64,000 bases of DNA from positions 31,392-95,391 of the forward strand of contig DAONXX010000001.1 of the NCBI GenBank assembly GCA_035414025.1, given 5' to 3'. This document shows, one piece after another, positions 1 to 64,000 of the stretch. Position 1 is the stretch's first letter. Every line of letters starts with the position of its first letter. The notes beneath the pieces are model-generated. The model was not told the origin of the DNA, ran no database searches, and was given only the letters and a program-made list of their open reading frames with translations. The stretch is from Bacteroidales bacterium (GTDB lineage: Bacteria > Bacteroidota > Bacteroidia > Bacteroidales > VadinHA17). A program made the translations under genes and the position numbers.

Positions 1-483
1 ACAATAATTGAAGTTAAGGCGGCAGATGTTAATATCGGGAGCATTTGCGGGGGAGGACGATATGATAATCTGACAGGAGTATTTGGTTTGGCGGGGATAT
101 CCGGAGTGGGGATATCTTTCGGCGCTGACAGGATCTATGATGTGATGACCCATCTGGATCTTTTTGATAGCAGGGAAACATCTCTTTCAAAGGTTCTTGT
201 ACTGAACTTCGGCAATTCTGCATTTGAATATGCATTTAAGATACTCTCCTTACTGCGAAGCCTTGATATAAGGTCTGAGTTTTATCCTGATCCTGTAAAG
301 ATAAAGAAACAGATTACGTACGCCAATGGAAGGAAGATCCCTTATATTTTGATGGCAGGCGATGATGAGATAAAAGCTGATATTGTTACTGTCAGGAATA
401 TGACTTCCGGGCAACAGCAAAAAGTGCCGTTCGGGAATCTTAAAGAATACCTGATCCTGGAAATAAGTAAAGACAGCTTATGA
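1..483 (+). CDS. hisS: histidine--tRNA ligase, C-terminal portion (5' end lies outside the window)
   Basis: Frame 1 is open from nt 1 and reads ...GSICGGGRYDNLTGVFG, which contains the class II aaRS motif 3 GGGRYD. An anticodon-binding-type domain follows. The track ORF 88..483 starts at an internal Met. Confidence 0.85.
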   Translation, partial: TIIEVKAADVNIGSICGGGRYDNLTGVFGLAGISGVGISFGADRIYDVMTHLDLFDSRETSLSKVLVLNFGNSAFEYAFKILSLLRSLDIRSEFYPDPVKIKKQITYANGRKIPYILMAGDDEIKADIVTVRNMTSGQQQKVPFGNLKEYLILEISKDSL

Positions 484-546
484 TATCCTGAAATTAATCT
501 CTCTTACATTAATTTTTTAACTTTACAGCCTGTATCTATAAATGAA

Positions 547-1641
547 ATGGCTCTACAGTGCGGAATTATCGGAATAACCAATGTAGGTAAGACTACAATA
601 TTTAATTGTCTGTCGAATACAAGAGGCGAGACGCATGCTTTTGCTTTCAGTGGCTCAAAATCAAACCTGGGGGTCATACAGGTCCCCGATCAGAGGCTAT
701 ATAATCTTGAAAAACATCAGGTTACTGAGAAAATAGTACATACAACTGTCGAGATAGTCGATATTCCAGGGCTTACAAAGGGATCAAATAAGGTGGAGGG
801 AGCTAATAAATTCCTTGGCGATATAAGGAACACTGATGCCCTGATCCATGTTCTCAGATGCTTTGATGATGAGAACCTGCCGCATGTTGACGGATCAGTT
901 GATCCGGTAAGGGACATGGAAACGATTGACCTTGAATTGCAAGTTAAGGATCTTGAATCAGTTGAGAAAAAGATAGAGAGGTTGAAAAAGGTATCAAAAT
1001 CAGGTGACAAGGAAGCCCTGCAAGGCCTTGAAGTACTTGAACGTTACAAGGATCACATTGGAAATTTCTCAAATGCCCGCAACCTCCAGGTAAAGGAAGA
1101 GGAGAAGAAATTTGTTGATGATCTCTCCCTTCTTACAATGAAACCTGTTCTGTTCATCTGCAATGTAGATGAAGGATCTGCAATAAGTGGCAATCACTAC
1201 GTAGAAAGGGTGAAAGACTTTCTGAAGGACAAAGATGCTGAAATGCTGATAATTGCCGGAAAGACAGAAGCTGAGATAGCAGAACTTGAGAGCGTCGATG
1301 ACCGTAAAGCCTTCCTGGCAGATGCAGGTCTTGATGAACCCGGGGTAAATAAGCTGATAAGGGCTGCATATAAGTTGCTCGATCTTCAGACTTTCTTTAC
1401 AGTCGGCCCTAAGGAAATAAGGGCATGGACAATAAAAAAAGGTATGACTGCACCTCAGGCAGCCGGGGTTATACACAGTGATCTTGAAAGAGGTTTTATA
1501 AGGGCTGAGGTGATGAAATACGATGATTTCATAAATCTTGGTTCTGAACAGAAATGCAAGGAAGCCGGAAAATTTTATATTGAAGGCAGGAATTACATTG
1601 TGTCCGACGGAGATATCCTGCATATACGATTTAATGTTTAA
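547..1641 (+). CDS. ychF: redox-regulated ATPase YchF
   Basis: 364 aa. P-loop GITNVGKTTIFN is present, and the TGS-type C-terminus ends GDILHIRFNV, typical of YchF/OLA1. Confidence 0.95.
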   Translation: MALQCGIIGITNVGKTTIFNCLSNTRGETHAFAFSGSKSNLGVIQVPDQRLYNLEKHQVTEKIVHTTVEIVDIPGLTKGSNKVEGANKFLGDIRNTDALIHVLRCFDDENLPHVDGSVDPVRDMETIDLELQVKDLESVEKKIERLKKVSKSGDKEALQGLEVLERYKDHIGNFSNARNLQVKEEEKKFVDDLSLLTMKPVLFICNVDEGSAISGNHYVERVKDFLKDKDAEMLIIAGKTEAEIAELESVDDRKAFLADAGLDEPGVNKLIRAAYKLLDLQTFFTVGPKEIRAWTIKKGMTAPQAAGVIHSDLERGFIRAEVMKYDDFINLGSEQKCKEAGKFYIEGRNYIVSDGDILHIRFNV

Positions 1642-1645
1642 TGGT

Positions 1646-3349
1646 ATGATCTGGAAGAGCCTGGTTGCCGGGATATTCGTATCAGCATTTTTCTCAGTAA
1701 AGTGCTTAGCGCAGACCGGATCGGATGATGCTCTTCTGAGGGAATTGGTTGAGAAGAAAGGGCAGGCCATCGTTACTGTCAGTCTTCAGGATAAAGGCGC
1801 TATAAATAAACTGTCTGAATTTGTTTCAATTAGTTCGGTAAAAGCAGGTGTTATTGAAATTATTTTGTCACCTCTGACAATCGACTGGTTCATTGATCAG
1901 GGCTTCGGGTATTCAATTTCAGACCGGTCTGAACCAAAAGGTATAATAACTGCTTCAGATGTGAGTGAAGCTATGCAGTGGGAAACATACCCGTCCTATA
2001 CTCAATACCTTTCAATAATGGAAAGCTTTGAATCTCTTTATCCTGAAATCTGCGATCTTGATACAATCGGTACATCAAATAACGGCAAGTATGTTCTTGT
2101 ACTTAAAATATCGGATAATGCCAGGACTGATGAGGACGAACCGAAGGTTTTTTTTTCATCGACTATGCACGGGAATGAGACTGGAGGATTTGTAATGATG
2201 CTTCGACTGGCAGACTATCTGTTAAGTAATTATGGTATAGATGCCAGGGTCACAAGATTGCTGGATGAACTCGAAATATGGATCAATCCGCTTGCCAATC
2301 CTGATGGTACATATCTTGATGGCAATGAGATTACTGCCCCGGTAAGGGCAAATGCGATGGGATATGATCTCAACAGGAATTTTCCTGATCCGGGACTATC
2401 TAATGTTGTCAGGCAGAAGGAAACTCTTGACATGATAAAATTCATGCGGAAGCATCATTTTGTCATTTCCGCGAATTTCCATTCAGGAGCAGAGGTTGTA
2501 AATTATCCCTGGGACAGATGGAGCCGTAGGCATGCTGATGATGACTGGTTTTACAGTATAAGCAGGAAGTACGCCGATACTGTTCATCAGTATTCTGATC
2601 CGGGCTATATGGTTTTCCTTCAGGATGGCGTCACAAACGGCTGGGACTGGTATTCAGTAAGCGGTAGTCGTCAGGATTTTGTTAACTGGGAATTACAGGG
2701 AAGGGAAATAACAGTCGAACTTGATAATGATTTTGTAACACCTGCCGCAAATCTTAGCTTGTTATGGGAATATAACCGGCGGTCTTTTCTGGGATTTCTG
2801 GAGAATGCCTTATATGGCATCCACGGTCATGTAACTGATATTAATACAGGGCTTCCGGTTGAGGCAAAGATAGTGATACCGGGCCACGACAAGGATAGTT
2901 CGTTTGTCTTTTCCGATGCACAGACCGGCAGTTTTACGAGGCTTATTGCAGCCGGGTCGTGGGATCTGCTTTTCAAAGCCAAAGGCTACACCGACCTTGC
3001 TGTAGAGAATGTAGTTGTTACTGATAACGTCAGAACAGAATTAAATATCCAGATGACACCTTACGTTAATCCTGTTGATACAAGCGATGCATTTGTGATG
3101 ATCCTTTATCCGAATCCTGCAAATGAATTGCTCAGAGCTGTTTTGCCGGAAGAATTATACGGAAGAGTTAATGTAAGAATCTTCAACGCTTTAGGGATCA
3201 GGCTCAAGGATTATTATGATGAGGCTGTTGAAGATATACCACTTGAAATAAATGTCAGGGATCTCCCCGATGGTTTGTATACACTGATTATCAGTAGTAC
3301 AGAATCAGAGGCAATAAGCAGGAAACGGTTTGTAGTGGTTGGTCATTGA
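1646..3349 (+). CDS. M14 family zinc carboxypeptidase with T9SS C-terminal sorting domain
   Basis: Zinc motif STMHGNETGG. Signal peptide MIWKSLVAGIFVSAFFSVKCLAQ starts at the ATG at 1646; the track start at 1538 overlaps ychF. The C-terminus (ILYPNPANE...DGLYTLII) resembles a type A T9SS CTD. Confidence 0.85.
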   Translation: MIWKSLVAGIFVSAFFSVKCLAQTGSDDALLRELVEKKGQAIVTVSLQDKGAINKLSEFVSISSVKAGVIEIILSPLTIDWFIDQGFGYSISDRSEPKGIITASDVSEAMQWETYPSYTQYLSIMESFESLYPEICDLDTIGTSNNGKYVLVLKISDNARTDEDEPKVFFSSTMHGNETGGFVMMLRLADYLLSNYGIDARVTRLLDELEIWINPLANPDGTYLDGNEITAPVRANAMGYDLNRNFPDPGLSNVVRQKETLDMIKFMRKHHFVISANFHSGAEVVNYPWDRWSRRHADDDWFYSISRKYADTVHQYSDPGYMVFLQDGVTNGWDWYSVSGSRQDFVNWELQGREITVELDNDFVTPAANLSLLWEYNRRSFLGFLENALYGIHGHVTDINTGLPVEAKIVIPGHDKDSSFVFSDAQTGSFTRLIAAGSWDLLFKAKGYTDLAVENVVVTDNVRTELNIQMTPYVNPVDTSDAFVMILYPNPANELLRAVLPEELYGRVNVRIFNALGIRLKDYYDEAVEDIPLEINVRDLPDGLYTLIISSTESEAISRKRFVVVGH

Positions 3350-3401
3350 ATAATTTCTTCCATTTGTTAATTATCTGTCTTGCTTCTCTGTCTAAAAAGT
3401 C

Positions 3402-3409
3402 TACTTTTG
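3402..3409 (+). promoter_or_regulatory. candidate Bacteroidota -7 promoter element (TACTTTTG, fits TAnnTTTG)
   Basis: Exact match to the TAnnTTTG consensus, 48 nt upstream of the ATG at 3457. An 8-mer like this is also expected by chance in AT-rich DNA. Confidence 0.35.
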
Positions 3410-3456
3410 AAATTTATGATTTTTTGCATGTTTATATTTAGTAATAATCAGGATTT

Positions 3457-5124
3457 ATGAAAGGAGCCAGGATATTGAGATTTTTCGCGACAGTTATTCT
3501 TGTAGTGTCGAATATAATTGATATGACCGGACAGGGCGCCTATCTGCCACCTGACAAACCAAAGCTTGTTATAGGGATAATTGTAGAACAGCTGAGATAC
3601 GATCAGCTTGAAAAAATGCGCAATCGTTTTGCTGAAAATGGTATAAGGAAATTGCTTAATGAAGGAACATATTTTCAGAATGCTTCATTTCAATATATGC
3701 TTACTCAGGCAGCTCCCGCTCATGCAACAATAGCCACCGGTGCAGAACCTTCAGTGCATGGGATAACATCGGATTACTGGTATGTTCCACTGAGAGAAGA
3801 GCTTGTTTATAGTACAAGCGATAATACCGTGAGTCCTGTAGGAGGCAGCTATGAAAAGGGGCTCCATTCCCCTGTCAACTTGCAGTCATCAACATTTGCC
3901 GATGAACTTAAGATGTCGACTAACAGGAAGGCAAAAGTTTTTTCGGTAGGCTTGAAGGAGAATCCGGTAATATTCTCGGGCGGTCATGCATCTGATGGAG
4001 CGTTCTGGTATGATGATGTGACAGGAACCTGGATGTCAAGCACCTATTATATCGATTCATTACCGGGATGGGTGTCCGATTTCAATGCAATGAAATATCC
4101 TGAGGTTTTCCTGACAAATCCCTGGACTTTATTGAAGCCAAGGGAAATCTATGCTGATTGTTTGCCCGACACAAACATTTATGAGATGGGTTTCAACGGT
4201 AAAAATTATTTTCCTTATGACCTGGATAAAATAAGTTCCAGGAGTAGATCCAAATTGGGTCGTGATTATTCCCTTCTCAGGGAGATTCCTATGGGAAACA
4301 CCTTTACAACTGATTTCGCCATTAAGCTTATCGAAAAGGAGGGCCTCGGGAAGGATGATATAACCGACTTTCTTTCAATATGTTATACGGCAACAGATTA
4401 TATCGGGCATAGGTTTGGACCCTCATCGCTTGAAATGGCTGATGCCATCCTCAGGCTTGACAGCGATATAGAGAAGTTTCTGAAATATGTCAATGATAGC
4501 ATTGGGAAAAGGAATGTACTTTTGTTTTTTACTTCTGCGCATGGTATTTCTGAGATACCAGGTGTTCTGGAAAGCAACAGGATACCTTCCGGTTATTTCA
4601 GACAAAATCAGGCTTTACAACTGCTGAGAAGCTACCTTAACGCAGTTTATGGGGAAGGTTCATGGGTAAAGGGTTATTCCGACAAGCAAATATTCCTTAA
4701 CAGAACTCTTATTGAGGATGCCAAGTTGTCTCTTGATGATGTGCAGAAAAAAGTTTCAAGGTTCCTTGTTCAATTTACAGGTGTTGCTACGGCCTATCCC
4801 TATTCGGCGTTTGAGATGAATGATTACAGCAGTGGTAACCTTAAAAAGATTGTAAATAATTTCAACCCCCAGAGATCGGGAGATGTGATTGTAACACTTA
4901 ATTCAGGATGGGTTGAGAGAGATGATAATTATGTTACAAATCATAATTCACACTATGAATATGATTCTCATGTGCCTCTTATATGGTATGGTTGGGCAGT
5001 GAACAGGGCAAGTATCACCCGAAAAGTCAACATGACTGATATTGCAGCCACATTATCATCATTATGTAAAGTACCTGTTCCAAATGGTTGTACGGGCGAG
5101 CCAATGTTCGAATTGTTCCGTTAG
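3457..5124 (+). CDS. alkaline phosphatase / nucleotide pyrophosphatase superfamily protein (PafA-like)
   Basis: 555 aa with a signal peptide. The ATGAEPSVHGI region and the C-terminal HSHYEYDSHVPLIWYG metal-site-like motif are typical of type I phosphodiesterase/AP-family enzymes of Bacteroidota. Confidence 0.75.
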   Translation: MKGARILRFFATVILVVSNIIDMTGQGAYLPPDKPKLVIGIIVEQLRYDQLEKMRNRFAENGIRKLLNEGTYFQNASFQYMLTQAAPAHATIATGAEPSVHGITSDYWYVPLREELVYSTSDNTVSPVGGSYEKGLHSPVNLQSSTFADELKMSTNRKAKVFSVGLKENPVIFSGGHASDGAFWYDDVTGTWMSSTYYIDSLPGWVSDFNAMKYPEVFLTNPWTLLKPREIYADCLPDTNIYEMGFNGKNYFPYDLDKISSRSRSKLGRDYSLLREIPMGNTFTTDFAIKLIEKEGLGKDDITDFLSICYTATDYIGHRFGPSSLEMADAILRLDSDIEKFLKYVNDSIGKRNVLLFFTSAHGISEIPGVLESNRIPSGYFRQNQALQLLRSYLNAVYGEGSWVKGYSDKQIFLNRTLIEDAKLSLDDVQKKVSRFLVQFTGVATAYPYSAFEMNDYSSGNLKKIVNNFNPQRSGDVIVTLNSGWVERDDNYVTNHNSHYEYDSHVPLIWYGWAVNRASITRKVNMTDIAATLSSLCKVPVPNGCTGEPMFELFR

Positions 5125-5132
5125 GGTTTGGC

Positions 5133-5849
5133 TTACCCTTTCATTTTATCTCTCAGTCTGCATGCTTCGGTCAGTAAGCCCGGGTCTTTTTCACAGCCGT
5201 TGCCCAGGATTATAAGATCAGCTCCGGCATTATAAATATCATTTATTTCCTTTGAAGACCTTATTCCTCCTCCTACAGCCAGCGGAACGGAGATTTCCTT
5301 TCTCACAGCTTTAATTATTTCAGCCGGCACCGGATTCTGTGCACCACTGCCTGCTTCAAGATAGATCATTTTGAGTCCAAGCATCTCACCGGCAATTGCT
5401 GTTGCGACGACAATATCTGTTTTATCGGCAGGTATTGCCTCAGTCTGGCTTATATATTCAACAGATGTCTTTGATCCGCAAGCTATAAGGATATAACCCA
5501 CCGGAATAAGCTTATCTTTTACATGTTTCAGGTAAGGTGCAGCAATAACATGATTACCAATAAGCAGTTCAGGATTTCTTCCGGAGATAAGTGAAAGAAG
5601 AAGTATAAAGTCAGCTTTGCAGCTTAATTGCAACAGGCTTCCGGGAAACAGGATCAGGGGAATGGAACAGAAACTCTTTATAAGGTCAATAACAGGTTCA
5701 ACACTCCTGAATGTAAGGCTTCCTCCCACCATAATGAAATCGCTGCCGGCACAGACAGCAGTTTTCAGTATTTCCGGCAGTGTTTTTTCATTGACTTTAT
5801 CGGGATCGATAAGCAGGGCAACTGATTTTTTATTTATAAATGTTTCCAT
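5133..5849 (-). CDS. geranylgeranylglyceryl / heptaprenylglyceryl phosphate synthase family protein (GGGPS/PcrB)
   Basis: Motifs present: MVGGS, FPG, ISGRNPELLIGNH, YLEAGSGA and VGGGIRS, indicating a TIM-barrel prenyltransferase family. I prefer the ATG at 5849 (METFINKK...) over the track start at 5921. Confidence 0.8.
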   Translation of the reverse strand: METFINKKSVALLIDPDKVNEKTLPEILKTAVCAGSDFIMVGGSLTFRSVEPVIDLIKSFCSIPLILFPGSLLQLSCKADFILLLSLISGRNPELLIGNHVIAAPYLKHVKDKLIPVGYILIACGSKTSVEYISQTEAIPADKTDIVVATAIAGEMLGLKMIYLEAGSGAQNPVPAEIIKAVRKEISVPLAVGGGIRSSKEINDIYNAGADLIILGNGCEKDPGLLTEACRLRDKMKG

Positions 5850-6489
5850 TTTCACAGTCCTTTTTCGTCCATACAATTGCATAATTATCGTATCTCGTGT
5901 AATGGAGGTCAAAAGATTCATTAATTTTCTTTGTATGTACCTTACCCCTGCACTCTCCTGATTCCTTTACCTCAAAAGGCTCAATCGTGATATTATTTCT
6001 GAAGCTTATTCCTTCTTTGTCGCATATCTTGTAAAGGGATTCTTTTGCACACCAATGAAGATACATATGATATCTTCTTTTTTCAGGATCCTTTGTTATC
6101 TTTTCTTTACTGTTTAGGAATTTAAATGCTATGGCTCCGATATTTGAACTCATGTGCTCAAGGTCGATACCTACCTTTTCCGTTGTACTGCACAGGATAG
6201 CAGTAAGTTTATGTGAGTGTGATATACTAATAAATCTTGAACCGTCACTGAGGAAAGGCTTATTATTTTTGTTGTATACTATTTTGGCCTCCTTTCCCAG
6301 CAGTTCTGCCAACAAGGCTCTGACACTCAGGAATTCCAGTTTTCTTGATGTGCTGGCAAATATTCTGTATTTCTTCTTTTCCTCTGCATCAAGTTCGACC
6401 ATGCCAAGAAGAGTATCGATATCTTCCTCGATTTTCCAAACCCCCAGAATTGTTGATTCGTTAAGATAATGTTTTGTAATGCATCCCAT
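5830..6489 (-). CDS. 4'-phosphopantetheinyl transferase superfamily protein (Sfp-type)
   Basis: 219 aa. GIDLE and WCAKESLYK motifs are present. The 3' end overlaps the downstream GGGPS-family gene by 20 nt. Confidence 0.8.
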   Translation of the reverse strand: MGCITKHYLNESTILGVWKIEEDIDTLLGMVELDAEEKKKYRIFASTSRKLEFLSVRALLAELLGKEAKIVYNKNNKPFLSDGSRFISISHSHKLTAILCSTTEKVGIDLEHMSSNIGAIAFKFLNSKEKITKDPEKRRYHMYLHWCAKESLYKICDKEGISFRNNITIEPFEVKESGECRGKVHTKKINESFDLHYTRYDNYAIVWTKKDCENGNIYK

Positions 6490-6505
6490 TATTCAACTTC
6501 GGTTA

Positions 6506-7102
6506 TTACTCCGACCATTCAAGTGTTTCAATTAGGTGAATTATATCCTGTCTGAAAAAATCAATTACAGGAGCCAGTGAATCAGGATTGGGCTCAGATG
6601 AAAAGTAAAGTGATCCCCTGAAGAAATGTTTTGTACTGTCTGTAACAAAAAATTGCACTGCTGTAGCGGTGCTTCCTTTAAGGTCATATAATATTCCATA
6701 TACATTGTGCTGAGGGTCTGCTATAAACTCCTCATTTATTGCATCGGCTTTGGTGATATGGTTTTTTACATTCAGTCTGTATGATTCTTCAACAAGGCTT
6801 GCAAGATCGTCGTTAACATTTTTATATGTAAGATATACTTTAGCTTTGTAGGCAGGGAAGTCAATATTGAACCATCCGGGTTCCGGATTACTTTCAGATT
6901 CAAACGAGATATTGCCATAGACGGGATACTGGAATGAAAGAGGTAGTATGCCCTTCTGATCAAATGTTCCCGGATCGAACTGTCTGTAAGCTTTTTCAGG
7001 AAAATCAATACGGAAATATCCTTTTGGTTTTGGGACAGTTGCTTCCCGGCATCCAGAAAGCAGTGCGGACAAAAGAAGCAGTATCAGAATGTTATTCTTC
7101 AT
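6506..7102 (-). CDS. gldD: gliding motility lipoprotein GldD
   Basis: Lipoprotein signal MKNNILILLLLSALLSGC, then PKPKGYFRIDFPEKAY, which resembles GldD. It lies directly downstream of gldE, as in the described gldE-gldD arrangement. The ATG at 7102 overlaps the gldE stop. Confidence 0.7.
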   Translation of the reverse strand: MKNNILILLLLSALLSGCREATVPKPKGYFRIDFPEKAYRQFDPGTFDQKGILPLSFQYPVYGNISFESESNPEPGWFNIDFPAYKAKVYLTYKNVNDDLASLVEESYRLNVKNHITKADAINEEFIADPQHNVYGILYDLKGSTATAVQFFVTDSTKHFFRGSLYFSSEPNPDSLAPVIDFFRQDIIHLIETLEWSE

Positions 7103-8435
7103 CAGCATCATTATCAACCTTATTGTTTTCAACACGGATTTCCTTTATTCTTCTTCGGTCGGCAGATTCTATTGTGAATGTAAAATTACCATATTTGATG
7201 ACCTGGTTTTTTTTGGGTATTTCACCTGTAAGCTCCAGGATTAATCCGGCGAGGGTTTCTGAATCACCTCTTACATAGCTGAAGATATCCTCATCAATAT
7301 CAAGTATTTTAAGGAAATCGTTGAGAAGTATCTTTCCTTCAAAGACAGTTGTTTTATCATCTATCTTTTTGTAGAGTATTTCATCCTCATCACTTTCGTC
7401 AGTAATTTCTCCAACGATTTCCTCGAGGATGTCTTCGAGAGTTATAATACCAGAAGTACCACCGTACTCGTCTATTACAACAGCCATATGTATCTTTTTC
7501 TGCTGAAATTCCTTCAGCAGGTCATTTATCTTTTTTGTTTCAGGAATGAAATACGGCTTTCTCAGCAGGGACTGCCATTTAAAGCTGTCGGTATTGTTCA
7601 TATACGGAAGGACATCCTTGGCATACAGTATTCCCTTTACATTATCGAAAGATTCTGAGTACACAGGTATTCTTGAAAAACCCGACTCAATTATCACCGG
7701 GATTATCTGGCTGAATTGCAGGTTGATATCAACTGCGGTGACATCAATTCTCGGGCACATTATTGCATTTGCGCTTATATTGCCGAAGTTAACTATGCCT
7801 TTGAGAATCCTTTCATCTTCATCGAGTTCGTCGGATGTTAGTTCGAGTGCATCTGAGAGATCATCGATACTTAAATCGGAAGCTCTGCGTGAGTATCTTT
7901 TTTTGACAAATGAAGTAGACTTGATTAGTAAAGAGGTTACAGGGTTCAGAATTTTTAACATTCCGGCAAGGGGATATGCCATAAAGAGGGCTGTTTGCAA
8001 ACCGTTCCTCGATGCAAAAACCTTTGGCAATATCTCTCCGAAGAAAAGCAGGAGGAAAGTAATGACTATTGCTTCAACTATGAATCCGATAACAGGTTCC
8101 GAACTAAAATCAAATAATTTTGAACTGATGAAAGCAGCCAGAAGGACAATTGTAACATTGATCGTGTTATTTGCAACAAGTATCGTACTTAGTAATTTTT
8201 CTGGCATGCCATAGAGCCTCAGGACTGTCTGAGGCCTGTTTTGCTTATCATTCCGAAGCTTCTCAATATCTTCCGGCCTGAGGGAGAAATATGCTACTTC
8301 TGAAGCAGATGCGAGCCCTGATGCAAATAAAAGGATAGCCAGTATTAAAAATCCGATAATTATTTTTAAATCAACCGGATTAACGATCACAACTGACAAA
8401 AGTCCAAAACAACTAAGCGAATATGCCGGTTCCAA
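7092..8435 (-). CDS. gldE: gliding motility-associated protein GldE (CNNM/DUF21 + CBS pair + CorC_HlyC)
   Basis: 447 aa. N-terminal membrane domain, a CBS pair, and a C-terminal CorC/HlyC-like domain. Synteny with gldD and ssb. Confidence 0.8.
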   Translation of the reverse strand: MEPAYSLSCFGLLSVVIVNPVDLKIIIGFLILAILLFASGLASASEVAYFSLRPEDIEKLRNDKQNRPQTVLRLYGMPEKLLSTILVANNTINVTIVLLAAFISSKLFDFSSEPVIGFIVEAIVITFLLLFFGEILPKVFASRNGLQTALFMAYPLAGMLKILNPVTSLLIKSTSFVKKRYSRRASDLSIDDLSDALELTSDELDEDERILKGIVNFGNISANAIMCPRIDVTAVDINLQFSQIIPVIIESGFSRIPVYSESFDNVKGILYAKDVLPYMNNTDSFKWQSLLRKPYFIPETKKINDLLKEFQQKKIHMAVVIDEYGGTSGIITLEDILEEIVGEITDESDEDEILYKKIDDKTTVFEGKILLNDFLKILDIDEDIFSYVRGDSETLAGLILELTGEIPKKNQVIKYGNFTFTIESADRRRIKEIRVENNKVDNDADEE

Positions 8436-8459
8436 AAGAACTTAATTTAGTTAATAAAT

Positions 8460-9023
8460 TTAGAATGGCAGATCATCTTCATCCTGACCTAATTGGGGTT
8501 CATCACTGAATGTGCCGCCTGGTCCGGATTCACTGCCATCCATTATGTTAATATTATTCCATTCTCCGTAACTGGTATTTTTTACTGCCTTGTTTTGAAT
8601 ATCATCGGGTTCATTAATCCCGTTAACCGGTCCGGTTCTTGCCAGGGATTCTTTACCGGCAACATCAGTTTGAGAAGAATAAGAGCCAGGGGACTGTTTT
8701 TTATCAAGTACCATTAATGTATCAGCGAGTATCTCGGTAATGTATTTGTTGTTTCCCTCCTTGTCGACATAGGATCTGGTTTTTATCTTACCGACAAGAT
8801 AGACTTGTGTCCCTTTTTTGATTGTTTTTTCTGCAACTTCAGCAAGCGCACGCCACAAAACAATATTATGCCATTCAGTTGATGTTATTGTTTCGCCCTG
8901 CTGATTTGTATATGTTTCGCTTGTTGCCAGTGGGAATGTCGTTTTAACTACGCCTTTGTCGAAATACCTTACGACTGGATCTTTGCCAGCATTGCCAACA
9001 AGTATGACTTTATTGATTGACAT
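8460..9023 (-). CDS. ssb: single-stranded DNA-binding protein
   Basis: OB fold beginning MSINKVILVGNAGKDP, with WHNIVLW. A long disordered linker is followed by the acidic tip DEDDLPF. Confidence 0.95.
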   Translation of the reverse strand: MSINKVILVGNAGKDPVVRYFDKGVVKTTFPLATSETYTNQQGETITSTEWHNIVLWRALAEVAEKTIKKGTQVYLVGKIKTRSYVDKEGNNKYITEILADTLMVLDKKQSPGSYSSQTDVAGKESLARTGPVNGINEPDDIQNKAVKNTSYGEWNNINIMDGSESGPGGTFSDEPQLGQDEDDLPF

Positions 9024-9297
9024 ATAGTTATGAATATTAAGTTAATACACCTAACAGGACTATAAAGTTATAGAAAAAAACCTCTTTCTGCAATTATGGA
9101 AGGATTTAAAGGTTATTATGCAATATAATCAATATATTATAATTTTTATTACCAGCAGCTCCAAAACCAGAAACTTTGAAAAGACAACTTTGAAAGGATG
9201 AATGAAATATTCCTTTCTCTTTTGTAATTAAGTCAATAATAAAATATTATAAAAAAATTTATTCCTTAAGTGTTTCTTTTTAAACAAATAATATTTC

Positions 9298-9305
9298 TAT
9301 ATTTG
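9298..9305 (+). promoter_or_regulatory. candidate -7 promoter element TATATTTG for hup
   Basis: Exact TAnnTTTG match 59 nt upstream of the hup ATG, in a 340-bp AT-rich divergent intergenic region. Confidence 0.4.
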
Positions 9306-9363
9306 CAGGGTTGAAAAAAAGATACTCAAAATAATTTGTTGAATTTATTAAACTTCAAGCAAA

Positions 9364-9651
9364 ATGACTAAAGCAGATGTTGTAAATGAAATTGCCAAAA
9401 GTACTGGTATTGAAAAGGTAACTGTTCAGAAAACAGTCGAAGCCTTTATGGACACTATAAAACAGTCGATGATCGCTGGTAATAATGTTTATCTCAGAGG
9501 TTTCGGAAGCTTTATTGTTAAGAAAAGAGCAAAGAAAACTGCAAGGAATATTTCCAAGAATACTACTATCATAATTCCTGCTCACAATATCCCGGCTTTT
9601 AAACCGGCCAAATCATTCATTAATAAAGTAAAAACTAACGTTAAGAACTAA
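9364..9651 (+). CDS. hup: HU family DNA-binding protein
   Basis: 95 aa. MTKADVVNEIAKSTG...LRGFGSF...ARNISKNTTIIIPAHNIPAFKP is a classic HU/IHF fold signature. Confidence 0.95.
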   Translation: MTKADVVNEIAKSTGIEKVTVQKTVEAFMDTIKQSMIAGNNVYLRGFGSFIVKKRAKKTARNISKNTTIIIPAHNIPAFKPAKSFINKVKTNVKN

Positions 9652-9657
9652 TCCTTT

Positions 9658-9750
9658 ATGCCAAGCGGGAAAAAGAGAAAAAGACATAAAATGGCTACCC
9701 ACAAGCGGAAAAAACGTTTGCGGAAGAACAGACATAAGAAGAAGAAGTAA
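9658..9750 (+). CDS. unannotated 30-aa hyper-basic micro-protein (possible tiny ribosomal protein, bS22-like by composition)
   Basis: The ATG lies 7 nt after the hup stop. Translation is MPSGKKRKRHKMATHKRKKRLRKNRHKKKK, ending in TAA at 9748..9750. 21 of 30 residues are K/R/H. A strong hairpin follows at 9783..9812. The ORF is below the size cut-off of the ORF track. Confidence 0.5.
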   Translation: MPSGKKRKRHKMATHKRKKRLRKNRHKKKK

Positions 9751-9782
9751 CAGATTATAGGGTAGTCTACAATTAACGAACT

Positions 9783-9812
9783 AAACCTAAAGGTCCGGTG
9801 ATCTTTAGGTTT
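9783..9812 (+). terminator. intrinsic terminator-like hairpin after hup and the micro-ORF
   Basis: AAACCTAAAGGTC / GATCTTTAGGTTT forms a 13-bp stem with one G.U pair and a CGGT tetraloop. The 3' arm ends in TTT and is followed by GTTGT. Confidence 0.6.
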
Positions 9813-9867
9813 GTTGTATATGGGTGTCGGGGATTGATAGTGATGTATTACCTATGATTTAATACAA

Positions 9868-11427
9868 GTGGCAAATAAGGATCTGATCATCGATGTTGGG
9901 GATACTGAGATCTCTCTGGCATTACTGGATGACAAGCAGTTAGTTGAACTAAATAAGGAAAAGCGTAACATAAAGTTCTCTGTCGGGGATATTTACCTTG
10001 GAAAGGTAAAAAAGATTATGCCCGGACTTAATGCAGCTTTTATAAATGTTGGTTACGAGCGTGACGCCTTTCTTCATTATCTTGATCTGGGTGCGCAGTT
10101 TAGGACCCAGCAAAAATATTATGCTTCAGCGCTTCAGAGGCAGGGTAAGGTGACTTCTGTCCATAAATTCAAACCTGAATCCGATATAGATAAAGATGGC
10201 AAGATCACTGATGTGCTCACTCAGGGACAGACAGTAATAGTCCAGATAACAAAAGAACCGATTTCAACAAAAGGGCCAAGGCTTGCATCTGAAATTTCTC
10301 TTGCAGGAAGGAACCTTGTTCTGATACCATTCTCTGATAAGGTCTCAATTTCATCAAAGATCGAGAATATTGAAGAGAAAAATCGCCTGAAGACTCTTTT
10401 ACAGAGCATTAAGCCCCGTAATTATGGGATAATTGTACGTACGGCAGCTGAAGGAAAAAAAGTTGCCGTGCTTGATGCCGAGTTACGTGAACTGGTAAGG
10501 AAATGGGAATCTGCCTTTTCTTCAGTTAAAAAGGAGATCAAAACGCCCAGACTCTTTATAGGAGAGATGAACAGAACAACTGCTATGGTACGTGATATGC
10601 TTAACGTGACTTTTAACAGCATTCATATAAATGATCATACTCTCTTTGAGGAAGTCCGTTCATACATCAAAGAGATAGCTCCGGAAAAATCAGGAATAGT
10701 AAAACTGTTTAAAGGTACTATTCCGATATTTGATCATTTTGGCATCAATAAGCAGATCAAGGCACTTTTTGGTAAAACAGTTTCCTTCAAGCATGGGGCA
10801 TATCTTATTATAGATCACACTGAAGCTCTGCATGTAATTGACGTAAACAGCGGGAACCGCTCAAGGACAGGGAATGACCAGGAACTTAATGCCCTTGAGG
10901 TCAATATGGAAGCAGCAACTGAAATAGCCCGGCAACTGAGACTAAGGGATATGGGCGGAATCATTGTGATCGATTTCATTGATATGCAGACAAACGAAAA
11001 TAAGCATTTGCTCTATGAAAGGATGAAAGAGCTGATGGCTAGCGACAGGACTAAACATAACATACTTCCGCTCACCAAGTTCGGTCTTATGCAGATAACA
11101 AGGCAGAGAGTCAGGCCGGAGATGAAAATCATTACGGATGAAAAGTGTCCGGCCTGCCAGGGTACTGGTGAAATTAAACCGACAATACTTTTCACCGATG
11201 AGCTTGAAAGTATGCTGGCTTTCATTGTTGGCAAGATAAAAACAAAGAAACTTTTTTTAAATGTCCATCCTTTTGTGGCTTCTTACCTGACTAAGGGATT
11301 ATTCCCGGTCTTCCTGAAATGGAATCTGAAATACAAAATAATAATCAAGGTACAGGCTGCTACCTCGTATCATATGCTTGAGTACCATTTTTACGACAGG
11401 TTTGAAAACGAGATAGACCTTCCTTAG
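9868..11427 (+). CDS. rng: ribonuclease E/G family protein (RNase G)
   Basis: 519 aa with a GTG start. S1 domain GDIYLGKVKKIMPGLNAAFINVG, catalytic region IDVNSG, and a Zn-link-like CPACQGTG. Confidence 0.9.
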   Translation: MANKDLIIDVGDTEISLALLDDKQLVELNKEKRNIKFSVGDIYLGKVKKIMPGLNAAFINVGYERDAFLHYLDLGAQFRTQQKYYASALQRQGKVTSVHKFKPESDIDKDGKITDVLTQGQTVIVQITKEPISTKGPRLASEISLAGRNLVLIPFSDKVSISSKIENIEEKNRLKTLLQSIKPRNYGIIVRTAAEGKKVAVLDAELRELVRKWESAFSSVKKEIKTPRLFIGEMNRTTAMVRDMLNVTFNSIHINDHTLFEEVRSYIKEIAPEKSGIVKLFKGTIPIFDHFGINKQIKALFGKTVSFKHGAYLIIDHTEALHVIDVNSGNRSRTGNDQELNALEVNMEAATEIARQLRLRDMGGIIVIDFIDMQTNENKHLLYERMKELMASDRTKHNILPLTKFGLMQITRQRVRPEMKIITDEKCPACQGTGEIKPTILFTDELESMLAFIVGKIKTKKLFLNVHPFVASYLTKGLFPVFLKWNLKYKIIIKVQAATSYHMLEYHFYDRFENEIDLP

Positions 11428-11493
11428 CATCATAACTTCCCGGGCAGATTCTCTGCTGAACATTTTCTGTCGTCTTTTGTTTTTATCTTTTGT

Positions 11494-11501
11494 TACTTTT
11501 G
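11494..11501 (+). promoter_or_regulatory. candidate -7 promoter element TACTTTTG for dsbD
   Basis: Exact TAnnTTTG match 21 nt upstream of the ATG at 11522. This argues against the track TTG start at 11477. Confidence 0.4.
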
Positions 11502-11521
11502 GGAAAAGAAAAATAATAACT

Positions 11522-13507
11522 ATGCCTGGCAAAAGAATTCTTGTCATCCCCCTGATCATTATGTCCCTGACTCTTCAGGCTCAGATATTTGATCCTGTAA
11601 CATGGGAATTCGGTTATGAAAAGAAAGGAGAGGGGAATTATGAACTTATAATAACTGCCTTCATTGAGAAAGGATCTCATATTTATTCGATGGATACCCC
11701 TGAAGGCGGACCCATCCCCACATCCATAACGATCAATACTTCAGATAATTTTAAATCCGAAGGGGAAGCTTATGAGGCTACAGCGCCTAAGGAAGTGTTT
11801 GATGAAGCTTTCGGCCTTACGATAAAATCACACAGTAACAAAGCTGAGTTCAGGAAGAGAATAATATCATCATCTGCTTCTTTTACTGTTGATGGCATTG
11901 TGTCATACATGGCTTGCAATAATGTAACGTGTTCACCGCCAAAAGATGTAGATTTCAGCATCAGGATAGGAGAGGCCGGAAGTATATCTGATTTGGCATC
12001 TCCTGGCATAACGTCTTCAAAACCAGCAAGAAAAGGTTTGCTCAGCTTTTTTCTGATATCTATGCTTGCCGGATTTGCAGGCATACTGACCCCATGTGTT
12101 TTTCCGATGATACCGCTTACCGTGGCCTTTTTTTCACAGGGTTCTGATACAAAGGCGAAATCTTTTCTGAAAGCTGGCATATTCGGGCTTTCAATAATTC
12201 TGATCTATTCATCCCTGGGGATAATAGTGTCGCTTACTAGTGCCGGTGCAGGATTTGCATCTGCTCTCAGCACCCACTGGATACCCAATATTATATTCTT
12301 TACCCTGTTTGTGATTTTTGCGGTTTCTTTTTTTGGTGCTTTTGAGATAGTGCTTCCATCAAAATGGGCTACCGGCTTTGACAACAGGGTTGACAGGGGA
12401 GGAATGCTTGCTGCTTTTTTCATGGGATTGACAACAGTTATAGTATCATTTTCCTGTACGGGCCCCATAGTAGGAGCGCTTCTTGTTGAAGCAGTATCGG
12501 GAGATGTATTAAAACCAACAATCGGGATGTTCGGTTTCGGACTTGCCTTTGCACTGCCATTCACGCTCTTTGCGGTTTTCCCGTCAATGCTTGGTAAGAT
12601 GGCAAAATCAGGCGGATGGCTGAATTCCGTCAAAGTAGTACTTGGTTTCATTATGCTGGCCTTCAGCATGAAATTTCTTTCAACAATTGATAGTGTTTAT
12701 AGCCTGGGATTGATTTCAAGAGATCTGTTCCTTTCTGTCTGGATTGTGCTCTTTACACTTATGGGGCTTTATCTGATGGGCAAAATAAAGCTGGCGCATG
12801 ACAGCGGTCCGGATCATATCGGGGTTTTCAGACTTTTTTTAATTATAGCTGTTTTTACTTTTGTGGTTTATATGATCCCGGGCCTGTTCGGAGCTCCGCT
12901 TAAAGGATTATCAGCTTTTCTGCCTTCCCAGAGATCTTCCTGGTTCAGCAACAGGGAGAAAGCTCCGGTAAATGCTGCTTCTTCAACACCATTCTTTCAG
13001 GAACTTAAAATTAGTTCGCAATGTTTCGAACCAAAATACGCCGATAAATTCGAAATGCCGTTTGGATTAACAGGTTATTTCGATTATGAGCAGGGACTTG
13101 CATGCGCAAAAGAACAAAATAAACCGGCTTTGCTTGATTTCAAAGGACATGCCTGCGCCAATTGTAAACTGATGGAGGCAAAGGTCTGGTCAGATCCTGA
13201 AGTACTCAGGAGACTGCGCGACAATTTTGTGATAATTTCACTTTATGTTGACGACAGGACCCAGCTTCCTGAAAATGAATGGATCGTATCAGCGATAGAT
13301 GGAAAACAGAAGAAGACAATAGGAAAACAGAATGAAGATCTTGAGATAACTAAATTCAGGACCAATTCCCTTCCCCTTTATGTTATAACCGACTTTGAAG
13401 GTAATCCCCTCAATGAACCGATGATAACCAACCTTAATATCGGGGAATATAAAAACTGGCTTGACGACGGATACAGGAATTTCTCAGAAGCATCATACGG
13501 GAAATGA
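11522..13507 (+). CDS. dsbD: thiol:disulfide interchange protein DsbD (cytochrome c biogenesis DsbD + thioredoxin domain)
   Basis: Signal peptide MPGKRILVIPLIIMSLTLQAQ. The membrane core contains CVFPMIPLT and FSCTGP. The C-terminal thioredoxin fold carries CANC. Confidence 0.85.
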   Translation: MPGKRILVIPLIIMSLTLQAQIFDPVTWEFGYEKKGEGNYELIITAFIEKGSHIYSMDTPEGGPIPTSITINTSDNFKSEGEAYEATAPKEVFDEAFGLTIKSHSNKAEFRKRIISSSASFTVDGIVSYMACNNVTCSPPKDVDFSIRIGEAGSISDLASPGITSSKPARKGLLSFFLISMLAGFAGILTPCVFPMIPLTVAFFSQGSDTKAKSFLKAGIFGLSIILIYSSLGIIVSLTSAGAGFASALSTHWIPNIIFFTLFVIFAVSFFGAFEIVLPSKWATGFDNRVDRGGMLAAFFMGLTTVIVSFSCTGPIVGALLVEAVSGDVLKPTIGMFGFGLAFALPFTLFAVFPSMLGKMAKSGGWLNSVKVVLGFIMLAFSMKFLSTIDSVYSLGLISRDLFLSVWIVLFTLMGLYLMGKIKLAHDSGPDHIGVFRLFLIIAVFTFVVYMIPGLFGAPLKGLSAFLPSQRSSWFSNREKAPVNAASSTPFFQELKISSQCFEPKYADKFEMPFGLTGYFDYEQGLACAKEQNKPALLDFKGHACANCKLMEAKVWSDPEVLRRLRDNFVIISLYVDDRTQLPENEWIVSAIDGKQKKTIGKQNEDLEITKFRTNSLPLYVITDFEGNPLNEPMITNLNIGEYKNWLDDGYRNFSEASYGK

Positions 13508-13665
13508 CCAGAGTACTTTTCTGCTGATTTTCATCCACCCAGAACATTGTTTTATGGACTCTTTCAGGGGGTTCATGAAAATGGGGTTTATTATTATTGC
13601 TTTTTGATAAAAATAAGTATACTTTTACATTAAGTGTCAATCAGATCAATAGTAATCGTTTTAAA

Positions 13666-14145
13666 ATGAGACGGTTTGTATTGTTTATTTTAGGCTCATT
13701 TCTTTTTATTCCGGTAATGTCACAGGTTGCCAGGCAGGATGTTATTACCAGTGCCGGAGGCTATAACAGTGCAGCAGGTGTCTCACTGAGCTGGACTCTT
13801 GGTGAAATGATAGTTCCGACTTTTTCCTCATCCAACCTGATACTGACTCATGGTTTTCAGCAGCTGATAATAACCCCTGTACAGAAAAATCTTGAATCTC
13901 TTGTAAAGATTACGATATATCCGAATCCTGCAGTTGATGTTATCAACCTGCTTTTAGATAAAACCCTTGAAGGAGAAATTGAAATAGCTGTTATTGATTA
14001 TATGGGCAGGCTTGTAAGAACTGATTTTATGGAAGCATTCATGATTGAGAAACAGATCAATATGCAGGATCTGCCGGGTGGCATCTATTTCCTGAGAATT
14101 ACGGAAGGCAGATTAAGTAACATATATAAGATTGTGAAACTTTGA
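13666..14145 (+). CDS. small secreted protein with T9SS C-terminal sorting domain
   Basis: Signal peptide MRRFVLFILGSFLFIPVMSQ. The C-terminal 80 aa (ITIYPNPAVDVINL...GGIYFLRI...YKIVKL) matches the type A CTD pattern. Confidence 0.7.
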   Translation: MRRFVLFILGSFLFIPVMSQVARQDVITSAGGYNSAAGVSLSWTLGEMIVPTFSSSNLILTHGFQQLIITPVQKNLESLVKITIYPNPAVDVINLLLDKTLEGEIEIAVIDYMGRLVRTDFMEAFMIEKQINMQDLPGGIYFLRITEGRLSNIYKIVKL

Positions 14146-14193
14146 AGAAGTTTTTACAGTCCAAAACAAATTTTCTATTGTTTTCACTGAGTA

Positions 14194-14217
14194 CCCCCTG
14201 TTCTTCAGAGGGTTTTT
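14194..14217 (+). terminator. intrinsic terminator-like hairpin
   Basis: CCCCCTG-TTCTT-CAGAGGG gives a 7-bp stem with one mismatch, followed by TTTTT. It lies 49 nt after the stop at 14145. Confidence 0.5.
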
Positions 14218-14418
14218 GCTTTCTGCCCTTATCCTGCAATGGACTGATCATACTCGTGGAACTATTTGCTCCGGGGAGGGCTGACAATAACAGCATGTTA
14301 TAACTATGTAAATGGAGCATATTTAATTAAAGGTGTGTTAATTAAAGTTAAATAAAAGAACAATTTTAATCAAGCAATTCAAAATTATTATATTGTATTA
14401 ATTCACATAGGACCAGGC

Positions 14419-15630
14419 ATGAAAAACAACATTTTGATTTTTCTTTTTGTTTTAATCTTTTCTTCATGCGGAAATACTGAGAATAATCTTTCCAAAAAGG
14501 CAGACAGGATTCATAGAAAGATTCTTACTGTTGATATGCATTGTGATACCCCTTTAAATCTGGTAGGATCTGATTTTGATCCTGGAAAAAGGAATAATGA
14601 GGGTTGTGTTGATTTTCCAAGGATGATTGAAGGTGGTCTCGATTCAGAATTCTTTGCAATATTTATCAGTCAGGGTGCCAGGAATGATACTGCATATCAG
14701 AATGCTCATAAAACTGCACTAGAGATGTTTGACGCGATTCATAAAAGCCTTGAGAAAAACTCTGCTCTGGCTGAGCTGGCACTGACTCCTGATGATGCCC
14801 TGAAGATAAAGAAGAAAAAGAAAAGGGCTATATTCATATGCCTTGAGAACGGCTATCCGATTGGCAGGAACCTTGACCGTATAAGGGAGTACTATGATCT
14901 GGGGGCAAGATATATAACTCTTTGTCATTCAGGAAATAATGATATATGTGATTCATCAAATGATCCAAGAGGCCCTGAAAACAACGGTCTCTCACCTTTT
15001 GGTGAAGAAGTTGTTAAAAAGATGAATGAAACAGGGATGATTGTCGATGTGTCTCACATTTCTGACGAATCATTTTTTGATGTTCTTAAAGTTTCAAAAG
15101 CTCCTGTTATAGCATCACATTCATCCTGCCGGGCTCTTTGTTCAAGTCCCCGCAATCTGACTGATGAGATGCTCCTGGCACTCAAGGAAAATGGTGGTGT
15201 AATACATATATGTATTTTGAGCAACTTTATCAAAACACCAGAGCCTAATCCCGAACTCAATGCAAAGCTCAAAGAGCATAAAGAGAGTTGGGGAGATATA
15301 AAAAAGCTCACGCAGGAGCAGCAGAAAGAGTATCGTTCTCAGAGAAAGGAATTACAGAGCAAATACAAGAGGCTGGCCACCGTAGCTGATGTGGTAGATC
15401 ATATTGATCATGTTGTTCAGGTAATCGGCATTGATTATGTAGGTATTGGGACAGATTTTGACGGAGGAGGAGCAGTAGAAGGATGCAGTTCGGTAGCAGA
15501 AATGAAAAATATCACCCTTGAATTATTAAGAAGGGGATGCTCCAAATCAGATATCAAAAAGATCTGGGGAGCTAATTCAATGAGAGTGTTTCGCGAAGTA
15601 GAAGCGATTGCTGAAAAAGACAAGATTTGA
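14419..15630 (+). CDS. membrane dipeptidase (peptidase family M19), lipoprotein
   Basis: Motifs DMHCDTP, DVSH, ASHSS and GIGTDFDGG. Lipobox FSSCG. Confidence 0.9.
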   Translation: MKNNILIFLFVLIFSSCGNTENNLSKKADRIHRKILTVDMHCDTPLNLVGSDFDPGKRNNEGCVDFPRMIEGGLDSEFFAIFISQGARNDTAYQNAHKTALEMFDAIHKSLEKNSALAELALTPDDALKIKKKKKRAIFICLENGYPIGRNLDRIREYYDLGARYITLCHSGNNDICDSSNDPRGPENNGLSPFGEEVVKKMNETGMIVDVSHISDESFFDVLKVSKAPVIASHSSCRALCSSPRNLTDEMLLALKENGGVIHICILSNFIKTPEPNPELNAKLKEHKESWGDIKKLTQEQQKEYRSQRKELQSKYKRLATVADVVDHIDHVVQVIGIDYVGIGTDFDGGGAVEGCSSVAEMKNITLELLRRGCSKSDIKKIWGANSMRVFREVEAIAEKDKI

Positions 15631-15651
15631 TCATTAGTTGCTTCGGTTCAA

Positions 15652-16728
15652 TCAGATCCTTACACGCGAGAATCTCAATGATTTTAAAATCCAGTTGGGC
15701 AAGGGCTTGAAGGCTCTCTTACGGAGATCAATATACCATCCGATTTTCTTCAGCACAGGCAGCCTGTGTGATTCAACAAATTCAATCAGGGTTCCGTCAG
15801 GATCTTCGATATAAGAAAAATGTCCTGCGGCAGTACCCATGTCAAAGCTGTTTCCTTCAAAACTTTCTTTGCTGTCTACTGTAAACGGGTAGTCTCTGCT
15901 TAGGCAATAGCTCTTAAGTTCATCCATTCCCCGGATATCAAAACAAAGATGCATAAATCCGGGATCACCCCAGAAGCGTCCTTCATATTTTTTCTTTCCC
16001 GGTTTGCCAACAGAGCTTATCAGTTCAATCTGGCTCTGGCCGAAGACCCTTGAGAACGGGCCGTTGAAGGGCTTCGATGTTTTTAACAAGACCCTTCGGA
16101 TCTTCTTATCTCCTCCGGGAAGGGATGAGAGATCCGGGAAAACATCGGTTTTATCATATACAACATGACCATAGCCAAGTATGTCTGAGTAAAGGACCCT
16201 TGACTTTTCAACATCAGAGACTCCAATTATTACGCCACTGGAACCACCTGTTTCCTTTTTTTCATTAATGAACCAGTTAGTTCCTTCCTCCATCTGGAAA
16301 ATATTGTCATATGGATCTTTCAGGAAGAATGTTTTCTTTCCTGAGGGATCCTGTTCGGGTTCACCTAAGAGCCTGACATTATTATTTTTCAGGAATGCAT
16401 AAGCTTTGTCAATGGTTTTTACTTTCATTTTACAGGCTAGTATGCCGGTATCGCCCAGTCTGATCTCTTCCTTTATTTCCTGGGGTTCCCGGTCCTTATA
16501 CTGCCATATCTCAAATCCTCCTCCACTCTGAAGGTTCAATGCAAGCACAGCACGACGGCTTCTCGGTTTTCCCCCTGTATAGCGCAGCATCAGTCTGGCC
16601 TCTGAATCTTCATCAAATATCCGGCAGTCCATTCCAAAATTGCGGATGTAATACTTCCAGGCTTCCTTAAGGTTTTTTACCCCAATCCCTATCTGTTGTA
16701 TCCCGCAGATCTTATATCCTTTTTTCAT
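15652..16728 (-). CDS. VOC (glyoxalase/bleomycin-resistance/dioxygenase) family protein, two-module
   Basis: About 358 aa from the ATG at 16728. There are two glyoxalase-like modules (GIQQIGIGVKNLKEAWKYY... and GVIIGVSDVEKSRVLYSDILGY...). The family call is from pattern only. Confidence 0.65.
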   Translation of the reverse strand: MKKGYKICGIQQIGIGVKNLKEAWKYYIRNFGMDCRIFDEDSEARLMLRYTGGKPRSRRAVLALNLQSGGGFEIWQYKDREPQEIKEEIRLGDTGILACKMKVKTIDKAYAFLKNNNVRLLGEPEQDPSGKKTFFLKDPYDNIFQMEEGTNWFINEKKETGGSSGVIIGVSDVEKSRVLYSDILGYGHVVYDKTDVFPDLSSLPGGDKKIRRVLLKTSKPFNGPFSRVFGQSQIELISSVGKPGKKKYEGRFWGDPGFMHLCFDIRGMDELKSYCLSRDYPFTVDSKESFEGNSFDMGTAAGHFSYIEDPDGTLIEFVESHRLPVLKKIGWYIDLRKRAFKPLPNWILKSLRFSRVRI

Positions 16729-16739
16729 TTTGTTTTTTC

Positions 16740-17543
16740 TTATGTTGATTTTATTTTGTCTCCTATTCTGAAAAACAACCATGGACACAGCCTTCTGATA
16801 TAAAGCATTATCAGTTCTTTACCTCCGACAAGTATCTCTCTCTTGTTTTTCAGGATACCGCGAATAATAGTTTCAGCGGCTTTTTGAGGTGAAATTCCTT
16901 TGTTGAGGCCTTCATCCATCTGACCATGCTCTTTTCCTTCGTGGTTCAAAGCATGATAGGAAATATTGGTTCTTACCCTGCCGGGGATTATAACTGAGGT
17001 CCTGATATTATTTTTCTTATTTTCCAGGAAAACTGTTTCAAAAAAACCATGAAGAGCCTGTTTTGAAGCTGAATATGCCGAACGTAGCGGAAAGCCGAAA
17101 CGTCCCGCAATGCTGCTCGTAGCAGCGATATGTCCGGATTTTTGTCTGATCATATATGGCAATATTGCTTTTGTCAATGCAATAGTTCCGAAGTAATTTA
17201 TTTCGAATATTTTACGGTCGAGCCACAGGGGGGTTTCATCAGCCCTTGCCCGTTGGCTTATACCTCCGATATTCAACAGGTAGTCTATATTTCCGACCTT
17301 ATTGATCTGTTGTTCAACAAGGTTTTCAATAGCTGAAGTCTCTGCCAGATCGAAGGGAACGCATATTACATTACTTGCTTTTTCACCGCAGGCTTTTCTG
17401 ACCCTTTCAAGTCCGGATTCATCATTTGATGATATGATCACTTTAGCACTTCGCTTAACAAATTCATAAACTAGTGCTTCTCCTATGCCGGATGAAGCTC
17501 CTGTTATCCAGACATTCTTGCCTTGGAAAGTAATTTTGGTCAT
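16740..17543 (-). CDS. SDR family oxidoreductase
   Basis: TGASSGIGEA cofactor motif and YSASK catalytic motif. 267 aa. Confidence 0.9.
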   Translation of the reverse strand: MTKITFQGKNVWITGASSGIGEALVYEFVKRSAKVIISSNDESGLERVRKACGEKASNVICVPFDLAETSAIENLVEQQINKVGNIDYLLNIGGISQRARADETPLWLDRKIFEINYFGTIALTKAILPYMIRQKSGHIAATSSIAGRFGFPLRSAYSASKQALHGFFETVFLENKKNNIRTSVIIPGRVRTNISYHALNHEGKEHGQMDEGLNKGISPQKAAETIIRGILKNKREILVGGKELIMLYIRRLCPWLFFRIGDKIKST

Positions 17544-17546
17544 GTT

Positions 17547-18878
17547 TTAAAGCGCTGTTACAATACTTAATAATTCGTCATAATCCCTTTTAAGGTCAAT
17601 ATACTCCTGATTTCGAGTCCGAAGATAGTTTATAATTCGGAATCCACCGATTATTCTCTTTAGTTCAAGATAATAATACCATGAAAAAAGACCGGCAAGC
17701 GGTATTGTCAGGAAGATTAATAAAGAAATCCACCAGGGGGAGAAGATAACAAATGTAAGTAACAGAAACAAGGGTGTCAGAATAATAGCAAGAGCAAGGG
17801 AAAATCCGAATTTCATTGTACTGTGAAACTGGACATCTTTTATTTTCCTGGTCTGGTAGTTTGGAATTAAAAAGAATGTAAGGTTAAAGATATTACCGTA
17901 AAGGAACAGGGGCAGGGAAGCAATAAGCCCGGCGCTTTTGGCCAGGAGCCATCCTGGAGAGTGTTTTTCTTTCGAGAGAAGTCTGTAATCAGTTTTCAGC
18001 TCCCCGGCTTTCTGTTTTATTCTGAGGCTGAGAGAGCATATTTTCTTATACAAAGAGAGATTAGTGTTTTTAAGTGCGTTTATCTTATCGATTAATATTT
18101 TGTCCCGAAACAGTTTAGGGAACTTCACATCATCGCTGTGTTGTCCGTTGATAAGTGACCTGAGCTCGTCAATAGCTTCATAATCCTCTACCGATTCGAT
18201 ATGCACCATTACTTTTTTCATTTCATCTGAGAGTCTTTTTTTTAGCTTATTCATTGCCATATCATGACTCTTTTTGTAAACCTCATAAAACTCGGAGATC
18301 TCAACTGGTTTTCCGAATGCAACGGTAAGAACCTGTCTGTATCTTGTATAGTGGCTAAACTCGAGTCCAACAGGTATGATTTTTATATTCAGATTGAAAT
18401 CTGATGCTTCATCGGCCTGGAATGCTATTCTGCAGATGCCTTTTTTCAGTTGTCTCAGTCTCCTGAAGCCTTCATGGTTACCTTCAGGAAGTATTACAAG
18501 ACCATTTTTATTACGTAATACACTGATAGTTTTTTTAAATATCTCCTCGTTGCCCTTAAGGGAATTGAATCCGTCCCTTATTCTGAATACAGGCAGCATT
18601 TTCAGGTAATAAAGTATTGAGGATACGAATTTCTTTTTGAATATATCGGCACGCATAAGGAAGACAGGCTGGGTTTTCAGGGTGTTGTAGACTATTGCCA
18701 GAGCATCCATCAGGGCATTCTGATGATTTGGTGCAAAAATAAGGTGGTCGTCAGGATTAAAGTTTTCACGTCCGCTTACGATCACCTTCCTGTAATATAC
18801 ATTATTATGCCAGAAACCTGTAATTTTCCTTATTAATTCATACCCTATGGAATACTTCTCAATGTTTTCCTTACCCAT
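17547..18878 (-). CDS. lysophospholipid/glycerol acyltransferase (PlsC-family) with C-terminal membrane domain
   Basis: Acyltransferase motif-like APNHQNALMD and ILPEGNHEG. The C-terminal ~120 aa are hydrophobic. The gene ends 3 nt before the SDR gene. Confidence 0.75.
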   Translation of the reverse strand: MGKENIEKYSIGYELIRKITGFWHNNVYYRKVIVSGRENFNPDDHLIFAPNHQNALMDALAIVYNTLKTQPVFLMRADIFKKKFVSSILYYLKMLPVFRIRDGFNSLKGNEEIFKKTISVLRNKNGLVILPEGNHEGFRRLRQLKKGICRIAFQADEASDFNLNIKIIPVGLEFSHYTRYRQVLTVAFGKPVEISEFYEVYKKSHDMAMNKLKKRLSDEMKKVMVHIESVEDYEAIDELRSLINGQHSDDVKFPKLFRDKILIDKINALKNTNLSLYKKICSLSLRIKQKAGELKTDYRLLSKEKHSPGWLLAKSAGLIASLPLFLYGNIFNLTFFLIPNYQTRKIKDVQFHSTMKFGFSLALAIILTPLFLLLTFVIFSPWWISLLIFLTIPLAGLFSWYYYLELKRIIGGFRIINYLRTRNQEYIDLKRDYDELLSIVTAL

Positions 18879-18902
18879 TCCGTGAAAGACTTATTTGCTT
18901 TG

Positions 18903-18919
18903 ATTGTGATGATCACAAT
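18903..18919. promoter_or_regulatory. perfect 17-bp palindrome ATTGTGAT-G-ATCACAAT (operator candidate)
   Basis: 8+1+8 perfect dyad, 25 nt upstream of the acyltransferase start codon at 18878 (minus strand). Confidence 0.35.
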
Positions 18920-18997
18920 TCGCGGATTATTGCAATGTATAAAAAATTGATTTATTGAATGGCTAATTACTTTAATATACGTCTTTATACCACTCTG

Positions 18998-19399
18998 TTA
19001 CAAATCTTCAAAATGGTTTCTCCATTTATCTATTATTCTTCTTTCTTTTTTTGTAGGGCGTCCTTCCCCTTTTTTTCTGTAACCAAACGGATCAGTACGT
19101 TTGAGACTTAGTTTTTCTTTTTCGCTGTCAGGCGTAAGATCTTTCAGGTAACTCTCCACCATTTTAGCGGGGATCCTGTTTGAAAGAGGTTTGATCACCC
19201 TGTAGGAATACATTACCGGAGGCTTTCTTACGGTAATGATTTCATTTCCTTCAATATTCTTTGATGGCTTAACCGGGTTGCCGTTTACAAGTATCCTTCC
19301 CATCTTGCAGGCGCTGGTAGCCTGTCCTCTGGTTTTATAGATCCTGACTGCCCAAAGGTATTTGTCTATTCTTACAGCCTGGACAAGGTTGTCGTTCAT
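18998..19399 (-). CDS. hslR: RNA-binding S4 domain protein (Hsp15/HslR-like)
   Basis: RIDKYLWAVRIYKTRGQATSACKMGRILVNG is an S4 motif. 133 aa with a basic C-terminus. Confidence 0.8.
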   Translation of the reverse strand: MNDNLVQAVRIDKYLWAVRIYKTRGQATSACKMGRILVNGNPVKPSKNIEGNEIITVRKPPVMYSYRVIKPLSNRIPAKMVESYLKDLTPDSEKEKLSLKRTDPFGYRKKGEGRPTKKERRIIDKWRNHFEDL

Positions 19400-19414
19400 C
19401 TGGCAGGTAAAAGA

Positions 19415-20035
19415 TTATGCTGTGTTGTTTTTCTCCGGTGCTTGCTTTATCGCTTCCTTTGCCGGCACTTTACCTTCTTTATTGTATGCGGTCATTGTAA
19501 GTTCGGCGCCCACTGTGCAGAATGATTTTATCATTTCAATTACTATCCTTATCCTTTCCCGCAGGAAATCAGTTTCTTCCCTGTCCCATTTTCCCAGCAC
19601 ATAATTGACCTGTGCTCCTTTTGGGAATCCATTGCCGATGCCTATTCTGACACGCGCATATACGTTTGTTCCAAGAACTGAATTTATGTGAGCGAGTCCA
19701 TTATGGCCTCCATCACTGCCTTTGGCTCTCATCCTGATGCTTCCCAGGGGAATAGCCAGATCATCGACAATAACAAGGAGATTTTCTACAGAGACCTTTT
19801 CTTTGTTCAGCCAGTATCTTACAGCGTTTCCGCTTAAATTCATGAATGTTGATGGCTTAAGGAGGACCAGTGTCCGGCCTTTGAATTTTGTCCTTGAAAC
19901 ATAGCCATAGCGTTTATCATCAAATGAAACTCCTGCTTCTGAAGCAAATGTATCAAGAACTGTAAAACCAATGTTATGCCGGGTGTCAGAATACTCGTCA
20001 CCAATATTACCCAGGCCAACTATAAGATATTTCAT
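19415..20035 (-). CDS. pth: peptidyl-tRNA hydrolase
   Basis: MKYLIVGLGNIGDEYSDTRHNIGF and GHNGL motifs. Confidence 0.95.
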   Translation of the reverse strand: MKYLIVGLGNIGDEYSDTRHNIGFTVLDTFASEAGVSFDDKRYGYVSRTKFKGRTLVLLKPSTFMNLSGNAVRYWLNKEKVSVENLLVIVDDLAIPLGSIRMRAKGSDGGHNGLAHINSVLGTNVYARVRIGIGNGFPKGAQVNYVLGKWDREETDFLRERIRIVIEMIKSFCTVGAELTMTAYNKEGKVPAKEAIKQAPEKNNTA

Positions 20036-20059
20036 TGTGCCTGATAAATTAAAGAAGGA

Positions 20060-20692
20060 TTAAGATTTCTTTTCTTTATCCTTGTCTTCAGCAACTTCTT
20101 CTTCAGCAGTTTCTTCTTCAGCAACTTCTTCCCCTTCAGTCTTGAGAGCTACACGTGAGGAAGCAATAGAGACGACAGTTGTAACCTTCGGATCGAGTAA
20201 TTCTATATTGTCGTAGGCAAGATCACCGACTTTTATTGAATGGTTTATTTTAAGTTCGGAAATGTCAACAGCAAGATTTTCAGGGAGGTGTTCAGCAAGC
20301 CCTTTTACCTTCAGATGTCTTCTTTTTACTATCAGCTTGCCGCCTGCTTTTACCCCGGCAGAATCTCCGGTAATAGCTACAGGAATACTTATCACAATAG
20401 GCTTGTGATCGTAGGTTTTCATAAAATCCGCATGTATTATCTTGTCTGTCACAGGATGGAATTGTATATCCTGAAGGATGGCATTAATTTCCTGATCGTC
20501 AATCAGAAGTTTTACAAGGTGAGCTTCGGGAGTATAAACAAGTTTCTGAAAACTGTTCTCATGAACCTGGAAGTGCAGATTATTTTCCTTGTCATAAATA
20601 ACACAAGGCACATACCCTTCTTTTCTGATATTTTTCGAGCTTTTCTTTCCAAGGTCTTTTCTGAACGATCCCTTGATTTCTATTGTCTTCAT
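20060..20692 (-). CDS. rplY: 50S ribosomal protein L25/general stress protein Ctc
   Basis: Long Ctc form of 210 aa. GYVPCVIY and FHPV motifs, with an acidic EE-rich tail. Confidence 0.95.
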   Translation of the reverse strand: MKTIEIKGSFRKDLGKKSSKNIRKEGYVPCVIYDKENNLHFQVHENSFQKLVYTPEAHLVKLLIDDQEINAILQDIQFHPVTDKIIHADFMKTYDHKPIVISIPVAITGDSAGVKAGGKLIVKRRHLKVKGLAEHLPENLAVDISELKINHSIKVGDLAYDNIELLDPKVTTVVSIASSRVALKTEGEEVAEEETAEEEVAEDKDKEKKS

Positions 20693-20774
20693 TATTAAAG
20701 TATTATTGTGCTACTCATTCCATAAAAGTTAAACGGAACCCATTACACGTTAAATGTTAAAAAAAAACGGATTG

Positions 20775-20782
20775 CAAATATA
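20775..20782 (-). promoter_or_regulatory. candidate -7 promoter element (TATATTTG on the minus strand) for rplY-pth
   Basis: Plus-strand CAAATATA is TAnnTTTG on the minus strand. It lies 83 nt upstream of the rplY ATG. Confidence 0.35.
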
Positions 20783-20793
20783 TTACAAAGGGA

Positions 20794-21732
20794 TTAGAAT
20801 ACAAAATTTGTGCTTATGGAACTATTGTTTGTGACAGCCAGTATTGTTCTGGCGAAGATCTGAGCTATTGAAAGCACTTTTATTTTGTCTGAAGTTTTAG
20901 TTAAAGGGACGGAGTCGGTGACTACAAGTTCCTCAATAGCGGAATTATTTATTCTTTCAACAGCATTTCCCGACAGGATGGGGTGTGTGGCAAATGCCCT
21001 GATGCTTTTTGCACCCCGTTCCTTCATCATATTAGCAGCAAGCACGATGGTACCTGCTGTATCTATCATATCGTCAATTATTACGACATTCCTGCCTTCC
21101 ACTTCACCAATTATCGACATTTTTTCTACCGTATTCGGTTTTTTCCGTAGTTTATAACAGAGTACCATTTCAGCCTGAAGGTGCTGTGAATAGGCATTGG
21201 CTCTTTTGGAGCCTCCCATATCGGGAGCTGAGACTGTAAGGTCATCAAGTTTCAGGCTCTCAATGTAAGGGGCGAATATTGCTGAACCAAAAAGATGATC
21301 TACCGGGACATTAAAGAACCCCTGTATCTGGTCGGCGTGCAGATCCATTGTTATTACCCTGTCAACACCTGCCGTGCTAAGAAGATCGGCCGATAACTTT
21401 GATCCAATTGACACTCTGGGCCTGTCTTTACGGTCCTGGCGGGCAAATCCGTAATATGGTATAACTGCAATAACCTTATAGGCAGAAGCTCTCTTTGCAG
21501 CGTCTATCATAAGAAGGAGTTCAAAAAAATTATCTGCAGGTGGATTGGTAGATTGAACAATGAAAACCATATCACCTCTGACAGATTCATCAAAACAAGG
21601 TTGAAATTCACCATCGTTGAAACAGGTAACTGAACTATTCCCAAGTTCAACACCCAGTTCCTGTACTATCTTCTCTGCCAGCTGTCGTGATGACCTGCAG
21701 GAAAAGATTTTCATTGGTGCTTTACCATACAT
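20794..21732 (-). CDS. prs: ribose-phosphate pyrophosphokinase
   Basis: Motifs DLHADQIQGFF and VIIDDMIDTAGT. An alternative start at Met7 (21714) is possible. Confidence 0.95.
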   Translation of the reverse strand: MYGKAPMKIFSCRSSRQLAEKIVQELGVELGNSSVTCFNDGEFQPCFDESVRGDMVFIVQSTNPPADNFFELLLMIDAAKRASAYKVIAVIPYYGFARQDRKDRPRVSIGSKLSADLLSTAGVDRVITMDLHADQIQGFFNVPVDHLFGSAIFAPYIESLKLDDLTVSAPDMGGSKRANAYSQHLQAEMVLCYKLRKKPNTVEKMSIIGEVEGRNVVIIDDMIDTAGTIVLAANMMKERGAKSIRAFATHPILSGNAVERINNSAIEELVVTDSVPLTKTSDKIKVLSIAQIFARTILAVTNNSSISTNFVF

Positions 21733-21766
21733 AGATCTGTCTTTTGCTTAATTTATATTGTGCCTA

Positions 21767-21774
21767 CAAAATTA
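21767..21774 (-). promoter_or_regulatory. candidate -7 promoter element (TAATTTTG on the minus strand) for prs
   Basis: Plus-strand CAAAATTA, 35 nt upstream of the ATG at 21732. Confidence 0.35.
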
Positions 21775-21790
21775 AATAATCCTTAGGACA

Positions 21791-22399
21791 TCAGGAATTT
21801 TTTTTCAAATTGTTGATAGTTTCTTCTATGAAACTCAGAATCTCTTCTCTTCCAGTTCGTTTGACTGTTGATGAAATAAATGTTGCGGGCAGGGCTTCCC
21901 ATATTCCCAGCATTGTACTGTCATATTGCTGAATTGATTTTATCAGGGCCGGCCGGCTTAATTTATCACTTTTTGTGAATACCCTTGCAAAAGGGATCCT
22001 GTTTCTTCCGAGCAATTCCATGAATTCAAGGTCAGATTGCTGGGGCTCATGACGTGAATCAATAAGTACAAACAGGCACATAAGAGTTTCCCTCCTTGTT
22101 ATGTAATCCCAGGTGTTTTTCTGCCACTTTTCCCTTAACTTAATGGGGACTCTTGCATAGCCGTATCCCGGTAGATCTACAAGGTACCATTCTGAATTGA
22201 TAAGGTAGTGGTTTATAGTTCTTGTCTTACCGGGTTCGGATGATGTTCTGGCCAGCCTTGACCATCCTGTGATCATATTTATAAGTGATGATTTGCCTAC
22301 ATTTGAGCGACCTATGAAACCAAATTCAGGCAGATCGGTTTCCGGGCATTGCTCAAGTGTTTCACTGCTTTTGACAAAACTGGCTGAACGGATCAACAT
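21791..22399 (-). CDS. engB: ribosome biogenesis GTP-binding protein YihA/YsxC (EngB)
   Basis: FIGRSNVGKSSLIN G1 motif and DLPGYGYA. I prefer the ATG at 22399 (MLIRSASFVKSS...), which avoids overlapping the upstream gene. Confidence 0.9.
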   Translation of the reverse strand: MLIRSASFVKSSETLEQCPETDLPEFGFIGRSNVGKSSLINMITGWSRLARTSSEPGKTRTINHYLINSEWYLVDLPGYGYARVPIKLREKWQKNTWDYITRRETLMCLFVLIDSRHEPQQSDLEFMELLGRNRIPFARVFTKSDKLSRPALIKSIQQYDSTMLGIWEALPATFISSTVKRTGREEILSFIEETINNLKKNS

Positions 22400-22406
22400 G
22401 TCCTTG

Positions 22407-23174
22407 CTAATTGAGGTCATTATAGGGCAATTCGATCCTCTTGTATACAAGGTTTCTGTTTCCAAATGGGGTAAGCATTGAAGCTATTATTCCGACATAA
22501 TTCTGACCCGGTTTTCCTGATTTTCTGAGATCGAGCCGGGCAATGCCATCAACTTGTTTTATTGCTTTGTACATGGATGTATCATACATGTTATTAATAA
22601 ATTCACCCCTGTAAAAATCAACTCTTGTCTTTTTGTCAGACAGTTCAAGCCCGATCCTGTAGATCCCTTTTGAGTTGTATTCATCAGTAACATTGACTAC
22701 AATTTCAGGATAGTCTCTGAATAATTTGCCGTTAGAATTAAATTCTTCCAGATATGGAGTCCTCTTTCCTTTGCTGAAACCTATTTTTGCCCTTACCTGC
22801 CCTCCTCTGTAATATTGGATCTGGATACCGTCTATGGTATCCCTTTTATAGGGGGTTTCCCTGAATATCTGGCCTTCTTTGAAATAGTACCTGCCGGTGT
22901 CCTCTCTAATGTCGTTTTCATACCAGAATGTCTGGTACAATTCACCTGACTGGTAGAATGTTTTAGTAAGCCCCTGTCTGACACCATTTTTGAATGTAAC
23001 TTCTTTTACCTTCAAATTGCCGCTCATATATTGTTTGATCCCTGTATAGCCGGTGTCGGGTACTATTACAGTATCAGTTTCAACAACTGCATTTTGTTTT
23101 GAAGTTCCTCTTCCTGAGCAACCGGCGAGGATTACAATCAGGAAAACTGCAAGAGAGATCGGGAATTGTTTCAT
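22407..23174 (-). CDS. MORN-variant repeat lipoprotein (YwqK-like repeat family)
   Basis: Lipobox ILAGCS. Repeated G-x-x-x-x-Y/F-Y-x-x-G blocks (FYQSGELYQTFWYEND, YYFKEGQIFRE, YYRGGQVRAK). Confidence 0.6.
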   Translation of the reverse strand: MKQFPISLAVFLIVILAGCSGRGTSKQNAVVETDTVIVPDTGYTGIKQYMSGNLKVKEVTFKNGVRQGLTKTFYQSGELYQTFWYENDIREDTGRYYFKEGQIFRETPYKRDTIDGIQIQYYRGGQVRAKIGFSKGKRTPYLEEFNSNGKLFRDYPEIVVNVTDEYNSKGIYRIGLELSDKKTRVDFYRGEFINNMYDTSMYKAIKQVDGIARLDLRKSGKPGQNYVGIIASMLTPFGNRNLVYKRIELPYNDLN

Positions 23175-23178
23175 TGTT

Positions 23179-24183
23179 TTATGTTTTTTGGTTTCTTTTA
23201 GTTCCATTTATAAAAACTTCCAGGATCTTTGCTTCAGGTGATGGTTCAAGGATTACTTCCTTTATCATGGCAGGAAGCAGGATTGTTTCGCCTTTAAGAA
23301 CCGGTTCGGAATTGCCATTCCATCTTATCAGGAATTCACCCCCGACGCATATGAAGATAACAAATGAATCAATAAACATGTAATCCTTCCGGATGATCTG
23401 GTTAAAGTTGATAATGTTTGTAATGAAAAATTCGCAGTTTACAAGGTTTACAGTCTTGTTGACAACAGGAATTTTCTCAATTTTGTTGCTTCCCGTTGCG
23501 TTGAAATCAATGGCATCAAGAGCCAGATCAGTATGAAGCTCTCTCGGCTTGCCGTCATGCCCCACCCTGTTCCAGTCTGAGATCCTGTATGTTATATCGG
23601 AGGTCTGTTGTATCTCAACAAGTATATTGCCGGCTCCAATTGCATGTATCCTGCCTGCAGGTGTAAAAAACACATCGCCGGGCTTTGTCTTCTCAGCATT
23701 AAGGAGTCCGGCAAGTTCGCCTGAGTTAAGTGCATCAAGGTATTCCTCCCTGGAGTAAGGTTTTTTAAACCCTGTATATATTTTTGAATCAATACCGCTC
23801 TCAAGAACATACCACATCTCTGTCTTCCCATAAGCCCTGTGCCTGTCTTTTGCCATCTTGTTACCGGGATGAACCTGTATTGACAGGTCTTCTCTTGCCT
23901 CAATCAATTTTATCAGAAGAGGAAATTCATTGCCGAACTTATCAAAAATGATATCTCCGGTAAGATCTCCCATGTAGACTTCAATCAGTTCCTCTATATT
24001 ATTGCCTGAAAGGAATCCATTGCTTACAAGCGACAAGTTGTCCTTTACGGCAGATAATTCCCAGCTTTCCCCGTATATCACTGAAGGATCGGCTTTTTTG
24101 TGCAGATTATTGACAAAGTAGGTACCTCCCCATATCCTCTCTTTCAGGATACTTTCAAATTTTAGCGGGTATAATTTTGACAT
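23179..24183 (-). CDS. manA: type I phosphomannose isomerase (mannose-6-phosphate isomerase)
   Basis: MSKLYPLKFESILKERIWGG start, plus SIQVHP and EIQQTSD motifs. The ATG at 24183 is preferred; the track start at 24204 is TTG. Confidence 0.85.
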   Translation of the reverse strand: MSKLYPLKFESILKERIWGGTYFVNNLHKKADPSVIYGESWELSAVKDNLSLVSNGFLSGNNIEELIEVYMGDLTGDIIFDKFGNEFPLLIKLIEAREDLSIQVHPGNKMAKDRHRAYGKTEMWYVLESGIDSKIYTGFKKPYSREEYLDALNSGELAGLLNAEKTKPGDVFFTPAGRIHAIGAGNILVEIQQTSDITYRISDWNRVGHDGKPRELHTDLALDAIDFNATGSNKIEKIPVVNKTVNLVNCEFFITNIINFNQIIRKDYMFIDSFVIFICVGGEFLIRWNGNSEPVLKGETILLPAMIKEVILEPSPEAKILEVFINGTKRNQKT

Positions 24184-24282
24184 AATATTTACAGTGTAAG
24201 TCAAACATCATTTTGAAGGAAGCAGTTACTTGATAAATAATTGCTTTTTTTGTAACTTTAATTTATACAAATTTACAAATAA

Positions 24283-24915
24283 ATGCTTATTGTTGGAATA
24301 GCAGGAGGAACTGGTTCAGGTAAAACCACAGTTGTAAATAAATTACTGAATATGTTCCCCAATGGTGGTGAGGTGATTGTTATACCTCAGGACGCATATT
24401 ACAGGGATAACGGACATATATCGCCGGAAGAGAGGCAGAAGATTAATTTTGATCATCCTGATTCTCTTGAATTCAGTCTGCTTATTGACCACCTGGAGCA
24501 GCTGAAAAAAGGTAACGCTGTTGAAATGCCTGTTTGTTCATATCTGACCTGTCTGAGGTCTGAAGAAACAATAACAGTTAAACCGGCCACTGTTGTAATT
24601 GTGGAAGGCATACTTATTCTTGCAGACGAGGGTCTGAGAAAGATGTTCGATATAAAAGTCTTTGTTGATGCCGATGCCGATGACCGTCTTGGGAGAGTGA
24701 TTCAAAGGGATATTGCAGAAAGAGGCAGATCGCTGCAAATGGTGCTTGAACGTTATCACGATACTGTTAAACCTTCGCATCTTCAATTCATCGAACCTTC
24801 AAAAAGATATGCTGACCTAATCATTCCGCGCGGCGGAGAAAATGAAGTTGGAATAGAGGTGCTTGTTTCAATAATAGAGAAACATCTGAATAAAAAAAAC
24901 CGGAAAAATGCTTGA
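24283..24915 (+). CDS. udk: uridine kinase
   Basis: GIAGGTGSGKTT P-loop, DAYYRD, and 210 aa. Confidence 0.95.
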   Translation: MLIVGIAGGTGSGKTTVVNKLLNMFPNGGEVIVIPQDAYYRDNGHISPEERQKINFDHPDSLEFSLLIDHLEQLKKGNAVEMPVCSYLTCLRSEETITVKPATVVIVEGILILADEGLRKMFDIKVFVDADADDRLGRVIQRDIAERGRSLQMVLERYHDTVKPSHLQFIEPSKRYADLIIPRGGENEVGIEVLVSIIEKHLNKKNRKNA

Positions 24916-25636
24916 TAACATAAAGGTAGAAGACATTCTTTTTTTAGACATTGAAACTGTTCCCGAGGCTCCTTCAGTGGATCTGCTTGACCCGCTGAAG
25001 CAGAAATTGTGGGACAAGAAATCGAAGCAGTTCAGGAATCCTGATCAGTCTGCAGCGGATGTTTTCGAGAGAGCGGGAATATATTCAGAATTTGGCCGTA
25101 TAATATGCATCTCGGTGGGATTCATAAAGGAAAAAAACCCATTCAGTCTGAGGATCAAATCTTTCTACGGTGATGATGAGAAAAAAATCCTTTACGAATT
25201 CTCGGCGATGGTTACAAGGTTTTCGAAATTAAAGAGAGATGCTCAGCTTTGTGCACATAACGGGAAGGAGTTTGACTTTCCTTACATTGCAAGGCGTATG
25301 ATAATAAACCGGCTTGAGATACCCGGGATACTGAATAATGCAGGCAAGAAACCGTGGGAGATTAAACTGCTTGACACTATGGATCTGTGGAAATTCGGCG
25401 ATTATAAGAGCTATACATCACTTAGCCTGCTTACTGCCGTACTTGGAATACAGTCTCCAAAAGACGACATTGACGGGAGCATGGTTGCTGATGTTTATTA
25501 CAGGGAGAAGAATATTGAACGGATCGTCAGATATTGTGAGAAAGATGTTCTTGCAATAAGCCAGGTTCTCCTGCGATTCATGAATCTGCCTGCAATACCG
25601 GAGGACCGTGTCGAATCCGTTACTATATGGTCATAA
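24908..25636 (+). CDS. RNase H-like / PolB-exonuclease-like 3'-5' exonuclease domain protein
   Basis: FLDIETV (ExoI-like DxE), HNGKEFDFPY, and a C-terminal YCEKDV (ExoIII-like). The start overlaps the udk stop by 8 nt. Confidence 0.65.
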   Translation: MLDNIKVEDILFLDIETVPEAPSVDLLDPLKQKLWDKKSKQFRNPDQSAADVFERAGIYSEFGRIICISVGFIKEKNPFSLRIKSFYGDDEKKILYEFSAMVTRFSKLKRDAQLCAHNGKEFDFPYIARRMIINRLEIPGILNNAGKKPWEIKLLDTMDLWKFGDYKSYTSLSLLTAVLGIQSPKDDIDGSMVADVYYREKNIERIVRYCEKDVLAISQVLLRFMNLPAIPEDRVESVTIWS

Positions 25637-25672
25637 ACTCAGTTTCATGGAAAACCATGATAATGCAGCCAT

Positions 25673-26389
25673 TCAGTCGGCAAGCTGACGCTTGTACATC
25701 TGGATGGTATTTTCAAGTCCCAGATACAATGCGTCAGAGATAAGTGCATGACCAATCGATACTTCAAGTATCCAGGGGATGTTTTTATAAAAGTAATTCA
25801 GGTTGTCAAGGTTCAGATCATGCCCCGCATTAATGCCCAGTCCTAAATCTCTGCCAAATTCTGCTGCCCTGATGTAAGGTTCAATTGCTTCAGCGGCATT
25901 ACTGCTGAATCCTGAAGCGTATGGTTCAGTGTAGAGCTCAATCCTGTCAGTACCGGTTATGGCGGCATTCTCAATGTTTACAAGTTTTGTATCGACAAAG
26001 AGAGAAGTTCTTATTCCTTCCTTTTTAAAAGTTGATACAATGTCCGTAAGAAAATTTCTGTTCCTCAGGGTGTCCCATCCGGCATTGGAGGTGATAGCAT
26101 CATGTTTGTCGGGGACAAGTGTTACCTGATGCGGTTTCACTGAAAGAACAAGATCGATGAAACTATCGGATGGGTTGCCTTCAATATTGAATTCGGTTTT
26201 TATTATCGGTCTTATATCAAGAACATCTTTATATCTGATATGTCTTTCATCGGGCCGGGGATGGACAGTGATACCATCAGCGCCGTAAATCTGGCAGTTT
26301 ATTGCTGCATTCAGCACATTGGGTATATTCCCACCCCGCGCATTACGCAGGGTGGCAATTTTATTTATGTTTACACTTAGCTTTGTCAT
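25673..26389 (-). CDS. pdxJ: pyridoxine 5'-phosphate synthase
   Basis: [25 protein letters not shown], and 238 aa. Confidence 0.95.
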
Positions 26390-26562
26390 AAAATAATCCT
26401 TTCAATTTTCCGTACTGTCATGTGTAATAAAACCGTTCTCAAATTTTGGCAAGTTATAAAATGAATTTTATAATTGTTGAGTCTTAATTACATATGTGTT
26501 TCATAATGCAAAAATAATAGAACTGTCTTTTTTTTATTACTTTAGTTGAAAATTATACGGAA

Positions 26563-27228
26563 ATGGTAGCAGTTGATCTGATATCTCAGAATATTCCTCC
26601 TCTCAAGACTTCCGATACAGGCCAGACAGCATTGAACCTGATGGAGATATTCAGGATATCGCATCTGCCTATTGTAAACAATCAGGATTTTCTCGGCCTC
26701 ATCTCCGACAACGACATATACGACATGAATCAGCCGGAAGAATCTATTGGTAATCATGAGCTTACATTATTAAAGCCATTTGTGACCAGCGATCAGCACC
26801 TTTTTGAGGTTATTGGCCTTGCGTCGCGCCTGAAACTGACTGTTGTTCCTGTTCTTGACAGTAATAATCATTATAAGGGTGTTGTAACAACCCTGGATCT
26901 GATTCATCATATCGCCGGTGTATCTTCAATGGAGCAACCAGGCGGGATAATAGTACTCGAAATTACGGAAAGAGATTATTCTCTTGCCCATATTGCTCAG
27001 ATAATTGAAAGCAATAATATAAAGGTGCTGAGCATGTATATCACTTCTCCGGCAGATTCGACAAGGCTTGAGGTTACCCTGAAAGTGAACAGTACAGATC
27101 TTGCTTCAGTGCTCAGAACCTTTGAACGGTATAACTACGATTTAAAGACCTGGATAACGACTGATGATTCACTCGACCGTTTCTATTCGGAGAGATTTGA
27201 TCTGCTGATGAAATATTTAAACATGTAA
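26563..27228 (+). CDS. CBS domain pair protein with C-terminal ACT-like region
   Basis: Two CBS-like modules (ISHLPIVNNQDFLGLISDNDI and TVVPVLDSNNHYKGVVTTLDL). It lies immediately upstream of nadK, a gene order I recall from other Bacteroidota. Confidence 0.8.
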   Translation: MVAVDLISQNIPPLKTSDTGQTALNLMEIFRISHLPIVNNQDFLGLISDNDIYDMNQPEESIGNHELTLLKPFVTSDQHLFEVIGLASRLKLTVVPVLDSNNHYKGVVTTLDLIHHIAGVSSMEQPGGIIVLEITERDYSLAHIAQIIESNNIKVLSMYITSPADSTRLEVTLKVNSTDLASVLRTFERYNYDLKTWITTDDSLDRFYSERFDLLMKYLNM

Positions 27229-27234
27229 TCTGTT

Positions 27235-28110
27235 ATGCTACAAAGAGTTGCTGTTTTTGGCAAAGATGATAATGCAAAGACAAGAAATGCAGTACAAACA
27301 TTGATTTCCGAGTTCAACAGGAGAGGCATCGGGATACTGATCAATCAGAGACCGGGAGGGATCGATGCTGGCTATAAAGGAGATATAGAAGTTTTCAACG
27401 ATGTTTCATCCTTACAGAATCTTCCCGGTTTGATATTGAGTGTGGGAGGAGACGGGACTTTTCTTGAGACAGTATTGAGGGTGAAGGACCTTGGCATACC
27501 TGTGGCTGGTGTAAATACGGGCCGGATGGGATTTCTTGCAAATATACCTAACGAAGACCTGGGAAAGTCAGTTGATCAGTTGTGCAACAATGAATATGAA
27601 CTGATTAGCCGGTCGATGCTTGAGATTTCGCATCCGACGGATCTCTTTGAAGGTGAATCGGCAGTGGCTTTGAATGAGATTACAATGCAGAAATCGAACG
27701 TGAGCATGATAACTATTCATGTATATGTGGATGATGAATTTCTTAACACCTACTGGACTGACGGGTTGATAGTTTCGACTGCAACAGGATCAACTGCATA
27801 CAATCTGAGTGTTGGAGGACCAATATTATCTCCGGAAGATGAAAGTATTATTATTTCACCGATATCGCCTCATAATCTGACGATAAGACCAATAGTCCTT
27901 TCCGGCAGCAGTAAACTCAGAATGGTACTTGAGGGAAGAACGAATGAATTTCTTGCCACATGCGATTTCAGGTTCAGGAAACTGCCTATAAGCGAAAGGA
28001 TAAGCATAATAGGAAGTGCCATAAAACTAAAGACTGTAATGCTTAAGGGAAGAGGTTTTTACAGCACTTTGAGAAACAGGCTTATGTGGGGGATCGATAG
28101 AAGGAATTAA
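27235..28110 (+). CDS. nadK: NAD kinase
   Basis: GGDGTFL and STATGSTAYNLSVGGPI motifs. Confidence 0.95.
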   Translation: MLQRVAVFGKDDNAKTRNAVQTLISEFNRRGIGILINQRPGGIDAGYKGDIEVFNDVSSLQNLPGLILSVGGDGTFLETVLRVKDLGIPVAGVNTGRMGFLANIPNEDLGKSVDQLCNNEYELISRSMLEISHPTDLFEGESAVALNEITMQKSNVSMITIHVYVDDEFLNTYWTDGLIVSTATGSTAYNLSVGGPILSPEDESIIISPISPHNLTIRPIVLSGSSKLRMVLEGRTNEFLATCDFRFRKLPISERISIIGSAIKLKTVMLKGRGFYSTLRNRLMWGIDRRN

Positions 28111-28208
28111 ATTTTATTTCCGGTATTATCTTTGCCCGATAATGGATTAATATTGTTATAGTTTGTAATTTTATTCTGTATTATTACTTGCTCTAATTTT
28201 TAGATTAT

Positions 28209-28216
28209 TATATTTG
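28209..28216 (+). promoter_or_regulatory. candidate -7 promoter element TATATTTG
   Basis: Exact TAnnTTTG match 16-25 nt upstream of the ATGs at 28232 and 28241. It overlaps the track's TTG start at 28214, which argues against that start. Confidence 0.4.
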
Positions 28217-28240
28217 TATCAGCAACCAAAAATGCATATT

Positions 28241-28990
28241 ATGAAAAGGCTCCTTTTAACAATATTGCTCTTTTGCCTTGTCGTTCCATTTTCACAAGGT
28301 CAGTTATGGAGAATGAGAAGATGGGAGCTGTCGGCAGGCGCAGGGCCATCATTCTTTTTCGGAGATATCGGAGGCTATTCCAGAACGAAGAATTTCCTGG
28401 GATTCCGCGACATAACCTATCTTCAGACACGATTTGATATAAACGGTAATTTCAAATACCGGATCACCAGAGTTGCTAACCTCAGGTTAAGCATGACTTA
28501 TGCAATGCTTAATGCCACTGACGTAAGGGGATCAAATGAAAACAGAGAATACCAGTCAACAACATCTCTTTTTGAACCGGCTCTGATAGGGGAATATTAT
28601 TTTATCAAGAACAGGGCTGAAATGAGTTATCTTTTCATTAAAGGAAGAAGGAGTTTCTTTTCCCAGATATTGAGGTCTCTGGATTTTTATGCTTTTGCAG
28701 GCATAGGGGGAGCTGCTTTCAATGTTGAACCGAATGAAGCACTTCAGGCCCGTGATATGCCCACAAGCGGATTTGCTGCCGTAGTGCCTGGCGGTGTTGG
28801 AACAACACTGATCTATAATCCAAATCTCAATTTCGGACTGGAATTCGGAGGTCGGTATGCATTTTCCGATTTTCTTGATGGCTATTCTTCACCACAATTT
28901 TCCAAGGCAAATGACGTTTATTATTTTTTGAACTTTACATTAACTTATAAGTTGAAGACCGGCCCTCGTGGATGGCCGTCATTCAGATGA
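28241..28990 (+). CDS. outer-membrane beta-barrel protein (DUF6089-like)
   Basis: Signal peptide MKRLLLTILLFCLVVPFSQGQ. Alternating beta-strand pattern, FGDIGG motif, and a C-terminal aromatic-rich strand. Paralogous in layout to the next gene. Confidence 0.6.
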   Translation: MKRLLLTILLFCLVVPFSQGQLWRMRRWELSAGAGPSFFFGDIGGYSRTKNFLGFRDITYLQTRFDINGNFKYRITRVANLRLSMTYAMLNATDVRGSNENREYQSTTSLFEPALIGEYYFIKNRAEMSYLFIKGRRSFFSQILRSLDFYAFAGIGGAAFNVEPNEALQARDMPTSGFAAVVPGGVGTTLIYNPNLNFGLEFGGRYAFSDFLDGYSSPQFSKANDVYYFLNFTLTYKLKTGPRGWPSFR

Positions 28991-29011
28991 TAATAAACGG
29001 ATTGTGTTTTA

Positions 29012-29689
29012 ATGAAAAGAATACCTTGGATCTTCTTTCTGATCAGTTTATCTATTACTGCTTTCGGACAACGTAGTGCTGATTATGGCATTTTTGGCGG
29101 TGTCGCTTCTTACCTGGGAGATATAAATCCCGAAAGATTACTCTATTCACCAGGTCCGGCAGGGGGAGTTTTCTACAGGTATAATCTTCACCCCAGGCAG
29201 GCTTTAAGGGCTAATATTTTCTACGCAGGTGTCAGGGCAGATGATCTTGATTTTGAAAACAGTTACCAGCAAAGCAGGAATGAATCTTTTTCCGGATCAG
29301 TAGGGGAAATCGCTATCCAGTTTGAATTTAATTTTCTGCCATATACAACACAAGGTAAACTATGGGATTTTACACCCTATATTGCTGCAGGTGCAGGTCT
29401 TGCTTATTTTAATTCCAAATACCAGTCTTTTGAGCCTGTTATACCATTTTCAATGGGTTTTAAAGTGAATATTTATAAAAATATGGGTCTGGAGATCGAA
29501 TATGGTTTTCGTAAATCTTTTTATGATAACTTTGACGGTCTTAACGATATGATAGCTCCGGCTGATTATGGATTGATCCATAATAATGACTGGTATTCGC
29601 TGTTAGGTGTTGCATTTACATGGAAGATCTACAGTAAGATGACCGGATGTCCGGCCTATAATGACGTGGATGGTAAGAGAAAACGCTGA
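29012..29689 (+). CDS. DUF6089 family outer-membrane protein
   Basis: Signal peptide, then YGIFGGVASYLGDINPE, the characteristic start of this family as I recall it. It sits upstream of uppS-bamA. Confidence 0.65.
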   Translation: MKRIPWIFFLISLSITAFGQRSADYGIFGGVASYLGDINPERLLYSPGPAGGVFYRYNLHPRQALRANIFYAGVRADDLDFENSYQQSRNESFSGSVGEIAIQFEFNFLPYTTQGKLWDFTPYIAAGAGLAYFNSKYQSFEPVIPFSMGFKVNIYKNMGLEIEYGFRKSFYDNFDGLNDMIAPADYGLIHNNDWYSLLGVAFTWKIYSKMTGCPAYNDVDGKRKR

Positions 29690-29692
29690 ATT

Positions 29693-30439
29693 ATGTCATT
29701 GCGACAGGAAATTGATCAATCAAAGCTTCCGGCCCATGTGGCAATTATAATGGACGGGAACGGACGTTGGGCCCTTGATCATGGTAAAAGCAGAATATTT
29801 GGACATCATCAGGGTGTCGAATCTGTCAGGAAGGTTATTGAGGCTGCCGTAGAGATTAATTTAAAGTTTCTTACTCTTTATGCATTCTCTACGGAGAACT
29901 GGGAACGCCCTGATGATGAGGTAACAGCATTGATGGGAATTATGATGCAGTCGCTGAATGACGAGACTGAAACTCTTTTGAAAAACAATATTAAGCTGAC
30001 AGCCATAGGCGATCTCGACAGACTGGATGCCGAGGTAAGGAACAAGTTGTCCGAAACAATAGAGATGACTTCTGTTTCTACCGGCCTCAGACTTGTTGTA
30101 GCCTTAAGCTACAGCTCCAGGTGGGAAATATTAAGGGCTACCAGAAGAATAGCATCTGAAGTGAAAGAAGGAGTCCTGGATGTTAATTCAATTGATGATG
30201 CTCTGTTTGGGAAATATCTTTGTACTGCAGATTTACCGGATCCGGATCTCGTAATAAGAACAAGCGGAGAAAAAAGGATAAGTAATTTCCTTTTATGGCA
30301 GAGTGCTTATGCAGAATTTTATTTCACTGACATACTTTGGCCTGATTTTGGTAAGGATGATTTTTACAATGCTTTAATAGACTTCCAGAAAAGGGAAAGA
30401 AGGTTTGGAAAAACTAGTGAACAGATATCGGAAAAATGA
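29693..30439 (+). CDS. uppS: isoprenyl transferase (undecaprenyl diphosphate synthase)
   Basis: HVAIIMDGNGRWA and IRTSGEKRISNFLLWQ. Confidence 0.95.
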   Translation: MSLRQEIDQSKLPAHVAIIMDGNGRWALDHGKSRIFGHHQGVESVRKVIEAAVEINLKFLTLYAFSTENWERPDDEVTALMGIMMQSLNDETETLLKNNIKLTAIGDLDRLDAEVRNKLSETIEMTSVSTGLRLVVALSYSSRWEILRATRRIASEVKEGVLDVNSIDDALFGKYLCTADLPDPDLVIRTSGEKRISNFLLWQSAYAEFYFTDILWPDFGKDDFYNALIDFQKRERRFGKTSEQISEK

Positions 30440-30443
30440 CATT

Positions 30444-32957
30444 ATGAAGAGGAGGATAGAATTCAAGAAAGCTATTTTGGGACTTTTTCTGGTTACGATA
30501 GGAATGTCGTTATTTTCGCAGGGGAAAGAAGAAATCTATGACTATTCAAGATCAAACAGTTATATCGTAGGAGGTGTAACAGTTTCAGGTATCAGATTCC
30601 TGGACATGAATGCCATTATCGGATTGTCAGGTATTAAAACAGGCCAGGAAGTATACATACCGGGTGAAGAGATAAAGAATGCAGCACAGAAATTATGGCA
30701 GCAGGGACTGTTCTCAGATGTCAGGATCACTATCGACAGTCTGAAAGCCGACACGGCATTCATTAATATCTTCCTTCAGGAGCGCCCCCGCCTGTCATCA
30801 CTTAGATTTAATGGCCTGAAAAGCTCTGAATCGCAGGATATTACAGAAAAAATAAATTTCCCAATCGGTTCGCAGGTAACCTCCTATATAATTGAGAATA
30901 CAAGGAAGATCATTCTGGATCATTTCATTGAAAAGGGGTTTCTTAATACAACGGTAGAATTTGTTCAGAAAGATGATCCGTCACTGCCTAATAATGTTAT
31001 CATTACAATTGATGTTGATAAAAAAGCGAAAGTCAGGATTGGGGAGATAACATTTGCCGGGAATGAATATTTTGATGAAAAGAAGCTCCGGCGCCAGATG
31101 AAGGATACGAAAAAAAAGAATCTCAACTTTTTTAAGCCTTCGAAATTCATCGATGAAAAGTTCGAGGATGACAAACAAAAGCTCATTACCTTTTATAATG
31201 ATAATGGATTCAGGGATTTTGAGATTGTATCAGATTCAATTTATACAATTTCTGAAGACAGGGTTGGTCTGCAGTTAAGAGTTGATGAAGGCAATCAGTA
31301 TTTCCTTAGGGATGTTGAGTGGGTAGGTAACAGTGTTTACAGGAAAGAAGATCTCGAGAGAGTTTTCAATGTAAAAAAAGGCTCCGTTTACAACCAGTCA
31401 CTTATTCTTGACAGGCTGACGGGTGCAAGCGGCGCTGAGGATGCGGTAAGCAATCTTTACCTGGATTACGGATATCTTTCTTCACAACTGAACCCTGTTG
31501 AAGCCAAAATCGAAAATGACTCCATAGATCTTCAGATAAGGATCTATGAAGGCGATCAGGCATATTTAAATGATATCCTGATAAACGGGAATACAAGAAC
31601 AAATGAACATGTGGCCCGCCGGGAACTCTATACCCTGCCGGGCGATCTTTTCAGCAAGGAAAGAATAATAAGATCGATTCGTCAGCTTGGGGTACTTGGG
31701 CACTTCGATCCTGAAAAGATTAATCCTACCCCCTTATCTGATATGACTACAGGCAATGTGGATCTTCTTTACAAGCTGGAAGAAAAAGCAAATGACCAGT
31801 TTGAGATCTCCGGAGGCTGGGGTGCAGGAATGATGGTTGGGATAATAGGAGTGAGGTTCAATAATTTTGCAATGCGAAATTTCTTTGACTGGAAGGAATG
31901 GAGGCCTTATCCCTCAGGTGATGGTCAGTCTTTGAGTATAAGGGCTCAGTCAAACGGAAGATTTTACCAGTCTTATAATGTCTCATTCAGTGAACCCTGG
32001 CTGGGAGGGAAAAAACCAAATTCTTTCTCCATTTCAATGTACAAATCACTTATGACAAACGGGAGGAAGAAAAGTTCTCCGGATTATCAGTCTATGATAA
32101 TAAGCGGAGCATCAGTTGGCTTGGGGAAGAGGCTTCAATGGCCGGATGATTATTTTTCAATATACGGTGAAGTCAATTACCAGCGCTATAATCTTAATAA
32201 ATACAGTTACTACCAGTTCCTTTTTGAATCAGGTGAGTCAAATCTGTTCAGTGTTACCGGAAGGCTTTCCAGATATTCGGTTGGACCGAATCTTATATAC
32301 CCGAGAAGCGGATCGTCATTTACATTATCACTTCAGCTAACTCCTCCTTATTCTACAATAAGCGGACAAAATATGGCTGGTAAATCCGATGAAATAAAAT
32401 ATAAATGGATCGAATTCCATAAATGGGTGTTTAAATCGGAAAGTTATTTCCCGATGTCAAGGGATGACAAACTTATATTAAGTGCCCGTTTTGCCTTTGG
32501 CTATCTGGGGCATTATAATAAGGATATAGGGCATTCGCCATTTGAGAATTTTTATATCGGCGGTGATGGCATGACGGGATATAGCTTTTATGGCAGGGAA
32601 ATTATAGCAATGAGAGGATACACAAACGGATCGCTTACCCCTGTCGACATAAAATCGGGAGCTCCGTCTGGAAATGTTTACTCCAAGCTTACATTTGAAC
32701 TTAGATACCCTGTGTCGCTCAATAACCAGGCTACAATTTATGGTCTTGCCTTTCTTGAAGCCGGAAGGGCCTGGATGGAACTGAGAGATTATAATCCCTT
32801 CAGGATGAACAGGGCTGCAGGTATAGGACTGAGAGCCAATCTTCCCATGTTTGGACTTCTCGGAGTTGACTGGGGCTACGGCTTTGATGAAGTGCCAACA
32901 GGTGCAAAAGACGCAAATAAATCACAATTTCATTTTGTTATAGGTCAGCAGTTTTAA
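30444..32957 (+). CDS. bamA: outer membrane protein assembly factor BamA
   Basis: About 837 aa. POTRA repeats and an Omp85 barrel ending FHFVIGQQF. The ATG at 30444 (MKRRIEFKK...) follows the uppS stop. Confidence 0.9.
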   Translation: MKRRIEFKKAILGLFLVTIGMSLFSQGKEEIYDYSRSNSYIVGGVTVSGIRFLDMNAIIGLSGIKTGQEVYIPGEEIKNAAQKLWQQGLFSDVRITIDSLKADTAFINIFLQERPRLSSLRFNGLKSSESQDITEKINFPIGSQVTSYIIENTRKIILDHFIEKGFLNTTVEFVQKDDPSLPNNVIITIDVDKKAKVRIGEITFAGNEYFDEKKLRRQMKDTKKKNLNFFKPSKFIDEKFEDDKQKLITFYNDNGFRDFEIVSDSIYTISEDRVGLQLRVDEGNQYFLRDVEWVGNSVYRKEDLERVFNVKKGSVYNQSLILDRLTGASGAEDAVSNLYLDYGYLSSQLNPVEAKIENDSIDLQIRIYEGDQAYLNDILINGNTRTNEHVARRELYTLPGDLFSKERIIRSIRQLGVLGHFDPEKINPTPLSDMTTGNVDLLYKLEEKANDQFEISGGWGAGMMVGIIGVRFNNFAMRNFFDWKEWRPYPSGDGQSLSIRAQSNGRFYQSYNVSFSEPWLGGKKPNSFSISMYKSLMTNGRKKSSPDYQSMIISGASVGLGKRLQWPDDYFSIYGEVNYQRYNLNKYSYYQFLFESGESNLFSVTGRLSRYSVGPNLIYPRSGSSFTLSLQLTPPYSTISGQNMAGKSDEIKYKWIEFHKWVFKSESYFPMSRDDKLILSARFAFGYLGHYNKDIGHSPFENFYIGGDGMTGYSFYGREIIAMRGYTNGSLTPVDIKSGAPSGNVYSKLTFELRYPVSLNNQATIYGLAFLEAGRAWMELRDYNPFRMNRAAGIGLRANLPMFGLLGVDWGYGFDEVPTGAKDANKSQFHFVIGQQF

Positions 32958-32974
32958 AAGTTAAGATTTGAATC

Positions 32975-33490
32975 ATGAAAAAATCAATAATTATTATAGG
33001 ATTATTCGTTTTGTCCACAGCTATAGCTGTCGGGCAGAAGTATGGGTTTGTTGATTCGGAATATATAAGGAAAAATATACCGGCTTTTTCAACAGCACAG
33101 GAACAGCTTGATAAGCTTTCGCAGCAATGGGAAAAGGAAGTTGCTGACGGATATTCTGTTGTTGAGCAGATGTACAAGTCCTACCAGAATGAGGTTCCGC
33201 TGCTCTCACAGGAGATGAAGACTAAACGTGAAGAAGCAATCATAAATAAGGAAAAGGAAATAAAAGAGCTTCAGAATAAGTATTTCGGGATGGAAGGCGA
33301 ACTCTTTAAAAAGAGAGAAGAACTTGTAAAACCGATTCAGGATGAAATACTGAAAGCTATCAGGGATATTGCAGTTGAAGGAAGTTATACAGTTATTTTC
33401 GACTCAGCGGCAGGAGGAAATATTCTTTTCGCAAATCCCAAATTTGATATTAGTGATCAGGTACTTGAAAAATTAGGTTATAATAATTAA
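32975..33490 (+). CDS. OmpH/Skp family periplasmic chaperone
   Basis: 171 aa with a signal peptide. The coiled-coil core begins KYGFVDSEYI. Position after bamA. Confidence 0.85.
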   Translation: MKKSIIIIGLFVLSTAIAVGQKYGFVDSEYIRKNIPAFSTAQEQLDKLSQQWEKEVADGYSVVEQMYKSYQNEVPLLSQEMKTKREEAIINKEKEIKELQNKYFGMEGELFKKREELVKPIQDEILKAIRDIAVEGSYTVIFDSAAGGNILFANPKFDISDQVLEKLGYNN

Positions 33491-33522
33491 ATAACTACTT
33501 TTGTAAAAATTATAAAGATATT

Positions 33523-34038
33523 ATGATGAAAAGGATAATAGGTTTAGCAGCAATTATAATATTAACAGCTTTTACAGTTAACGCTCAGTCTTTTAAGTTC
33601 GGTCACATAGACAGTGATGAACTTATTCAGGCTTTACCTGAATTTGATTCAGCTAATATACAGCTTGAGAATCTTCAGAAAGAACTTATTAACACTCTTG
33701 AGCTTATGTCGGTTGAATTGAATAACAAAAGCGAATCTTATAATAAGGAAAGCAAGAATCTTACAGATATAGTAAGACAGACGAAGGAACAGGAACTTAT
33801 CGACCTTAACAGAAGGATCCAGGAGTTCCAGACCAATGCACAGGCACAGCTTCAGAACAGGCAGATCGAACTTTTGCAACCGATCTATGCCAAGGTAGAT
33901 AAAGCCCTTAAGGATCTCGGTAAAGAGAATGGCTTCATCTATATTTTTGACATTTCAAAAGGAAGTCTTGTGTTTTTTGATGAGACAAAAAGCACAGATG
34001 TCCTGTCTCTTGCCAAAGCCAAACTTGGATTGAAATAA
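33523..34038 (+). CDS. OmpH/Skp family periplasmic chaperone (second copy)
   Basis: 171 aa with a signal peptide, FKFGHIDSDELI and a Q/E-rich coiled coil. Confidence 0.85.
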   Translation: MMKRIIGLAAIIILTAFTVNAQSFKFGHIDSDELIQALPEFDSANIQLENLQKELINTLELMSVELNNKSESYNKESKNLTDIVRQTKEQELIDLNRRIQEFQTNAQAQLQNRQIELLQPIYAKVDKALKDLGKENGFIYIFDISKGSLVFFDETKSTDVLSLAKAKLGLK

Positions 34039-34056
34039 CTTTTATACCCGATATTT

Positions 34057-34092
34057 ATGACCATCAGCCAACAGGTTGATGGTCATTTTTTA
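34057..34092 (+). terminator. rho-independent terminator
   Basis: ATGACCATCA...TGATGGTCAT forms a 10-bp perfect stem, extendable with one mismatch. It is followed by TTTTTT and lies 19 nt after the skp stop. Confidence 0.75.
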
Positions 34093-34105
34093 ATTTATTC
34101 TTTAA

Positions 34106-34906
34106 GTGAAAAACCGGCCAATAGGTATTTTTGATTCCGGTGTCGGAGGACTTACAGTAGCTCATGCGGTCAAGCAATTACTCCCAGGAGAGAGCATTGT
34201 ATATTTCGGAGATACCGCTCACCTTCCTTACGGGGATAAATCAGCAGAGTCAATAAAGTCGTATTCACGCCGTATAACGGAATTCCTGCTCGAAAAGAAT
34301 TCAAAAGTTGTTCTTGTGGCTTGTAATTCGGCTTCTTCTTCAGCTTACGACACACTTAAGGAAGAATTTGGAAAGAGGGTGATACTTATCGATGTAATTG
34401 ATCCTGTTGTAGATTATCTTGGATCAAGGAATTTCAATAAGATAGGTGTGATTGGAACAAAAAGAACAATTAGTTCCGGCACCTATGAGACTAAAATAAC
34501 TGAAAAGGCTCCCGGCACCTCGGTTATTTCGATGGCAACTCCTTTGCTTGTACCGATGATTGAAGAAGGTTTTATTTTTGATGATATAAGCAATGCGATC
34601 CTCAGGGCTTACCTGGCCGGTAATTCATTTGCCGGCATACAGGCCCTTATCCTCGGATGTACACATTATCCGATAATAAAGAACCAGATCAGCAGGATCT
34701 TTGATTTCGAGATTGAAGTAGTTGACTCTGCAAGGCTTGTTTCACAGATACTTAAAAACACGCTTTGGGAAAAAGACCTTCTTAACGACACGGGGATTGT
34801 GAACGATCAGTTTTTTGTGTCTTATTATACTCCCTATTTCGAGAAAATTGCAAGGATGTTCTTCGAGAAGGAGATAAACCTGCAAAAAGCAGATATCTGG
34901 ATTTAG
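34106..34906 (+). CDS. murI: glutamate racemase
   Basis: IGIFDSGVGGLTV, ACNSAS and GCTHYP motifs. GTG start. Confidence 0.95.
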   Translation: MKNRPIGIFDSGVGGLTVAHAVKQLLPGESIVYFGDTAHLPYGDKSAESIKSYSRRITEFLLEKNSKVVLVACNSASSSAYDTLKEEFGKRVILIDVIDPVVDYLGSRNFNKIGVIGTKRTISSGTYETKITEKAPGTSVISMATPLLVPMIEEGFIFDDISNAILRAYLAGNSFAGIQALILGCTHYPIIKNQISRIFDFEIEVVDSARLVSQILKNTLWEKDLLNDTGIVNDQFFVSYYTPYFEKIARMFFEKEINLQKADIWI

Positions 34907-34998
34907 GATCAGACTTCCTTTCGCTTATCCTGAATCTTGTTTCATATTGATCTGAAATATGATCAGAATCATAATGTGTTCTTTAGAACTTATAAAGC

Positions 34999-35006
34999 TA
35001 ATTTTG
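34999..35006 (+). promoter_or_regulatory. candidate -7 promoter element TAATTTTG for korAB
   Basis: Exact TAnnTTTG match 55 nt upstream of the ATG at 35061. Confidence 0.4.
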
Positions 35007-35060
35007 ATTAACTTACGCAGCTTATTAAGTGGGATTATTATTCGCAGTTAATATAAATTA

Positions 35061-36902
35061 ATGGCCAGGAACTCAAATGTTATCAAAAGGGATGAAGTTG
35101 TGATCCGTTTTTCAGGGGACTCAGGAGACGGGATGCAGCTTGCCGGTACTCTGTTCTCTGATACTGCGGCGCTTTTTGGTAATGATCTGTCAACCTTCCC
35201 TGATTTTCCGGCGGAGATACGTGCACCTCAGGGTACCGTTGGTGGTGTCTCAGGTTTCCAGATCCATCTTGGGTGTTCAAAAATAAAAACACCCGGCGAT
35301 TATGCTGATGTGCTTGTTGCAATGAATCCCGCTGCAATAAAAGCAAATGCAAAGTGGGTCAGGCCAGATGCCATAATAATTTTCGATAAAGATAATTTTA
35401 CGGATAAGAATCTTGAGAGAGCCGGATATGTTGCGGATCCTGTTGCTGAGGAAAGGCTTGAGACTTGTAATGTAGTAGCAGCTCCGATTTCTTCCATGGT
35501 AAAGGAAGCTCTTAAGGATTTTGGTCTTGATGCAAAATTGGTACTGAGAACAAAGAACATGTTTGCCCTGGGAATGCTTTACCGGCTTTTTGACAGGAAG
35601 CTGAAGTATACCGAACAGTATTTTGATACTAAGTTTATCAGTAAACCGAAGATAGCTGAGGCAAACAAGATTGCCCTGAGAAAGGGATATCATTATGCCG
35701 GAACTATAGAAGTTCTGAATGCGGTTATTAAGATTGAACCGGCTCAGATCGCTCCCGGCCGTTACAGGAATATATGTGGTAATATTGCAACAGCCTGGGG
35801 TTTTCTTGCTGCTGCTGAAAAAGCAGGGTTGAAATTTTTTATAGGATCTTACCCCATTACACCGGCTAGCGGGATACTGGAAGAGTTGGCAGCCCGCAAG
35901 GACCTTGGAGTAAAAAGCTTTCAGGCTGAAGATGAGATTGCAAGTATCTGTGCTGCACTGGGAGCAAGTTTTGCCGGATATCTGGCTGCGACATCAACAT
36001 CAGGTCCGGGTCTGGCTCTTATGTCAGAGGCTATTGGCCTTGCCGTTATGGCAGAGCTTCCTGTTGTAATTGTGGATGTCCAGCGGGGCGGTCCCTCGAC
36101 AGGCTTACCAACAAAAACTGAACAATCAGATCTGTTACAGGCCCTTTACGGCAGAAACGGTGAAAGCCCCGTCGTTGTTATTGCGGCAAGTGCACCTGCC
36201 AACTGTTTCAACTATGCTTTTACAGCTGCAAAGATCGCTGTTGAACACATGACTCCGGTTATATTGCTGACTGACGCATATCTTGCCAATGGTTCAGAGC
36301 CCTGGAAAATACCGGCAATAAAAGATCTTCCGGAAATAAAACCACCTTATGCCGATAAAAATGATCTCCCTTTCATGCCATACAAGCGCGATTGTGAGAA
36401 ACTGGTACGTTCATGGGCTGTCCCGGGAACGCCCGGACTTGAACACAGAATAGGAGGTTTAGAGAAAACTATAAAGGGAACAGTATCCTATATCCCTGAA
36501 AACCATGAGCAAATGGTAAAGACAAGAGCCGATAAGGTTGCCAGAGTAGCAGATGATATACCCGATCTGCTTGTTTTTGGCGAGAAACAGGGAGATCTTC
36601 TTCTTACAGGATGGGGAGGAACAGAAGGATATCTGATGACTGCGGCAAGTGAATTACAGGCTGAAGGATATAATGTCAGTCAGGCATGTTTCAATTTTAT
36701 TAATCCATTGCCAAAGAATGTAAGGGAGGTTTTCAGTAAATTCAAAAAAATTGCCGTTGCGGAATTAAACCTCGGACAGTTCGCTGATTATTTACGGATT
36801 AAATTCCCTGAATTCTCATATTATAAGATAAACAAGGTGCAGGGAATGCCTTTTACAATAAAAGAGATAAAGGATAATTGCATTAAAATCCTGAAGGGAT
36901 AA
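35061..36902 (+). CDS. korA: 2-oxoacid:acceptor (2-oxoglutarate:ferredoxin) oxidoreductase subunit alpha
   Basis: 613 aa. Fused gamma/alpha-type architecture with FSGDSGDGMQLAG at the N-terminus and YPITPAS. Paired with a TPP-binding beta subunit. Confidence 0.9.
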   Translation: MARNSNVIKRDEVVIRFSGDSGDGMQLAGTLFSDTAALFGNDLSTFPDFPAEIRAPQGTVGGVSGFQIHLGCSKIKTPGDYADVLVAMNPAAIKANAKWVRPDAIIIFDKDNFTDKNLERAGYVADPVAEERLETCNVVAAPISSMVKEALKDFGLDAKLVLRTKNMFALGMLYRLFDRKLKYTEQYFDTKFISKPKIAEANKIALRKGYHYAGTIEVLNAVIKIEPAQIAPGRYRNICGNIATAWGFLAAAEKAGLKFFIGSYPITPASGILEELAARKDLGVKSFQAEDEIASICAALGASFAGYLAATSTSGPGLALMSEAIGLAVMAELPVVIVDVQRGGPSTGLPTKTEQSDLLQALYGRNGESPVVVIAASAPANCFNYAFTAAKIAVEHMTPVILLTDAYLANGSEPWKIPAIKDLPEIKPPYADKNDLPFMPYKRDCEKLVRSWAVPGTPGLEHRIGGLEKTIKGTVSYIPENHEQMVKTRADKVARVADDIPDLLVFGEKQGDLLLTGWGGTEGYLMTAASELQAEGYNVSQACFNFINPLPKNVREVFSKFKKIAVAELNLGQFADYLRIKFPEFSYYKINKVQGMPFTIKEIKDNCIKILKG

Positions 36903-36906
36903 TATT

Positions 36907-37929
36907 ATGGCAGAGAACCTTCATTTAAATTATACACCGAAAGATTTTAAAAGCGACCAGGAAGTGAGATGGTGCCCGGGATGTGGTAATCATGCCGTTC
37001 TGAATGCCATCCAGAAAGCTCTTTCGGAGCTCGGGATTCCTAAGGAGAGATTTGCTTTTATTTCAGGAATAGGCTGTTCTTCAAGGCTTCCCTATTATAT
37101 GAATACCTATGGATTTCACAGCATTCACGGAAGAGCTGCCGCCATTGCAACTGGAGTTAAAACTGCAAATCCGCAGCTATCAGTGTGGAACATTACCGGT
37201 GATGGCGATGCCCTGGCAATAGGAGGAAATCATTTCATTCATGCCGTAAGAAGGAATATAGACATCAATATCATACTTTTCAATAACGCTATCTATGGTC
37301 TTACAAAAGGCCAGTATTCACCGACATCTGAAAAAGGATTTGTTACAAGGACTTCACCTTTCGGAACTATTGAAGAGCCATGCCTGGTGGGAGAAATAGT
37401 AATTGGAGCCAAAGGAAAATTTTTTGCAAGGACCTTTGATGCCAACGTGGAATTGTCAACCCGTATCTTCACGGAAGCCGCAAAACACAAAGGGGCATCT
37501 GTTGTGGAAGTACTTCAGAACTGTGTGATCTACAATAATGGTGTTTACGATGAAATTACAAACAAGGAAGTGCGTGATGACAGGACTATCATTCTGAAAC
37601 ATGGTGAGCCAATGATATTCGGGAAGAATAATGATAAGGGTCTGATGCTTGAAGGTATGAAACTGAAAATTGTTCGCCTTGGTGAGAATAATATTACCGA
37701 GAAAGATCTACTTGTTCATGATTCCGGCGAACCGGATCCGGGCATACATTACATGCTTGCTAACATGAGATACCCTGATTACCCGCTTGCACTTGGAGTG
37801 ATCAGGTCTGTGGAAGGAAATACTTATGAGACTGATATGGAGGAACAGATTAGCAAGGTAAGGAAGACTGCAAAGATCAAATGTGTGGATGATCTGCTTA
37901 CAAGCGGCCTGACATGGATAGTTGATTAG
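36907..37929 (+). CDS. korB: 2-oxoacid:ferredoxin oxidoreductase subunit beta
   Basis: WCPGCGNHAV and the TPP motif ITGDGDALAIGGNH. 340 aa. Confidence 0.9.
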   Translation: MAENLHLNYTPKDFKSDQEVRWCPGCGNHAVLNAIQKALSELGIPKERFAFISGIGCSSRLPYYMNTYGFHSIHGRAAAIATGVKTANPQLSVWNITGDGDALAIGGNHFIHAVRRNIDINIILFNNAIYGLTKGQYSPTSEKGFVTRTSPFGTIEEPCLVGEIVIGAKGKFFARTFDANVELSTRIFTEAAKHKGASVVEVLQNCVIYNNGVYDEITNKEVRDDRTIILKHGEPMIFGKNNDKGLMLEGMKLKIVRLGENNITEKDLLVHDSGEPDPGIHYMLANMRYPDYPLALGVIRSVEGNTYETDMEEQISKVRKTAKIKCVDDLLTSGLTWIVD

Positions 37930-37978
37930 TCTTCCGGCCGATAACTTTCTTTTTGTACAACATGGAAGATAACAGGCA

Positions 37979-38003
37979 GACAGGAAGAAGTACCCTTCCT
38001 GTC
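37979..38003. terminator. hairpin between the convergent korB and fabD genes
   Basis: GACAGGAAG-AAGTACC-CTTCCTGTC forms a 9-bp perfect stem. TTATAAT follows on the plus strand. It abuts the fabD stop codon. Confidence 0.5.
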
Positions 38004-38885
38004 TTATAATGCAATCCCTCTTGTAACGACATTATTGTTTATTTTTTGTATCAAGCCCTGAAGAACTGAGCCGGGACCGACCTCAGTGAATGAATCAGCT
38101 CCGTCGGCAATCATGTTCCGCACAGTTTGTGTCCATAGTACAGGCGCAGTAAGCTGTGCGACAAGATTCGATTGAATTATTTCCGGATTGCTTGATGGTT
38201 TTGCTGTTACGTTTTGATAAACGGGGCATATCGGATCGCTGAATCTTGTAGATTTTATTGCGTCTTCCAGCTCTGCCCTTGCAAGCTCCATCAGCGGAGA
38301 ATGGAAGGCGCCTCCGACAGCCAGTTTAATAGTTCTTTTTACATTTCTGGATTTCAAGGCTTCAATGGCTTTATCAATACCTTCATTTGTACCTGAGATG
38401 ACTATTTGTCCGGGGCTGTTGTAATTAGCCGGGACGACAAGATCATCTATCCGGGCACAGACATCCTCAACAGTCTTGTCATCGGCACCAATTACAGCAG
38501 CCATTGTGGAAGGGTTTTTTTCGCATGCTTTCTGCATTGCAGCAGCCCTCCTGGAGACAAGAACAAGGGCGTCTTCAAACTCAAGGGTCCTGTTTGCAAC
38601 AAGAGCCGCGAATTCACCAAGTGAATGGCCTGCAACCATGTCTGGTTTAAATTCAGGTCCGTTAACTGCAGCAAGTATTGTGGAATGAAGGAAGATTGCA
38701 GGCTGTGTTACCTTTGTCTGCTTCAGATCTTCATCTGTTCCCGAAAACATGATCTCAGTAATGCTGAATCCGAGTATTGAATCAGCTCTGTCGAAAAGTT
38801 CCCTGGCAACAGCAGACTTCTCATACATATCTTTTCCCATACCCGGGAACTGGGCTCCCTGGCCCGGAAAAACGTAAGCTTTCAT
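38004..38885 (-). CDS. fabD: ACP S-malonyltransferase
   Basis: FPGQGAQ and GHSLGE motifs. 293 aa. Confidence 0.95.
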   Translation of the reverse strand: MKAYVFPGQGAQFPGMGKDMYEKSAVARELFDRADSILGFSITEIMFSGTDEDLKQTKVTQPAIFLHSTILAAVNGPEFKPDMVAGHSLGEFAALVANRTLEFEDALVLVSRRAAAMQKACEKNPSTMAAVIGADDKTVEDVCARIDDLVVPANYNSPGQIVISGTNEGIDKAIEALKSRNVKRTIKLAVGGAFHSPLMELARAELEDAIKSTRFSDPICPVYQNVTAKPSSNPEIIQSNLVAQLTAPVLWTQTVRNMIADGADSFTEVGPGSVLQGLIQKINNNVVTRGIAL

Positions 38886-38886
38886 G

Positions 38887-39534
38887 TCAGTGTAATTTTG
38901 AACAGATAAGGTGAATGAATTCTTCCCGTGTATTAAGGTTACTCAGGAAGATACCGGTAAAAGCAGATGTTGTTGTTACGGAGTTTTGTTTTTGTACTCC
39001 TCTTATCTGCATGCACATGTGCTGGGCTTCAATCACTACAGCAACACCAAGAGGATTAAGGCATTCCTGGATGCAATTCCTTATCTGCGTTGTAAGCCTC
39101 TCCTGAACCTGCAGCCTGCGGCTGAAAGCTTCAACAACACGTGCTATCTTGCTTAGTCCTGTTATATAACCGTCAGGAATATATGCAACGTGAGCCTTTC
39201 CAAAGAAGGGGAGCATATGATGCTCACACATTGAATAAATGTCAATATCCTTAACAATAACCATTTGCCGGTATTCCTCCCTGAATTTGGCTGAATTGAT
39301 TATTTCACAGGGATTCATTGAATAACCCATTGTGAGGAAATACATTGCCTTGGCTACCCTTTCGGGGGTTTTGATGAGACCTTCCCTCTCGGGGTCTTCT
39401 CCAATCAGTTTCAGAACTTTATAGTAGACCTTCGATAACTCTTTTATATTGTTATCATCCCACTTTTCTATCCTGCTGTATCCATTTAAGTTGTTTTCGG
39501 AGATATTTGATTCGTCTATCTTTTTATTAGCCAT
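38887..39534 (-). CDS. folE: GTP cyclohydrolase I
   Basis: CEHHMLPF motif and 215 aa. Confidence 0.95.
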
Positions 39535-39937
39535 AATATTCTACATAGTTGTTTTCGGTTTCACTTATTTTTACACAATGTAGCTGAGCGCCTGCTTTCA
39601 TTACAGGTTCTTCCAGCTCTTTCCAGATAGCAATTGCAAGATTTTCGGTTGAGGCTATCTTACCCTTCATGAAATCTACCTCAAGATTTATGTTCTTATG
39701 ATCGATCTTGCTTATGACCTTTTCAATAATAATCTCCTTAAGAGTGCTTATATTCATTGTAAATCCCCGGTCTTCAGTTATTTCACCCTTTATTGTCACA
39801 TAAAGATCGTAATTGTGTCCATGCCAGTTGGGATTCGAGCATTTGCCGAATACTTCTCGATTCTGTTCATCCGGCCAGTCCTTTCTGAACATCCTGTGAG
39901 CGGCACTGAACCTTTCTCTGCGTGTCAGGTAAATCAT
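39527..39937 (-). CDS. queD: 6-carboxytetrahydropterin synthase / 6-pyruvoyl-tetrahydropterin synthase family
   Basis: FSAAHR and [11 protein letters not shown] (Cx3HGH) motifs. The ATG at 39937 is preferred. The gene overlaps folE by 8 nt. Confidence 0.85.
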
Positions 39938-40082
39938 AACGAACTGCAATTTGCATTTAGAGTGCAATATTAACCAATAAAATTAAGGTAATAAGCGGTT
40001 TGTGTAATATATTTACGGGGCGAAAAAGCCTTAAGGGGATGTGAACCAAAGCATAAGGTGTTTTTGCGAGTGATTAAGAAAG

Positions 40083-40763
40083 TTGAAAAGTTTGAAAAAG
40101 TTGAAAAGGATATTGATTGTTGCTGCTACTGAAAAAGAAGCAGGCATTCTTTTGAATGCCGGTGGAGGGTTTGAGAAAGAAGATCATAAAATCGATACTC
40201 TTGTTACCGGGGTCGGATCAATGAACACTTCGTGGTCTTTATTGAAATGGTTCTCAGTAAATGAAAAACCTGATCTGGCAATCAATATCGGAATTGCAGG
40301 GAGCTTTAAAAAAGATATTGCAACCGGAGATGTTGTTGTTGCTGTTTCAGATTGTTTTGCTGATGCCGGGGTCGAATCGGGAAGAGCTTTTCTGACACTT
40401 GCTGAAGCGGGACTGGAAGACGCTGACGGCTTCCCTTTCAGGAGCGGGAAAATAATCTGCGATAACGGTTTTGTTGAAGTGGCTGCAGTTAAACTACGGA
40501 AAGCTCAGGCGATAACGGTGAACACTGCTTCCGGTACTGAAGAGACAATAACCAGACTTGTAAATAAGTTTGAGCCTGATATTGAAACTATGGAAGGTGC
40601 AGCATTTGCCTATATCTGCAGTCGTGAGAGAGTCGACTATCTGGCATTAAGATCTGTATCCAATTTTATCGTTCCGCGCCAGGAACAAAAATGGGATGTC
40701 CCACTGGCCCTTAAGGCTCTGGGGCTGGCATTGGAAGATTTTTTTATAACTATTGACATATAA
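40083..40763 (+). CDS. mqnB: futalosine hydrolase
   Basis: ILIVAATEKEAGIL N-terminus and a PNP/UDP-phosphorylase-like fold (METMEGAAFA), adjacent to mqnD. There is no ATG or GTG near the 5' end. The start must be one of four in-frame TTG codons (40083, 40092, 40101, 40113). Confidence 0.75.
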   Translation: MKSLKKLKRILIVAATEKEAGILLNAGGGFEKEDHKIDTLVTGVGSMNTSWSLLKWFSVNEKPDLAINIGIAGSFKKDIATGDVVVAVSDCFADAGVESGRAFLTLAEAGLEDADGFPFRSGKIICDNGFVEVAAVKLRKAQAITVNTASGTEETITRLVNKFEPDIETMEGAAFAYICSRERVDYLALRSVSNFIVPRQEQKWDVPLALKALGLALEDFFITIDI

Positions 40764-40769
40764 AATAAC

Positions 40770-41603
40770 ATGAAACTAACTCTTGGTTTTTCTCCCTGTC
40801 CCAATGACACATTCATTTTTGATGCAATGGTTCATGGGAAAGTTGATACTGAAGGACTGGAATTCTCATACTGCCTTGCAGATATTGAGGAATTAAACCG
40901 GAGAGCTTTTACAGGGAAGCCTGATATAACAAAGATAAGCAGCTTTGCTTATGCTTTTGCTGCGACAGATTACATGATACTTGATTCCGGAAGTGCTCTT
41001 GGATTCGGGAATGGCCCCTTGCTTGTCAGCCGGGATAAAATTGATACTGGCAGCCTTGCTAATGCAAGGATAGCAATACCGGGTAAATATACGACCGCAA
41101 ACATGCTTTTCAGTATCGCCTGGCCTGAGGCTGCAAATAAGACTGAGTATCTCTTTTCTGAGATTGAGAACGTGGTACTCAGCGGCGAAGCGGATGCAGG
41201 GCTTATTATTCATGAGAGCCGCTTCACTTATCAGAAAAAAGGATTACAGAAGTTAGCCGATTTGGGAGAATTCTGGGAAGGAATGACCGGACTTCCTGTT
41301 CCTCTGGGAATGATAGTGATAAACAGGAGGATACCTGAGGAAACAGCTCTTGCTGTAAGTCGTATCATTCAGAGAAGTGTCGAATTTGCTTTTGAAGACC
41401 CGGCTACCTCACGGGATTTTGTTTCTGAGAATGCCAGGGAGATGGAAGGAGAGGTGATGAGAAAGCATATTGAACTTTATGTGAATAAATTCACAATTAA
41501 CCTGGGTCATGAAGGCAGAAAAGCTATCGCCGAATTATACAGGATAGCTTCGGATAAGGGTATAATTCCTGCAATGCCGGAACGCTTGTTTGCAGGAATT
41601 TAA
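40770..41603 (+). CDS. mqnD: 1,4-dihydroxy-6-naphthoate synthase
   Basis: MKLTLGFSPCPNDTFIFDAM N-terminus, typical of MqnD (MqnA/MqnD family). 277 aa. Confidence 0.8.
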   Translation: MKLTLGFSPCPNDTFIFDAMVHGKVDTEGLEFSYCLADIEELNRRAFTGKPDITKISSFAYAFAATDYMILDSGSALGFGNGPLLVSRDKIDTGSLANARIAIPGKYTTANMLFSIAWPEAANKTEYLFSEIENVVLSGEADAGLIIHESRFTYQKKGLQKLADLGEFWEGMTGLPVPLGMIVINRRIPEETALAVSRIIQRSVEFAFEDPATSRDFVSENAREMEGEVMRKHIELYVNKFTINLGHEGRKAIAELYRIASDKGIIPAMPERLFAGI

Positions 41604-41627
41604 TTTCTTTAAGGGTAAATAATTGGT

Positions 41628-41635
41628 TAAATTTG
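41628..41635 (+). promoter_or_regulatory. candidate -7 promoter element TAAATTTG for the nitroreductase gene
   Basis: Exact TAnnTTTG match 61 nt upstream of the ATG at 41696. Confidence 0.4.
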
Positions 41636-41646
41636 TATATATAAGA

Positions 41647-41663
41647 TTCCTGAAATTCAGGAA
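41647..41663. promoter_or_regulatory. perfect 17-bp palindrome TTCCTGAA-A-TTCAGGAA (operator candidate)
   Basis: 8+1+8 perfect dyad located 12 nt downstream of the candidate -7 element and 33 nt upstream of the nitroreductase ATG. Confidence 0.4.
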
Positions 41664-41695
41664 AGCAAAGTGTTTAATTGCAAATTCTGCTCAAA

Positions 41696-42268
41696 ATGAT
41701 TCTTAAGGATTTAATTTTTGAAACAAGGTCATACAGGCGTTTTGACGGATCAGCTAAGATTCCGTATAAGACTCTTCAGGATCTTGTTGACCTTGCCAGG
41801 CTCTCTGCTTCAGGAGCAAACAGGCAGCCTTTGAAATATGCAATCATCAATACGCCGGAAAAGTGTGAAAAAGTGTTTCCTTCTCTTGCCTGGGCTGCAT
41901 ATCTGAAAGACTGGGCCGGACCTTCAGATAAAGAAAAGCCTTCTGCATATATTATAATACTGGGTGATAAGTCAATTTCCGAATTTTTCGGGGTGGATCA
42001 TGGCATAGCCGCTCAGAGCATAAGGCTGGGCGCTACCGAAGCAGGCCTGGGGTCTTGCATAATAGCTGCTTTGAAACGCGATCAGATCAGAAAAGAACTG
42101 GATATATCTGAAAAATATGAGATACTGCTTGTTATTGCATTAGGCAAAGCGGCTGAGAAAATAATCATTGATGAAATGAAAGAAGGAGATGTTAAGTACT
42201 GGCGCGATTCTGAAAAGAATCATCATGTGCCAAAAAGGTCTCTTGATGAGATCATTATTGATCTTTAA
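41696..42268 (+). CDS. nitroreductase family protein
   Basis: RSYRRF and SASGANRQP motifs. About 190 aa from the ATG at 41696. Confidence 0.85.
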   Translation: MILKDLIFETRSYRRFDGSAKIPYKTLQDLVDLARLSASGANRQPLKYAIINTPEKCEKVFPSLAWAAYLKDWAGPSDKEKPSAYIIILGDKSISEFFGVDHGIAAQSIRLGATEAGLGSCIIAALKRDQIRKELDISEKYEILLVIALGKAAEKIIIDEMKEGDVKYWRDSEKNHHVPKRSLDEIIIDL

Positions 42269-42273
42269 AACAG

Positions 42274-42567
42274 ATGAGGAAACAGATTCCCATAATATTA
42301 TTTCTTCTCTTTTTGATCCATTTCCCCCTTAACAGTCAGCAGGCATCAGAATCGCCGGGACTTATTCTTTTCAATGGAATAGTTATGGATTCAGGATTAA
42401 ATTCTCCGCTTGCCAACACTCAGATAATAATAAACAGGAAATATTTTTCTGTGAGCGACAAGGAAGGCAAATTTTCTTTTTGTGTGAACAGGAGAGATAC
42501 TGTGGTTTTAACAAGGCTTGGGTACAAGACAGTTAACTTTATTGTAAGTGACACCCTGACAGGATGA
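42274..42567 (+). CDS. carboxypeptidase-like regulatory (CarbopepD_reg-type) domain protein, probably truncated
   Basis: Signal peptide, then GIVMDSGLNSPLANTQIIINRKYFSVSDKEGKFSF...RLGYKTVNF, a typical beta-sandwich regulatory domain. The ORF ends right after that domain. The downstream sequence looks like decayed coding sequence (see findings). Confidence 0.55.
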   Translation: MRKQIPIILFLLFLIHFPLNSQQASESPGLILFNGIVMDSGLNSPLANTQIIINRKYFSVSDKEGKFSFCVNRRDTVVLTRLGYKTVNFIVSDTLTG

Positions 42568-42771
42568 AAAAGAAATAAACAGCTGATAATTATAGTGTAG
42601 GCTTGTTGCCATTTCGGGTTGCGGGTGGTCATGATACACTAATTGTTGAGAATGCTTTATAGCCGGGTTTAAAAAAAAGATCAAGACCATGTCACATTTG
42701 TTGGAAAATTCCGTAAAACTGTAATGAATTATTAAAATGATTTAACTACTTTCGTTTTTAGTTTACATAAT

Positions 42772-43770
42772 GTGAAAGCTTTGTTGAAGAGGATCAAATA
42801 TATAGCTCTACTGTCATTTATCCTTTTTCTCGATAGTTACGGCCAGGACCCTACATTTTCGCAGTTTTATGCGAATCCGCTTTATCTGGCACCATCTTTT
42901 GCCGGTGCTACGGAGGAATACAGACTGGGCTTGAATTACAGGAACCAATGGCCGGCCATCCCCGGTGTGTTTCATACATACAGCATATCATTTGATAAAG
43001 CAATGCCCAATTTTAATTCCGGTTTCGGGATCCTTGCTTCATATGATGTAGCCGGTTCCGGCAATCTGAGCACTACAAACATCGGATTGCTTTATTCTTA
43101 TGATTTCAACATTAGCGATGACTGGCATATAAGACCTGGTGTTCATTTCAAGTTCTATTACCTTGGCCTTGACATCTATAAACTGGTCTTTAACAGTCAG
43201 CTTACGGCAAGCGGGACATCTCCTTCAGTCTATCCTCCGCCATTCGATAATATTGCTGACGTTGATTTTGCCACATCGGCCCTCGCGTATAATGACCGTA
43301 TATGGGCAGGTTTTACACTTGATCATCTGCTGGTCCCGAAAACTTCCTTCTACGGCGATGATTCAAATGTCCCGATCAAATTCAACCTTTTCGGCGGTCT
43401 TCAGTTGATAAGGAAAACCAGGCTCAGAGTAAAACTGCAGGAAACACTGTCGGTTGCATTGAATTTTCAGAAACAGGCAAAATTTTATCAAACAGATATA
43501 GGTTTGTATTACTTTAAAAGCCCGCTTATATTCGGATTATGGTACCGGGGAATACCTTTCATGACATCCCAGGCCGGAGATGCAATAATCGGACTTATAG
43601 GATTTAAATCTGACAACCTGCACATTGGATATAGCTACGATTTCACTATATCGAACCTTATCAGCTCAACTGCAGGTGCTCATGAAGTTTCTCTCGTATA
43701 TGAGTTTTCTTCATTTTCAATGAACTCGCAAAAAAAGAGGATAAGAGCTATCCCCTGCCCGGAATTTTAA
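42772..43770 (+). CDS. type IX secretion system membrane protein, PorP/SprF family
   Basis: GQDPTFSQFYANPLYLAPSFAG, NYRNQWP, and a C-terminal HEVSLVYEF, which are hallmarks of PorP/SprF. GTG start. Confidence 0.85.
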   Translation: MKALLKRIKYIALLSFILFLDSYGQDPTFSQFYANPLYLAPSFAGATEEYRLGLNYRNQWPAIPGVFHTYSISFDKAMPNFNSGFGILASYDVAGSGNLSTTNIGLLYSYDFNISDDWHIRPGVHFKFYYLGLDIYKLVFNSQLTASGTSPSVYPPPFDNIADVDFATSALAYNDRIWAGFTLDHLLVPKTSFYGDDSNVPIKFNLFGGLQLIRKTRLRVKLQETLSVALNFQKQAKFYQTDIGLYYFKSPLIFGLWYRGIPFMTSQAGDAIIGLIGFKSDNLHIGYSYDFTISNLISSTAGAHEVSLVYEFSSFSMNSQKKRIRAIPCPEF

Positions 43771-43856
43771 CCCTGGGCCCCGCAAACCCTGAGTTCATCA
43801 ACCATTTTGCTTTTATAATTATTTACAGTCACTTGCGCGCCTATTTGTTTATTTTT

Positions 43857-43864
43857 TATATTTG
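43857..43864 (+). promoter_or_regulatory. candidate -7 promoter element TATATTTG for the OmpH-like/GT2 unit
   Basis: Exact TAnnTTTG match 31 nt upstream of the ATG at 43895. It is embedded in a GC-rich interrupted inverted repeat. Confidence 0.4.
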
Positions 43865-43894
43865 CGCGTGACTTTCGTTTAACAAAAATTAATC

Positions 43895-44500
43895 ATGATG
43901 AAGAAAATTACAATAGTCCTCTTTTCAGTATTATTTCTTGCAACTGCATTTCTTTATGTCATCCATTTTACCGGTAAGAATAAGATCAAACTGGGTTCAA
44001 ATGGAGAAACTGTTGTGGTTCAGTCTGATGCTCAGGGAGTAGCATTTGTGAATATTGATTCAGTTATCTTTAATTTCGATATGTTCTTTGACAGAAGAGA
44101 AGACCTTATGGAAAAACAGCAAAAAGCTGAAGCTGAATTGAATTCAAAAGGATCGCAGTATGAGAAAAATGCAAGGGATTTTCAGGATAAGGTTAATAAA
44201 GGACTTGTTACAAGAGCTACGGCAGCTGAGATGGAACAATCTCTTATTCAGCAGCAGCAGGAGCTTGTGGAACTACGTGATAATCTTCAGACAGACCTGA
44301 TTGAAGAAGAACAGGTAATGAACAGGCAGATAATAGAATATATCACATCCTATCTTGAAGAAAACAAAGCAGAATACAACTTCCAGTACATACTGGGTAA
44401 GAGTTTCGGAAGCGTGGTGCTCTATGGCGACGCTGCCCTGGATATTACTGACAAGGTTACAAAAGCCCTGAACGATAAATACAGGGTTGGAAAAAAATAA
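43895..44500 (+). CDS. OmpH/Skp-like protein with N-terminal membrane anchor
   Basis: 201 aa. One N-terminal hydrophobic helix, then a Q/E-rich coiled coil like the Skp copies at 32975 and 33523. Confidence 0.7.
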   Translation: MMKKITIVLFSVLFLATAFLYVIHFTGKNKIKLGSNGETVVVQSDAQGVAFVNIDSVIFNFDMFFDRREDLMEKQQKAEAELNSKGSQYEKNARDFQDKVNKGLVTRATAAEMEQSLIQQQQELVELRDNLQTDLIEEEQVMNRQIIEYITSYLEENKAEYNFQYILGKSFGSVVLYGDAALDITDKVTKALNDKYRVGKK

Positions 44501-44505
44501 AACAA

Positions 44506-45774
44506 ATGGGTTTTGCCACATCGTGGCTTGAAAAGAGGGCCCTTTTCCCGCTTATATTCACGGAAACGCCTGATAAGGAAACTGGCATAATAGTCGTTGT
44601 GCCTGCTTTTAATGAGCCAGGTATTACAACTCTTCTCGATAGCCTTTCCAAATGCACGAAGCCGGAATGCAGGGCTGAAGTGATCGTAATTGTCAATGCC
44701 CGGAAGGATTCTGACCCTGAGAGTATCAGGAATAACAAAATATGTATAGACAGGATTAACAGCTGGAAAAGGGAAAACAAAAATTGCTTTTTCCGGCTTC
44801 TTGTTTTTGATACAGGTCTGTCCGATCTGCGTGACTGGGGTGTCGGAATGGCCAGAAAGACAGGGATGGACGAAGCTTTAAGGCGTTTTGATGAGATTGA
44901 CAGACCCCATGGCGTGATAGTGAGCCTGGATGCAGATTGCACAGTGGAGGAAAATTATTTTACTTCAATCTGTGATGAACTATTGAATAAAAAAGACAGA
45001 TCAGCCTGCTCAATTTATTTCGAACATCTTCTTGAAGGAGAAGAGTATCCTCAAATAAATTATACTTATACGACTCTCTATGAGTTGCATATGAGGTATT
45101 ATGCAAGAGGGCTGAACTATTCAGGATTTCCTTATCCTTTTCATACAATAGGATCAGCATTGGCGGTAAAAGCACTTGACTATAAGAAAGCAGGAGGCAT
45201 GAACCGGAGAAGGGCAGGGGAGGATTTCTATTTCATTCAGAAGCTGGTACCACGCGGAGGTTTTTTCTCACTGAACAGCACTGCCGTGTATCCTTCATCG
45301 AGAATATCATCCCGTACGCCTTTCGGGACCGGAGCTTCGATGATAAAATTCATCGAGAATCCCGGACAGGATTTCCTGACATATAATGTAAATGCATTCA
45401 GGGAACTCAAATCACTCTTTGGTGAAATTGAAATTCTTTTTGATTCTGATACCGGTCAGGTGGAGAAATATTATAATGAATTACCGGAAGGGCTAAGATC
45501 ATTTATAAATGAAGAAGAATGGCTCAGGCATATATCCGAGATACAGGCAAACACTGCGGGCAAGGCATCATTCCGGAAAAGATTTTTCGGATGGTTCAAT
45601 ATGTTAATGATCGTCAGGTATATGAACCATGTTCATTCAGGAATTTTCAAAAAAACAGAGCTAACTGAAGCAGCAATAAAACTGCTTTCACTTATGGGTA
45701 TTCCTGAACCGGAGCATAATCCTTATGATGTACTGATAAATTATCGAAAACAGGAAAGAGGTATCGGATCTTAA
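44506..45774 (+). CDS. glycosyltransferase family 2 protein
   Basis: VVVPAFNEPG N-terminus and an SLDADC (DxD-type) motif. 422 aa. It begins 5 nt after the OmpH-like gene. Confidence 0.75.
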   Translation: MGFATSWLEKRALFPLIFTETPDKETGIIVVVPAFNEPGITTLLDSLSKCTKPECRAEVIVIVNARKDSDPESIRNNKICIDRINSWKRENKNCFFRLLVFDTGLSDLRDWGVGMARKTGMDEALRRFDEIDRPHGVIVSLDADCTVEENYFTSICDELLNKKDRSACSIYFEHLLEGEEYPQINYTYTTLYELHMRYYARGLNYSGFPYPFHTIGSALAVKALDYKKAGGMNRRRAGEDFYFIQKLVPRGGFFSLNSTAVYPSSRISSRTPFGTGASMIKFIENPGQDFLTYNVNAFRELKSLFGEIEILFDSDTGQVEKYYNELPEGLRSFINEEEWLRHISEIQANTAGKASFRKRFFGWFNMLMIVRYMNHVHSGIFKKTELTEAAIKLLSLMGIPEPEHNPYDVLINYRKQERGIGS

Positions 45775-45801
45775 AGATATTGGCTAAGCAAACCCCTGGG
45801 A

Positions 45802-46140
45802 TTATTTATTCTTTTTATTAATCTGCCTGTCTTCCCGGGGAGTAAGGACGATAAAGAGATCTTCATCAGGTTTTTTCATGCGGTACTGTTCCCTGGCAAA
45901 CTTCTCAAGATTATGGTTATCTGTTTTTAGCTCTTTGAGCTTATTCTTATCGTTCTCTATTTTATTTGTGTAGTACTCCTTGTCGCTTTTCAGCTTACGG
46001 AGTTCGCGAACCTCTCTGATACGCAAAAGCAGGTTGTTTGAATCCATCAGGATGATCCAGATAAGGAAGAGAAAAACTGTAAGGAAATACTTATTCCTGA
46101 AAATGGCTGGTATTTTATCTATGTACCTGAACCTGATCAT
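45802..46140 (-). CDS. ftsB: septum formation initiator family protein (FtsB/DivIC-like)
   Basis: 112 aa. A single TM helix (YFLTVFLFLIWIILM) followed by a coiled coil. Confidence 0.75.
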   Translation of the reverse strand: MIRFRYIDKIPAIFRNKYFLTVFLFLIWIILMDSNNLLLRIREVRELRKLKSDKEYYTNKIENDKNKLKELKTDNHNLEKFAREQYRMKKPDEDLFIVLTPREDRQINKKNK

Positions 46141-46147
46141 TATGATG

Positions 46148-46155
46148 CAAAGCTA
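46148..46155 (-). promoter_or_regulatory. candidate -7 element (TAGCTTTG on the minus strand) abutting the ftsB start
   Basis: Plus-strand CAAAGCTA. Only 7 nt separate the motif from the ATG at 46140. Confidence 0.3.
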
Positions 46156-46266
46156 TAATTTTTTTTCTATTCGCCGCTCATTAGATGAAACATCCGGACA
46201 TTATTACCTTCTCCGGCACCGGCTGTTCCTGCACTGAAGCCATGGGATTGATGTACATGTTAAACA

Positions 46267-47556
46267 TCAGTAGGATAGATTGTTGAGTGTGTTGGCGGTT
46301 CCGGTTGTGATCAGTCTGTCATAACGGTCACCAGGCCCCCTGTAATAAACAAGCACCATATAGTCGTTCTCTGTCTCGTAATAGCTTCCTTCAAATTCGG
46401 TGGAAATGAGAGGAGATCCGACTTTATTTTGCAGGGAATATTCATAATTGTACCAGCCCTGCTTGAGAAGCATCGTACATTCATATTGCCTGCTGACATT
46501 GTTATATTTCATCAGGTTATCACTACCGGCTGACCAGCCGTTCATGTTTCCCGTAACATAAACATTGCTGCCTGCCGGAACATTATTCGAATTCAGTGTA
46601 AAGTACACATAAACATAATCTGCATCCGTATCTGCTTCTTTACCCTGGCTGGTGGCGATATAGTATTTCCCATTAAAATCCTTGTAATAAAAATATGGCT
46701 TAAGTTGTCTGCTCTCCGAAGGTTTAAGGAAGAAATGATAGTTCGGTGGGATAAAGTCAATACTCACAAGATTCTCTGAAAGGTATTTAATGCTTCTGAT
46801 GTCGAAATACCTGAACTCATTTCCGGCAATGAAGATGTTCTTGTCGGATAATGAGTTGTATATAAGCTGATTGCCTCCCGATATCTCAGGCTGAAGGTTC
46901 TTTTTGGCATTATCCCATCTGCCGTTTTGAAGGATGAATGCGAAGACATTTCTTGCCGGATCAATAATGTTAAGTCCGGATATGTTTACAGTGAAATCTA
47001 TCTGTTGACCTGCATTATCGGCTATTGTCATCATAGGCCTGTGCATTTTGATATCGATCCTTGAATCATCTTCAGTTACGATGAATCGCTGTGTGAGGAC
47101 CGGATTTTCCTGGTCATAGGCAGGATATACATAAAGAATGTAATTACCTGATCGTTTTAAACTTACCCTTTCATTAGGGAAAAGCAGCTTGTAGTGGAAA
47201 TAATCAACAGTTGTATTAAAAGAAGGTCTGAAGTCATCTATGGGGTTTTCGGGAAATCCTTCAAGATACTCATTTGTGAATATATCTGATTTCTGCCAGT
47301 TTCTATCGCAATGGAAGAAGGTGTAATAATATGTCTCATTGTTATCATCAATCAGATCGAAATGCAGTTCAAGTTTGTCGGTTCCGTTCAGTTTGAGCAC
47401 AGGATAGGATAGATTCCACCCTTCCTTGTACAGCTGCACACTTTTTATACGCTTGTCGAAAACGCCATTGGAATAAAACGGTGAGTCGTTATCGATTCCC
47501 TGTAAATGGAAAACAGACAACAGAATGATTGAAATGATCGCGAGGAATTTCTGCAT
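46267..47556 (-). CDS. T9SS plug-protein-like / DUF5103 family secreted protein
   Basis: Signal peptide MQKFLAIISIILLSVFHLQG from the ATG at 47556. The N-terminal IKSVQLYKEGWNLSYPVLKLNGTDKLELHFDLIDD... pattern matches what I recall for DUF5103. This is from memory only. Confidence 0.55.
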   Translation of the reverse strand: MQKFLAIISIILLSVFHLQGIDNDSPFYSNGVFDKRIKSVQLYKEGWNLSYPVLKLNGTDKLELHFDLIDDNNETYYYTFFHCDRNWQKSDIFTNEYLEGFPENPIDDFRPSFNTTVDYFHYKLLFPNERVSLKRSGNYILYVYPAYDQENPVLTQRFIVTEDDSRIDIKMHRPMMTIADNAGQQIDFTVNISGLNIIDPARNVFAFILQNGRWDNAKKNLQPEISGGNQLIYNSLSDKNIFIAGNEFRYFDIRSIKYLSENLVSIDFIPPNYHFFLKPSESRQLKPYFYYKDFNGKYYIATSQGKEADTDADYVYVYFTLNSNNVPAGSNVYVTGNMNGWSAGSDNLMKYNNVSRQYECTMLLKQGWYNYEYSLQNKVGSPLISTEFEGSYYETENDYMVLVYYRGPGDRYDRLITTGTANTLNNLSY

Positions 47557-47583
47557 CTGGATTGAATGTCTTGAAATTGTTAA

Positions 47584-47591
47584 CAAAAATA
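47584..47591 (-). promoter_or_regulatory. candidate -7 element (TATTTTTG on the minus strand) for the plug-like gene
   Basis: Plus-strand CAAAAATA, 28 nt upstream of the ATG at 47556. It overlaps the track's TTG start at 47586. Confidence 0.35.
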
Positions 47592-47640
47592 GTGCAAAAT
47601 AATTATTCAGTCCCGGTATTTTTTAATGCCATAACTATTA

Positions 47641-47648
47641 TATTTTTG
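47641..47648 (+). promoter_or_regulatory. candidate -7 element TATTTTTG for the nqr operon
   Basis: Exact TAnnTTTG match 122 nt upstream of the nqrA ATG. Confidence 0.35.
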
Positions 47649-47769
47649 TAATTATTAAATTTATACAGGCGGCGTTTTGATACCGTTTTGGTTTAATTTC
47701 CCCGAAAGAATAATACTGAAGGATCAAACATATCAAAGAGCATTTCCGACATAATTAACCATATATCCA

Positions 47770-49122
47770 ATGTCTGAATCCATAAAGTTAAAGAAAGGGT
47801 ATGATATTCCGGTTCAGGGGGCAGCTGAAAAGCTACTTTCCGGGGATGTCAATCCTTTGAAATTTGCTGTTAAACCCGTAGATTTCCCAGGTCTTATCCC
47901 AAAGCTAAATGTTAAACCCGGTGAAAGGGTCAAAGCCGGGAGCCCCCTTTTTCACAATAAATTGAACCCTGAAATCCTGTTCACCTCACCGGTGAGTGGT
48001 ACTGTACTGTCTGTTGAGAGAGGCGACCGCAGGAAGATACTTGAGGTTATTGTGGAAAAAGATGGAAATGATTATATCAGTTTCAGCAAGGCGGATCCCT
48101 TATCGCTTTCCCGGGAAGAGGTGACTAAGGCCCTGCTGCAATCAGGACTTTGGCCTGCAATAAGACAGCGACCCTACAATATCGTTGCCAAACCCTATGA
48201 TAATCCGAAAGCGATATTCATATCAGGATTTGACACGGCTCCTCTTGCCCCGGATCTGAATTTTGTAATTGATAATTCTCCTGCCGGGTTATTTCAGACA
48301 GGGATCAACGCATTAACGAAACTTACAGGGGGCAAAGTACATCTGGTGCTTAACGGCAAGGCCGACTCATCTCAGGTGCTGAAAGGAACTGCCGGTGTTG
48401 AGATTTCATATTTCTCCGGACCTCATCCTGCCGGCAATGTAGGAGTTCATATCCATCATATTGATCCTGTTAATAAGGGAGAAGTAGTATGGACAGTCAA
48501 TCTGCAGGACCTGATAGCAATCGGAAACTTATTCTCTGAAGGTATTTATAAGCCTGAAAGAATTATTTCACTGACAGGTTCTGAGGTTATGAATCCGCAA
48601 TATTATCGTATGCTCTCGGGCGCATCTGTAAAAGCTTGTACGGAAGGTAAAATAAAGCCCGGCAATGTAAGATATATAAGTGGTAACATTCTTACCGGGA
48701 CCAGGATCGCTGACGACGGATTTCTCGGGTTTTATGATTCTCAGTTTACCGTTATTCCCGAGGGTGATTACTTTGAGTTCTTCGGTTGGGCGGTTCCGGG
48801 AGCCGGTAAACTCAGTTTTTCAAAGACTTTTGCTTCTTCATTCCTGCCGAAGAAACTTTTCAGGCCTGATACTAATTTCCATGGAGGAGAAAGGGCATTT
48901 GTAATGACTGGTTTATATGAGAAAGTGCTACCGATGGATATTTATCCGATGCAGCTCTTTAAGGCAATACTTGCCGAGGATATCGATATGATGGAAAACC
49001 TTGGGATCTATGAAGTTGCTGAAGAGGATTTTGCACTTTGTGAGTTTATTTGTCCTTCAAAAATTGAGATACAATCGATAATACGGAAGGGTATTGATCT
49101 GATGATAAAAGAAATGAGTTAA
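47770..49122 (+). CDS. nqrA: Na+-translocating NADH-quinone reductase subunit A
   Basis: 450 aa with an IKLKKGYDIPVQGAA N-terminus. First gene of a six-gene nqr array. Confidence 0.95.
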   Translation: MSESIKLKKGYDIPVQGAAEKLLSGDVNPLKFAVKPVDFPGLIPKLNVKPGERVKAGSPLFHNKLNPEILFTSPVSGTVLSVERGDRRKILEVIVEKDGNDYISFSKADPLSLSREEVTKALLQSGLWPAIRQRPYNIVAKPYDNPKAIFISGFDTAPLAPDLNFVIDNSPAGLFQTGINALTKLTGGKVHLVLNGKADSSQVLKGTAGVEISYFSGPHPAGNVGVHIHHIDPVNKGEVVWTVNLQDLIAIGNLFSEGIYKPERIISLTGSEVMNPQYYRMLSGASVKACTEGKIKPGNVRYISGNILTGTRIADDGFLGFYDSQFTVIPEGDYFEFFGWAVPGAGKLSFSKTFASSFLPKKLFRPDTNFHGGERAFVMTGLYEKVLPMDIYPMQLFKAILAEDIDMMENLGIYEVAEEDFALCEFICPSKIEIQSIIRKGIDLMIKEMS

Positions 49123-49143
49123 GAATCTGAGAAATATACTGTA

Positions 49144-50319
49144 ATGAATTCCTTAAGAAACAAGATAGATAAACTGAAGCCGCATTTCACAGAGGGAGGG
49201 AAGTTTTCGAAACTACGATCGGTATTTGAAGGTTTTGAATCCTTTTTGTTTGTTCCTGACAGGGTTACTTTCAAAGGATCCCACATCCGCGACAGTATTG
49301 ATCTGAAACGCACAATGACGGTTGTTATTATCGCCCTGGTTCCGGTATTGCTTTTCGGATCATATAATACCGGACTGCAGCACTTCAGATCGATCGGTGT
49401 TGATGCAACAGTGCTGAGATGTTTTGGGTTCGGATTCCTGAAGCTTCTTCCGCTGATAATTGTAAGCTATATTACAGGTCTTGGTATTGAATTTATAGCT
49501 GCGCAGATAAGGGGGCATGAGATTAATGAGGGATTCCTTGTTACAGGTCTGCTTATTCCGCTTATAATGCCAATTGATGTGCCTTTGTGGATGCTTGCTG
49601 TTTCGACGGCATTCGCTGTAATATTGGGTAAGGAAGTTTTTGGCGGAACAGGTATGAATGTCTTCAATCCTGCACTTCTTGCAAGAGCTTTTCTTTTTTT
49701 CAGTTACCCGGGCTGGATGACAGGCGATGAGGTTTGGACGGAAGGACTAAGGGCAGGTCAGAATATAGTTGATGGTTTCTCAGGGGCTACCCCTCTTGCC
49801 TTATGTGCTGCAGGTGATATTTCTGAACTCCCTTCTTTCATTGAAATGTTTATTGGAACGGTACCTGGATCGGTTGGAGAAACCTCTGCAGCTGCAATTC
49901 TGCTGGGAGCTCTGATACTGATTATTACCGGCATAGGCAGCTGGAAAATAATTGTCAGTGTATTTGCAGGAGGCCTTGCAATGGGATTGCTTCTGAATGC
50001 AGTTGCTGTCAATGCCTATATGGAGCTGCCTTTCTATTATCATTTTGTCATGGGAGGATTTGCTTTCGGAGCTGTCTTTATGGCTACGGATCCTGTAACA
50101 GCCTCACAGACTGAAAAGGGTAAATGGATCTATGGCTTCCTTATAGGAGTTCTTTCGATCCTGCTGAGGGTATTTAACCCTGCATACCCGGAGGGTGTAA
50201 TGCTGGCAATTCTGCTGATGAACCTTTTTGCACCTCTGATTGATTATTTTGTTATCGAATCACATATAAAAAGAAGGCTTAAACGTGCTAAAACAACAAT
50301 TAATATACAGGTAAAATGA
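49144..50319 (+). CDS. nqrB: Na+-translocating NADH-quinone reductase subunit B
   Basis: Polytopic membrane protein with GFSGATPLA (covalent FMN attachment motif). Confidence 0.95.
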   Translation: MNSLRNKIDKLKPHFTEGGKFSKLRSVFEGFESFLFVPDRVTFKGSHIRDSIDLKRTMTVVIIALVPVLLFGSYNTGLQHFRSIGVDATVLRCFGFGFLKLLPLIIVSYITGLGIEFIAAQIRGHEINEGFLVTGLLIPLIMPIDVPLWMLAVSTAFAVILGKEVFGGTGMNVFNPALLARAFLFFSYPGWMTGDEVWTEGLRAGQNIVDGFSGATPLALCAAGDISELPSFIEMFIGTVPGSVGETSAAAILLGALILIITGIGSWKIIVSVFAGGLAMGLLLNAVAVNAYMELPFYYHFVMGGFAFGAVFMATDPVTASQTEKGKWIYGFLIGVLSILLRVFNPAYPEGVMLAILLMNLFAPLIDYFVIESHIKRRLKRAKTTINIQVK

Positions 50320-51017
50320 AACAGTTCAGTAACCGCTATATTTTTGTTTTTTCAATTATAATGGTTGTAGTTGTGGCATCTCTTCTGTCTCTTGCTGCCA
50401 CATTGTTTCAGCCGGCTCAGAAAAGGAACCTCGAGATCGAAAAGAAGCGCAACATGCTGGAATCGATCAATATTACGGCGATCCGTGATAATACTGAAGA
50501 ACTGTACGACAAATACATCACTGAAGGTTTTGTTTTGAATTACAAAGGTGAACTTGTTGAAGGGATGGATGCTTTTACAGTTGATCTCAGGAGTGAGCAG
50601 AAGAAGAAAATTGAAGAGCAGAACCTTCCTGTTTTCAGAGCTTTTCCTGATGATGGAGAGAAAGTACTTATACTTCCTGTTGAGGGTAAAGGATTGTGGG
50701 GCCCTTTATATGGATATGTGTCGCTCAGGTCTGATCTGAATACGATCTATGGAGTCAATTTCGACCATAAAGGTGAGACACCCGGACTAGGGGCAGAAAT
50801 AAACACTACTGCCTTTGAAAGCATGTTTATAGGCAAAAAACTTTTCGATAACGGACAATTCGTATCTATAAAGCTTGTAAAGGGCGGAGCCAAAGCTGAT
50901 GATGTTCATGGTGTTGATGCTGTCTCAGGAGGCACTATTACAAGCAAGGGCCTTGAAAAAATGCTTTTCGACTGCCTTTCAAAATATACGGAATACTTCA
51001 ATAAAATCAAGATTTAA
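50316..51017 (+). CDS. nqrC: Na+-translocating NADH-quinone reductase subunit C
   Basis: Single TM helix plus an FMN-binding domain with DAVSGGTITS. Overlaps nqrB by 4 nt. Confidence 0.95.
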   Translation: MKQFSNRYIFVFSIIMVVVVASLLSLAATLFQPAQKRNLEIEKKRNMLESINITAIRDNTEELYDKYITEGFVLNYKGELVEGMDAFTVDLRSEQKKKIEEQNLPVFRAFPDDGEKVLILPVEGKGLWGPLYGYVSLRSDLNTIYGVNFDHKGETPGLGAEINTTAFESMFIGKKLFDNGQFVSIKLVKGGAKADDVHGVDAVSGGTITSKGLEKMLFDCLSKYTEYFNKIKI

Positions 51018-51020
51018 GAT

Positions 51021-51671
51021 ATGAGTAATACTGAAAAAGAACCCATATTCTCCATGAAGAATTTTACATTGCTGACAGGTCCCCTGAATAAAAATAATCC
51101 CATAACGGTACAGGTCCTTGGGATATGTTCAGCCCTGGCTGTTACGGTGAAATTGAAACCGGCACTTGTAATGGCTCTTTCTGTAACAATTGTTGTGGCT
51201 GTTTCAAATCTTATCATAGCTGCAATGCGCAAGTATATCCCTGACAGAATCAGGATAATAGTTCAGCTTGTGGTGATAGCTACTCTTGTTATTCTTGTTG
51301 ACGAGTTTCTTAAGGCTTATGTGTTTGATGTAAGTAAGCAACTCTCGGTTTTTGTCGGGCTGATAATAACCAACTGTATAATTATGGGAAGGCTGGAAGC
51401 ATTTGCAATGGCAAATAAACCATGGCCCTCATTTATTGACGGATTGGGGAACGGATTCGGATACGGGATTATCCTGGTAATAGTTGCTTTTATCAGGGAA
51501 CTGCTTGGATCGGGCACAATCTATGGCTACCCTGTTATGGAGAAACTGGGAGTTTACAGAACCGGCTATGAAAATAACGGAATGATTATCCTGCCCCCTA
51601 TGGCACTGATCCTGATTGGGCTGATAATATGGGTGCAACGAAGCAGAAACAAGGAATTGATTGAAAACTAA
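51021..51671 (+). CDS. nqrD: Na+-translocating NADH-quinone reductase subunit D
   Basis: 216-aa polytopic Rnf/Nqr D-type protein (VQVLGICSALAVT). Confidence 0.95.
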   Translation: MSNTEKEPIFSMKNFTLLTGPLNKNNPITVQVLGICSALAVTVKLKPALVMALSVTIVVAVSNLIIAAMRKYIPDRIRIIVQLVVIATLVILVDEFLKAYVFDVSKQLSVFVGLIITNCIIMGRLEAFAMANKPWPSFIDGLGNGFGYGIILVIVAFIRELLGSGTIYGYPVMEKLGVYRTGYENNGMIILPPMALILIGLIIWVQRSRNKELIEN

Positions 51672-51684
51672 ACAGTGAGACATT

Positions 51685-52302
51685 ATGGAAAATCTGTTAA
51701 ATATATTCATTAAGTCGATTTTCGTCGACAACATGATATTTGCATTCTTTCTTGGGATGTGCTCTTATCTTGCTGTTTCCAAAACGGTTAAAACATCAAT
51801 AGGACTAGGCGTTGCAGTTATATTCGTTCTTCTTATTACAGTACCTGTTAACTTTCTGATTGAAAAATATGTACTTAAAAAAGGTGCACTGATATGGCTG
51901 GGTGAAAGATTTGCAGATGTTGATCTCAGTTTCCTTACATTTATGATCTTTATTGCAATAATTGCTGCGATGGTCCAGCTGGTAGAAATGATTATCGAGA
52001 AGTTCAGTCCCGCCCTGTATAATTCCCTTGGGATCTTCCTTCCGTTGATTGCAGTCAACTGTGCTATACTTGGAGCATCACTCTTCATGCAGGAGCGCGA
52101 ATATAATAATGTCATTGAAGCAACTGTATTTGGAGTGGGATCGGGTGTGGGATGGCTCCTTGCTATAGTGGGAATAGCGGCAATAAGGGAAAAAATGCGC
52201 TATAGTAATGTGCCTGCTCCTTTGAGAGGACTTGGCATAACATTCATACTGACCGGCCTTATGGCAATTGCTTTCATGGGATTCATGGGAATTAACCTAT
52301 AA
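51685..52302 (+). CDS. nqrE: Na+-translocating NADH-quinone reductase subunit E
   Basis: 205-aa polytopic protein ([22 protein letters not shown]). Confidence 0.95.
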
Positions 52303-52318
52303 CTGATATTATTTTGTA

Positions 52319-53572
52319 ATGGTTTTAGCTGTAACTACTATCGGGACTATATTCTACAGTATAATTGTCTTTCTGCTTGTAATAATTACTCTTGTCGGAC
52401 TCCTTCTGTTTGCCAGGGATAAGTTAACACCCAAGGGAGATGTTGAACTTCAGATAAATGACCGGAAAATAACAGTGTCACCCGGTTCCAATCTGCTTTT
52501 TACATTATCATCCAATAATATTTTTCTTCCTTCTGCCTGCGGAGGAGGCGGAACATGCGGTATGTGCAAATGCCAGGTAATTGAAGGAGGCGGATCCATA
52601 CTGCCTACTGAAACGGGATTCTTCACAAGGAAAGAGCAGCTTAACTACTGGCGCCTCGGCTGCCAGGTTAAAGTGAGGGAGCCAATGAAAATTAAAATTC
52701 CGGAATCGATACTCGGAATAAAGAAATGGGAATGTGAAGTTGTTTCCAACAGGAATGTTTCAACATTTATAAAGGAATTTGTCGTGAAGCTTCCGGAAGG
52801 GGAAGTGCTTGAATTCGAACCGGGAGGCTATATCCAGATAGATGTGCCTCATTATGAGGTAAAATTCAGTGATTTTGATATCCAGGAGCATTTCAGAACA
52901 GACTGGGATTATTATAAAATGTGGGATCTTGGAATCAGGAATAAAACGGAAACTTTCCGTGCATATTCAATGGCTAATTATCCTGCTGAGAAAAACCTGA
53001 TAAAGCTTAATATAAGAATAGCAACTCCTCCATGGGATAATGCGAAAAATAAATTCATGAATGTGCCGCCCGGTATATGCTCTTCCTATATCTTCTCAAG
53101 GAAGCCGGGAGATAAAGTAATGATATCAGGTCCATACGGGGAATTTCATATAAAGAATACGGACAGTGAAATGATCTATATTGGAGGGGGAGCAGGAATG
53201 GCGCCGCTCAGGTCTCATATCTTCCATCTTTTCAAAACCCTTAAAACCACCCGGAAAGTATCATACTGGTATGGAGCCCGTTCGTTGCGTGAAGTCTTTT
53301 ATGAGGATGAATTCCGGGCAATTGAAAAGGAATTCCCGAATTTTACTTTTAATCTTGCACTGTCTGAACCTCTGCCTCAGGATAACTGGACAGGCTATAA
53401 AGGATTCATACATCAGGTGCTGTATGATAATTATCTTAGCAAACTTGATGAACCTGAGGATGTTGAATACTATTTCTGCGGACCTCCAATGATGAACAAT
53501 GCAGTTGTTGAGATGCTTGATAACCTTGGAATACCTGCAGAGAATATATCATTTGATGATTTCGGCATATAA
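52319..53572 (+). CDS. nqrF: Na+-translocating NADH-quinone reductase subunit F
   Basis: N-terminal TM helix, 2Fe-2S motif CGGGGTCGMCKC, and an FAD/NADH domain with RAYSMANYP. Confidence 0.95.
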   Translation: MVLAVTTIGTIFYSIIVFLLVIITLVGLLLFARDKLTPKGDVELQINDRKITVSPGSNLLFTLSSNNIFLPSACGGGGTCGMCKCQVIEGGGSILPTETGFFTRKEQLNYWRLGCQVKVREPMKIKIPESILGIKKWECEVVSNRNVSTFIKEFVVKLPEGEVLEFEPGGYIQIDVPHYEVKFSDFDIQEHFRTDWDYYKMWDLGIRNKTETFRAYSMANYPAEKNLIKLNIRIATPPWDNAKNKFMNVPPGICSSYIFSRKPGDKVMISGPYGEFHIKNTDSEMIYIGGGAGMAPLRSHIFHLFKTLKTTRKVSYWYGARSLREVFYEDEFRAIEKEFPNFTFNLALSEPLPQDNWTGYKGFIHQVLYDNYLSKLDEPEDVEYYFCGPPMMNNAVVEMLDNLGIPAENISFDDFGI

Positions 53573-53616
53573 ATTATAATTAAACTATTGATTGAATTGA
53601 AGAATAAGAATCTGTA

Positions 53617-54636
53617 ATGAAAAAGAATCTGACCGGCTCTGTTATTTTATTGCTGTTAATCTCCTTATCATGTAAAGAGAAGGAAATTGCGTTTTCTGCT
53701 TTCAATGGCTTCACGCAGGGTACAACCTATAGCATAACTTATGAAAATCCGGATAATAATATCAGTCCTGAGGAACTTCAGCTCATGGTGGAATCTGTAC
53801 TTTATAATTTCGACATGTCTCTTTCATTATACCGGGATTCCTCGATAGTCTCAAAGATCAATCGAAATGAACATGCAGTTCCTGATACCTTTTTCCTTGA
53901 TGTCTTTTCAAAATCAAAAGAGGTATGGGAACTTACCGGTGGAGCTTTTGATATTACGGTCGGGCCACTTGTCAAGGCATATGGTTTTGGCCCTGATGAG
54001 TCAAGAGATTTCCGGGAATCAGACAGAGATAGTCTGCTGGCTCTTGTAGGAATGGAAAAGGTTGATATTATAGATGGGATGCTTGTTAAAACGGATCCTC
54101 GTGTCAGCCTCGATTTCAATGCTATAGCCCAGGGTTACTCTGTTGATGTGATAGCCCGGTTTTTTGACGGACTTGGACTCACGAGGTATTTGATTGAGAT
54201 CGGAGGGGAAGTGAGAGTGAGAGGAGACAGAAACGGGAGAGATTGGCGAATAGGCATTGACAGGCCTGAGGATAATAATATGATTTCGGGACAGGAACTC
54301 CAGGCTATAATAAACATGAAAGACAGATCTCTCGCTACATCCGGTAATTACAGGAAATTCTATATTGAAAATGGGATAAAATACTCGCACACAATTGATC
54401 CTGAGACCGGCTATCCGGCAAGGAACCAGCTTCTGAGTGCAACAATACTTGCAGGAGATGCTGCTACTGCCGACGGAGTGGCAACTGCCTGTATGGTAAT
54501 GGGAAAGGATAAAACAATTGAGTTCCTTTCAGACCATCCTGGATTTGAGGGATTTCTTATTTACTCGGATGATTCAGGGAACTTCAGGACCTGGATTTCA
54601 GAATCGTTGAAAAAGAATATTTCAGAAACAAATTAG
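53617..54636 (+). CDS. apbE: FAD:protein FMN transferase (ApbE), lipoprotein
   Basis: Lipobox LISLSC, FDITVGPL and ATSGNYRKF motifs. It lies directly after nqrF. Confidence 0.9.
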   Translation: MKKNLTGSVILLLLISLSCKEKEIAFSAFNGFTQGTTYSITYENPDNNISPEELQLMVESVLYNFDMSLSLYRDSSIVSKINRNEHAVPDTFFLDVFSKSKEVWELTGGAFDITVGPLVKAYGFGPDESRDFRESDRDSLLALVGMEKVDIIDGMLVKTDPRVSLDFNAIAQGYSVDVIARFFDGLGLTRYLIEIGGEVRVRGDRNGRDWRIGIDRPEDNNMISGQELQAIINMKDRSLATSGNYRKFYIENGIKYSHTIDPETGYPARNQLLSATILAGDAATADGVATACMVMGKDKTIEFLSDHPGFEGFLIYSDDSGNFRTWISESLKKNISETN

Positions 54637-54863
54637 AATTTTTTTTCGCAGTTCATACAGCTGGCAGAGCCTTCAACCGGTTTACAACCCAGATCCTGAT
54701 GCTGTGCACACCTGATGCCAAGCTTCTTCATTTCCTTGTTATGACCAACATGAGTCTCAGGAAACTGCCCTCCGGGCTTTATGAGTATCCTTATTCCAAG
54801 AAGAACAAAAACAAGGAATAGAATCAGTGCACTTATTATCAACAACCTGATAAACATTGTCAT
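54633..54863 (-). CDS. small single-TM protein with four-Cys C-terminal region (hypothetical; possibly NqrM-like)
   Basis: 76 aa. N-terminal TM helix FIRLLIISALILFLVFVLLGI, then ...LGIRCAQHQDLGCKPVEGSASCMNCEKKF. Its stop (TAA, minus strand) shares nucleotides with the apbE TAG stop. Confidence 0.55.
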   Translation of the reverse strand: MTMFIRLLIISALILFLVFVLLGIRILIKPGGQFPETHVGHNKEMKKLGIRCAQHQDLGCKPVEGSASCMNCEKKF

Positions 54864-54907
54864 TATTTTACCTGTCAGCCAAAGATAATTATCCTTTCAT
54901 TTATTAC

Positions 54908-55672
54908 TTACTTTTTACTTTCAATCCACTCCTCAAAGCCTATTCCATCCCACGGCATTCCCCTGGAGAACCTTGTCATCCATGGATACATTTTCCCTTT
55001 CCCAAGCACAACATACTTCCGTATATCCATTTCTATCTTTACAGGATTGCCCACAGCAATGGAATAATCGGGAATGTTTGTCGTTACAAGGCTGCCGGCG
55101 CCTATGAGACAGTTGCTGCCAATTGATATACCGGATAATACAATACCGTGTGTTGCGATAACTGAGTAATCTCCAATAGTGCTTCCCTTCAGGTCATTTG
55201 AAGGCGGGTAGGGATCATTTGTAATCACGACAAATGGATAGAGGAAGACATAATTGCCGATCACTACCTCCGAGGAGATGACAACATTGCTGTATAGGCG
55301 GCAGTAATCTCCGATTTTTACATTACCCTGAATATCAGAAAGCAATCCAATAACCGTGTGATTGCCGATTATGTTATTTTCCCTGAGGGTTATCCTGTGA
55401 CCGGTCTGAACATTTTCACCCAGCCTGTTACCTGCATATATTATTGCATGGCTGCGTATCAGCGATCCGGCTCCGATAACAGTTTCCGGGTTTTTATATT
55501 CAGGATTTGAATAATAATCGTTCAGCGGTTCACCAATAACACAGTTATGGGAGATTGTTACATTATCCTCAACGACAACATTATCATAGATCACGGTATT
55601 GTCACCAATCCTGACATTCTTGCCTATTGAAGCTTTTGGACTAATCCGTACATTATAATTCTTGAATATCAT
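54908..55672 (-). CDS. left-handed beta-helix (hexapeptide repeat) acyl/acetyltransferase
   Basis: Multiple [LIV]-G-x-x-x-x hexapeptide turns (IGKNVRIGDNTVIYDNVVV..., IGDYCRLYSNVVI...). 254 aa. Confidence 0.8.
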   Translation of the reverse strand: MIFKNYNVRISPKASIGKNVRIGDNTVIYDNVVVEDNVTISHNCVIGEPLNDYYSNPEYKNPETVIGAGSLIRSHAIIYAGNRLGENVQTGHRITLRENNIIGNHTVIGLLSDIQGNVKIGDYCRLYSNVVISSEVVIGNYVFLYPFVVITNDPYPPSNDLKGSTIGDYSVIATHGIVLSGISIGSNCLIGAGSLVTTNIPDYSIAVGNPVKIEMDIRKYVVLGKGKMYPWMTRFSRGMPWDGIGFEEWIESKK

Positions 55673-55858
55673 CGGTTCTGTTTCAGCTTAAGTTGTAAAT
55701 TTACGAAAAATAATGATGGTACAGCGATAGGACTCAGAGCACATTGTAAAGAGTCTGTAGTTTGATGCTTACTGATTATTTGCTGCTTCTTCCGCTATTG
55801 CGGAATTGCCGCTGCGATTCAGGCTTTAACACATATTGTTATAACTAATGATAAAATA

Positions 55859-57334
55859 ATGTCTTCCAGAATCCCGATCCTTTTTATCTTATCTCTGCTC
55901 CTGGAAGTGAACACAGTATATGCACAGGACAAGCTGTATCATTTGAATACCGGATTATTCGGATATTATTCCGGTTCCGGATCCATCCCTTTCTGGTTGA
56001 GATCCGGGCAGCACGGAAGTATTCCGCTGGATGGGACTTCTGTAAGTATTATAACTTCTGCCGGGAAAGAATACTCTGGCGGGGATAAGCTATTTGACTG
56101 GGGCGGCTCTGTGGAAGGTCGTTTTGATATTGGTAACAAAACAAGGATATCTCTTATTGAAGCTTATGTTAAGACTAAGCTGAGTATTTTTGAATTCAGG
56201 GCAGGGCGTTCAAAAAGTATCATAGGACTCTGCGATACTACCCTCTCTACCGGATCATTTTCAGTTTCAGGCAATTCCCTGGGAGTGCCACAGATCAGCA
56301 TATCGATTCCTGATTACTTTACAATACCATTAATGGGTAATCTCTTTGCATTCAAGGGTGGCTTTTCCCATGGCTGGATAGGTGAGACTACAGTAAGATT
56401 GATCAATAATGATACAGCTGATCTTAAAACATATCTGCATCAGAAATCCTTTTACGGTCGTTTTGGCAAATCTGAATGGAAGTGGAAGATTTACGGAGGC
56501 TTTAATCATAATGCTTTCTGGGGAAGTGAAGATGATTACTACGTATCATTCAACACCCTGTCGAAGTTCGAAACATATCTTTATGTAATAAGCGGCAAAC
56601 CCTATGGAACGGAGAACATCCCGTCATCCAAGATCGGGAATCATCTGGGTTCTATAGATCTTGGATTTGAATACAATTTCAACAACATAAGGATGCTTGT
56701 TTACAGGCAGAATATCTACGATATCGGAGCCCTTTATTACCTGGCAAACATACGCGATGGACTGAATGGTGTATCTCTGACAAATATGCGATCATCTGAA
56801 AAAACAATTCAATGGCGGAAGATGCTTTTTGAATTTTTTTACACGAAGAATCAGGCGGGGGAGTTATGGTCGCCTTATACTCCTTCGGGTGATGAAAACT
56901 ATTATAATAATGATCAGTATGTGTTCGGATGGTCTTATAAAGGTATTGGAATAGGTAACCCTTTTATCTGTAAACGCGACTATACAAGAGATGGTCTGCC
57001 CGCTAATCCCCGCGATTACTTCATTAATAACAGGGTGGCAGTATTTCATTACGGTATTGAAGGCTCCATCAAAGACTGGCTTGTATTTATGAAAGCTTCA
57101 TATTCATTGAATTACGGCACTTTCGGTACAGATGAGGTGGGACACACCCTTGGCAAGGTCCGGACCCTGCCCTTACATGGCATTTTTCAGGAAACAAAGC
57201 AGTTGTCTTTCCTGCTCAGGCTGAACAGGAAATTGAGATCAGGCTTCCTCCTTGACTTTGCCGCAGCATTTGATGCAGGGCGATTGTATTATAATTCGGC
57301 AGGGGTGATGGCAGGAGTTACGAAAACATTTTGA
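55859..57334 (+). CDS. wzi: capsule assembly Wzi family outer-membrane protein
   Basis: 491 aa with a signal peptide. GSIPFWLRSGQHGSIPLDG N-terminal motif and a beta-barrel-like remainder. Polysaccharide-locus context. Confidence 0.6.
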   Translation: MSSRIPILFILSLLLEVNTVYAQDKLYHLNTGLFGYYSGSGSIPFWLRSGQHGSIPLDGTSVSIITSAGKEYSGGDKLFDWGGSVEGRFDIGNKTRISLIEAYVKTKLSIFEFRAGRSKSIIGLCDTTLSTGSFSVSGNSLGVPQISISIPDYFTIPLMGNLFAFKGGFSHGWIGETTVRLINNDTADLKTYLHQKSFYGRFGKSEWKWKIYGGFNHNAFWGSEDDYYVSFNTLSKFETYLYVISGKPYGTENIPSSKIGNHLGSIDLGFEYNFNNIRMLVYRQNIYDIGALYYLANIRDGLNGVSLTNMRSSEKTIQWRKMLFEFFYTKNQAGELWSPYTPSGDENYYNNDQYVFGWSYKGIGIGNPFICKRDYTRDGLPANPRDYFINNRVAVFHYGIEGSIKDWLVFMKASYSLNYGTFGTDEVGHTLGKVRTLPLHGIFQETKQLSFLLRLNRKLRSGFLLDFAAAFDAGRLYYNSAGVMAGVTKTF

Positions 57335-57385
57335 ATGAAAGATACGGCGCTGCGATAGCATACCGGCTCATTGAACCTTTGAATT

Positions 57386-57433
57386 TTGTCAAAAAATCCC
57401 CGCACTTTACGTAAATACTCGTTTTTTTGACAA
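57386..57433. repeat. nested inverted repeat TTGTCAAAAAA ... TTTACGTAAA ... TTTTTTGACAA
   Basis: 11-bp outer arms (57386..57396 and 57423..57433) enclose the 10-bp palindrome TTTACGTAAA (57406..57415). It lies 52 nt after the wzi stop. Confidence 0.3.
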
Positions 57434-57852
57434 ATGTCGAAATATTTAAGTCCGGTAAAGATTTCTTATATACGGATCAATGAAAACACCGGATAACAAA
57501 TCTTTAAAACGGCCGGATAAGCCTTCCTGAAGCAAATATCCGTTTGGTCATAATTGTTAATTTGTATAATTTCACATTTGCAAATATATTTTTTAGAAGC
57601 TTCTCAGACCAGTAGACTGCAACTACAACTCCGATAAATAAAAATCACAAAATCGATTATATTTATCAAATATTCAGGTAGTTATAACACAGTGCTCATG
57701 GGACTGACGGGGCGGAAGCATATCCGGGCGTATAGGTTTAACATAAAATATTCAGGCTTGCAAGTGAGAAATAAGAATCAGTTAACTATTAGAAATACTA
57801 TCCATTATTAATCTTAATGTTTGAATACTTTACATTGAACGTGAGACATCGC

Positions 57853-58401
57853 ATGAAATCACCCATACTCATATCTCTGTTACTTCTGGCAGTAATAACC
57901 GTATCTGCCCAGCCATACAAGAGACCAGCCACACTCAACCCTAATTCGGGCTATTCCAATGTGAATGAACTTGCGGGCGGTTTCGGACTTGGAATTACTT
58001 CAGAGGATTACGCAAGACATTTTGTGGGTTTTACAACAACTCACGGCTACCAGCTTAATCTGTTTGGCTTGAATGTTAAAAGCAATCTTTTCGGTGGACT
58101 GGGTACAGGTATATTAGTATATAACGGCGGCTTGCTTTTTCCGCTTTACGGAGATTTCAGGTTCACCTGGAACCGGACGAAACCCACGCCTTTTATATTT
58201 GGTCGTAGCGGACTCTTAATAAATCCTGATGACTTTGACCATGGTACCAGGCAGTTCATAAACCTCGGCGGAGGGATCAGGCTAAGGCTCAATGAACGGT
58301 TTACCGCATCCTTCAGTCCCGGCATAATGGTCCAGATGGGCAACCTTGTGCCAAGAGACGCTTTCATTGATTTTAAGCTTGGATTGGCATTCAAACCATA
58401 A
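57853..58401 (+). CDS. small outer-membrane beta-barrel protein (hypothetical)
   Basis: Signal peptide MKSPILISLLLLAVITVSAQ from the ATG at 57853. Glycine/aromatic alternating strands. 182 aa. Confidence 0.5.
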   Translation: MKSPILISLLLLAVITVSAQPYKRPATLNPNSGYSNVNELAGGFGLGITSEDYARHFVGFTTTHGYQLNLFGLNVKSNLFGGLGTGILVYNGGLLFPLYGDFRFTWNRTKPTPFIFGRSGLLINPDDFDHGTRQFINLGGGIRLRLNERFTASFSPGIMVQMGNLVPRDAFIDFKLGLAFKP

Positions 58402-58561
58402 TAATTTATATATTGCTTACCGTACAGTGGATAATATGTGTGTGTGCGCTGAACCTTATACCAACAACATGACATCACAAAACATAACTCACACTTCTTT
58501 TAATAAGCTTCGGAAGACAATTTAACCTTATTAAAAAATTGAACGCTTATTGTTTTGAAAA

Positions 58562-60526
58562 ATGAAGGATAAAAGACTCAATTTACACCTGTTTCTGAGG
58601 GAGAAAGCCCTCATGCTATTCAGCAAGTATTCCATGCCCAGGTGGATGGTATTCATCTTTGATAGTCTTGCTGTTTTTTGTATGTTTTTTGTAGCATATA
58701 TCCTGAGATTTAATTTTGATCTTCATGCTTTCAGTTTTCCACTGGCCTTCAGCCATGCTTTTGTAACATTTGTCGTATATGCAATTTTCAACCTTGTATT
58801 CCGTTCATATTCAGGACTTATGCGGCATTCAACGCTCACTGATATATCTTATGTATTTATAGTAACAACAATTTCATCAGGAACTTTAATTTTAATAACC
58901 TTGCTAAGCAGGTTAATGAACTGTGGCGAGGTCTTTAATATCCCGATCTCGATTATCCTTATTCATTATGTTTCAATAACAGTATTCCTGTTCTTTGTGA
59001 GGGTCTTAATAAAACTTGTTTTTCGCTGGGCAACAAATATTCATTATGAATCAAATAGAGTCATTATTTACGGTGCCGGCGAACTCGGTTTCATTGTAAA
59101 ACGTGTACTTCTGACCGACCCGAAGGCAGGCTTTTATGTTGTTGGTTTTATAGACGATGACAGCAGTCTGCAGGGCAAGAAGATAAATGGCATCCCGGTC
59201 TATGGTTTTAATGCAATAACAAAGGATTTTGTTATAAAGAACAGGCTTGACAGCATGATAATTGCTATCAATAAATTAAGCAGTGAAAGAAAGGCTGAAA
59301 TGATTCGTTCTGCTATTGATCTTGGACTGGAGGTATTGGATACTCCTTCAGTTGATACATGGCTTAACGGACAGCTGCAACCCCGGCAGATCCGGAAAGT
59401 GAAGCTTGAGGATCTGCTTGGCAGGGATCCTATTAAGATCGATATGGATAAGATAGGGAAAGGCCTGAATGACAAGACGATCCTTGTGACAGGCGCAGCC
59501 GGCTCAATAGGAGCGGAGATAGTGCGTCAGCTGGCACGATTCAGGATAAAACAGGTGATCCTTGTCGATCAGGCAGAGACTCCGGTTTTTCATCTTGAGA
59601 ATGAGATCAAAAGTAAATTCAGCGACCTGAACTATCATATTATTCTTGGAGATATCACGAATTCCCGCAAGATGGAAATCATTTTCAGGGAATTTAAGCC
59701 GGAGATAGTGTTCCATGCAGCAGCCTATAAGCATGTACCCCTGATGGAAGAAAATCCTCATGAGGCTTTGAGGGTTAATGTAGGAGGGACAAAGATAGTG
59801 ACCGATATGGCTGTCAAATACGGAGCAGATAAGTTTGTCATGATTTCAACCGATAAGTCCGTTAATCCTTCGAGTGTGATGGGCGCTTCAAAAAGAACCT
59901 GTGAGATGCTTGTTCAGTCGGTTGCCGAGAAGTCTGGAATGAAGACCAAGTTTGTCATCACACGTTTTGGAAACGTACTTGGTTCAAATGGCTCAGTGAT
60001 CCCAATATTCACTAAACAGATAAATGAAGGCGGACCAATAACCGTTACTCATCCGGATATAACAAGATATTTCATGACAATCCCCGAAGCTTGTGAGCTT
60101 GTGTTGGAAGCAGGATTCACGGGCAAAGGCAATGAGATCTATGTTTTTGATATGGGGGATCCCATAAAGATATCTGATCTTGCCTTGCAGATGATAAAAC
60201 TTTCCGGACTGGAGCCTGAAAAAGATATTAAGATAGTTTATACCGGCCTTCGTCCCGGAGAGAAGCTTTATGAAGAACTTCTAACTGACAGCGAGAAGAC
60301 TCTCCCCACCCACCATCCGAAGATCCGGATCGCACAAGTCCAGAAATATGATTATCCTATTCTCCTTTCGAAGATCGAATTGCTTGTAAGAAATGCTTAC
60401 CTTCTTACAAAAGAAGAAGTTGTAAATCTTTTCAAAGAGATAGTGCCGGAGTTTCAAAGTCCGGATGGAAGTCATGATAAGCAAAGTAAAAAGGAGAGAG
60501 CAGGCAGGAAGAAGAGAGTAATTTGA
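58562..60526 (+). CDS. polysaccharide biosynthesis protein, CapD/WbpM/PglF-like nucleotide-sugar 4,6-dehydratase
   Basis: N-terminal four TM helices, Rossmann motif VTGAAGSIGAEI, and YKHVPLME. 654 aa. Confidence 0.9.
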   Translation: MKDKRLNLHLFLREKALMLFSKYSMPRWMVFIFDSLAVFCMFFVAYILRFNFDLHAFSFPLAFSHAFVTFVVYAIFNLVFRSYSGLMRHSTLTDISYVFIVTTISSGTLILITLLSRLMNCGEVFNIPISIILIHYVSITVFLFFVRVLIKLVFRWATNIHYESNRVIIYGAGELGFIVKRVLLTDPKAGFYVVGFIDDDSSLQGKKINGIPVYGFNAITKDFVIKNRLDSMIIAINKLSSERKAEMIRSAIDLGLEVLDTPSVDTWLNGQLQPRQIRKVKLEDLLGRDPIKIDMDKIGKGLNDKTILVTGAAGSIGAEIVRQLARFRIKQVILVDQAETPVFHLENEIKSKFSDLNYHIILGDITNSRKMEIIFREFKPEIVFHAAAYKHVPLMEENPHEALRVNVGGTKIVTDMAVKYGADKFVMISTDKSVNPSSVMGASKRTCEMLVQSVAEKSGMKTKFVITRFGNVLGSNGSVIPIFTKQINEGGPITVTHPDITRYFMTIPEACELVLEAGFTGKGNEIYVFDMGDPIKISDLALQMIKLSGLEPEKDIKIVYTGLRPGEKLYEELLTDSEKTLPTHHPKIRIAQVQKYDYPILLSKIELLVRNAYLLTKEEVVNLFKEIVPEFQSPDGSHDKQSKKERAGRKKRVI

Positions 60527-60580
60527 ATTGCCTGTAACCAGTCACCAGTCACATAATCACTAAACGATCAATTGACCAGT

Positions 60581-62515
60581 ATGCGTAAAATACTAATTCA
60601 GATAATATTACTATCGCTTACATTTTCCCTTAGTTCTCAGGAACGCCCTGATCTCGGTCTTAACGGTACAGTTACCTGGATCGACGATACTCATATCAGG
60701 GTTGAATATGACTGGAGTAATAATAACCAATTGCTTGACTGGACAACAACAAGCGGATCATCACTGGTTCGTGGAAATGGGGCTGTCATAATAAACAACG
60801 GTACTGTCCCTGTACGTGCCATGATCTGGACCCGGGGCATAAAATGCAGTAAGATTATTGCAGAAGATGTTGTTGCACTTACAGACGAAGGTCATCATCT
60901 GAACTTCTATGCTAATCTGAACACTTTCACAGGTGAGAATTATTTTCCCGATCCCGGACTTGGTGCTGTACTTGCCACTTATAAGAATTTTTGGGTTCAC
61001 AATGGTACAAAGACAGATAACATAGGAATTCCGTATATTGTTGTAGGTGTCCCTCAGGATTATGAATTCACTATGTCTGCAGAGGGCATGACAATAAAAT
61101 CTTCGGTTGATAATGTTATTTACTCATATAATAATCCTTGTACTCCGTTGCCGGACAGGAAAATTGCGCTTGGAGGCTGGGGCGGTAATACACAATGGGG
61201 CAAGATAACTATTGAAGGTGAAATAATTTTACCTGGACAGGAAGAACAAATCCCATCAGATGTAATCAATATCCAGAGTACCGGATCCGTTTTTGCACCC
61301 GTGATTGAAGTTACAGGCAATCCGGTTATTGAATGGATTTTTGACGATTTAACAACAAGCTCATCTGCAACACCTGTAAAAGAGTATGGTAGCACCGGAT
61401 CGCGCCGGAATTACCTGAAGGTTACACCATGGTCTGCTTTAGTCGGTATAAATGTAGGATATGACGCAGCAGATGGAGGTTATGGAGATTTTGCAATGGT
61501 CAGGAACCAGTTTGTTGAGAAATTTGATAATTTGTCTATTGTAAAAGATAATCTGGAATATTTATGTGCAAATTACAACCTCCTGGCAGAACTTGACCTG
61601 AGAGGCTTTAGTGCAATAAAGTTTATTGAGTTATACAGATGCCACAGACTGAAAAAATTGAGTTTAGACTCTCATCCTGTTCTGGAAAGGCTCTGTGTCG
61701 AAAATTGTGATCTTGATGGTCTTGATCTCTCAGGTTGCTCCGGTCTTGAAGATCTGAGGGCAGCTCAAAACACTTATGCTTCAATAAATTGGGGTTCAAT
61801 CGGACAATCCTTATGGCATATTTGCATACGGGATAATCCACAAATGACAGTGAACATACCCGATCTGACACAATTTCCCGTATTGAGGGAATTGTATATC
61901 TGGAATACAAACCAGACAGGAGCTTTAATATGCAATAATTCTGTTATCAGGGAGATTATAGTATATAATAATCAGTATTCCAGTGTTGATCTGGAAGGAT
62001 GCACAGGATTGAGAATCCTTTTATTGTCCGGGAATCCCTTAACTTCTATTAACCTGGGGACAGCAGAAGCTTTAAGAAATGTTACATTAAACAGATGTGG
62101 TTTAAATCAAACACAGATAGATTACGTTTTGCAGACGCTTGATGCAAATGGCCTTAGTAACGGGATACTTGACTTAACATTAAATGAAGAACCATCTTTA
62201 TTTGGAAAGGTCTGTTTACGCAATCTGATAAATAAGGGCTGGAAAGTTGAAGGCGTGACCGGAATTGAAGATTTTCAGGACAATACGGGATTAATGAATA
62301 TCATCATGACTGACTTTGAAATGAGAGTATTGTTAAAGGACAATTTCATTTCCTGGAATGCAGGATTATATAATGTAAACGGTGTCAGACTTTTTAGTAA
62401 ACTTATTGATAGTGATGAGATTGTGTTTAATATTTCTTCTCTTGCGAGTGGAGTTTATATGGTAGAACTTACTGATGGAAAGCAGAGACATGTAAAGAAA
62501 GTGCTTATCAGGTAA
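60581..62515 (+). CDS. leucine-rich-repeat protein with T9SS C-terminal sorting domain
   Basis: Signal peptide MRKILIQIILLSLTFSLSSQ. About 290-aa beta-rich N-terminal region, then LRRs (LDLRGFSAIKFIELYRCHRLKKLSL..., LDLSGCSGLEDLRAA...). C-terminal CTD-like GVYMVELTDGKQRHVKKVLIR. Confidence 0.75.
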   Translation: MRKILIQIILLSLTFSLSSQERPDLGLNGTVTWIDDTHIRVEYDWSNNNQLLDWTTTSGSSLVRGNGAVIINNGTVPVRAMIWTRGIKCSKIIAEDVVALTDEGHHLNFYANLNTFTGENYFPDPGLGAVLATYKNFWVHNGTKTDNIGIPYIVVGVPQDYEFTMSAEGMTIKSSVDNVIYSYNNPCTPLPDRKIALGGWGGNTQWGKITIEGEIILPGQEEQIPSDVINIQSTGSVFAPVIEVTGNPVIEWIFDDLTTSSSATPVKEYGSTGSRRNYLKVTPWSALVGINVGYDAADGGYGDFAMVRNQFVEKFDNLSIVKDNLEYLCANYNLLAELDLRGFSAIKFIELYRCHRLKKLSLDSHPVLERLCVENCDLDGLDLSGCSGLEDLRAAQNTYASINWGSIGQSLWHICIRDNPQMTVNIPDLTQFPVLRELYIWNTNQTGALICNNSVIREIIVYNNQYSSVDLEGCTGLRILLLSGNPLTSINLGTAEALRNVTLNRCGLNQTQIDYVLQTLDANGLSNGILDLTLNEEPSLFGKVCLRNLINKGWKVEGVTGIEDFQDNTGLMNIIMTDFEMRVLLKDNFISWNAGLYNVNGVRLFSKLIDSDEIVFNISSLASGVYMVELTDGKQRHVKKVLIR

Positions 62516-62652
62516 GCCGGTGGGGAGTTGGCAAAAGGGCAGATTGCAATTTTGAGTAATAAGTATTTATTGCATTACATCTGGCATCCATACTCCAAAC
62601 GCCGTAAGCCTGTTTTCCCTGAATTTTTTCATTACCAGCAAATATATTTTAT

Positions 62653-63798
62653 ATGAATTTAACACTGATAGCCGGCGCCCGTCCGAATTTCATGAAGATC
62701 GCACCCATTATTCATGCGATCAAAAATACTGATGTCAGTCATAATAAGATTAACTACAGGCTTGTTCACACAGGACAACATTATGACCGGAACATGAGCG
62801 GTTCTTTTTTCGAAGACCTTAACATTCCTGAACCTGATGTTAATCTTGAATGTAATGGAGGATCTCAGGCTGAGCAAACAGCAGCAATCATGATTGCATT
62901 TGAGAAGGAGTTAATGAACAATCCTGCCGATATTGTAATGGTTGTAGGTGATGTCACTTCAACAATGGCCTGTTCGATCGTTGCCAAAAAATTAAATACA
63001 AAGGTAGCTCATGTTGAAGCAGGCATACGTTCTTTTGATCTTACCATGCCTGAAGAAATCAACAGGATGGTCACCGACTGTCTTACTGATTATTTCTTTA
63101 CTACAAGTGAGACAGCAAATGAAAATTTAAAAAAGCTGGGAGTTCCTGATAACAGGATCTTTTTTGTCGGCAATGTGATGATAGATACTCTTATGGCCAA
63201 CAGGGAGAGATTCCGTAAACCTGCATTCTTTGATGATCTCCGGCTGGAAGCACAAAATTAGCTGGTTCTTACTCTTCATCGCCCTGCCAATGTAGATGAA
63301 GCGGATAGATTGAAAAATTTTCTCAGTGCAATAATTGATAATTCCGGGGGTATGCCAATAATATTTCCGGTCCACCCGCGTACAGCTAAAATTATTTCAG
63401 AATCAGGATTTAAAAGTATTATTAACTCATCAAATCTCACTTATACACAATTTACTTCTTTCAATAATAATTCCGGGAACAACCTGTTTTTGACACAACC
63501 TTTAGGTTATCTTGAATTTAACTACCTGGTTGAGAGATCAAAAGCTGTGATAACTGATTCAGGTGGCATTACTGAAGAAACAACAGTAATGGGAGTTCCA
63601 TGTATGACACTCAGGGATAATACCGAGCGGCCTGAAACAATTACGCTTGGCACAAATGAATTGGTTGGGACGGATCCGGGGGCTTTGAAGACTTATATGG
63701 ACAGACTATTGGAAGGTAAATGGAAAAAAGGCAGTATCCCTGCGCTATGGGATGGAAAAACAGCTGACAGGATCCTTCAGGTACTGCTGTCTTTATAG
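62653..63798 (+). pseudogene. wecB: UDP-N-acetylglucosamine 2-epimerase (non-hydrolysing) interrupted by a single in-frame TAG
   Basis: ORFs 62653..63261 and 63310..63798 are in the same frame. The sequence reads ...RLEAQN-TAG(63259..63261)-LVLTLHRPANVDEADRL.... Motifs HTGQHYD, VHPRT and DSGGITEE span the two halves. Confidence 0.8.
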
Positions 63799-63838
63799 AT
63801 CAGGTACTGATATAAATAACTCTGAATACAGTACTCAG

Positions 63839-63846
63839 TACTTTTG
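63839..63846 (+). promoter_or_regulatory. candidate -7 element TACTTTTG
   Basis: Exact TAnnTTTG match 51 nt upstream of the ATG at 63897. Confidence 0.3.
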
Positions 63847-63896
63847 CCTATATTAAAAATTTCGTAAATTTATAGAATAAACCATCTTATTCAGAA

Positions 63897-64000
63897 ATGA
63901 ATCGCTCGAAATACTGCCTGCTGCCCATTAGCTGTTTCCTGCTGCTTTTCCTGTCCATTGCAGCTTATGCACAGGCTCCCGAAGGCTTTAATTACAGCGC
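63897..64000 (+). CDS. secreted protein, N-terminal fragment (continues beyond the window)
   Basis: MNRSKYCLLPISCFLLLFLSIAAYAQAPEGFNYS... is a signal-peptide-like start, and the frame is open to the window end. Confidence 0.4.
   Translation, partial: MNRSKYCLLPISCFLLLFLSIAAYAQAPEGFNYS

Follow-up and report, generated by a model that had tools for sequence, protein, structure and literature searches.

A 30-residue micro-ORF between hup and rng in a Bacteroidales genome is a predicted gene for ribosomal protein bS22

Gene content of the hup–rng locus

The locus described here lies on the plus strand of a 64,000-nucleotide stretch of Bacteroidales DNA that was analysed as a whole (the window; G+C content 40.4%). 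Its first gene is hup (9364–9651, with the TAA stop codon at 9649–9651), encoding a 95-residue HU-family DNA-binding protein (Pfam PF00216 Bac_DNA_binding, 93.8 bits) and preceded by a promoter-like −7 motif of the TAnnTTTG type (TATATTTG, 9298–9305), 66 nt upstream of the hup ATG. A pyrimidine-rich junction of 6 nt (tccttt, 9652–9657), without a Shine-Dalgarno sequence, separates hup from a 93-nt ORF (9658–9750) that opens with ATG, closes with TAA and would encode the 30-residue peptide MPSGKKRKRHKMATHKRKKRLRKNRHKKKK; we interpret this ORF below as an rpsV-like gene for the ribosomal protein bS22. Two predicted folds follow on the same strand, a small 7-bp stem-loop directly 3′ of the stop codon (9752–9768, with arms at 9752–9758 and 9762–9768) and a terminator-like hairpin located by a terminator scan (9782–9813), which has a 13–14-bp stem, a CGGT loop and a T-rich tail (TTGTTGTAT) that extends the element to 9820. 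The next gene, rng (9868–11427), encodes a 519-residue Rne/Rng-family ribonuclease (TIGR00757, 428 bits) and is a neighbour of the bS22 unit, lying outside it.

A first-pass annotation of the window had drawn attention to an ATG shortly after the HU stop codon that opens a 93-nt ORF, to a product in which 21 of 30 residues are K, R or H, and to a 13-bp tetraloop hairpin 33 nt further on. All three descriptions hold: the spacer is 6 nt long, the peptide contains 12 lysines, six arginines and three histidines, and the stem begins at the 33rd nucleotide past the stop. Of the ATG-initiated ORFs of 18–70 residues in the 64-kb window, no other exceeds 41% in its content of K, R and H. Searches of the 64-kb window for tRNA genes, and against Rfam at the gathering threshold, returned no matches.

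Conservation of the micro-ORF

The evolutionary behaviour of the ORF was assessed in 80 orthologous loci from species-representative genomes, anchored on the RNase G protein, a choice that is blind to the micro-ORF itself. These loci come from metagenome-assembled genomes of uncultured Bacteroidales, Rikenellaceae or Bacteroidia, with RNase G sequences 80–94% identical to that of the window; five were left out because a contig end cuts the locus before the ORF position, leaving 75 testable loci. The micro-ORF occupies the same place, in frame, in every one of the 75. Adding the window and ten further loci found by exact-peptide look-up (L081–L090) gave 86 sequences, among which there are 81 distinct coding DNAs. 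Variation is found in 27 of the 29 codons compared, the invariant ones being the two ATGs, and amino-acid replacements occur at two positions only (A13S twice and K29R once). Nei-Gojobori counting in the ORF frame accordingly gives pS = 0.60 and pN = 0.0084, a pN/pS of 0.014, and in the two shifted frames the ratios are 6 and 75.

Could the ORF be a chance, untranslated reading frame in an A-rich intergenic spacer full of AAR and AGR triplets? Its very small size, its low complexity and the lack of a curated HMM match above threshold would all be expected of such a frame. Chance would not keep it in frame in 75/75 loci with near-purely synonymous substitution while the shifted frames behave as non-coding, nor produce a peptide near-identical to those seen in cryo-EM density (see below); we regard this reading as refuted by the comparative data and its residual probability as vanishingly small. 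Because the ORF is in frame throughout and its change is almost purely synonymous, it stands far beyond chance, and on this comparative evidence we take the micro-ORF to be a real gene, under extreme purifying selection and far more conserved than its neighbours. The question raised by the first-pass annotation, whether an equivalent ORF follows hup in relatives with its frame preserved, can thus be answered positively (75/75 loci, pN/pS = 0.014).

The ten exact-peptide loci extend this picture over a larger distance. Their RNase G and HU proteins are only 50–62% and 63–84% identical to those of the window, respectively, and the 30-residue peptide is 100% identical, with 13–22 silent nucleotide differences among the 93 nucleotides of the ORF. 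The exact 30-residue product is also a called gene in public assemblies, for which the index lists 3070 blocks.

Two of the loci depart from the common length. At L010:2795-2905 the stop codon is lost and the frame runs to 36 residues (...KKKKQIIGWS), and at L050:2793-2867 a premature TGA at codon 25 leaves 24 residues; each is either a real variant or an assembly error. A smaller difference concerns the C terminus, where the window peptide has four terminal lysines (30 residues; 9739–9750) and nearly all of the 75 closest relatives have three (29 residues). The 29- and 30-residue forms differ by a single AAG unit within an AAG run (MPSGKKRKRHKMATHKRKKRLRKNRHKKK(K)).

Identity of the encoded peptide

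A phmmer search of PDB chains with the window peptide returned three matches, all ribosomal. The closest is chain 10 of the Porphyromonas gingivalis ribosome (9i5v; 28/30 residues identical, E = 1.2e-10), which carries the depositor name 'AURKAIP1/COX24 domain-containing protein', followed by chain 5 of the Flavobacterium johnsoniae ribosome, 30S protein S22 (7jil; 27/30 identical, E = 3.8e-10), and by chain V of the Borrelia burgdorferi ribosome, bS22 (8fmw; E = 1.1e-5). A family profile built from six Bacteroidota and Borrelia sequences scores 54–61 bits on these three chains, and 18 alignment columns are invariant between the window peptide and the solved chains, including the motifs MPxG, THKRKK and NRHKK. 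NCBIfam release 20, which presumably includes models for other tiny ribosomal proteins such as Thx, bL36 and bL34, has no family that matches the bS22 peptide at E ≤ 10.

The F. johnsoniae (Fjoh_1533, 7JIL) and P. gingivalis (AAQ66340.1, 9I5V) proteins come from the same phylum as the window and, like the window peptide, are 30 residues long. All three share an MPxGKKRKRHK N-terminus, a central THKRKKR and a C-terminal NRHKKKK lysine tail, and the window peptide differs from the two solved proteins by only 2–3 conservative substitutions. The four terminal lysines are common to the window and the two solved proteins, whereas three is the usual number among the window's closest relatives. Homology to Borrelia bS22 (8FMW chain V) is also clear (54.6 bits with the profile; MPxGxKRK, THKRKK and NRHKK in common), although that protein is 28 residues long, belongs to another phylum and starts with GUG (bioRxiv 10.1101/2023.04.16.537070). 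Since the window peptide retains the features of solved bS22, the four terminal lysines included, we assign it to this family: judged by its sequence, ORF 9658–9750 is the gene for a ribosomal protein bS22 of the Bacteroidota/Borrelia type. The first-pass annotation had likened the product to tiny rRNA-embedded ribosomal proteins of the bS22 kind, and that proposal is borne out by the 28/30 and 27/30 identities to the 9i5v and 7jil chains and by the match to Borrelia 8fmw. The protein itself is not new, as Bacteroidota bS22 has been known since the F. johnsoniae structure of 2020.

Predicted position in the ribosome

In F. johnsoniae, bS22 was built de novo into unassigned density of the 30S subunit, where it sits between helices h44 and h45 of 16S rRNA and touches H70 of the 50S subunit; the gene, Fjoh_1533, encodes 30 residues with a pI of 12.7 and is highly conserved among Bacteroidetes, and the name bS22 was given for positional and structural equivalence with the Mycobacterium smegmatis protein (PMC7797042). 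A 2026 study describes the same protein as one α-helix followed by four lysines and reports it in 70S initiation complexes and its loss from isolated 30S subunits (PMC13000457). The same 30-residue protein was modelled in the P. gingivalis ribosome (AAQ66340.1), in a study that emphasises how close it lies to the aminoglycoside site of h44 (PMC12123416). The Borrelia peptide had been un-annotated and resembles the F. johnsoniae protein more than its mycobacterial namesake (bioRxiv 10.1101/2023.04.16.537070). The lysine tail is the part of bS22 reported in contact with the 50S subunit.

By analogy with these solved chains, to which it is 90–93% identical in the two Bacteroidota, the window peptide would fold as one short α-helix with a lysine tail and occupy the rRNA pocket between h44 and h45 of 16S rRNA, beneath the platform and close to the decoding centre. 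The lysines at its C terminus would reach H70 of 23S rRNA (H68 in Borrelia), so placed that the peptide might both neutralise rRNA charge and add a small inter-subunit bridge.

The main value of this assignment lies in the correction of annotation. A gene of this size is easily missed by ORF-length cut-offs and has no curated NCBIfam match, and for these two reasons DNA such as this seems to contain an 'orphan' micro-ORF that is in fact predicted to be a core ribosomal component. Both bS22 and mS38, its counterpart in mitochondria, have been connected in published work with the access of aminoglycosides to h44 and with inter-subunit contacts, so that correct annotation of bS22 in uncultured Bacteroidales should be of some practical value.

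Relation to mycobacterial bS22, mS38 and eL41

The bS22 of Mycobacterium and other Actinobacteria (5O5J, 5O61), mitochondrial mS38 (AURKAIP1/COX24) and eukaryotic eL41 resemble the window peptide in size and charge, but show no significant sequence similarity to it. The Pfam COX24_C model (PF08213) aligns residues 3–30 of the peptide to positions 3–30 of its 33 positions, with a score of 12.1 bits (E = 0.19) that falls under the 23-bit gathering cut-off. The Bacteroidota and Borrelia bS22 profile, searched against the PDB at E ≤ 10, recovered no actinobacterial bS22, mS38 or eL41, and BLASTP of M. smegmatis bS22 against the window peptide gave no alignment at E ≤ 100. In the reverse direction, a search with M. 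smegmatis bS22, its sequence verified against PDB entries 5o5j, 5o61 and others, reached mS38 only at E ~0.1 and did not reach the Bacteroidota chains. Membership of COX24_C at the sequence level was therefore set aside on the score of 12.1 against 23 bits and the null profile and BLASTP searches, and the likeness to mycobacterial bS22 and AURKAIP1/COX24 that the first-pass annotation had pointed to finds no backing at that level.

The case for equating the peptide with the mycobacterial, mitochondrial and eL41 proteins rests instead on published superpositions, that is on position and fold. Mycobacterial bS22, mS38 and eL41 occupy the same h44/h45 pocket as a short basic helix with a bend (PMC7797042, PMC12123416, bioRxiv 10.1101/2023.04.16.537070), and convergence has been raised as a possibility (PMC12123416).

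The putative hup-bS22 expression unit

Across the 86 loci hup is always found upstream of the micro-ORF, and rng lies downstream of it in all loci examined. In 69 of the 86 the hup stop and the ATG are exactly 6 nt apart, and in some others the spacer measures 25–92 nt; the junction varies in sequence yet stays pyrimidine-rich (TAA-TCCTYY-ATG). A gene for a TPR-repeat protein stands between hup and bS22 in two distant lineages (L081:2492-2980, 162 residues; L084:2134-2997, 287 residues), and the tight 6-nt junction is thus specific to some lineages.

An alternative proposal makes the peptide a nucleoid-associated micro-protein that is free of the ribosome and binds nucleic acid as a partner or modulator of HU, the tight linkage of the two genes reflecting a common function on DNA. 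Such a role would be in keeping with the position of the ORF after hup throughout the 86 loci, usually directly and with the 6-nt spacer, and the extreme basic charge of the peptide would bind any nucleic acid. The adjacency is not obligatory, however, as the TPR insertions show, and near-identical peptides (27–28 of 30 residues) have been modelled in a specific rRNA pocket of ribosomes purified from two Bacteroidota. Borrelia has the same peptide, and 100% conservation over deep divergence is more readily explained by a fixed pocket in rRNA than by binding to DNA without specificity. Beyond gene adjacency nothing was found to support the proposal, and we consider it extremely improbable.

Our preferred reading is that ORF 9658–9750 is the bS22 gene, that its product occupies the h44/h45 pocket and that it is the second cistron of a hup-bS22 unit, with co-transcription inferred; we would put the probability of this joint explanation at roughly 0.94. 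The transcript would run from a Bacteroidota-type promoter ~60 nt upstream of hup to the hairpin and U-run at 9782–9820, where it would terminate. The motif TAnnTTTG, which we take to be the Bacteroides-type −7 promoter element, occurs within 150 nt of hup in 67/67 loci with enough upstream DNA, almost always 62–68 nt from the ATG, and has no occurrence in the 28 kb of hup-to-micro-ORF spans. The copy at 9298–9305 (TATATTTG) is likely to be the promoter of the hup-bS22 unit. With the conserved synteny and the hairpin, this motif supports the earlier suggestion that hup and the micro-ORF form one compact bicistronic unit closed by the hairpin. The presumed hup 5′ UTR (9306–9363, gcagggttgaaaaaaagatactcaaaataatttgttgaatttattaaacttcaagcaaa) is highly conserved among the relatives inspected and has an A-rich stretch before the ATG.

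No Shine-Dalgarno sequence precedes the bS22 ATG, in line with expectation for Bacteroidia. This start codon has T rather than A at −3 and lacks upstream adenines, whereas hup has AAA before its ATG. Given the 6-nt spacing and the absence of both a Shine-Dalgarno sequence and upstream adenines, the ribosomes that translate bS22 probably re-initiate there directly after completing hup. With its promoter motif, 6-nt junction and terminator, the hup-bS22 unit offers a clean natural example for the study of Shine-Dalgarno-independent re-initiation in Bacteroidia, which we see as a modest addition and not a discovery. The hup-bS22-rng arrangement and the invariant hairpin were not found in the searchable literature on bS22 gene context, and this synteny together with the unusually invariant hairpin are the only points here that are possibly undescribed.

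The hairpin between bS22 and rng

The stem of the hairpin consists of 13 bp, AAACCTAAAGGTC pairing with GATCTTTAGGTTT (9783–9795 and 9800–9812) around the loop CGGT; an extra U·G pair between 9782 and 9813 brings the total to 14, and the tail reads TTGTATATGG. It is the only site returned by the terminator scan of 9000–10000 (one found against 0.2 expected from shuffles), and the 80-nt segment that contains it (9751–9830) folds with −21.3 kcal/mol (z = −2.2). Rfam searches around the hairpin gave nothing credible, the best match (E = 1.8) being eukaryotic snoRNA/leader noise. In an alignment of 74 sequences the 12–13-bp stem is paired in 99.9% of cells, mostly because there is so little sequence change. 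Common variation is confined to a swap at two adjacent pairs, G·U plus U-A for A-U plus U·G, together with one A-U to G-C double change. As every sequence has a G·U pair in the stem, complete pairing is limited to the plus strand, and this strand-specificity points to an RNA element rather than a DNA palindrome.

A hairpin with a T-run is present at the same place in 10/10 of the more distant genomes (L081–L090); in some of these the outer arms AAACCTAAAG...CTTTAGGTTT are retained around different inner pairs, and in others the stems are unrelated. The pattern fits an intrinsic (Rho-independent) terminator that would close the hup-bS22 unit. The stem is A+U-rich, with four G-C pairs among its 13–14, and the T-run is interrupted; some read-through into rng is possible.

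The stem (9783–9812) is near-invariant in 74 species-level genomes, and synonymous sites in the adjacent ORF are ~60% diverged. The constraint on the stem sequence is more than structure alone requires. Its 3′ arm (9806–9813) has the sequence TAGGTTTG in the window and in 11 relatives; most others carry TAGGTTTA. The form TAGGTTTG matches the −7 promoter motif TAnnTTTG and stands 55 nt upstream of the rng start, and by this resemblance the arm could serve as a promoter element for rng.

One way to account for so conserved an arrangement is that the ORF acts mainly as a leader peptide for rng, its translation controlling whether the hairpin at 9782–9813 forms and hence the read-through into rng, by attenuation. 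The order of ORF, hairpin with T-run and rng is indeed kept in all loci, the hairpin sequence is unusually invariant with a second small stem right after the stop codon, and most loci have no clear independent promoter motif for rng. A leader peptide, however, needs no amino-acid sequence frozen at a pN/pS of 0.014 and identical across orders, and solved structures show the product as a stable part of the ribosome. The geometry is also unfavourable, as the 32 nt from the stop to the hairpin would leave the stem uncovered by a terminating ribosome, and folding of the segment revealed no alternative anti-terminator pairing. We therefore think a leader function very unlikely, and retain the reading of the ORF as the bS22 gene.

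A further elaboration of the bS22 reading would make two claims jointly, namely that Bacteroidales bS22 is made only by re-initiation after HU and that the hairpin is more than a terminator. Situated between bS22 and the only RNase E/G gene, the hairpin could be a site for RNase E/G autoregulation or processing, with a role analogous to that of the rne 5′ UTR of E. coli; another option is that its 3′ arm (TAGGTTTG / TAGGTTTA) also acts as the −7 element of rng. We hold this combination to be doubtful, although a good deal less so than a leader function. Re-initiation as the only route, if true, would couple the amount of a peptide at the ribosomal interface to that of the main nucleoid protein.

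The small stem and the upstream gene order

The small stem directly after the bS22 stop (9752–9768) has a conserved GT(G/A)GTC 3′ arm. In the alignment of 74 sequences 76% of its cells are paired, and one pair shows double changes from C-G to U-A; Rfam has no family for it. These features hint that it might be a conserved structured element, and we list it as a tentative candidate.

Upstream of hup the gene order varies. In the window ssb (8460–9023, minus strand) abuts the hup promoter region, with no mutY in between. Immediately upstream of hup, nine of the ten exact-peptide loci (L081–L089) have a minus-strand mutY-like gene (HhH-GPD and NUDIX_4 domains), and in six of those nine ssb is found beyond it.
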